Of a stretch of DNA of 42,479 bases, positions 1 through 42,479 are shown one piece after another. The notes beneath the pieces are model-generated. The model had not been told where the DNA came from and ran no database searches. It saw only the letters and a list, made by a program, of their open reading frames with translations. Position 1 is the stretch's first letter; every line of letters starts with the position of its first letter. Source of the stretch: a virus (lineage: Duplodnaviria; Heunggongvirae; Uroviricota; Caudoviricetes); IMG/VR virus record IMGVR_UViG_2939127364_000002; one strand, written 5' to 3'. The position numbers were made by a program, and so were the translations under genes.

Positions 1-201
1 TTACCCATTGGCGCGGCTTAAGAGCTTATTTTTGAATTCACAATGGTCACGATATAACCATCTTGCTCGCCCGTGGATAACTTTGGCTTTTGGCAGGTCG
101 CCGGACTTAATCCGGTCGTAGATGAAGGTTTTACCGAAGCCAGTATCGGCCATGATGAATTTCAAATCAACCAGGGAATCAGGCTGTAGTTCGTGTTGCA
201 T
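1..201 (-). CDS. torI: Excisionase / recombination directionality factor, TorI-like (66 aa, winged-helix Xis/AlpA type)
   Basis: Complete 66-aa ORF MQHELQPDSLVDLKFIMADTGFGK...; recognised as TorI of the KplE1/CPS-53 prophage; GGAG 9 nt upstream of ATG at 199..201; its stop codon is bases 1..3 of the window. Confidence 0.8.
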   Translation of the reverse strand: MQHELQPDSLVDLKFIMADTGFGKTFIYDRIKSGDLPKAKVIHGRARWLYRDHCEFKNKLLSRANG

Positions 202-220
202 GAGTGCTATCTCCGAATAG

Positions 221-236
221 GGAATCGAACCTGCAA
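221..236. repeat. 16-bp exact copy (ggaatcgaacctgcaa) of the argW T-arm sequence; candidate att core copy
   Basis: Identical 16-mer at 41411..41426 inside the tRNA; flanks diverge immediately on both sides. Confidence 0.6.
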
Positions 237-244
237 ATCAGGTA

Positions 245-267
245 ATAAAAAACCGCCATCAGGCGGC
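245..267 (-). terminator. Rho-independent terminator at the end of the early-left operon
   Basis: Minus-strand hairpin ccgcc-(4 nt loop)-ggcgg followed by T-tract (A-run 245..252 on plus strand). Confidence 0.6.
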
Positions 268-426
268 TTGGTGTTCTTTCAGTTCTTCAATTCGAATATT
301 GGTTACGTCTGCATGTGCTATCTGCGCCCATAGCATCCAGTGGTTATAGCAGTCGTTGATGTTCTCTGCTTCGATAACTCTGTTGAATGGTTCTCCATTC
401 CATTCACCTGTGACTCGGAAGTGCAT
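259..426 (-). CDS. Hypothetical small protein (55 aa)
   Basis: ORF MHFRVTGEWNGEPFNRVIEAENINDCYNHWMLWAQ... not in the track (under 60 aa); GGAG 8 nt upstream of ATG; stop lies in the terminator loop. Confidence 0.3.
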   Translation of the reverse strand: MHFRVTGEWNGEPFNRVIEAENINDCYNHWMLWAQIAHADVTNIRIEELKEHQAA

Positions 427-526
427 TTATCATCTCCATAAAACAAAACTCGCCGTAGCGAGTTCAGATAAAAGAAATCCCCGCGAGTTCGAGGATTGTT
501 ATTCACCTTTGACGGCAAGTTGCAGG

Positions 527-1159
527 TTAGCCACGGTTCACCTCCTGCGGCGGTTCTGGTAGCGGCGTCCAGAACAAGGCGTTCCCTAACCACGATAAAG
601 TGCCGTCGCTCAACTCCACGTATTCCCCTTGCACCTGGCCTGCCATATACTCACCGTGCTTTGAATAAATTAAAATCCAATCATCTTGAGCGGGCATTCG
701 CGCACTACAGCTTATCCAAGCATCCGGAGTTACCGGATAGTTGCGCATTGCGACCTTTAATGCCTCATAGAAGCAACCTTTCAGATTGCTGAACTGACGC
801 CCATTTAGCGGGCCGTGTTCAGTCAGCATGTTGTGTAATTTCCATGCCGCGTCGTTTACTTCGCTGGATGGCAGGGAAGGCAACTTGTAAGTTTGGCTTA
901 CAGGTTCGGCTTCCAGTTCTGCTATGCGTTTTTTTGCTGCCTCCCGCTCAACACGCAGCTTCCCTACCGTTAGCGCAATATCCTCGTTCTCCTGGTCACG
1001 GCGTTTGATGTATTGCTGGTTCCTTTCCCGTTCATCCAGCAGCGCTAGCACAATCGATGGTGTTACCAGCTCATGGAAAAGGTCCGCGTCAAATCCCCAG
1101 TCGTCGTGCATTGCCTGCTCTGCCGCCTCACGCAGTGCCTGGTAATTAATTTCGCTCAC
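527..1159 (-). CDS. Phage protein with C-terminal DUF551-like domain
   Basis: C-terminus ...[18 protein letters not shown]...[10 protein letters not shown] matches the DUF551 signature; start placed at GTG 1159 with AGGAGG 6 nt upstream rather than track start 1180. Confidence 0.55.
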
Positions 1160-1323
1160 TGGTTGCCTCCTTTGCGCCACATCGCATTCAGATATTTGTT
1201 GTCATTAACAGAACCGAAACTATTTCTCTTAAGCAATTCCTCTCTCGATGGCATTGGCTTTACGCGTTGGCGAATAATCATTTCTGCCGGAAGAATGCCG
1301 GGATTGTATGCAAGTCCTCTCAT
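1159..1323 (-). CDS. Hypothetical small protein (54 aa)
   Basis: [34 protein letters not shown]... with AAGAGGAA RBS; its TGA overlaps the GTG start of the downstream gene (GTGA). Confidence 0.3.
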
Positions 1324-1339
1324 GGTAAATTCCTCTTTG

Positions 1340-1654
1340 TTAATTTATTCGTATGCCTGCTCTTTCTTCATCGAGTTTTTTTAGCTTGTATCGCATAGCT
1401 CTTACTGAATAAATTGAGCGGCAGGTTGCAATTGCTATTTCTTCTGCGGAGAACTTACCGAAAAGTGATACTTCGGCTCTTGTCCATCGTCTTCCACGAA
1501 GTCGGCTAACAATGTCAGCGCCAATCCTTGTTGCTTTCGCCATTACTGCTTTTTCAGTCCTTTCCAGTTTTTCAGCGATAACTTCAACTGGCATTGTCGC
1601 CGCTACTTCGCGCAAGAAATCGACTTCCCATTTCTCCCATGGAGTCTTTTTCAT
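1340..1654 (-). CDS. Hypothetical early protein (104 aa)
   Basis: Track ORF in the early-left gene string; no family recognised. Confidence 0.45.
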
Positions 1655-1665
1655 AGGCGATACCG

Positions 1666-2148
1666 TTATTTGATAAGAAGTGAAGGTTTCCCAACCTTGA
1701 GTTGAGCACCGGGGATATTTATTCCTGCTTTTAGTTGGTGTTTGATTGCCAGTTTGTCGGCTTTAATTGTCGTTTCAAACTCAACGTATTCAGGAGGAAG
1801 GGCGCTTGAGTCGATGATTTCTACAGTTTCTGACGGTTTGCGGATTGTTACCTGGTGAATACCTGCTCGAATCTTTTTCTTGCCAACCATTTCAAGCGAT
1901 GACGCTATATACGCCATAATGCTGTCAATCTTATTTTGAATTACTGCGGCTCTCTCATTTAGTGACTTTGCCTCTTCCTTGAGGCGTTCAGCATAACCAG
2001 ATTCATTTTTAATAATGGCGAGAAGTTGCTCTATTTTATCGGTAAATTCTCCTTCCATGCCTTCTATTGTGTCAGCAATCATCTCTGGCTCTAAATCTGA
2101 ATCCATCAATTTTGCGTATTCATTGGCTATTTCATATAGTTTGCTCAC
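1666..2148 (-). CDS. Recombination-associated protein, resembles Sipho_Gp157 family
   Basis: N-terminus VSKLYEIANEYAKLMD... and position immediately downstream of RecT; start moved to GTG 2148 with GGAGG 6 nt upstream. Confidence 0.45.
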   Translation of the reverse strand: MSKLYEIANEYAKLMDSDLEPEMIADTIEGMEGEFTDKIEQLLAIIKNESGYAERLKEEAKSLNERAAVIQNKIDSIMAYIASSLEMVGKKKIRAGIHQVTIRKPSETVEIIDSSALPPEYVEFETTIKADKLAIKHQLKAGINIPGAQLKVGKPSLLIK

Positions 2149-3043
2149 TGGCAACCTCCAGTTTCGCTTTGCATTCTATGTAAATGGCTTGTACGTTCTG
2201 CTGCAATTTCATTCCAGACGTCAGGCGATATGCTTCTGCAAAATATCGCTTCAAATCATCCATGTTTTCTGCCTGAGCCATTTCATCGCAAAGAAGTTGT
2301 ACTTTATCCATTATTTCCTGCTGGCGTTTCCGTTCATCTTCGCGGATATCTTCCTCTGATTTGTGCGGCATAACTGGTTCAGTCCACACACCTTCTTCTT
2401 CGTTTAGTACGTGAATAGCACTATCAAGACGTGATGCCTTAGGCCAATACTTGCTTGCACGCTTTACGACCGTCTTTCGCGCCATCTCATTCCAGTGATT
2501 TACCCATGGTCCTTTATCGCTGAATGCTGCCTTGCTTGTTTTCCTTACAGCCTCAATTTCAGCCAGACTCATCTCTTCCGTTAGATAATCACCTGCTGGC
2601 ATCTTAACTGTGCAGTAAACGCCAACGATATCACCACGATCACCGAAGGCGTTGTATTTATGGGTTGGTGCTTTATCAAGCCCGTTTGACTCATAGGTAT
2701 CGTTAGCATGAACAAGTTTTGCCTGACCCCATGAGATAACACCAGACTCCATTGCAATATGGAGCAATCCCATATAACTGATATCAAGGCACACCATGCC
2801 GTCGCGCGGAACCAGATAAGCCAGTTTGCTAGCTGGGTTTAAGGTGATGCCGATCGCCGCAACATTGATGATGGCGTTCTGTGCGCTGGTTGGATTTGCC
2901 AGTGCTGTTTTAGCCAGGTAATCGTTTTTCTGGAAATACTGAATTGCAAACTGGCTTTCCTTAGCCCATGTCACCGTCTGTTCAGTCAATGCTCCGCAGA
3001 ATAACTGCTCCTGCTGTTTAACGAATTCAACGATATTGCTCAT
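2132..3043 (-). CDS. recT: RecT-family single-strand annealing recombinase
   Basis: 303-aa ORF of typical RecT size and sequence character; GGAGAA RBS; sits in the recombination slot of the early-left operon. Confidence 0.7.
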   Translation of the reverse strand: MSNIVEFVKQQEQLFCGALTEQTVTWAKESQFAIQYFQKNDYLAKTALANPTSAQNAIINVAAIGITLNPASKLAYLVPRDGMVCLDISYMGLLHIAMESGVISWGQAKLVHANDTYESNGLDKAPTHKYNAFGDRGDIVGVYCTVKMPAGDYLTEEMSLAEIEAVRKTSKAAFSDKGPWVNHWNEMARKTVVKRASKYWPKASRLDSAIHVLNEEEGVWTEPVMPHKSEEDIREDERKRQQEIMDKVQLLCDEMAQAENMDDLKRYFAEAYRLTSGMKLQQNVQAIYIECKAKLEVASEQTI

Positions 3044-3351
3044 GCAGCTTCTCCAAAAATGTGTCTGCGTTTGAATATTGCGAAGGCATATTCAGCCTTA
3101 ACTCTTTCAGTTATTGCATCCCAGAACCATTCAGCGGCTTTTTCCTGATAGTTACAGTCATCATCTTCCAGCCAGTCGATAGCGTCCTTAGTGTGTTCAT
3201 CTGGTTTATATGAGCGAAGCATTTCGCTTATTGGGTCGCAACGTTTGCAGAGGCGATCAACTTCACTGTTGATTCGCTCGTAATCTTCATCAGTAAAACT
3301 TGCGATTATTTGCGATATTTCACGCTTATCATTCAGAGTCAGAATCATCAT
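3040..3351 (-). CDS. Hypothetical early protein (103 aa)
   Basis: Track ORF with AGGAG RBS 5 nt upstream of ATG; no family recognised. Confidence 0.5.
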   Translation of the reverse strand: MMILTLNDKREISQIIASFTDEDYERINSEVDRLCKRCDPISEMLRSYKPDEHTKDAIDWLEDDDCNYQEKAAEWFWDAITERVKAEYAFAIFKRRHIFGEAA

Positions 3352-3569
3352 CTTTCTCCTGTTCTTTGTGCTGATTGAGAATTTTGTTCATCTGACGAAT
3401 GAATTCTTCGTCTGACCAGTTATCTGTAAAACTCATTTCCTGCGATACCATGGAAGGTTGATAGCTGATTTCATCGCTTTATTTGCTTCAAGCCACATTT
3501 TGGAATCACCAATAAATCTGGCTATTACTGCTTTGTTTTGTGCTGCACGAAGCACCTGGTGATTGATGG

Positions 3570-3704
3570 CTATTTCATTGCGCATAACGCCTCCAGTTGT
3601 TTCTTTGCTGCTCTGATTAATTGTTTAACTCGGCGTGATAATTCAGATTCGTGCGGGTAGAAAGCGGACATGACGCCGCTACCCGCGAACTGAAAGTGCA
3701 TCAT
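3570..3704 (-). CDS. Hypothetical small protein (44 aa)
   Basis: MMHFQFAGSGVMSAFYPHESELSRRVKQ... with AAGGAG 7 nt upstream; the longer track ORF 3570..3809 would run through a terminator hairpin. Confidence 0.3.
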   Translation of the reverse strand: MMHFQFAGSGVMSAFYPHESELSRRVKQLIRAAKKQLEALCAMK

Positions 3705-3770
3705 GGGTAACTCCTTCTGTTTGATTACATAACGAAAACGCCTCAAGTGAAGCGTTATTGTTATGCATAT

Positions 3771-3794
3771 AAAAAAGCCCTCACACTGGAGGGC
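3771..3794 (-). terminator. Terminator-like hairpin within the early-left operon
   Basis: Minus-strand stem gccctc/gagggc with 6-nt loop followed by TTTTTT. Confidence 0.5.
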
Positions 3795-3912
3795 AAAGAA
3801 GATTTCCAATAATCAGAACAAGTCGGCTCCTGTTTAGTTACGAGCGACATTGCTCCGTGTATTCACTCGTTGGAATGAATACACAGTGCAGTGTTTATTC
3901 TGTTGTTTATGC

Positions 3913-3938
3913 CAAAAATAAAGGCCGACTATGCGGCC
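3913..3938 (-). terminator. Terminator-like hairpin directly after the 3939..4121 gene
   Basis: Minus-strand stem ggccg/cggcc with 6-nt loop followed by TTTATTTTTG. Confidence 0.5.
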
Positions 3939-4121
3939 TCAGAATGGTTTGTATCCATGTTTAAAGGCGAAATCGTATGCCTCATCATTAGTGCTGAAGT
4001 ATTCATAATCAGCAAATCCATCACGATAAAACTTGCAGCACCAATGAGGCGGAATGCCATCCTCATGACCATAGTCTTGATGGAACACATCCTCGACGAT
4101 GATATTTTCATCTTTTCCCAT
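3939..4121 (-). CDS. Hypothetical small acidic protein (60 aa)
   Basis: MGKDENIIVEDVFHQDYGHEDGIPPHWCCKFYRDGFADYEYF...; GAGGTGA RBS 4 nt upstream of ATG; rich in Asp/Glu and aromatics. Confidence 0.55.
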   Translation of the reverse strand: MGKDENIIVEDVFHQDYGHEDGIPPHWCCKFYRDGFADYEYFSTNDEAYDFAFKHGYKPF

Positions 4122-4183
4122 ATATCACCTCAAATAAGTGGTTTGCTGCCAAAACAATGAACCATCCGGAAATTCCAGATAGT

Positions 4184-4411
4184 TCATAATTCACTCTTCA
4201 ATACTTCCAGCTTACTAATCGCCGAAAGATATCCGCGCTGATAGGGCATCATCATTCCTTCGAGCTTGCCACTTCTTAACTCCTCCCTGAGCAATTGTAT
4301 TGCTTGATCAATAACCTCTGCCTTAGCGTCCTTTATGGCTTGCTTGCGGGGCTTTGCTTTCTGCTTTGGCAGATTTCTCAAGCATGATGGAATGTATGTC
4401 TGATTCATCAC
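4184..4411 (-). CDS. Hypothetical early protein (75 aa) immediately downstream of N
   Basis: Track ORF abutting the N stop codon; no family recognised. Confidence 0.5.
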   Translation of the reverse strand: MMNQTYIPSCLRNLPKQKAKPRKQAIKDAKAEVIDQAIQLLREELRSGKLEGMMMPYQRGYLSAISKLEVLKSEL

Positions 4412-4774
4412 TTACCTGGCTGTCAGTTGTTTTGATTTCCGGTATCCTGCCGCGTAAATGGCTACGTTTGGAAGACATACACCAGTTTCTGGTTGCTTAT
4501 GTCCAAACTCATTCGCGTACACAATGGCTGCTCTCTCCAGATTGCGTCTGTATTCTTTCTGTTGCCAGATCACGTCCTGTGCCATGAACTTAATTGGCTT
4601 AGCGTCTTCTATGCGCTCAGGCGTTTCGTGAGTACCTTTAGCCTGAATCTGCGCTCTGCTTAGAGTAGGGCGGTGTAATACTTCTGAGCTTGCCGTAATC
4701 TCATTCTGGAGCGCTGCACGACGCTCACGACGACGACCTGATGCTGAGCCATTGAAAGCTGTTCTGCGTGTCAT
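4412..4774 (-). CDS. N: N-like transcription antiterminator
   Basis: Arginine-rich N-terminus ...GRRRERRAALQ... resembles the lambda N arginine-rich motif; first gene left of the oL region; AGGAGG 7 nt upstream of ATG. Confidence 0.65.
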   Translation of the reverse strand: MTRRTAFNGSASGRRRERRAALQNEITASSEVLHRPTLSRAQIQAKGTHETPERIEDAKPIKFMAQDVIWQQKEYRRNLERAAIVYANEFGHKQPETGVCLPNVAIYAAGYRKSKQLTAR

Positions 4775-4877
4775 AGTGACCTCCTGATGAACTTTGGTGA
4801 TGCAATGGCCGGTGCTTATCTTCGGCTTGCCTCAACGGGCTGCATTTCATCGCATCCCAAAGTTCACTTTGGTTATT

Positions 4878-4891
4878 AGGCTTTTCAGCCT
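4878..4891 (-). promoter_or_regulatory. Candidate nutL boxB-like hairpin
   Basis: On the leftward transcript: CTACG then AGGCU-GAAA-AGCCU; same design as the hairpin at 7461..7474. Confidence 0.4.
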
Positions 4892-4961
4892 CGTAGATTC
4901 ATCTCTGAATCGTTGTATATTCACCGCCCTGGTGAGTAGTGCGTCCTGCTGATGGGTAAAC

Positions 4962-5005
4962 TTTATCGAAATGATAAATCAATGGCAATAGCAAAATGAT
5001 AAATT
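4962..5005. promoter_or_regulatory. oL/pL operator region
   Basis: Two copies of ATGATAAAT (4972..4980, 4996..5004) plus TTTATCG at 4962..4968; the same motif recurs at oR. Confidence 0.5.
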
Positions 5006-5181
5006 CCTTTGGTTTTCAAATATCGTATTGATTCTTATGGTGTTTTATTTTGTTGTAGGAATCCGACAGGATAAATAAAGAGATTTGAGGGAGATCTGGA
5101 TTGCGTGGTTTAGTGAGTTGTATCTGTTTATTTTTCAACAAATACAATTGGTTATGTGTTTTTAGGTGGGGGGATCGTGAG

Positions 5182-5209
5182 GCAAAGAAAACCCGGCTCT
5201 GTGGCCGGG
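5182..5209 (-). terminator. Rho-independent terminator closing the cI operon
   Basis: Minus-strand hairpin cccggc-(6 nt loop)-gccggg followed by TTTTCTTTG, directly after the stop at 5218. Confidence 0.6.
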
Positions 5210-5217
5210 TTAATGCG

Positions 5218-5838
5218 TTAATGCTGGGGAGTGATTTTTTTGTTGTCTGTTGGCTGGGTATTTTGTGGCGGCGCTTGCAAAGTGGAAGGCTGTTGCAAAG
5301 GTGCGTGGTCTGACTTTAAAGCTGATACCAGCCCGGGAATCGCAACTATTACAGCGATAATGACACTAAAAATGGCTAATCGTATAGAAATACCCGACTG
5401 AACACCACTAATTGCGGTATTAACCCCTGTTATTTGTCCTTGAATTCCTTCGAATCTCCCATTAATTGCTTTTATATCGCCAGCAGCGCTATCCATCTTT
5501 CCATCGATCTTGGACGATAGAGAGTTTATGGCTGCATTAAGTGATGCAAATTGGACATTAACGCTTTCACGAGATAGAGCCATGTCAGCCCTAATGGAAG
5601 AAGCAATAGACTCCATCTCTGCTTTATTAGCAGCTAAGCGAGCATCAAGTTCCTCTCTGCTGATCGTTCCCACTTCTTCCTCCGTTTGTGGCGGTTTTAT
5701 GTAATTATTTTGCACCTTGGTGGGAGAATTATCAAATTCAGCCTCAAAATAGGAACCGCCAACAACCTTCAACCTCCGGCTTTCAGATATGTTGGTGTCT
5801 TGCTTTCCATGATTATTTAAATTGCTGTCGTCACTCAT
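5218..5838 (-). CDS. Membrane-anchored coiled-coil protein of unknown function (206 aa), distal gene of the cI operon
   Basis: Polar N-terminus, heptad-like central region, single hydrophobic segment IRLAIFSVIIAVIVAIPGLVSAL near the C-terminus, Pro/Gln-rich tail; ATGA overlap with the upstream gene. Confidence 0.6.
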   Translation of the reverse strand: MSDDSNLNNHGKQDTNISESRRLKVVGGSYFEAEFDNSPTKVQNNYIKPPQTEEEVGTISREELDARLAANKAEMESIASSIRADMALSRESVNVQFASLNAAINSLSSKIDGKMDSAAGDIKAINGRFEGIQGQITGVNTAISGVQSGISIRLAIFSVIIAVIVAIPGLVSALKSDHAPLQQPSTLQAPPQNTQPTDNKKITPQH

Positions 5839-6269
5839 AATAGCTCTACGGTGAAAAATGATTCATTTTTATGAAGTTCATTTTTAGGGTCTTCATTATC
5901 CTGCAATATCCCTATAACACTATACAGCCCTTTAGCTGGGACCCTAATTTCTTTCAATGTTACTATTACCTGTCCGCCAACCCCTGTTTCAAAATGGCTA
6001 TCTTTCGTATCGATGAAAAGTGAAACTGATTCCGAAGAGCCGTCAGGGAATTGAATTTCCTCACCTTTTTTTATAATTAGGTGCGCGGGGATTACCATAA
6101 TACCCAAATTATATCTTGAATTTGGTTTCAACCCGATCATACCAACCCTGAAATCAATTGATAGCCGCGCAGGAAATTCATTGCATGTAAAATTAAGCGT
6201 CGGTTGGTTGGGTTCTTCGCTGCTATCAAATGGGGTTATAAAAGATATTCTTTCTAAATTAAGTGCCAT
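5835..6269 (-). CDS. Hypothetical soluble protein (about 144 aa) between cI and the membrane protein
   Basis: Start placed at ATG 6269 (MALNLERISF...) with AGGAG 5 nt upstream; track start 6323 has no good RBS; no family recognised. Confidence 0.55.
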   Translation of the reverse strand: MALNLERISFITPFDSSEEPNQPTLNFTCNEFPARLSIDFRVGMIGLKPNSRYNLGIMVIPAHLIIKKGEEIQFPDGSSESVSLFIDTKDSHFETGVGGQVIVTLKEIRVPAKGLYSVIGILQDNEDPKNELHKNESFFTVELL

Positions 6270-6370
6270 AAATTCTCCTGCATCGCTGTATGCTCTACGA
6301 GCATCTCGGCGACTTATCATCACCCAAACGTCTCTTCAGGCCACTGGCTACCAGCTATGTGACGATGAAG

Positions 6371-7075
6371 TCACGAATTTTTCAGCCACTCCCTTGCCTC
6401 GATGTCATCCAGATGGCGAGATTGCTTCAGAATACCAGCCACATACTCCACCTTTGCTACTTGATGATAAGGCAACGTTATAGGCCTGTGGTCCTGGTTA
6501 ATGCTTGTAAATTGGTATTCTCCATCTCTGTCATAGCCAAGAACCTTAATCATGTTGTGTCCTTCAACGGTTCTGACAAACACCTCATCACCCGGGAATA
6601 CTTTGGTGTTAGGCTCAATGAGTACATATTCTCCTGATTTTATTCTGGGCCACATGCTGTCTCCTTTCACACGAAGACCAAAGGCATCTGGATCATCGCT
6701 ATAAATTTTGAGCCACCCATCGCGCTCTTCGGTCATCTCGATGGCACCATCAACACCAAGAATTGCCTCACCAACCACGCGCACTAACCCTTTTCTTACC
6801 TGACCGACAAAAGTTAAAGAATCTGAGCATGATGCAATTGGTGTTACATCATGCACCAAATCAAGCCACCCATTAGGTAACCCAAGTGCGGCTTCAAATT
6901 TTCTTGCTAGTTTATCCCCTATGTTTCGAGTGCTTTTTTCACCGGAGACTTGCGTGAGTTGAGAAGGGCTAACCCCAAGCTTATCGGCAAAGCTTGCATT
7001 AGTGTTACCCGCGATTTTTTTATGCTCATCTAGCAAAAACGCTAGATTTGATTTGCGAATATCTTTGTTTTCCAT
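6371..7075 (-). CDS. cI: CI-type prophage repressor (HTH plus S24 LexA-like autopeptidase domain)
   Basis: N-terminal HTH ...SFADKLGVSPSQLTQV...; C-terminal ...GDSMWP... serine-lysine dyad signature; divergent from cro across the operator region. Confidence 0.9.
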   Translation of the reverse strand: MENKDIRKSNLAFLLDEHKKIAGNTNASFADKLGVSPSQLTQVSGEKSTRNIGDKLARKFEAALGLPNGWLDLVHDVTPIASCSDSLTFVGQVRKGLVRVVGEAILGVDGAIEMTEERDGWLKIYSDDPDAFGLRVKGDSMWPRIKSGEYVLIEPNTKVFPGDEVFVRTVEGHNMIKVLGYDRDGEYQFTSINQDHRPITLPYHQVAKVEYVAGILKQSRHLDDIEAREWLKNS

Positions 7076-7100
7076 CCCACAATTTTCCCTCTATTTAGCA

Positions 7101-7180
7101 AATGGATAAATACGCAATATGATAAATTTACATTGCGGTTGATTTATCAAAATGGTAAAGTTATTCTGTATGATAAACGG
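7101..7180. promoter_or_regulatory. oR/pRM/pR operator region
   Basis: TGATAAA at 7120..7126 and 7171..7177, inverted TTTATCA at 7143..7149, GGATAAA at 7104..7110; lies between divergent cI and cro. Confidence 0.55.
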
Positions 7181-7188
7181 AGGCACTA

Positions 7189-7422
7189 ATGAGTAATGAA
7201 CTACTACGCTGGCGAAAAGAGGCTTCTAGTGAGGAATGGAAGCGACTCGCCGCATTAGCGAAAACTTCAGTTGGCTATCTTGACCAGATTGCATATGGAT
7301 TTCGAAGAGCTTCCCCTGATAAAGCGAATGCAATCGAAGAAGCTACTCGTAATTTCACGGGTTATAAACCTGTGAAAAAGGAAAACCTGGTGTTCGTATC
7401 GCGTAGAGCATCGGCAGCATAA
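7189..7422 (+). CDS. cro: Cro-like repressor (77 aa)
   Basis: Small basic protein, first rightward gene after the operators; GGAGG 6 nt upstream of ATG. Confidence 0.75.
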   Translation: MSNELLRWRKEASSEEWKRLAALAKTSVGYLDQIAYGFRRASPDKANAIEEATRNFTGYKPVKKENLVFVSRRASAA

Positions 7423-7460
7423 GTAACACCGCTATTTTCACAATGGACATTCGTCCTACG

Positions 7461-7474
7461 TCGCTGAAAAGCGA
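7461..7474 (+). promoter_or_regulatory. Candidate nutR boxB-like hairpin
   Basis: CTACG then UCGCU-GAAA-AGCGA between cro and cII; a second hairpin atgcgt/acgcat follows at 7505..7520. Confidence 0.4.
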
Positions 7475-7558
7475 GCCCCAAGATATCTGACCAACTAAGG
7501 CCATATGCGTTTCCACGCATACCTTTCAACTAACTATTCACTATTGGAAAATTAACAA

Positions 7559-7855
7559 ATGACACAAGCAAGTTACAGCAAGCCAACACAGCGAGAAATT
7601 GATCGCGCTGAAACTGATTTACTCATCAACCTGTCAACGCTTACCCAGCGCGGTCTGGCAAAGATGATTGGCTGTCATGAATCGAAGATAAGCAGAACGG
7701 ACTGGAGATTTATTGCTTCGGTCTTGTGTGCTTTCGGAATGGCATCAGACATCAGTCCGATTAGCAGGGCTTTTAAGTATGCGCTTGATGAAATCACAAA
7801 GAAAAAATCCCCGGCCGCCACCGAGGATTTTAAGCAAATTGATATGCAATTCTGA
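7559..7855 (+). CDS. cII: CII-like transcriptional activator
   Basis: HTH ...LTQRGLAKMIGCHESKISR...; C-terminus KKKSPAATEDFKQIDMQF parallels lambda CII KKRPAATERSEQIQMEF. Confidence 0.8.
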   Translation: MTQASYSKPTQREIDRAETDLLINLSTLTQRGLAKMIGCHESKISRTDWRFIASVLCAFGMASDISPISRAFKYALDEITKKKSPAATEDFKQIDMQF

Positions 7856-7887
7856 GGGAATTACTGGATCAATCCACAGGAGTAATT

Positions 7888-8049
7888 ATGACAAAACGTC
7901 GTAAGAAATACCAGGAAAAAGAAGAGATTCGACACCCTGATTCACCTGAGGGATTAGTGGTAGCCGCAGCAAATAACAGGGCGTTCGCAGAGCGCCTTGT
8001 TGGTGTTTACAGACTAGCCAAAGCAGGAGTGAAACATGGGCGTCGTTAA
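7888..8049 (+). CDS. Hypothetical small basic protein (53 aa)
   Basis: MTKRRKKYQEKEEIRHPDSPEGLVVAAANN... with AGGAG 6 nt upstream; not in the track. Confidence 0.3.
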   Translation: MTKRRKKYQEKEEIRHPDSPEGLVVAAANNRAFAERLVGVYRLAKAGVKHGRR

Positions 8050-8098
8050 ATTAGCTGATTACAGGCATAACCCTGTACAACATCAGGAGGCATCCAGT

Positions 8099-8926
8099 AT
8101 GGGGTATGTCTCTATACACCGCCAGTTTATGGACAGCAGGCTCTATAAGGACTCTCAGGCAGTACATCTTTGGCTTCACTTAATCCTCAAGGCTAATCAC
8201 GAATCTACTGTCGTCAATACGGATATCGGTCCGATAACTGTTGATCGCGGTCAGATGATAACTGGACGCCCGTCGCTGGTCAGAGAAACATTCATCCCCG
8301 ACAACAAAGTTCGGAGCTTATTACGGACTTTTGAGTCGAAAGGTATGCTTAATATTTGCTCGATGGGGAAGAAATTTAGCCTGTTTACAATCGTTAAATA
8401 TGACGATTTTCAGGCAAAAAATTGTCCAACGGTTGTCCAACGGTTGTCCAACGCAAACACCAGTAATGGCGCGGCTCTCAGCGGAGATTGTCCAACGGTT
8501 GTCCAACGGTTGTCCATAAACAATAATATAAATAATATCTCTAATACTGACGTATTAGAGAGTGCCACAGCAGACAAAAAGTCTGACAAGAAAAAACCTT
8601 CCGTTAGCTGTCAGGATGTTGTCGATGCTTACCACGAAATCCTTCCTGAAGCGCCAAGAATCCGCGCACTGAATGACAAGCGTAAAAACCAGATCCGAAC
8701 GTTCTGGCGCAAAGCCGGAGTGATAACCCGCCAGCTTGACGGGCATGGGTTCACGATGCAGGACTGGAGAAATTATTTGAGCTACGTTGGCGAAAATTGC
8801 CGATGGATGTTCGAAGAGCGCCCAAACCATCAACGCGGAACCGTCTGGCACAAAAAGGGATTTGATTTCCTGCTTAACGATAATACCTACCTGAAAGTTC
8901 GTGAGGGTGAACACGATGACCGATAA
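8099..8926 (+). CDS. Replication initiator, O-like
   Basis: Start placed at ATG 8099 (MGYVSIHRQF...) with AGGAGG RBS instead of track start 8036; ori-like iterons lie inside the gene; followed by the helicase gene. Confidence 0.7.
   Translation: MGYVSIHRQFMDSRLYKDSQAVHLWLHLILKANHESTVVNTDIGPITVDRGQMITGRPSLVRETFIPDNKVRSLLRTFESKGMLNICSMGKKFSLFTIVKYDDFQAKNCPTVVQRLSNANTSNGAALSGDCPTVVQRLSINNNINNISNTDVLESATADKKSDKKKPSVSCQDVVDAYHEILPEAPRIRALNDKRKNQIRTFWRKAGVITRQLDGHGFTMQDWRNYLSYVGENCRWMFEERPNHQRGTVWHKKGFDFLLNDNTYLKVREGEHDDR
8422..8517. repeat. Replication origin iterons: two clusters of three tandem 11-bp repeats (TTGTCCAACGG)
   Basis: Copies at 8422..8454 and 8488..8517 (last copy partial), then AT-rich stretch 8515..8560; all inside the O-like gene. 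Confidence 0.7.
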
Positions 8927-10352
8927 TTTTTATGCGCCGCCCCATAGCATCGAGGCAGAGCAGGCGGTGATTGGTGGATTGCTTCTGGATGATGACAGCA
9001 GTGAGCGCGTCCAGAAAGTTCTGGCGATGCTGAAGCCCGATTCATTTTACAGCCGACCACACAAAATCCTTTTCGAAGAAATAACCAGAATGCACCGTGA
9101 GCAAAAGCCAGTAGATGGCCTGACGCTTTTCGATGAACTGGAGCGTAAATCGTTAACGGTGTCTGTTGGCGGTTTTGCTTATATCGCTGAGATCGCAAAG
9201 AACACGCCAAGCGCAGCAAACATCGTTGCCTATGCAATGCAGGTTCGTGAAACCGCAATGGAACGCTACGCCATCAACCGCATGACTGAAGCGACGGAAT
9301 TGCTCTATTCCCGCAACGGAATGACTGCAACGCAGAAGTACGAAGCTATTCAGTCGATTTTCACGCAACTGACAGACCATGCAAAAACCGGATCGCGTCG
9401 CGGCCTTCGCTCATTTGGTGAGGTCATGGAAGACTGGGTTAGCGACCTTGAGAAGCGATTTGACCCGTCAGGCGAACAACGAGGAATGAGCACAGGGATC
9501 CCATCGCTGGACAGGATGCTGTCACCGAAAGGCCTGGTGAAAGGCTCTCTGTTTGTCATTGGCGCTCGCCCTAAGATGGGGAAAACGACGCTATACAGCC
9601 AGATGGCAATCAACTGCGCAGTGCATGAGAAAAAGCCCGCTCTGATGTTCAGCCTTGAAATGCCCGGTGACCAGATACTGGAAAAACTGGTAGGACAGAA
9701 GTCAGGTGTTAACCCGAATATTTTTTACCTTCCGGCGACAAATGACGCTGATGACGGCTATCAGGGTGATTACGATGGTGACTTCAACAGGGCGATCGAA
9801 ACAGCCAATCGCTTGAGTGAAATCGACCTGCTTTACATCGACGACACGCCGGGATTATCTCTGGCTCAAATCGTCAGCGAAAGCCGTCGAATCAAGCGAG
9901 AAAAAGGATGTGTTGGCATGATTCTGGTCGATTACCTGACACTAATGACCGCTGAGAAGGCCGATCGCAACGACCTTGCTTACGGCATGATCACCAAAGG
10001 ACTGAAGAACCTTGCCAAAGAGCTTGATTGCGTTGTTGTGCTTCTGACACAGCTTAACCGCGCACTGGAAAGCCGAACCAATAAACGCCCATTACCAAGT
10101 GACTCACGAGATACAGGGCAGATTGAACAGGATTGCGATTATTGGGTGGGGATCCATCGTGAAGGCGCTTTTGATGACAGTGTTCCACCTGGTGAAACCG
10201 AACTAATCCTTCGTCTCAATCGTCATGGCAATACCGGCACGGTGTATTGCATTCAGGCAAATGGCGCTATTTATGACACAGACCAACAGTCTGCTGAAAT
10301 GCGCCGACGTGAACGCGAGGAACCGCAGTCCAAGAAGAAAGGAGGATTCTGA
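8916..10352 (+). CDS. DnaB-type replicative DNA helicase
   Basis: N-terminus ...FYAPPHSIEAEQAVIGGLLLD...; Walker A GARPKMGKTT; start at ATG 8916 (GAGGGTG RBS) overlapping the O-like gene end. Confidence 0.9.
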   Translation: MTDNFYAPPHSIEAEQAVIGGLLLDDDSSERVQKVLAMLKPDSFYSRPHKILFEEITRMHREQKPVDGLTLFDELERKSLTVSVGGFAYIAEIAKNTPSAANIVAYAMQVRETAMERYAINRMTEATELLYSRNGMTATQKYEAIQSIFTQLTDHAKTGSRRGLRSFGEVMEDWVSDLEKRFDPSGEQRGMSTGIPSLDRMLSPKGLVKGSLFVIGARPKMGKTTLYSQMAINCAVHEKKPALMFSLEMPGDQILEKLVGQKSGVNPNIFYLPATNDADDGYQGDYDGDFNRAIETANRLSEIDLLYIDDTPGLSLAQIVSESRRIKREKGCVGMILVDYLTLMTAEKADRNDLAYGMITKGLKNLAKELDCVVVLLTQLNRALESRTNKRPLPSDSRDTGQIEQDCDYWVGIHREGAFDDSVPPGETELILRLNRHGNTGTVYCIQANGAIYDTDQQSAEMRRREREEPQSKKKGGF

Positions 10353-10455
10353 TGACCATCTACATCACTGAGCTGATAACAGGGTTATCGTTACTAATGG
10401 TTCTTACTGTATATATTATTAAGTATATTCTTTATGCGAATAAAAAAACTAATTG
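10351..10455 (+). CDS. Possible 34-aa hydrophobic peptide
   Basis: MTIYITELITGLSLLMVLTVYIIKYILYANKKTN; AAAGGAGGA 6 nt upstream; ATG overlaps the helicase stop (TGATGA); speculative. Confidence 0.3.
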
Positions 10456-11045
10456 ATCACGATGAGCTTCTGTCAACATTATCATATGACTCAGAAACAG
10501 GAATATTTAAATGGCTAAAAACAAATTCAGTAGTAAGAGTAAAAGGTAGTATTGCTGGAGGTGTTAGTGGTGGTTATATATGCATTAGCATAAATAATGT
10601 TTTGTATTATGCGCATAGACTTGCTTGGTTCTATGTATACAAAAAATGGCCTCCTAAGTTTATTGATCATGTAAATGGGAACAGACTTGACAATAGGATT
10701 TCAAATCTAAGACTGGCAACAGAAGAGCAGAATGCAAGAAACATTGTAGGGAATAGATTAAACACATCCGGTGCAATTGGAGTGTCTTGGTATAAGCCAA
10801 CTGGCAGGTGGAAGTCTTATGTTGGTTATAAAAATAAGACAATATCGTTAGGGTATTTCGACAGCAAAGAAGATGCAGCATTCATAGCAGCACTAGCAAG
10901 AAAGAAACTATATGGAACTTATGCGAGTAAAGCACTTAATTGCGAGCATGAGCTTTTATCTCAATTTAATAATGATGAGGATAAACTTGCGGAATATCTT
11001 AAGGAAAAATCTAAAAGGACTCGAAAGCGTGTTAAAAACAGATAA
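10434..11045 (+). CDS. HNH endonuclease with AP2 DNA-binding domain (homing-endonuclease-like)
   Basis: ...YAHRLAWFYVYKKWPPKFIDHVNGNRLDNRISNLRLATEEQNARN... (HNH) and ...GVSWYKPTGRWKSYVGYKNKTISLGYF... (AP2-like); gene is visibly AT-rich. Confidence 0.75.
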   Translation: MRIKKLIDHDELLSTLSYDSETGIFKWLKTNSVVRVKGSIAGGVSGGYICISINNVLYYAHRLAWFYVYKKWPPKFIDHVNGNRLDNRISNLRLATEEQNARNIVGNRLNTSGAIGVSWYKPTGRWKSYVGYKNKTISLGYFDSKEDAAFIAALARKKLYGTYASKALNCEHELLSQFNNDEDKLAEYLKEKSKRTRKRVKNR

Positions 11046-11076
11046 AGGCCTGCTGGTAATCGCAGGCCTTTTTATT
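11046..11076 (+). terminator. Rho-independent terminator after the HNH-AP2 gene
   Basis: Stem aggcctgc/gcaggcct with 8-nt loop followed by TTTTTATTT. Confidence 0.6.
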
Positions 11077-11105
11077 TGGGGGAGAGTAATTGGAGGCTTT
11101 AAGAA

Positions 11106-11333
11106 ATGAGTTCGATGACTGAGCTTGTCTGCGCCGACTTTCAGGAGAACATTGGTCGTGCAAAGCGGTACTGGTCTGCTTCCAGACTTCCGACTGGCGA
11201 GAGACAGAAAAACGCCCCTAAGCCACGGATCTATCCGCGCGACCGCGTTCTTCGCCGGTTGGTTAAAATCGATACTGATTTTCAGTGTGACAGAATTATC
11301 CAGCAATTAGATTTGATGACTGATGATGAATGA
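11106..11333 (+). CDS. Hypothetical nin-region protein (75 aa)
   Basis: Track ORF with GGAGG-type RBS; no family recognised. Confidence 0.5.
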   Translation: MSSMTELVCADFQENIGRAKRYWSASRLPTGERQKNAPKPRIYPRDRVLRRLVKIDTDFQCDRIIQQLDLMTDDE

Positions 11334-11748
11334 TTTCATTCTGCACGAAACCAATAAATCACAATTCTGGTTAGTTCTGAAACAAATCCTCTCTACCGGC
11401 AAACGCTGGCGAATCAAAATATCTGAGTACCGTGAGAAGCGTACATTGTCACAAAACAATCTGCTGTGGATGTGGAATGCAGAAATAGCCGCACAGTTAT
11501 CTGCTGCTTCTGCTGAAAACTTCACGCCTGAAGAGGTTCATGAGTGGCTGAAAGATATATTTTGTCCGGCTAAAAGGGTGACGATTTTTAATATTACACG
11601 ATGCGTTAAATCAACACGTCAGCTTGATATTGGAGATATGCACAAATATCTGACCGATATTGACCAGTGGGCGCATCAGAAGGGATTACGACTAACCATT
11701 CCTGATAATTGCGAGTACCGGGATCTAAAGGAGAGGCAAGTAGAGTGA
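11323..11748 (+). CDS. ninB: NinB-like recombination protein
   Basis: ...RTLSQNNLLWMWNAEIA... parallels lambda NinB ...RSLDQNRKLWACLGDVS...; position at the start of the nin region. Confidence 0.75.
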   Translation: MMNDFILHETNKSQFWLVLKQILSTGKRWRIKISEYREKRTLSQNNLLWMWNAEIAAQLSAASAENFTPEEVHEWLKDIFCPAKRVTIFNITRCVKSTRQLDIGDMHKYLTDIDQWAHQKGLRLTIPDNCEYRDLKERQVE

Positions 11749-12272
11749 CTATCAAATCAAATACGCCAGCACACGACAAGGACTGCTGGCAAACGCCGCT
11801 CTGGCTTTTTGATGCACTGGATATTGAGTTTGGATTCTGGCTGGATTCGGCAGCGAGCGACAAAAATGCTCTGTGTGCTCACTGGCTAACTGAGGCCGAC
11901 GACGCGCTCAATTCTGAGTGGGTAAGCCACGGTGCAATCTGGAATAACCCGCCGTACAGCAATATCAGGCCGTGGGTGGAAAAAGCCGCTGAGCAGTGCA
12001 TACAACAGCGACAGACGGTAGTTATGCTTGTGCCAGAGGATATGTCAGTCGGATGGTTCAGCAAGGCTCTGGAGAGTGTTGACGAAGTTCGCATCATCAC
12101 TGATGGACGGATTAATTTTATCGAACCATCGACAGGGCTGGAGAAGAAGGGAAACAGCAAAGGCTCCATGCTGCTGATTTGGCGACCGTTCATCAGTCCT
12201 CGACGGATGTTTACTACCGTATCCAAAGCGGCATTGATGGCGATCGGGCAGGGCGTCAGGAGGGCGGCATGA
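11745..12272 (+). CDS. Phage Dam-like DNA N6-adenine methyltransferase
   Basis: NPPY catalytic motif (...[12 protein letters not shown]...); start placed at GTG 11745 (AAGGAG RBS) overlapping the ninB stop. Confidence 0.8.
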
Positions 12273-12451
12273 GGCGACAGCGACGAAGTATCACCGACAT
12301 CATCTGCGAAAACTGCAAATACCTTCCAACGAAACGCTCCAGAAATAAACGCAAGCCAATCCCAAAAGAATCTGACGTAAAAACCTTCAATTACACGGCT
12401 CACCTGTGGGATATCCGGTGGCTAAGAGAACGTGCGAGGAAAACAAGGTGA
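12269..12451 (+). CDS. Hypothetical small basic protein (60 aa)
   Basis: [30 protein letters not shown]...; AGGAGGG RBS; ATGA overlap with the methyltransferase stop. Confidence 0.4.
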
Positions 12452-12618
12452 TTGACCCAAATCGAAGTTACGAACAAGAAAGCGTCGAGCGGGCTTTAAC
12501 TTGCGCTAACTGCGGTCAGAAGCTGCATATGCTGGAAGTTCACGTGTGCTCCGATTGCTGCGCAGAGCTGATGAGCGATCCGAATAGCTCAATGTACGAG
12601 GAAGAAGACGATGAATGA
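12448..12618 (+). CDS. Hypothetical Cys-rich (zinc-ribbon-like) protein (56 aa)
   Basis: ...[20 protein letters not shown]...; GTG start overlapping the previous stop; acidic C-terminus. Confidence 0.4.
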
Positions 12619-13336
12619 GTTAATAAATGGCAACGCCATCAAAATGACAAGCATTGAAATCGCTGAGTTGGTAGAAAGCCGCCATAGCAATGTAAAAGTA
12701 TCCATAGATAGATTGGTGAAACGTGGCGTTATCAAGCCTCCTGCATTGCAGCACACTAACATAATCAATGATTTAGGTGTTATTACCGGGAAGCGTTATT
12801 TCTACGTCTTCGAGGGCGAACAAGGAAAGCGAGACAGCATTATTGTCGTCGCCCAATTGTCGCCAGAGTTCACCGCTCGCCTTGTTGACCGCTGGCGAGA
12901 GCTTGAAGAAACTGCGGTTAATATCCCCAAAACGCTACCAGAAGCGTTGCGCCTTGCTGCTGATCTTGCTGAGCAGAAAATGCAACTGGAAAACCAGCTC
13001 GCAATTGCCGCACCTAAAGTTGAGTTTGCCGATCGCGTTGGCGAGGCCAGCGGAATTTTGATTGGAAACTTTGCAAAGGTTGTTGGAATTGGTCCAAACA
13101 AACTGTTTGCGTGGATGCGCGATCACAAAATCCTTATTGCTTCAGGTTCCCGGCGCAATGTGCCAATGCAGGAATATATGGATCGCGGCTATTTCACAGT
13201 GAAAGAAACAGCGGTCAGTACAAATCACGGAATACAGATATCGTTCACTACAAAAATCACCGGACGTGGCCAACAGTGGCTGACCAGAAAGCTGCTCGAT
13301 AACGGAATGCTGAAAGTAACAGGGGAGGCTGCTTAA
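12611..13336 (+). CDS. Rha-family regulator with C-terminal KilAC antirepressor domain
   Basis: N-terminus ...MTSIEIAELVESRHSNVKVSIDRLVKRG... (Rha-like); C-terminal ...GNFAKVVGIGPNKLFAWMRDHKIL... (KilAC-like). Confidence 0.7.
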   Translation: MNELINGNAIKMTSIEIAELVESRHSNVKVSIDRLVKRGVIKPPALQHTNIINDLGVITGKRYFYVFEGEQGKRDSIIVVAQLSPEFTARLVDRWRELEETAVNIPKTLPEALRLAADLAEQKMQLENQLAIAAPKVEFADRVGEASGILIGNFAKVVGIGPNKLFAWMRDHKILIASGSRRNVPMQEYMDRGYFTVKETAVSTNHGIQISFTTKITGRGQQWLTRKLLDNGMLKVTGEAA

Positions 13337-13626
13337 TGGCTAACCTACGCAAAGAAGCGCGCGGAAGAGAATGCCAGGTACGTATTTACGGCGTATGCAA
13401 TGGCAACCCTGAAACTACAGTTCTGGCACATTACCGGATGGCTGGAATTTGCGGAACGGGGATGAAGCCTGACGACCTGATCGGCGCATGGGCTTGTAGC
13501 GCGTGTCACGATGAAATCGACCGACGCACCCATAACCTCGACAACAAAGACGCCAGACTTTACCACCTCGAAGGCGTGATCAGGACGCAGGCGATACTGC
13601 TGAAGGAGGGGAAGATTAAGTCATGA
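13336..13626 (+). CDS. YbcO-like DUF1364 protein (putative nuclease)
   Basis: MANLRKEARGRECQVRIYGVCNGNPETTVLAH...ACSACHDEIDRR resembles E. coli prophage YbcO. Confidence 0.7.
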   Translation: MANLRKEARGRECQVRIYGVCNGNPETTVLAHYRMAGICGTGMKPDDLIGAWACSACHDEIDRRTHNLDNKDARLYHLEGVIRTQAILLKEGKIKS

Positions 13627-13985
13627 ACGAATATCAGTTTGTGCTTCCTTACCCGCCGTCGGTGAATACCTACTGGCGAAGACGGGGAAGCAAATACTAC
13701 ATCAGCGATAAAGGCCAGAAATACCGAAAAGACGTTCAGCAAATCATCCGCCGACTCAAGTTAGACATTTTCACCAAATCACGACTCCGCATCAAAGTCA
13801 TCGCAGACGTTCCAGACTCCCGCCGCCGCGACCTCGATAACATCCTGAAAGGTTTACTCGATTCCCTTATCCACGCCGGATTTGCGGAAGACGACGAGCA
13901 ATTCGATGACATTCGCGTAATTCGTGGTGTGAAAGTACCAGGCGGACGGCTTGGAATAAAAATCACCGAACTGGAGAACGTATGA
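13623..13985 (+). CDS. rusA: RusA Holliday-junction resolvase
   Basis: ...LPYPPSVNTYWRR...PDSRRRDLDNILKGLLDSL... matches RusA; ATGA overlap with the upstream gene. Confidence 0.85.
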   Translation: MNEYQFVLPYPPSVNTYWRRRGSKYYISDKGQKYRKDVQQIIRRLKLDIFTKSRLRIKVIADVPDSRRRDLDNILKGLLDSLIHAGFAEDDEQFDDIRVIRGVKVPGGRLGIKITELENV

Positions 13986-14170
13986 ACGCCACAATTCAAA
14001 CGATACCAGAGCTTCTTATCCAGACACGAGGCAATCAGACCGAAGTGGCGAGGATGCTTTCCTGTGCAAGAGGAACAGTGCTCAAGTACAACCGAGACAG
14101 CAAAGGTGAGCGTCACGTAATAGTTAACGGCGTCCTGATGGTCAAACAGGGCAAGAGGGGAAGACCATGA
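13982..14170 (+). CDS. ninH: NinH-like protein
   Basis: ...GNQTEVARMLSCARGTVLKY... parallels lambda NinH ...GNQTEVARRLKCSRGTVRKY... Confidence 0.7.
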   Translation: MNATIQTIPELLIQTRGNQTEVARMLSCARGTVLKYNRDSKGERHVIVNGVLMVKQGKRGRP

Positions 14171-14790
14171 GACTCGAAAGCGTAGCTAAATTTCATTCGC
14201 CAAAAAGCCCGATGATGAGCGACTCACCACGGGCTACGGCTTCTGACTCTCTTTCCGGTACCGATGTGATGGCTGCTATGGGGATGGCGCAATCACAAGC
14301 AGGATTCGGAATGGCTGCATTCTGCGGTAAGCACGAACTCAGCCAGAACGACAAACAAAAGGCTATCAACTATCTGATGCAATTTGCACACAAGGTGTCG
14401 GGGAAATACCGTGGTGTGGCAAAGCTCGAAGGAAATACTAAGGCAAAGGTACTGCAAGTGCTCGCAACATTCGCTTATGCGGATTATTGCCGTAGTGCCG
14501 CGACGCCGGGTGCAAGATGCAGAGATTGCCACGGTACTGGCCGGGCCGTTGATATTACCAAAACAGAGCAGTGGGGGAGAGTTGTTGAGAAAGAATGCGG
14601 AAGATGCAAAGGTGTCGGCTATTCAAGAATGCCAGCAAGCGCCGCATATCGCGCTGTAACGATGCTAATCCCAAACCTTACCCAACCCACCTGGTCACGC
14701 ACTGTTAAGCCGCTGTATGACGCTCTGGTGGTGCAATGCCACAAGGAAGAGTCAATTGCAGACAACATTTTGAACGCGGTCACACGTTAG
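14167..14790 (+). CDS. Q: Late-gene antiterminator Q
   Basis: Zinc-finger segment CRDCHGTGRAVDI...CGRCKGVGY typical of Q family; last gene before the late promoter region. Confidence 0.8.
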   Translation: MRLESVAKFHSPKSPMMSDSPRATASDSLSGTDVMAAMGMAQSQAGFGMAAFCGKHELSQNDKQKAINYLMQFAHKVSGKYRGVAKLEGNTKAKVLQVLATFAYADYCRSAATPGARCRDCHGTGRAVDITKTEQWGRVVEKECGRCKGVGYSRMPASAAYRAVTMLIPNLTQPTWSRTVKPLYDALVVQCHKEESIADNILNAVTR

Positions 14791-14832
14791 CAGCATGATT
14801 GCCACGGATGGCAACATATTAACGGCATGATA

Positions 14833-14861
14833 TTGACTTTTTGAATAAAGTTGGGTAAATT
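14833..14861 (+). promoter_or_regulatory. Candidate late promoter pR-prime
   Basis: TTGACT (14833..14838), 17-bp spacer, TAAATT (14856..14861), about 40 nt after the Q stop. Confidence 0.4.
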
Positions 14862-14896
14862 TGACGTCAACGATGGATAAATGCACTCGTTAAGTA

Positions 14897-14930
14897 AAGC
14901 CCTGAGTTAATAGCTCAGGGCTTTTTGCGT
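14897..14930 (+). terminator. Rho-independent terminator (tR-prime equivalent)
   Basis: Stem agccctgag/ctcagggct with 7-nt loop followed by TTTTTGCGTTTT. Confidence 0.6.
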
Positions 14931-15224
14931 TTTAAGCGCGGCCTTTCTGAAAGCACATCAAACCAAATACCAGACAGACAAAAATAATCACCTTATCCGC
15001 TGTGGCTACGGTGCGGTGTGCTTTGCATAAAAGAAAACCAGCGCAATGGCTGGCTTCGTGAAAGCGGGTGGCATGAGGTTGCGCTAACAACCTCCTGCCG
15101 TTTTGCCCGTGCATATCGGTCACGAACAAATCTGATTACTAAACACAGTAGCCTGGATTTGTTCTATCAGTAATCGACCTTATTCCTAATTAAATAGAGC
15201 AAATCCCCTTATTGGGGCTAAGAC

Positions 15225-15548
15225 ATGAAGATGCCAGAAAAAAATGACCTGTTAGCCGCCATTCTCGCGGCAAAGGAACAAGGCATCGGGGCAATCCTTG
15301 CGTTTGCAATGGCGTACCTTCGCGGCAGATATAATGGCGGTGCGTTTACAAAAACAGTAATCGACGCAACGATGTGCGCCATTATCGCCTGGTTCATTCG
15401 TGATCTTCTCGACCTCGCCGGACTAAGTAGCAATCTCGCTTATATAACGAGCGTGTTCATCGGCTACATCGGTACTGACTCGATTGGTTCGCTTATCAAA
15501 CGCTTCGCTGCTAAAAAAGCCGGAGTAGAAGATGGTGGAAATCAATAA
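15225..15548 (+). CDS. S: Holin, lambda S type, with dual-start motif
   Basis: [34 protein letters not shown]... nearly identical to lambda S; Met1-Lys2-Met3 start; upstream cccc-ttatt-gggg hairpin as in lambda. Confidence 0.9.
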
Positions 15549-16008
15549 TCAACGTAAGGCGTTCCTCGATATGCTGGCGTGGTCGGAGGGAACTGATAAC
15601 GGACGTCAGAAAACCAGAAATCATGGTTATGACGTCATTGTTGGCGGAGAGCTATTCACTGATTACTCCGATCACCCTCGCAAACTTGTCACGCTAAACC
15701 CCAAACTCAAATCAACAGCCGCCGGACGCTACCAGCTTCTTTCCCGTTGGTGGGATGCCTACCGCAAGCAGCTTGGCCTGAAAGACTTCTCTCCCAAAAG
15801 CCAGGACGCTGTGGCACTGCAGCAGATTAAAGAGCGTGGCGCTTTGCCGATGATTGATCGCGGTGATATCCGTCAGGCAATCGACCGTTGCAGCAATATT
15901 TGGGCTTCATTGCCCGGTGCTGGCTACGGTCAGTATGAACACAAGATCGATAGTCTGATTGCCAAATTCAAAGAAGCTGGCGGGGTGGTTAATGAAACTT
16001 CGCTATAA
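15532..16008 (+). CDS. R: Endolysin, lambda R-type lytic transglycosylase
   Basis: [39 protein letters not shown]... nearly identical to lambda R. Confidence 0.9.
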
Positions 16009-16453
16009 GCTGGTTATTTCTGCTTTCCTCCTGACTTTATTCGGTTCTCTCGTCTGGTCAGCTAACCACTACCACAATAAAGCCATTGAATACAAAAAAC
16101 AGCGCGACGAAAACGCTATGGCATTAGATTCGGCTATGGCGACGATCTCTGATATGCAGAAGCGTCAACGTGACGTAGCAGAACTCGATGCCAGATATAC
16201 AAAGGAGCTTGCTGATGCTAACGCGACTATCGAAAGTCTCCGTGCTGATGTTTCTGCTGGTCGTAAGCGCCTGCAAGTCGCCGCCACCTGTGCAAAGTCA
16301 ACGACCGGAGCCAGCGGCATGGGCGATGGAGAAAGCCCAGGACTTACAGCAGATGCTGAACTCAATTATTACCGTCTCCGAAGTGGAATCGACAAGATAA
16401 CCGCGCAGGTTAACTACCTGCAGGAATACATCAGGACGCAATGCCTGAAATAA
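15992..16453 (+). CDS. Rz: Rz i-spanin
   Basis: N-terminal transmembrane segment then ...ANHYHNKAIEYKKQRDENA...RQRDVAELDARYTKELADA... parallel to lambda Rz; start placed at ATG 15992. Confidence 0.8.
   Translation: MKLRYKLVISAFLLTLFGSLVWSANHYHNKAIEYKKQRDENAMALDSAMATISDMQKRQRDVAELDARYTKELADANATIESLRADVSAGRKRLQVAATCAKSTTGASGMGDGESPGLTADAELNYYRLRSGIDKITAQVNYLQEYIRTQCLK
16215..16400 (+). CDS. Rz1: Rz1 o-spanin lipoprotein, embedded in Rz in another frame
   Basis: MLTRLSKVSVLMFLLVVSAC with lipobox Cys, proline-rich mature part; AAGGAG 7 nt upstream of ATG. Confidence 0.7.
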   Translation: MLTRLSKVSVLMFLLVVSACKSPPPVQSQRPEPAAWAMEKAQDLQQMLNSIITVSEVESTR

Positions 16454-16495
16454 TTTTTTTGCAAATCACAAAGTCCATTTAATGAGCCTCGCGAT

Positions 16496-16518
16496 GCGGG
16501 GCTTTTTTATGTCCGCAG
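16496..16518 (+). terminator. Terminator-like hairpin after the lysis cassette
   Basis: Stem gcctcgc/gcggggc (one G-U pair) with 3-nt loop followed by TTTTTT. Confidence 0.45.
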
Positions 16519-16651
16519 TAAACGCGCATCTCACGCGCATATTAACGAGAGCCTTTCAGTAAGCGAGCCTGAGAAATGCCGTTATAGGTGGCGACCTCTC
16601 TCGGGCGGCTTTTCTGTGAGACAGGCTCACTTTCTAAAAGGTAAAGACGCT

Positions 16652-17170
16652 ATGAATCATCAATTGGCTAATCTCGATTTCCGGGACATGGTGGTTGTTT
16701 CTGGTGATCGCGTGATCACAACCTCCCGCAAGGTAGCAGCTTACTTCGACAAGCAGCATCACCACATCATTCAGAAAATCGAAAAGCTAGACTGTTCGGA
16801 TGAATTTCTAACCAGCAACTTTTCGCGGGTTACCTATGAACACAAGGGTAATCAGTATGTTGAATATGAAATTTCCAAAGACGGCGCGATGTACATCATC
16901 ATGTCGTTTACCGGCAAAAAAGCTGCCGCCATCAAAGAGGCGTTTATCAAAGCATTTAATTGGATGCGTGACAGGCTGATGGAGATGGCTCACTCATACC
17001 AAAGAGAGCACAACGAGTTAATGCTGGAGTTCATGAAGGAAAAGGATGTTGCCAGTATGTCAGGACGCTTGCTGAACCGCTGGGGCAGGATCAAAAAACC
17101 GCAACTCATAGCAAGAATCGAAAGGCTTGAGCAGCAGGCGCAAATATCGATCCCCGGACTGCCAAAGTGA
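16652..17170 (+). CDS. Rha-family phage regulatory protein
   Basis: ...DFRDMVVVSGDRVITTSRKVAAYFDKQHHHIIQKIEKL... Rha-like; start placed at ATG 16652. Confidence 0.65.
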   Translation: MNHQLANLDFRDMVVVSGDRVITTSRKVAAYFDKQHHHIIQKIEKLDCSDEFLTSNFSRVTYEHKGNQYVEYEISKDGAMYIIMSFTGKKAAAIKEAFIKAFNWMRDRLMEMAHSYQREHNELMLEFMKEKDVASMSGRLLNRWGRIKKPQLIARIERLEQQAQISIPGLPK

Positions 17171-17583
17171 CCATTCCAAAGCCCATCTACTGGTGGGCTT
17201 GATAATGAAACCGTGATTTACATCCCTCACAATCCAGGTATGTAAAAGCTGGATCATGCGAGAACGGATTTAACTAAATCTGTGCGCCACCAGTTAACGG
17301 CAGTACCACGAAACAACCCAAGCCAGTAAGTGGGGAAATAACACTGGCAGCCACTGAAAGATGAACCTCCTGCCTTATGGCAAAAAAGATTCTTTGTGGT
17401 GGCGGACTGATGGAAAGACATCGGTTATTGCAGAGGCCATTCAATGAGTGGTCTCGACAATGGCTTATACCCTACACGGGATAACTTAACTGATATCCCT
17501 TTTAACGGATAAACGGAGCCAATAATGGCAGAGAATGTCGGCATTATGGCAGTGAAATTTGGATAAATCGGAGATTAGTACAT

Positions 17584-17934
17584 ATGCCGCCACGAACCCC
17601 AAAAGCCTGCCGTGTTCGCGGTTGCCGCCATACCACAACTGACCCGTCAGGCTATTGCGAAAGCCACAAAAGTGAAGGCTGGAAGCAATACAAGCCAGGA
17701 CAATCCCGTCATCAGCGCGGTTATGGTTCGAAGTGGGACAGTATCCGCGCGGGTGTCCTGAAGCGTGACAAAGGCCTGTGTCAGTTATGTCTGCGTGCTG
17801 GTGTGGTGCGTGAGGCGAAAACCGTTGACCACATCATCCCTAAAGCGCATGGCGGCACTGATGCAGACTGCAATCTGCAGAGCCTGTGCTGGCCGTGTCA
17901 TAAGGCGAAGACGGCCCGTGAACGGCTAAAGTGA
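17584..17934 (+). CDS. HNH endonuclease, packaging-associated
   Basis: Cys-rich N-terminus and ...VDHIIPKAHGGTDADCNLQSLCWPCHKAKT... HNH motif; immediately upstream of the terminase genes. Confidence 0.85.
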   Translation: MPPRTPKACRVRGCRHTTTDPSGYCESHKSEGWKQYKPGQSRHQRGYGSKWDSIRAGVLKRDKGLCQLCLRAGVVREAKTVDHIIPKAHGGTDADCNLQSLCWPCHKAKTARERLK

Positions 17935-17958
17935 TAATAATTCTCAACTGCATGAGGG

Positions 17959-18009
17959 GAGGGGCGGGTCAAATCCCTGCAGCCTGACATCTTCCGGACT
18001 GCCCGCCCC
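17959..18009. other. Candidate cos region: G/C-rich inverted repeat
   Basis: GGGGCGGG (17961..17968) and CCCGCCCC (18002..18009) between the HNH gene and the terminase small subunit. Confidence 0.3.
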
Positions 18010-18059
18010 ATCGTTTTTTTATACCCGCGAAAAATGAAATTTAACCAGGAGTGCCGCAT

Positions 18060-18554
18060 ATGGCTGGAACGGCGGGGCGTTCCGGGCGTCGCCCCAAGCC
18101 AACGGCGCGCAAGGCGCTGGCCGGAAACCCCGGCAAGCGAGCCCTGAACAAAGATGAACCTGTTTTTACGCCCATCAAAGGTGTTGAGCCACCGGAGTGG
18201 TTCGCTGAAGAAGATCTCCCTCTCGCTACAATCATGTGGCAACTGACAACTAAAGAACTCTGCGGTCAGGGCCTGCTGTGCGTGACTGACCTCGCGGTGC
18301 TTGAGCGGTGGTGCGTGGCCTATGAGTTCTGGCGACGTGCCGTGAAAAATATTGCCAGACAGGGCAACACCATCACCGGTGCAATGGGCGGCATGGTCAA
18401 AAATCCGGAGCTGACCGCCAAGAAAGAACAGGAGTCCGAGATGAGCAGCACGGGGGCAATGCTCGGACTCGACCCCAGCAGCCGCCAGCGTCTGATTGGC
18501 CTGGCGGGGAAGAAGAAAGCCACTAACCCGTTTCTGAAAATCATCGAATCATGA
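18060..18554 (+). CDS. Terminase small subunit (P27-like)
   Basis: [34 protein letters not shown]... typical P27-family N-terminus; AGGAG RBS; ATGA overlap with the large subunit. Confidence 0.8.
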
Positions 18555-20284
18555 GCCGGAAATCTTACCCCAACGTAAATGCTGCCAATCAGTATGCCCG
18601 TGATGTCGTGCGCGGAAAGATTGTGGCCTGCCAGTTTGTGATTCAGGCCTGCCAGCGCCATCTTGATGACCTGATGGAGGAAAAAAGTAAGTCGTTTCGT
18701 TACCGCTTCGACAAGGACCTGGCTGAACGGGCCGCGAAATTTATTCAGCTGTTGCCGCACACCAAGGGTGAGTGGGCATTTAAACGGATGCCCATCACGC
18801 TGGAGCCGTGGCAGCTCTTTGTGATCTGCTGTGCGTTTGGCTGGGTCAATAAAGGTACCCGGCTGCGCCGCTTCCGGGAGGTGTATACCGAAATCCCCCG
18901 TAAGAACGGCAAATCGGCAATCTCTGCCGGTGTCGCCCTGTATTGTTTTGCCTGTGATAACGAGTTTGGCGCGGAAGTGTATTCCGGTGCCACGACAGAG
19001 AAACAGGCGTGGGAAGTCTTTCGCCCGGCGCGACTGATGTGTAAACGCACGCCCATGCTGACGGAAGCGTTCGGGATTGAGGTTAACGCCTCAAACATGA
19101 ACCGTCCGGAGGATGGCGCGCGGTTTGAACCGCTGATCGGTAACCCCGGTGATGGTTCATCACCCCACTGTGCGGTGGTGGATGAATATCACGAGCATGC
19201 CACCGATGCACTTTACACCACGATGCTTACCGGGATGGGGGCGCGACGTCAGCCACTGATGTGGGCCATCACCACCGCCGGGTACAACATTGAGGGGCCG
19301 TGCTACGACAAACGGCGGGAAGTCATCGAGATGCTCAACGGCTCGGTGCCTAACGATGAACTGTTCGGGATCATCTATACCGTTGATGAAGGTGACGACT
19401 GGACCGACCCGCAGGTGCTGGAAAAAGCCAATCCAAATATTGGCGTGTCGGTTTATCGCGAATTTTTGTTAAGTCAGCAGCAGCGTGCGAAAAATAACGC
19501 CCGTCTGGCAAACGTCTTTAAAACAAAACACCTCAATATCTGGGTGTCGGCGCGTTCGGCGTATTTCAACCTGGTGAGCTGGCAGAGCTGCGAGGATAAA
19601 TCACTGACCCTTGAGCAGTTCGAGGGGCAGCCGTGCATTCTGGCCTTTGACCTGGCGCGTAAGCTGGATATGAACAGTATGGCGCGACTTTATACCCGCG
19701 AGATTGACGGTAAAACGCATTACTACAGTGTGGCTCCGCGCTTCTGGGTACCGTATGACACGGTGTACAGCGTCGAGAAAAATGAAGATCGCCGGACAGC
19801 CGAGCGCTTTCAGAAATGGGTGGAAATGGGCGTTCTGACCGTTACCGATGGTGCGGAGGTGGATTATCGCTACATCCTCGAAGAGGCCAAAGCGGCGAAC
19901 AAAATCAGCCCGGTCAGCGAGTCACCCATCGACCCCTTCGGGGCGACCGGGTTGTCACATGACCTTGCTGATGAAGACCTGAACCCCGTCACCATCATTC
20001 AGAACTACACCAACATGTCCGACCCGATGAAAGAGCTGGAAGCGGCAATTGAATCGGGGCGCTTTCATCATGATGGCAATCCCATCATGACCTGGTGTAT
20101 CGGCAACGTGGTCGGAAAAACCATTCCGGGTAACGATGATGTGGTGAAACCTGTCAAAGAGCAGGCGGAAAACAAAATTGACGGTGCAGTTGCGCTGATT
20201 ATGGCGGTTGGCAGAGCCATGCTGTACGAGAAAGAAGACACGCTGTCTGACCACATTGAGTCCTATGGGATCCGCTCGCTTTAA
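18551..20284 (+). CDS. Terminase large subunit
   Basis: 577-aa ORF directly after the small subunit with typical terminase length and ATPase-like central region. Confidence 0.85.
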
Positions 20285-20295
20285 CTGAGGTAATT

Positions 20296-20478
20296 ATGAT
20301 CATGCTGATTCTCGCGCCTCTGGTGGGCGTGCTGGGGGCGCTTTTGCTGGCGTATGGTGCCTGGCTGATTTATCCCCCGGCGGGGTTTGTTGTTGCCGGG
20401 GCGTTGTGCCTGTTCTGGTCGTGGCTGGTGGCGCGATATCTCGACCGTACACAGTCGTCTGCCGGCGGAGGTAAATAG
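20296..20478 (+). CDS. Hypothetical small membrane protein (60 aa)
   Basis: Two hydrophobic segments ([26 protein letters not shown]...); GAGGT RBS; stop overlaps the portal GTG start. Confidence 0.45.
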
Positions 20479-21719
20479 TGTTCTTTTCGGGATTATTTCA
20501 ACGAAAAAGTGACGCACCGGTGACCACGCCAGCAGAGCTGGCGGATGCTATCGGGTTGTCCTACGACACCTATACCGGAAAGCAGATCAGCAGCCAGCGG
20601 GCCATGCGACTGACGGCGGTTTTTTCCTGTGTCAGGGTGCTGGCGGAGTCGGTCGGGATGTTGCCCTGCAACCTGTATCACCTGAACGGCAGCCTGAAGC
20701 AGAGAGCCACTGGCGAACGTCTGCATAAACTGATCTCCACGCATCCCAATGGCTATATGACGCCGCAGGAGTTCTGGGAGCTGGTGGTCACCTGTCTGTG
20801 CCTGCGGGGAAACTTTTACGCCTACAAAGTGAAAGCATTTGGCGAAGTGGCTGAACTGCTGCCCGTCGATCCCGGCTGTGTGGTACCGAAGCTTAACAGT
20901 AGCTGGGAGCCGGTTTACCAGGTCACATTTCCGGACGGCTCCACGGATGTACTGAGCCAGGAAGATATCTGGCATGTGCGCACGCTGACGCTGGACGGTC
21001 TGGTGGGGCTGAATCCCATCGCCTATGCCCGCGAGGCAATATCGCTGGCGGCAGCGACCGAAGAGCACGGGGCCAGACTGTTCAGCAATGGCGCGGTGAC
21101 GTCGGGTGTGTTGCGTACAGAGCAGACGCTGTCAGATCAGGCTTATGAGCGCCTGAAGAAAGATTTTGAGGAGCGTCACACCGGGCTTGGCAATGCTCAC
21201 CGCCCGATGATCCTTGAGATGGGGCTGGACTGGAAGTCGATGGCGCTGAACGCCGAGGACAGCCAGTTCCTGGAAACCCGCAAGTTTCAGCTTGAAGAAA
21301 TCTGTCGTCTGTTCCGTGTGCCCTTGCACATGGTGCAGAACACCGATCGTGCCACCTTCAACAATATCGAAGAGCTGGGGCTGGGATTTATCAACTATTC
21401 ACTGGTGCCGTATCTGACCCGCATCGAACAGCGGATCAACACCGGACTGGTACGAAAAAGTAAGCAGGGCGTTTATTACGCCAAATTTAACGCCGGGGCG
21501 TTACTGCGCGGGGATATGAAGTCCCGTTTTGAAGCCTACGCCACCGGGATCAACTGGGGAATTTACTCTCCCAATGACTGCCGCGACCTGGAAGATATGA
21601 ATCCGCGTCCCGGTGGTGATGTCTATCTCACACCGATGAACATGACCACGAAACCCTCCGATGGCAGTAAAGCCGGTAAGCAGAAGGATAACGCCAATGC
21701 AGACGAAACAACGTCTTGA
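20478..21719 (+). CDS. Portal protein (HK97-type)
   Basis: 413-aa ORF after the terminase; GGAGGT RBS before GTG; size and order fit an HK97-type portal. Confidence 0.85.
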   Translation: MFFSGLFQRKSDAPVTTPAELADAIGLSYDTYTGKQISSQRAMRLTAVFSCVRVLAESVGMLPCNLYHLNGSLKQRATGERLHKLISTHPNGYMTPQEFWELVVTCLCLRGNFYAYKVKAFGEVAELLPVDPGCVVPKLNSSWEPVYQVTFPDGSTDVLSQEDIWHVRTLTLDGLVGLNPIAYAREAISLAAATEEHGARLFSNGAVTSGVLRTEQTLSDQAYERLKKDFEERHTGLGNAHRPMILEMGLDWKSMALNAEDSQFLETRKFQLEEICRLFRVPLHMVQNTDRATFNNIEELGLGFINYSLVPYLTRIEQRINTGLVRKSKQGVYYAKFNAGALLRGDMKSRFEAYATGINWGIYSPNDCRDLEDMNPRPGGDVYLTPMNMTTKPSDGSKAGKQKDNANADETTS

Positions 21720-22347
21720 TGTACCGCTGAGTCTGAAATCTGTCAGTGACTCCGGTGAGTTTGAAGGGTATGGCTCCGTCTTTGGTGTAAAGGACAGCCA
21801 CGATGATGTGGTGATGTCCGGGGCATTTGCTGCTTCCCTACGGGCGTGGAGTGACAGAAAAGCGTTACCTGCGCTGCTCTGGCAGCACCGCATGGATGAA
21901 CCCATCGGTGTTTACACCGAAATGAAGGAAGACGATGTCGGGCTTTACGTCAGGGGACGGTTGCTTATTGATGATGATCCCCTCGCAAAACGCGCACATG
22001 CACACATGAAGGCCGGTTCGTTAACCGGCCTTTCTATTGGGTACGTCCTGAAAGACTGGGAATACGACCGGAGCAAAGAAGCCTTTCTGCTGAAAGAAAT
22101 CGACCTCTGGGAAGTCAGCCTGGTGACGTTCCCGTCTAACGACGAGGCGCGGATCAGCGACGTCAAGAACGCACTGGCCCGCGGGGAAATCCCCGAACAG
22201 AAAAAAATCGAAAGAGTCCTGCGTGATGTCGGACTCTCCCGTACCCAGGCCAAAGCATTCATGGCCGGGGGCTATGGCGCACTGTCCCTGCGCGACGCTG
22301 AGGATGTGGGCTCTGCACTGAATGCACTGAAAAATCTGAACTTCTAA
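21697..22347 (+). CDS. Prohead maturation protease (HK97-type)
   Basis: Start placed at ATG 21697 with AAGGA RBS; position between portal and capsid genes. Confidence 0.8.
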   Translation: MQTKQRLDVPLSLKSVSDSGEFEGYGSVFGVKDSHDDVVMSGAFAASLRAWSDRKALPALLWQHRMDEPIGVYTEMKEDDVGLYVRGRLLIDDDPLAKRAHAHMKAGSLTGLSIGYVLKDWEYDRSKEAFLLKEIDLWEVSLVTFPSNDEARISDVKNALARGEIPEQKKIERVLRDVGLSRTQAKAFMAGGYGALSLRDAEDVGSALNALKNLNF

Positions 22348-22361
22348 TCAGGAGAAATACG

Positions 22362-23567
22362 ATGGCGGTTGATATTAAAGATGTCGAACAGGTCGCGCAG
22401 GAGCTGCAGCAGAAGTTTGACGACTTCAAAGCAAAGAACGACAAGCGCGTTGAGGCGATTGAGCAGGAAAAAGGCAAACTTGCCGGGCAGGTGGAAACCC
22501 TGAACGGGAAACTCAGCGAGCTGGAAAATCTCAAAAGCGACCTTGAAAAAGAGCTGCTTGAGCTGAAACGTCCGGCAGGTGGTGCGCAAAATAAACTGGC
22601 CACAGAGCACAAAGAGGCGTTTGTGGGCTTTCTGCGTAAAGGCCGTGAAGACGGTCTGCGCGATCTGGAGCGCAAGGCATTGCAGGTGGGCACCAATGAA
22701 GACGGCGGCTATGCCGTGCCGGAAGAACTGGATCGCAACATTCTCAATCTGCTGAAAGATGAAGTGGTGATGCGCCAGGAAGCCACGGTGATCACCGTTG
22801 GCGGTTCCGACTACAAAAAACTGGTGAATCTGGGCGGCACGGCTTCCGGATGGGTTGGCGAGACTGACGCGCGCTCCCAGACTGCCACCTCAAAACTGGG
22901 ACTGATTGAACCTTTCATGGGGGAAATCTACGGTAACCCGCAGGCCACCCAGAAAATGCTGGATGATGCTTTCTTCAACGTGGAGGCCTGGATCAACAGC
23001 GAGCTGGCAACCGAATTTGCCGAACAGGAAGAAATTGCCTTTACCACCGGCGATGGTGCCAAGAAGCCGAAAGGGTTCCTGGCGTATGAGTCCACTGCTG
23101 AAACCGATAAGGTTCGTGCGTTCGGTAAACTTCAGCATATTGTATCCGGTGAAGCGACGACGGTGACCGCAGACGCCATTATCAAACTGATTTACACGCT
23201 GCGTAAGGCACACCGCACTGGCGCGAAGTTCATGATGAACAACAACAGCCTGTTTGCCATCCGTCTGCTGAAAGACACCGAGGGTAACTATCTGTGGCGT
23301 CCGGGGCTGGAGCTGGGGCAACCGTCCTCTCTGGCGGGTTACGGTATCGCTGAAAACGAACAGATGCCGGATATCGCCGCTGATGCGAAAGCTATTGCAT
23401 TTGGTAACTTCAAACGGGGTTACACCATCGTTGACCGTATCGGTACCCGCATTCTGCGTGATCCGTACACCAATAAACCGTTTGTCGGTTTTTATACCAC
23501 CAAGCGCACCGGCGGCATGCTGGTCGATTCGCAGGCCATCAAACTGCTGAAGATTGCAGCGGCGTAA
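22362..23567 (+). CDS. Major capsid protein (HK97 fold) with N-terminal scaffolding-like coiled-coil domain
   Basis: 401 aa; coiled-coil N-terminus (...KLAGQVETLNGKLSELENLKSDLEKELLELK...) then capsid core; AGGAG RBS. Confidence 0.9.
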   Translation: MAVDIKDVEQVAQELQQKFDDFKAKNDKRVEAIEQEKGKLAGQVETLNGKLSELENLKSDLEKELLELKRPAGGAQNKLATEHKEAFVGFLRKGREDGLRDLERKALQVGTNEDGGYAVPEELDRNILNLLKDEVVMRQEATVITVGGSDYKKLVNLGGTASGWVGETDARSQTATSKLGLIEPFMGEIYGNPQATQKMLDDAFFNVEAWINSELATEFAEQEEIAFTTGDGAKKPKGFLAYESTAETDKVRAFGKLQHIVSGEATTVTADAIIKLIYTLRKAHRTGAKFMMNNNSLFAIRLLKDTEGNYLWRPGLELGQPSSLAGYGIAENEQMPDIAADAKAIAFGNFKRGYTIVDRIGTRILRDPYTNKPFVGFYTTKRTGGMLVDSQAIKLLKIAAA

Positions 23568-23574
23568 TCACTCA

Positions 23575-23594
23575 GGGGCGCTGAATTGCGCCCC
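23575..23594 (+). terminator. Stable hairpin after the capsid gene (possible attenuator)
   Basis: Stem ggggcgc/gcgcccc with 6-nt loop; downstream tract is only weakly U-rich. Confidence 0.35.
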
Positions 23595-23617
23595 CTGTTC
23601 TGACAGGTGAAAGAATC

Positions 23618-23806
23618 ATGATCCTGAAACAAGATCTGAAATGGTCACCGGACGGTATGCGCGTTGAGATCATTCGTGCTGGTGAGTATGAAGATAAAGA
23701 ATTACCCGAACGGGTACGTGAAATTGCCACTGCAGCAGGGATTGTTTCTGATAAGAGAACACCTGTTGCACGGGTATCTGATAAGGCTAAAAAACAGCAT
23801 TCATAG
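23618..23806 (+). CDS. Hypothetical head-region protein (62 aa)
   Basis: Track ORF with plausible RBS; no family recognised. Confidence 0.4.
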   Translation: MILKQDLKWSPDGMRVEIIRAGEYEDKELPERVREIATAAGIVSDKRTPVARVSDKAKKQHS

Positions 23807-23817
23807 AGGTAGCCCAA

Positions 23818-24123
23818 ATGATGCCTACTCTGGAAGAGCTTCGTGTTCAGTGCCGGATTGATGATGACAATGAACAGGAGAATGCACTTCTTATGATGTA
23901 TCTGGCAGCAGCCAGAGAAGAGGCTGAAAAGTTTTTAAACCGGACACTTCACGATGAAACTGTTCCTGATCAGGATACGACCGGGCTTGTAATAACACCG
24001 CTGATAAAGTTGCGTCTTATGCAACTGGTTGGCTACTGGTACGAGAACAGGGAAATGCAGGATGCTGTACCTGATTTTTTCTATACCGGACTCCGAATGT
24101 ATCGGTTTCATCCCGGAACGTAG
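23818..24123 (+). CDS. Head-tail connector protein (gp6-like)
   Basis: About 100 aa, MMPTLEELRVQCRIDDDNEQENALLMMYLAAAREEAEKFLNR... typical of gp6-like connectors. Confidence 0.7.
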   Translation: MMPTLEELRVQCRIDDDNEQENALLMMYLAAAREEAEKFLNRTLHDETVPDQDTTGLVITPLIKLRLMQLVGYWYENREMQDAVPDFFYTGLRMYRFHPGT

Positions 24124-24132
24124 GAGGATTTC

Positions 24133-24471
24133 ATGCAGGCAGGAAGATTACGTGATCGCGTGGTTATTCTGAATATTACGACCTCCCGTACCCCTTCAGG
24201 TCACCCGGAGGAAACCCTGAAAGAGGGGGCTACGGTATGGGCAGAGGTTAAGGGGATCAGTGGGCGGGAACGTATATCGGGCGGTGCGGAAACCGCGCAG
24301 ACAACAGTAAGAGTCTGGATGCGATTTCGGCGCGATGTGACGGCCGCCTCACGTCTGAAAGTGCTGACCGGGGCATTCAAGGGAGCCATTCTGAATATCG
24401 ACGGGCCGCCGATCCCGGACGCACGATCCTCCAGGCTTGAAATACTTTGCAGCCAGAGAGGTGGAATGTGA
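24133..24471 (+). CDS. Head-tail adaptor / head closure protein
   Basis: MQAGRLRDRVVILN... N-terminus typical of head-tail adaptor family; AGGAGG RBS. Confidence 0.7.
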   Translation: MQAGRLRDRVVILNITTSRTPSGHPEETLKEGATVWAEVKGISGRERISGGAETAQTTVRVWMRFRRDVTAASRLKVLTGAFKGAILNIDGPPIPDARSSRLEILCSQRGGM

Positions 24472-24917
24472 CGGATTTTAGTCTGGATTTTTCTGGCCTG
24501 GCGGATATTGCAAGAGATCTGGAACTTCTCAGCAGAGCAGAGAGTAATAAGGTGCTTCGCGATGCCTCCCGTGCCGGTGCAGAGGTTATCCGGGGGGCGG
24601 TTATTGACCATGCGCCAGAGCGAACCGGAAAACTGAAGAAAAATGTGGTTATTCTGACTCAGCGTTCAAAGCGTCGGGGGGAAATTATCTCGGGTGTCCA
24701 CATTCGTGGACGGAACCTGCGGACCGGAAACAGTGATAACAGCATGAAAGCCAGTGATCCCCGAAATGCGTTTTACTGGCGCTTTGTGGAGCTGGGAACG
24801 ATAAACATGCCCGCGCATCCGTTCATTCGCCCGGCTTTCGATACGACAGAGGAACTGGCAGCACAGATTGCCATACAGCGAATGAATCAGGCTATTGATG
24901 AGGTCTTAAGTAAATGA
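24468..24917 (+). CDS. Neck/tail-completion protein (HK97 gp10-like)
   Basis: Start at GTG 24468 overlapping the upstream stop (GTGA); family call from order and sequence character. Confidence 0.6.
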   Translation: MTDFSLDFSGLADIARDLELLSRAESNKVLRDASRAGAEVIRGAVIDHAPERTGKLKKNVVILTQRSKRRGEIISGVHIRGRNLRTGNSDNSMKASDPRNAFYWRFVELGTINMPAHPFIRPAFDTTEELAAQIAIQRMNQAIDEVLSK

Positions 24918-25258
24918 GAGAGACCACACTGTATTCCCTGCTGTCTCAACTGGCCGGAGGACAGGTTTATCCTTATGTGGTCCCGCTGACGGAGGGAAAG
25001 CCTGCGGTATCTCCGCCATGGCTGGTATTTTCTGTGGTGTCTGACACTGCGTCTGATGTGCTTGATGGTCAGGCTGAATCCAGAATTACCGTGCAGATCG
25101 ATGTCTGGGCAACAGTACCTGATGACGCAGATGATATCCGTGAGCAGGCGCTTGATGCGGTAAGGCAACTTGCACCCTCCGTTATTTCTAAAACTCAGGG
25201 TTATGATCCTGATTCCCGTCTGAGCAGAGCCACGCTTGAATTTCAGGTAATAGCCTGA
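24914..25258 (+). CDS. Tail terminator-like protein (DUF3168-like)
   Basis: 114 aa, last gene before the major tail protein; ATGA overlap with the upstream gene. Confidence 0.6.
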   Translation: MRETTLYSLLSQLAGGQVYPYVVPLTEGKPAVSPPWLVFSVVSDTASDVLDGQAESRITVQIDVWATVPDDADDIREQALDAVRQLAPSVISKTQGYDPDSRLSRATLEFQVIA

Positions 25259-25279
25259 GGTCGTTAATGATTTTACCCA

Positions 25280-25300
25280 CCCGCCGCTGGCGGGTTTTTT
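25280..25300 (+). terminator. Intrinsic terminator-like hairpin upstream of the major tail gene
   Basis: Stem cccgcc/ggcggg with 3-nt loop followed by TTTTTTATTTT. Confidence 0.5.
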
Positions 25301-25317
25301 ATTTTCAGGAGACGAGT

Positions 25318-26022
25318 ATGTCCTCTAATTTTGAACGTTCTCAGCAGACCAAAGTCATGATCTCGTCTGCACCGGTAACGGCAGAAACGCTGAGTTCTGC
25401 CAGTTTTCTTGAACTGAGCTGTACGATTAAAGAGGTTCAGTTTACCGCCGGGCAGAAACAGGATATTGATGTCACTACGCTGTGTTCTACCGAGCAGGAG
25501 AATATCAACGGTTTTGGGGCTGCTTCAGAGATTTCCATGTCAGGAAACTTTTATCTCAACGCTGCCCAGAACGCGTTGCGTAGTGCTTATGACAACGACA
25601 CCACATACGGTTTCAAAGTTATTTTCCCGTCAGGAAATGGATTTACCTTTATGGCAGAAGTTCGCCAGCATACCTGGTCTGTGGGAACCAACGGTGTTGT
25701 TGCTGCCACATTTTCCCTGCGCCTGAAAGGAAAGCCCTCTCTGACCACTGAACCTTTGAAACTCCTCTCTGATTTGAAAAGTACACTACAGGTTTCTGCC
25801 AGTGAAACGCTGAATATGTCTGTTGAGGCATCAGGTGGTGTGCCTCCTTATTCATATGTCTGGAAGAAAGGCAGCTCTCCAGTTTCCGGGCAGACATCGG
25901 CAACTTTCAACAAGGCCTCCGTGACATCCGGTGATGCCGGTGCGTATACCTGCGAGATTTCTGATTCAGCAAGCCCTGTTAACAAGGTGACCTCCACTTC
26001 CTGCACTGTTACCGTCAGTTAA
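25318..26022 (+). CDS. Major tail protein with C-terminal Ig-like domain
   Basis: Start placed at ATG 25318 (AGGAG RBS) because the track start 25267 runs through the terminator hairpin; C-terminal ...PPYSYVWKKGSSPVSGQ... Ig-like segment. Confidence 0.85.
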   Translation: MSSNFERSQQTKVMISSAPVTAETLSSASFLELSCTIKEVQFTAGQKQDIDVTTLCSTEQENINGFGAASEISMSGNFYLNAAQNALRSAYDNDTTYGFKVIFPSGNGFTFMAEVRQHTWSVGTNGVVAATFSLRLKGKPSLTTEPLKLLSDLKSTLQVSASETLNMSVEASGGVPPYSYVWKKGSSPVSGQTSATFNKASVTSGDAGAYTCEISDSASPVNKVTSTSCTVTVS

Positions 26023-36555: not shown

Positions 36556-37578
36556 ATGGCAGTAAAAATTTCAGGTGTACTGAAAGACGGCACAGGAAAA
36601 CCGGTACAGAACTGCACAATCCAGCTGAAAGCAAAACGTAACAGCACCACGGTGGTGGTGAACACGCTGGCCTCAGAAAATCCGGATGAAGCCGGGCGTT
36701 ACAGCATGGACGTTGAGTACGGTCAGTACAGCGTTATTCTGTTGGTGGAAGGATTCCCGCCGTCACATGCCGGGACCATCACCGTGTATGAAGATTCCCG
36801 ACCCGGTACGCTGAATGATTTTCTCGGTGCCATGACGGAGGATGATGCCCGTCCGGAGGCTCTGCGGCGTTTTGAGGCGATGGTGGAAGAAGTTGCCCGC
36901 CAGGCATCGGAGGCATCGCGGAATGCCACCGCCGCATGGCAGGCATCTGAACAGGCGCAGACATCAGCAGGTCAGGCATCGGAAAGCGCCACGGCAGCAG
37001 TGAATGCAGCCGGAGCGGCAGAAGCATCAGCCACACAGGCAGCCTCATCCGCAGCATCTGCAACCAATGCGGCAAATAGCGCTTCTGCTGCAAATACTGC
37101 AAAAACCGGCGCAGAAGCTGCAAGAGATGCTGCAAATACTGCAAAAACCGGCGCAGAAGCTGCAAGAGATGCTGCAAATACTGCAAAAACCGGCGCAGAA
37201 GCTGCAAGAGATGCAGCTCTGGATGCCCAAACTGCTGCTGAATTAGCTGAAGCAAATGCAAAAATTTCTGAAACAAATGCAGCTGAGAGTAAGCGATTAG
37301 CAGAAGCAGCGATAGATGTGGCAAACTCATCTGCAGGAATATATCAGGACACCACATCTGGTTTGGCGGGAACGGCAACCGGAGGTTATTTTTCGGTGCC
37401 GTCACCCCTGGATGACGAGGTGCTGATTTTGTATCGGAATGACGCCGGAATTGCTACTGAAGTTAAGAGATACCCGAGCGCGGCGGGGGTTGAAAACACG
37501 CGCGTATCGATGATAGGGGTGGCGGCCAGTCTGGTGCTGACACAATCAATTATTGCGGCGCATCACGCGTTTCTATGA
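36556..37578 (+). CDS. stf: Side tail fibre protein, proximal part (lambda Stf N-terminal domain)
   Basis: MAVKISGVLKDGTGKPVQNCTIQLKAKRNSTTVVVNT... matches the lambda Stf N-terminus; contains three perfect 42-bp tandem repeats. Confidence 0.8.
   Translation: MAVKISGVLKDGTGKPVQNCTIQLKAKRNSTTVVVNTLASENPDEAGRYSMDVEYGQYSVILLVEGFPPSHAGTITVYEDSRPGTLNDFLGAMTEDDARPEALRRFEAMVEEVARQASEASRNATAAWQASEQAQTSAGQASESATAAVNAAGAAEASATQAASSAASATNAANSASAANTAKTGAEAARDAANTAKTGAEAARDAANTAKTGAEAARDAALDAQTAAELAEANAKISETNAAESKRLAEAAIDVANSSAGIYQDTTSGLAGTATGGYFSVPSPLDDEVLILYRNDAGIATEVKRYPSAAGVENTRVSMIGVAASLVLTQSIIAAHHAFL
37087..37212 (+). repeat. Three perfect tandem 42-bp repeats inside stf (14-aa unit AANTAKTGAEAARD)
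   Basis: Identical units starting at 37087, 37129 and 37171. Confidence 0.9.
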
Positions 37579-37594
37579 CAATGAGGAAACTGAA

Positions 37595-38914
37595 ATGAGC
37601 GTAGAAACAGAACTAGCAAAACTGACGACAGCAACAGCCGCGCTACTGGAGTCGGTGAATGTAAACAAAGCGGCGCTGGATGCAGCAGTCATAGCGGCAA
37701 ATGCAGCAGAAGCAAAGGCCACCGAACAGGCTGGCGTGTCAACAACCAAAGCGGCCGAGGCAGTAGCCGCCGCGCAAGATGCGTTAAATCGGGCTCAAGC
37801 TGCGTTGGATTCAGCGGCCACGGCAGCAGCGCAAGCTGCCGCAGCCACAGCGGTTGCGACAGCGAATTTAGAAACCGCACTACCAGCCAGCGCATACATT
37901 AAAGATGCTAACCGTTACGCCGTCGAGCGCGCGTCAGGCGGGCGTCAAACCGTGCTGTATGATGATCTAGGCAATCCAAGCGTGATGAATATCATCCCAA
38001 TTTTTCGTTACGAGGATCTCGGCTACAGCGAGGACATGGGAACCGGGGTAGTCAGCTGCTTTGATGTTGGCACTGGCACCAACAAAAGCGAGATTTTTAT
38101 CGGTGCATTTCAGTCATCATTGGTCGGCAGTCGCGCAGTGTCATTGCCGCGTACAGGCCCGGCGACATTCGTAAACTTCGATACAGCAAAAGGCTACTGC
38201 GCAAACAAAGGAGCTGGCTGGCATCTGATGACAATGCACGAGTGGGCAGCAATTTCGCTGTGGTGCATGGCTAATGGCTTCGAGCCGCGCGGAAACACGA
38301 ACTTCGGACGCGCACATGATCGCTACGTAGAGCGAGGTCGCCGCATGGATGGCGGACTGCCGGGCGATACCGCCGGAACACCGCGCGTGCATGCGGGATC
38401 AGGGCCGGATGCGTGGCGGCACAATAATTCGCCGTGGGGAATTAGTGATTTAGTCGGCAACGTATGGGAATGGCTAGACGGATTCAAGTTGCAAGATGGA
38501 CAAATCATTGCCAGTACATTTAACACGCAAGCTGAAGCAAGTTGGGCTGCACAAGCCGCCTATTTCGATGCAACGCAGACCACCGGCGGTGCGCCGCGCC
38601 TGTCTGATGCAGTAGTCAATCGCCTGGGAGCAATCGGCGATAACACGACCGACGGATACTCAGCAAGCGGAAATTTCGACGTTATGGAAAAAACAGGCAC
38701 ATATGTCAGCAATCAGCTGCTGAAGCGTCTATTGGTCGAGCCATCGACAGTGCTGCCGAAAGGTCGCGTATATATGCGAAATTTTGGCGAGCGGCTCCCG
38801 TATCGTGGCGGCGCTTGGGACTACGGCATCAATGCCGGCCTCGCCGCGCTCGCTTGCATCGCTTCGCGCGACTTTGCGCGCACCAGCATCGGGTTCCGCC
38901 TCGCTTTTGCGTGA
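37595..38914 (+). CDS. Distal tail fibre protein with C-terminal FGE-sulfatase (SUMF1)-like domain
   Basis: Ala-rich N-terminal region; C-terminal ...GWHLMTMHEWAAI...GNVWEWLDGF...RGGAWDYG...SIGFRLAFA matches formylglycine-generating-enzyme family motifs; GAGGA RBS before ATG 37595. Confidence 0.65.
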   Translation: MSVETELAKLTTATAALLESVNVNKAALDAAVIAANAAEAKATEQAGVSTTKAAEAVAAAQDALNRAQAALDSAATAAAQAAAATAVATANLETALPASAYIKDANRYAVERASGGRQTVLYDDLGNPSVMNIIPIFRYEDLGYSEDMGTGVVSCFDVGTGTNKSEIFIGAFQSSLVGSRAVSLPRTGPATFVNFDTAKGYCANKGAGWHLMTMHEWAAISLWCMANGFEPRGNTNFGRAHDRYVERGRRMDGGLPGDTAGTPRVHAGSGPDAWRHNNSPWGISDLVGNVWEWLDGFKLQDGQIIASTFNTQAEASWAAQAAYFDATQTTGGAPRLSDAVVNRLGAIGDNTTDGYSASGNFDVMEKTGTYVSNQLLKRLLVEPSTVLPKGRVYMRNFGERLPYRGGAWDYGINAGLAALACIASRDFARTSIGFRLAFA

Positions 38915-38958
38915 CCTGATGTTGTGTTTTCTGATGGCGCCACGACAGTGGCGCTTTG

Positions 38959-39081
38959 CCTGGAGGCTGTCGCATGAATGAGTTAATCATCGAGCAAAAA
39001 GTAAGGGAGATGATCTTGTATGGCTACATCGCACTGCGGCAACTGCCAAGAGCTAACACATACAGACTGAGAAATCATTAT
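38959..39081 (+). CDS. Possible small protein (40 aa)
   Basis: MNELIIEQKVREMILYGYIALRQLPRANTYRLRNHYSQNP with GGAGG 8 nt upstream; not in the track. Confidence 0.25.
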
Positions 39082-39111
39082 TCTCAGAACCCATGACCAA
39101 AGGAGCTAAAA

Positions 39112-39492
39112 ATGACAAAAACATATCTGCACGCCGGCATCGCGCACGCTGATACATCAGAAGAATACATGATGGAGCTAGGCATCGACGCCGACACCAG
39201 AGCAGCAATCATGAGCCAAATTGACTTTGAAACAGCGCAGGATGCAGTAGCAGCAAAAAAACTGCGTGATGCCGCCGTAGCTGCCATCAAAGTAACTGTA
39301 AGTGGCAAAGTTTTCGATGGAGACGAGGTCGCGCAGGGGCGCATGGCGAGAGCGGTGGCAGCAGCTGAAAGCGCGACCATCACCACATATCAATGGAAAC
39401 TTGCAGACAACAGCGTCGCTACAGTGTCGCTGGATGAGCTAAAGCAGGCGCTGGCGTTGGCATTCCAAGCTCAAAGCGAATTATGGGTATAG
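39112..39492 (+). CDS. Hypothetical protein downstream of the tail fibres (possible fibre accessory protein)
   Basis: 126-aa track ORF with AAAGGAG RBS; family not confidently recognised. Confidence 0.45.
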   Translation: MTKTYLHAGIAHADTSEEYMMELGIDADTRAAIMSQIDFETAQDAVAAKKLRDAAVAAIKVTVSGKVFDGDEVAQGRMARAVAAAESATITTYQWKLADNSVATVSLDELKQALALAFQAQSELWV

Positions 39493-40077
39493 GCGATCTG
39501 CAACTGATTGCACCCATTGGGGAGATAATAAATGATATACAGAACCATGTAAACGGCGCTCGCAACATTTTAGCGGCGGGGCACGCCGTACTTGCCTGTG
39601 GAGGGACGGTGCAGTCAGACCGCCCGTTGAAGCAGGAACCAGACGCTGAGCAATCAGCCGTCACCCACTAATGGGAATCCCCCTCCTGAGTCACGAAGTG
39701 CGAAGGTGGGGGAGGATGTCAATCTGGTGCTGCTGTATCAACTCGCATCAGCAGTATCCGGTATTTCTTTCACTCGCTTAGAGCGGTGGTTTCTTCCTCC
39801 GTCGCAATACCTGCATCAACAGCATCCTGACGCCGGTCAATCTCTGAGTCTGCCTGCGCTCGTAAATGAACGTTTACGAAAATGAATATCCTCCACAGCG
39901 TAATCAAGACGTAACTGTGGCGGGCATTGAAAATCTTTACTCACTCACTAACCAGAATTCAGCCTCTTCAAACATTTCCTGAACAGTACGGCTTATCTGT
40001 TCTTTCTCATGCTTGCTGGCGTCAGTGTTGATCGCCGGCAGTGTCATCATCGGTTTGCAAGGCTTTGCGCTGCTTTT

Positions 40078-41235
40078 CTATGACACCTTCTCATCAAGCC
40101 AATCCGCCCACCACTGCATCATTTCTCTGCGCTTATCGAGATACTGAGCATGGTTGTAAATTCCACGTACAGATCCGCCGTTGGCATGTGCCAGTTGCAC
40201 TTCAATGGCGTCGGCAGGCCATTCGTGCTCGTTCATAATCGTGCTGAATTCATGCCTGAATCCGTGACCGCTTTCCAGACCTTCATAGCCGATTTGTTTG
40301 ATCACAAGCAATACCGCGTTCTCGCAGATTGGCTTCTTCTTATCGTTGCGCCCGGCAAAAACAAACTCTGAGACTGGTTTGGTGATTGAGCTTAGCGTAG
40401 TGAGAAGTTCAACCACCTGGTCTGACATCGGGACCACATGAATTTTGCGTCCCTTCATCACACTGGCGTCGATGGTGATAATCCTGTTTTCAAAATCGAC
40501 GTTCTTCCATAGCATGGAACGAAGCTCTTTCGTTCTTAGGGCTGTATAACGTAAAACTTTTGTCGCAATGAGCGATACGATACTTCCTGAAAATGTTGCC
40601 AGTGCTTTGTTGAATGCAGGGATCTGGTCTGCTGGAAGGAACGGGAAGTTCTTCTTGCGGTATCCCTTCATGGCGTCAGCAAGGTCAGGTGCCGGGTTAT
40701 ATTTAGCCCTACCAGTGACAATAGCGTAACGGAAAACCTCGCCGCATCTTCTGCGGGCTTTGTTGGCTCGCTCCATTGCACCGCGATCTTCAAATCTGCG
40801 GATTACTTCCAGCAGTTGCATCGGCTCAATATCCTGAATTTCAAGGCCGCCGATGATGGGTAAAATGTCGTCATCAAACATTTTTGCAAGTTCATTTGCA
40901 TAGCCTACTGACCAGACTTGCTTCTTGTGCTCGTACCATTCCTTGTAAATGGCGCTAAAGGAATTGTTGTTAGACGAAGTCTTTTTCGCTTTTACCGGAT
41001 CGATACCAACCGAGATGTCTTTCCTCGCGGTCCATGCTTTATCCCTTGCCTCCTGCAAAGTCATAAGCGGATATTTTCCGACGGTCAGGATTTTCTCCTT
41101 ACCGTCAATCTTGTAGCGAAGCTGCCATACCTTTTTCCCGGATACAGGAACATAAAGGTACAGGCCATTACCATCGAGAAGGCGGTATGGTTTTTCTTTC
41201 GGCTTTGCTGCTTCAATCTGCTTAACGGTGAGCAT
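40078..41235 (-). CDS. intS: Tyrosine integrase, IntS-like
   Basis: MLTVKQIEAAKPKEKPYRLLDGNGLYLYV... recognised as the CPS-53/KplE1 integrase; start placed at ATG 41235 rather than track start 41271; adjacent to argW. Confidence 0.9.
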   Translation of the reverse strand: MLTVKQIEAAKPKEKPYRLLDGNGLYLYVPVSGKKVWQLRYKIDGKEKILTVGKYPLMTLQEARDKAWTARKDISVGIDPVKAKKTSSNNNSFSAIYKEWYEHKKQVWSVGYANELAKMFDDDILPIIGGLEIQDIEPMQLLEVIRRFEDRGAMERANKARRRCGEVFRYAIVTGRAKYNPAPDLADAMKGYRKKNFPFLPADQIPAFNKALATFSGSIVSLIATKVLRYTALRTKELRSMLWKNVDFENRIITIDASVMKGRKIHVVPMSDQVVELLTTLSSITKPVSEFVFAGRNDKKKPICENAVLLVIKQIGYEGLESGHGFRHEFSTIMNEHEWPADAIEVQLAHANGGSVRGIYNHAQYLDKRREMMQWWADWLDEKVS

Positions 41236-41281
41236 GGGTAAAAATCCGGTGGGTAAAATTATTTTATCCACTTTTTACCCG
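41236..41281. promoter_or_regulatory. Cluster of GGGTAAAA / TTTTACCC 8-mers upstream of intS (candidate recombination-protein binding sites)
   Basis: GGGTAAAA at 41236..41243 and 41251..41258, inverted TTTTACCC at 41273..41280. Confidence 0.35.
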
Positions 41282-41396
41282 TCATGGAGTGCGGCTGTCA
41301 ACGATCTGACGCGAACCATGACGAACCGTGAATATACGGAAGGCTTGATATTCAGGGGATTTTGCGGACTGGTACGGATGGGAGCGAACTGATAAA

Positions 41397-41471
41397 TGGT
41401 GTCCCCTGCAGGAATCGAACCTGCAATTAGCCCTTAGGAGGGGCTCGTTATATCCATTTAACTAAGAGGAC
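41397..41471 (-). tRNA. argW: tRNA-Arg (anticodon CCU)
   Basis: 75-nt cloverleaf GTCCTCTTAGTTAAATGGATATAACGAGCCCCTCCTAAGGGCTAATTGCAGGTTCGATTCCTGCAGGGGACACCA with anticodon CCT and encoded CCA. Confidence 0.9.
41411..41426. repeat. att core copy within the argW T-arm
   Basis: Exact 16-bp match to 221..236. Confidence 0.6.
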
Positions 41472-41546
41472 AATGCGGCATGAGTATACCCGCTAATGGA
41501 GTGCGGGGTAAGTACGCTGCCGCTCGATTGCTTAAACCCTCGCCAT

Positions 41547-42479
41547 TTATGCCGGGTTTTTATAATTTTTCTTAATGTTTTCCGCACGTTCTGCTTTTTG
41601 GCGTGCTTCTGCTTTACGCTTATTGCTCATGTCGTTACGAATCTGTGCATGACTCATTAACGCGAAGATAAAGGTGCCGCCGCAGATGTTCCCCGCTAAA
41701 GTAGGTAGTGCGAAGGGCCAGATGAAATCGCTCCAGTGCAGCGTACCGTTAAACACCAGATAGAGGATTTCAACAGAACCGACCACGATATGGGTGGTGT
41801 CACCCAGGGCAATAAGCCAGGTCATCAATATAATCACCACAATCTTTGCCGCACCCGCTGCAGGAAACATCCAAACCATAGTGGCGATCAGCCAGCCGGA
41901 AATGATCGCGTTGGCAAACATCTCGCTGGGGGTGTTTTTCATCACATCCATGCCGATTTTGACAAATGCATCGCGAGTTTCTTCATTGAAGATAGGCATA
42001 TATTCAAATGCCCACGCCGCAATACCTGTCCCGAGAATATTACCCAGCAGCACGACGCCCCATAACCGTATAAGTAAGCCGACGTTGCTCATTGTCGGTT
42101 TTTGCATGACGGGTAGTACCGCAGTCACGGTATTTTCGGTAAATAATTGCTGGCGGGCCATAATGACGATAATAAAACCAAAGGTATAACCGAGATTCTC
42201 CAGCAAGAAGCTGCCCGGCACACCTTCCAGTTCGACTTGAAATATCCCTTTTGCCAGTAACGAAGCGCCCATCGACAGACCCGCCGCAATGGCTGACCAC
42301 AGTAGCGCCACTGCGTCGCGTTCCAGCTCTTTTTCACCATCCTGGCGGATATGCTCATGAATTGCCATCGCCCGGGAGGGGAGTCGGTCTTCATCTATTT
42401 CTATTTTTTTGCCGCGCTCTTTTTCTTCGCTCTCAACTTCAATTTCGTCGCTGTGTTGATCAATTTTGTCGTTGTCCAT
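41547..42479 (-). CDS. yfdC: Inner-membrane formate/nitrite-transporter-family protein
   Basis: 310-aa ORF MDNDKIDQHSDEIEVESEEKERGKKIEIDEDR... recognised as YfdC, the gene next to argW in E. coli; its start codon is the last 3 bases of the window. Confidence 0.85.
   Translation of the reverse strand: MDNDKIDQHSDEIEVESEEKERGKKIEIDEDRLPSRAMAIHEHIRQDGEKELERDAVALLWSAIAAGLSMGASLLAKGIFQVELEGVPGSFLLENLGYTFGFIIVIMARQQLFTENTVTAVLPVMQKPTMSNVGLLIRLWGVVLLGNILGTGIAAWAFEYMPIFNEETRDAFVKIGMDVMKNTPSEMFANAIISGWLIATMVWMFPAAGAAKIVVIILMTWLIALGDTTHIVVGSVEILYLVFNGTLHWSDFIWPFALPTLAGNICGGTFIFALMSHAQIRNDMSNKRKAEARQKAERAENIKKNYKNPA

Follow-up and report, generated by a model that had tools for sequence, protein, structure and literature searches.

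Probable arm-type integrase sites within the intS promoter of a lambdoid prophage at argW

The DNA considered here, referred to below as the window, is the whole 42,479-nucleotide stretch of IMG/VR virus record IMGVR_UViG_2939127364_000002, and its gene content is that of a lambdoid siphovirus-type prophage. Matches to PHROGs identify RecT, a CI-like repressor, the large terminase and the major head protein, and positions 1-40077 also hold tail genes, among them those for a 1068-aa tape measure protein, a 1160-aa J protein and side tail fibres. The IntS module forms the right end of the prophage, and the left end, the torI/attR side, lies beyond window position 1. Flanking the module is a 310-aa ORF (41547..42479), which we take to be the host gene yfdC; its PHROGs match does not confirm this assignment.

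Within the module (Table 1), argW and intS follow one another on the minus strand with the intS promoter between them, an arrangement termed the 'STI' shape (Panis 2010). The 16-bp att core at the 3′ end of argW occurs once, and a search of the window for a second copy, as expected of attR, found none. Residues 2-86 of IntS match Pfam Arm-DNA-bind_3 (PF13356) with E = 3e-25, which gives the protein a separate N-terminal arm DNA-binding domain, and the PDB relatives 3ju0 and 3jtz are integrase N-domains.

A 160-bp spacer separates the core from the intS start codon (41235..41233, minus strand), and a cluster of short repeats lies in this spacer. An earlier note on the same DNA had described it as two direct copies and one inverted copy of an 8-mer upstream of the ATG, spanning 41236-41281. 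By pattern search, GGGTAAAA is found twice on the plus strand (sites D and C of Table 1) and its reverse complement TTTTACCC is found once, at site A. The cluster is thus real and all three copies are present, with two corrections: the true end is 41280, one base short of the span first given, and the count was too low, a fourth and degenerate copy, GGATAAAA (site B), having been missed.

Table 1. Features of the IntS module and its attachment arms (window coordinates, except where another locus is named)
Feature	Position	Strand	Description
intS, tyrosine integrase	40078..41235	-	Pfam PF13356, PF22022, PF00589
Site D, putative P'4	41236..41243	+	GGGTAAAA; TTTTACCC on the intS strand, +23..+30
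Site C, putative P'3	41251..41258	+	GGGTAAAA; TTTTACCC on the intS strand, +8..+15 of the transcript
Site B, putative P'2	41262..41269	-	degenerate GGATAAAA, 11 bp after site A
intS transcription starts T41266/A41265	41265..41266	-	primer extension in PMC2951348, coordinates transferred
-10 hexamer TAAAAA of PintS	41272..41277	-	PMC2951348; K-12-identical sequence
Site A, published P'1	41273..41280	-	GGGTAAAA(A) on the intS strand; the 'inverted' copy of the earlier note
-35 hexamer TTGACA of PintS	41296..41301	-	PMC2951348; 18-bp spacer to the -10 box; invariant in relatives
TorI (RDF) sites I3, I4, I5	41303..41330	-	CACGGTTC-gt-CATGGTTC-gc-GTCAGATC; PMC2951348 coordinates 2464472-2464499
TorI sites I1, I2	41366..41393	-	cores GTTCG, GTCCG; PMC2951348 coordinates 2464409-2464436
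att core, IntS core-type site	41396..41411	-	CTGCAGGGGACACCAT; 3′ end of argW; sequence as in PMC2951348
argW, tRNA-Arg(CCT)	41397..41471	-	integration target; located at the right end
First P-arm site, overlapping the torI/hkaC stop	L093 256-263 (K-12 attR); L001 622-630 (HK620); L011 ~1213-1235 (phiv205-1)

The clustering is non-random. When the 160-bp intS-core spacer was simulated with a first-order Markov model, any 8-mer appeared three times within 45 bp in 7 of 30,000 simulations; an over-harsh model, deliberately trained on the cluster itself, gave three copies in 45 bp in 969 of 30,000. Over the whole window and both strands there are five copies of GGGTAAAA, against 1.22 expected from dinucleotide shuffles of the window, and one shuffle in 100 reached five copies.

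Two of the five lie outside the cluster. The copy at 40858-40865 (+), inside intS at codons 124-126 (Ile-Leu-Pro), was considered as a fifth site and rejected as a chance by-product of coding; synonymous changes erase it in HK620, and also in all relatives other than E. coli, Shigella and the phages of these hosts. The stretch of HK620 homologous to this copy is marked as an 'attP' repeat in the GenBank record (L001 1245-1255). The copy at 25271-25278 (-) lies among the structural genes, at the 5′ end of a 251-aa ORF (25267..26022); isolated, with no partner copies nearby, it was taken to be due to chance.

The cluster belongs to a segment that is nearly identical to a known attachment site. 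From argW into intS, 296 of 301 bp agree with E. coli K-12 MG1655, and from the -35 box to the ATG the window is 100% identical to the KplE1/CPS-53 attL of K-12. All five substitutions fall between the core and the -35 box, at about 41310, 41327, 41330, 41334 and 41342; two or three of them affect outer bases of TorI sites I3 and I5, and none affects a GTTCG/GATCG pentamer. IntS itself is identical to its K-12 counterpart at 382 of 384 residues, and the N-terminal domains are the same. The feature is already known, and it has been experimentally characterised in K-12. The KplE1 attL was reportedly also dissected by Panis et al. in JBC in 2007 and in Virology in 2010.

The K-12 promoter PintS was described by Panis et al. 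(PLoS Genet 2010; PMC2951348), with a -35 box TTGACA, a -10 box TAaAAa and, by primer extension, transcription starts at a T and an A at 2464536/7. These positions were carried over to the window through the statement in the same paper that -223 corresponds to 2464344. The transfer is valid because the TorI block I3-5 then falls exactly on three 8-bp sites with 2-bp gaps. Counted from the A of the ATG, the starts are thereby at -31/-30, 7 nt downstream of the -10 box. All five TorI pentamers (GTTCG/GTCCG/GATCG) are found at their published positions, where they form two blocks in the interval from the core to the -35 box, and the GTTCG cores of the I3-I5 block are conserved in an alignment of relatives.

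Read on the intS strand, the cluster has the form GGGTAAAAA-gt-GGATAAAAT-a-ATTTTACCC-accgg-ATTTTTACCC-ATG. The true layout is therefore one of four sites, two direct (A and B) and two inverted (C and D), with the consensus GGGTAAA(A/T). Together they cover -15 to +30 of the intS promoter and lie 115-175 bp from the core. Site A takes in all but one of the six bases of the -10 hexamer, site B spans both mapped transcription starts, and site D abuts the ATG just downstream of an SD-like GGA. According to the published work, the arm-type P' sites of IntS all contain TAAA, P'1 overlaps the -10 box, and the plasmid table lists mutant constructs for P'1, P'2, P'3 and P'4 (PMC2951348). Between the -10 box and the ATG there are exactly four occurrences of TAAA/TTTA, one in each of sites A to D. 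The three 8-mers would therefore be P'1, P'3 and P'4, and the missed copy P'2; for sites B, C and D the assignment draws on the TAAA count and the motif and is to be read as putative.

The hexamer ACCGGA lies between sites C and D at 41245-41250 (-), and it contains the SD-like GGA, to which the Sf6 record assigns the RBS. The hexamer is kept in 16 of 20 aligned sequences that have the GGGTAAA motif, and a related CGGA is present in the sister clade. ACCGGA may be under dual constraint, as a ribosome-binding site and as a spacer between arm sites.

If the repeats are arm-type sites, related elements might be expected to carry the motif on the other side of the core as well, and the earlier note had proposed a search of the torI-proximal att region for the same 8-mer. 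Since the attR of this prophage lies beyond the window edge, the P arm was examined in relatives with an identical or near-identical module, and the outcome was positive. In the attP of both HK620 and Sf6, two direct copies of GGGTAAAAT stand beyond the core, 12 bp from one another, and the torI-proximal arms of the phiv205-1 attR and the K-12 attR each have two direct copies of GGGTAAAAT too. The P-arm copies are found where torI ends, about 80-90 bp past the core, and the first of them runs across the final sense codon of torI/hkaC and its stop codon (AAT GGG TAA). Both arm clusters therefore abut the ends of ORFs, one at the torI stop and the other at the intS start. A 135-bp attR substrate that is active in vitro begins immediately before the P-arm repeats (primer attR-IHF2, PMC3509656).

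The four P' sites are conserved across genera. We aligned 20 sequences. One is that of the window, three belong to phages of Klebsiella or Erwinia, and the remaining 16 are genomic loci (from Citrobacter, Dryocola, Pantoea, Edwardsiella, Rouxiella, Tatumella, Mixta, Xenorhabdus, Erwinia, Serratia and Rosenbergiella, and from one MAG). Across these Enterobacterales and their phages, the sites are islands of identity between variable spacers. The heptamer GGGTAAA of site A is invariant (20/20), and at the position of site B most relatives read GGGTAAA or GAGTAAA. TTTACCC of site C is found in 18 of the 20, one of the other two reading TTTACTC (L028) and the other having diverged there (L038). 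At site D, TTTTACCC directly precedes the ATG in 19 of the 20, and L038 has TTTTGACCC. Two Xenorhabdus loci have only three sites, with site D as the single inverted copy. The earlier note had also proposed a search of related argW prophages, and the four-site layout is indeed kept across about 20 distinct sequences.

A separate observation concerns Escherichia whittamii (L042), in which one inverted arm site has been lost upstream of locus position 1001 through a deletion of 15 bp between two direct TTTTACCCA repeats. Only residues 1-159 are covered by the int match here, and L042 is probably a decaying module.

In a sister clade the motif itself is different, and it differs in concert with the integrase. 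GGGTAAA is retained where the N-domain is at least 46/65 identical. Where the N-domain is 35-44/65 identical, the two direct P' positions read GGGCATA and GGGCA(C/T)A, and the ATG-proximal inverted position reads TTATGCCC, or TTGTGCCC or GGATGCCC in the two most divergent loci. The P arm has changed in the same way: at the homologous position of that arm, GGGCA(T/C)A occurs as two direct repeats in 13 distinct attP sequences of the sister clade, and core and spacing are unchanged. The clade includes Kluyvera, Serratia silvae, Izhakiella, some Pantoea and the Salmonella phage S.Inf 5-2 group, and was sampled from IMG/VR and phage attP sequences (L007, L094-L145) and from genomes (L025, L033-L036, L040, L067). 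The GTTCG/GTTCT motifs stay in place in these sequences while the arm motif changes. A motif that is present in both arms and changes with the N-domain of the integrase is characteristic of arm-type sites, not of sites for a host factor or an RDF.

We conclude that the 8-mers are very probably P'-arm binding sites of the heterobivalent tyrosine integrase IntS, within the attL of a KplE1/HK620/Sf6-type module at argW, and we put the probability of this reading at roughly 0.93. The earlier note had suggested integrase arm-type sites, and that suggestion is supported by the published experiments on identical DNA (PMC2951348), by the P-arm copies and by the co-variation with the N-domain. Binding of IntS to arm sites has been reported for the identical K-12 sequence, with JBC 2007 cited as the source (PMC2951348). 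On this reading, the N-terminal Arm-DNA-bind_3 domain of IntS would bind the arm sites and the catalytic domain would bind the core, so that the four P' sites and the two P-arm GGGTAAAAT sites could be brought together in the intasome for integration and excision.

The position of the sites suggests a second function. The overlap with the intS promoter and ribosome-binding site had been noted as something that would allow autoregulation, and the expectation is borne out by the location of P'1 on the -10 box and by the finding that IntS represses its own promoter about 5-fold, from 6368 to 1270 units (PMC2951348). Bound IntS would extend over PintS from the -10 box through the start into the leader, and might thereby exclude or trap RNA polymerase. 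We infer that autorepression works by promoter occlusion, mainly through P'1. In the published mutant analysis, single TAAA-to-ATTT mutations in P'2, P'3 or P'4 did not relieve repression (ratios of 4.0-5.2), and P'1 was inseparable from the -10 box (PMC2951348); the site or sites responsible for autoregulation are therefore not cleanly proven. TorI also represses PintS about 5-fold, acting via I4/I5, and mutation of I4/I5 abolishes this effect (PMC2951348). TorI bound at I4/I5, beside the -35 box, would then constitute a second, RDF-dependent layer of repression.

Several other explanations of the repeats can be considered. The earlier note had allowed that they might be bound by the RDF rather than by the integrase, and such a role for TorI is not unreasonable in principle: an RDF typically binds short repeats close to a core, and TorI does repress intS (PMC2951348). 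The sites of TorI are known, however. They are five in number, of the GTTCG/GATCG/GTCCG type, in two blocks that both lie upstream of the -35 box (PMC2951348), whereas the 8-mers lack any GTTCG-like pentamer and are downstream of the -35 box, outside both blocks. GGGTAAA moreover recurs in the P arm and varies with the N-domain of the integrase, which GTTCG/GTTCT does not. We therefore regard binding by TorI as very improbable. A host nucleoid protein such as IHF or Fis, with an architectural role in the intasome, would be in keeping with the AT-rich character of the region and with the usual presence of IHF or Fis sites in att arms; yet the motif switches with the N-domain of a phage integrase although the kind of host and the argW core remain the same, which would be unexpected for a host-factor site. 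The Virology paper of 2010 reportedly places one functional IHF site on attR and none on attL. This explanation, too, has very little probability in our estimation.

It could also be asked whether the repeats require a dedicated binding protein at all. They might simply be promoter and translation-initiation sequence, that is, an AT-rich -10 box, a leader and a ribosome-binding site, given that site A contains the -10 hexamer and that the 30-nt leader holds sites C and D with the conserved ACCGGA between them. Such an account does not explain the two copies in the P arm, beyond the core, and is already refuted by them; nor does it explain why GGGCA(T/C)A replaces the motif in both arms in concert, or the low chance expectation of 7 in 30,000, and we give it scarcely any weight. 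Least credible is an RNA hairpin in the intS leader that would control translation or stability. Inverted repeats do flank the transcription start and the leader, but site A is upstream of the mapped start and hence absent from the mRNA, and the two copies within the leader are direct repeats of each other and not complementary. When the leader and the first 40 coding nucleotides are folded together, the structure is no more stable than those of shuffled sequences (MFE -5.3 kcal/mol, z = 0.30).

Returning to arm-type sites for IntS, the motif switch in the sister clade is an observation, and it raises the tentative idea that argW integrases fall into two functionally orthogonal classes of arm specificity, GGGTAAA and GGGCA(T/C)A, which share the core, the spacing and the four-plus-two layout. 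We consider such functional orthogonality possible but somewhat doubtful. An implication, if it were true, is that elements competing for argW would not cross-repress one another's int promoters or cross-assemble intasomes. Comparison of the N-domains would then point to the residues of the Arm-DNA-bind_3 fold that read the motif. The switch could in any case guide specificity-swap experiments and the dissection of arm-motif recognition.

The closest known system is the KplE1 (CPS-53) attL of E. coli K-12, which has the same core, argW target, TorI blocks and promoter, and an integrase that is 99% identical; it is the same feature in another strain. KplE1 is, however, a 10-kb remnant, whereas here the KplE1-type recombination module is carried by a complete, full-length lambdoid siphovirus-type prophage of more than 41 kb. 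The attP of the lederbergviruses HK620 and Sf6 shares the core and the P' arm, in which all four sites are present. In the GenBank record of HK620, the arm-site stretches are already labelled as 'attP' repeat regions and as the 'prophage excision' promoter. HK620 and Sf6 differ from the present element in being podoviruses, and their free phage genomes also show the P arm with its two GGGTAAAAT copies, which is off the left edge here. The same IntS/attL module is found in Stx phages (VT2phi_272) as well as in these podoviruses, and such sharing illustrates the modular exchange of a recombination cassette.

Lambda Int provides another parallel. The logic is the same, in that a bivalent integrase bridges short arm repeats (P1, P2 and P'1-P'3), which are distinct from the core sequence and spread over both arms, to the core. 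The N-domain of IntS belongs to a different family (Arm-DNA-bind_3, P4-type), the motif is different, and the P' arm consists of two direct and two inverted sites. In addition, the promoter of intS lies inside the arm and drives transcription away from attL, such that arm binding amounts to autorepression, and lambda int is not regulated in this manner (PMC2951348). The satellite phage P4 offers a further parallel: its Int binds at similar positions relative to its own start and represses int (PMC2951348). The RDF of P4, Vis, also lowers Int, although Vis has been proposed to act on the mRNA and TorI acts on the DNA (PMC2951348). The P4 element and its attachment site differ from those of the IntS module.

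The principle that emerges is a restatement of a published one: when transcription of int runs outward from its own attachment arm, the sites in that arm also act as operators. The operator role keeps the integrase at a low and constant level, and excision is consequently controlled by the RDF. What the present comparison of sequences adds is modest, namely a cross-genus conservation map of the four sites and the concerted motif switch in the sister clade. For annotation, the window can be said to contain an experimentally characterised attL, in which a core can be placed along with five sites for the RDF, four arm sites for the integrase, and a promoter whose start is mapped.

Finally, a point of annotation concerns the promoter. 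A consensus scan selects ATGACG-16-AATAAT at 41258-41285 (-), which was disregarded as it is not the experimentally mapped promoter; the mapped one, TTGACA-18-TAAAAA, is about 15-16 bp upstream of the consensus pick. A consensus match alone would thus misplace PintS. The 1991 record of Sf6 (X59553, L002 127-154) also picks ATGACG-16-AATAAT.
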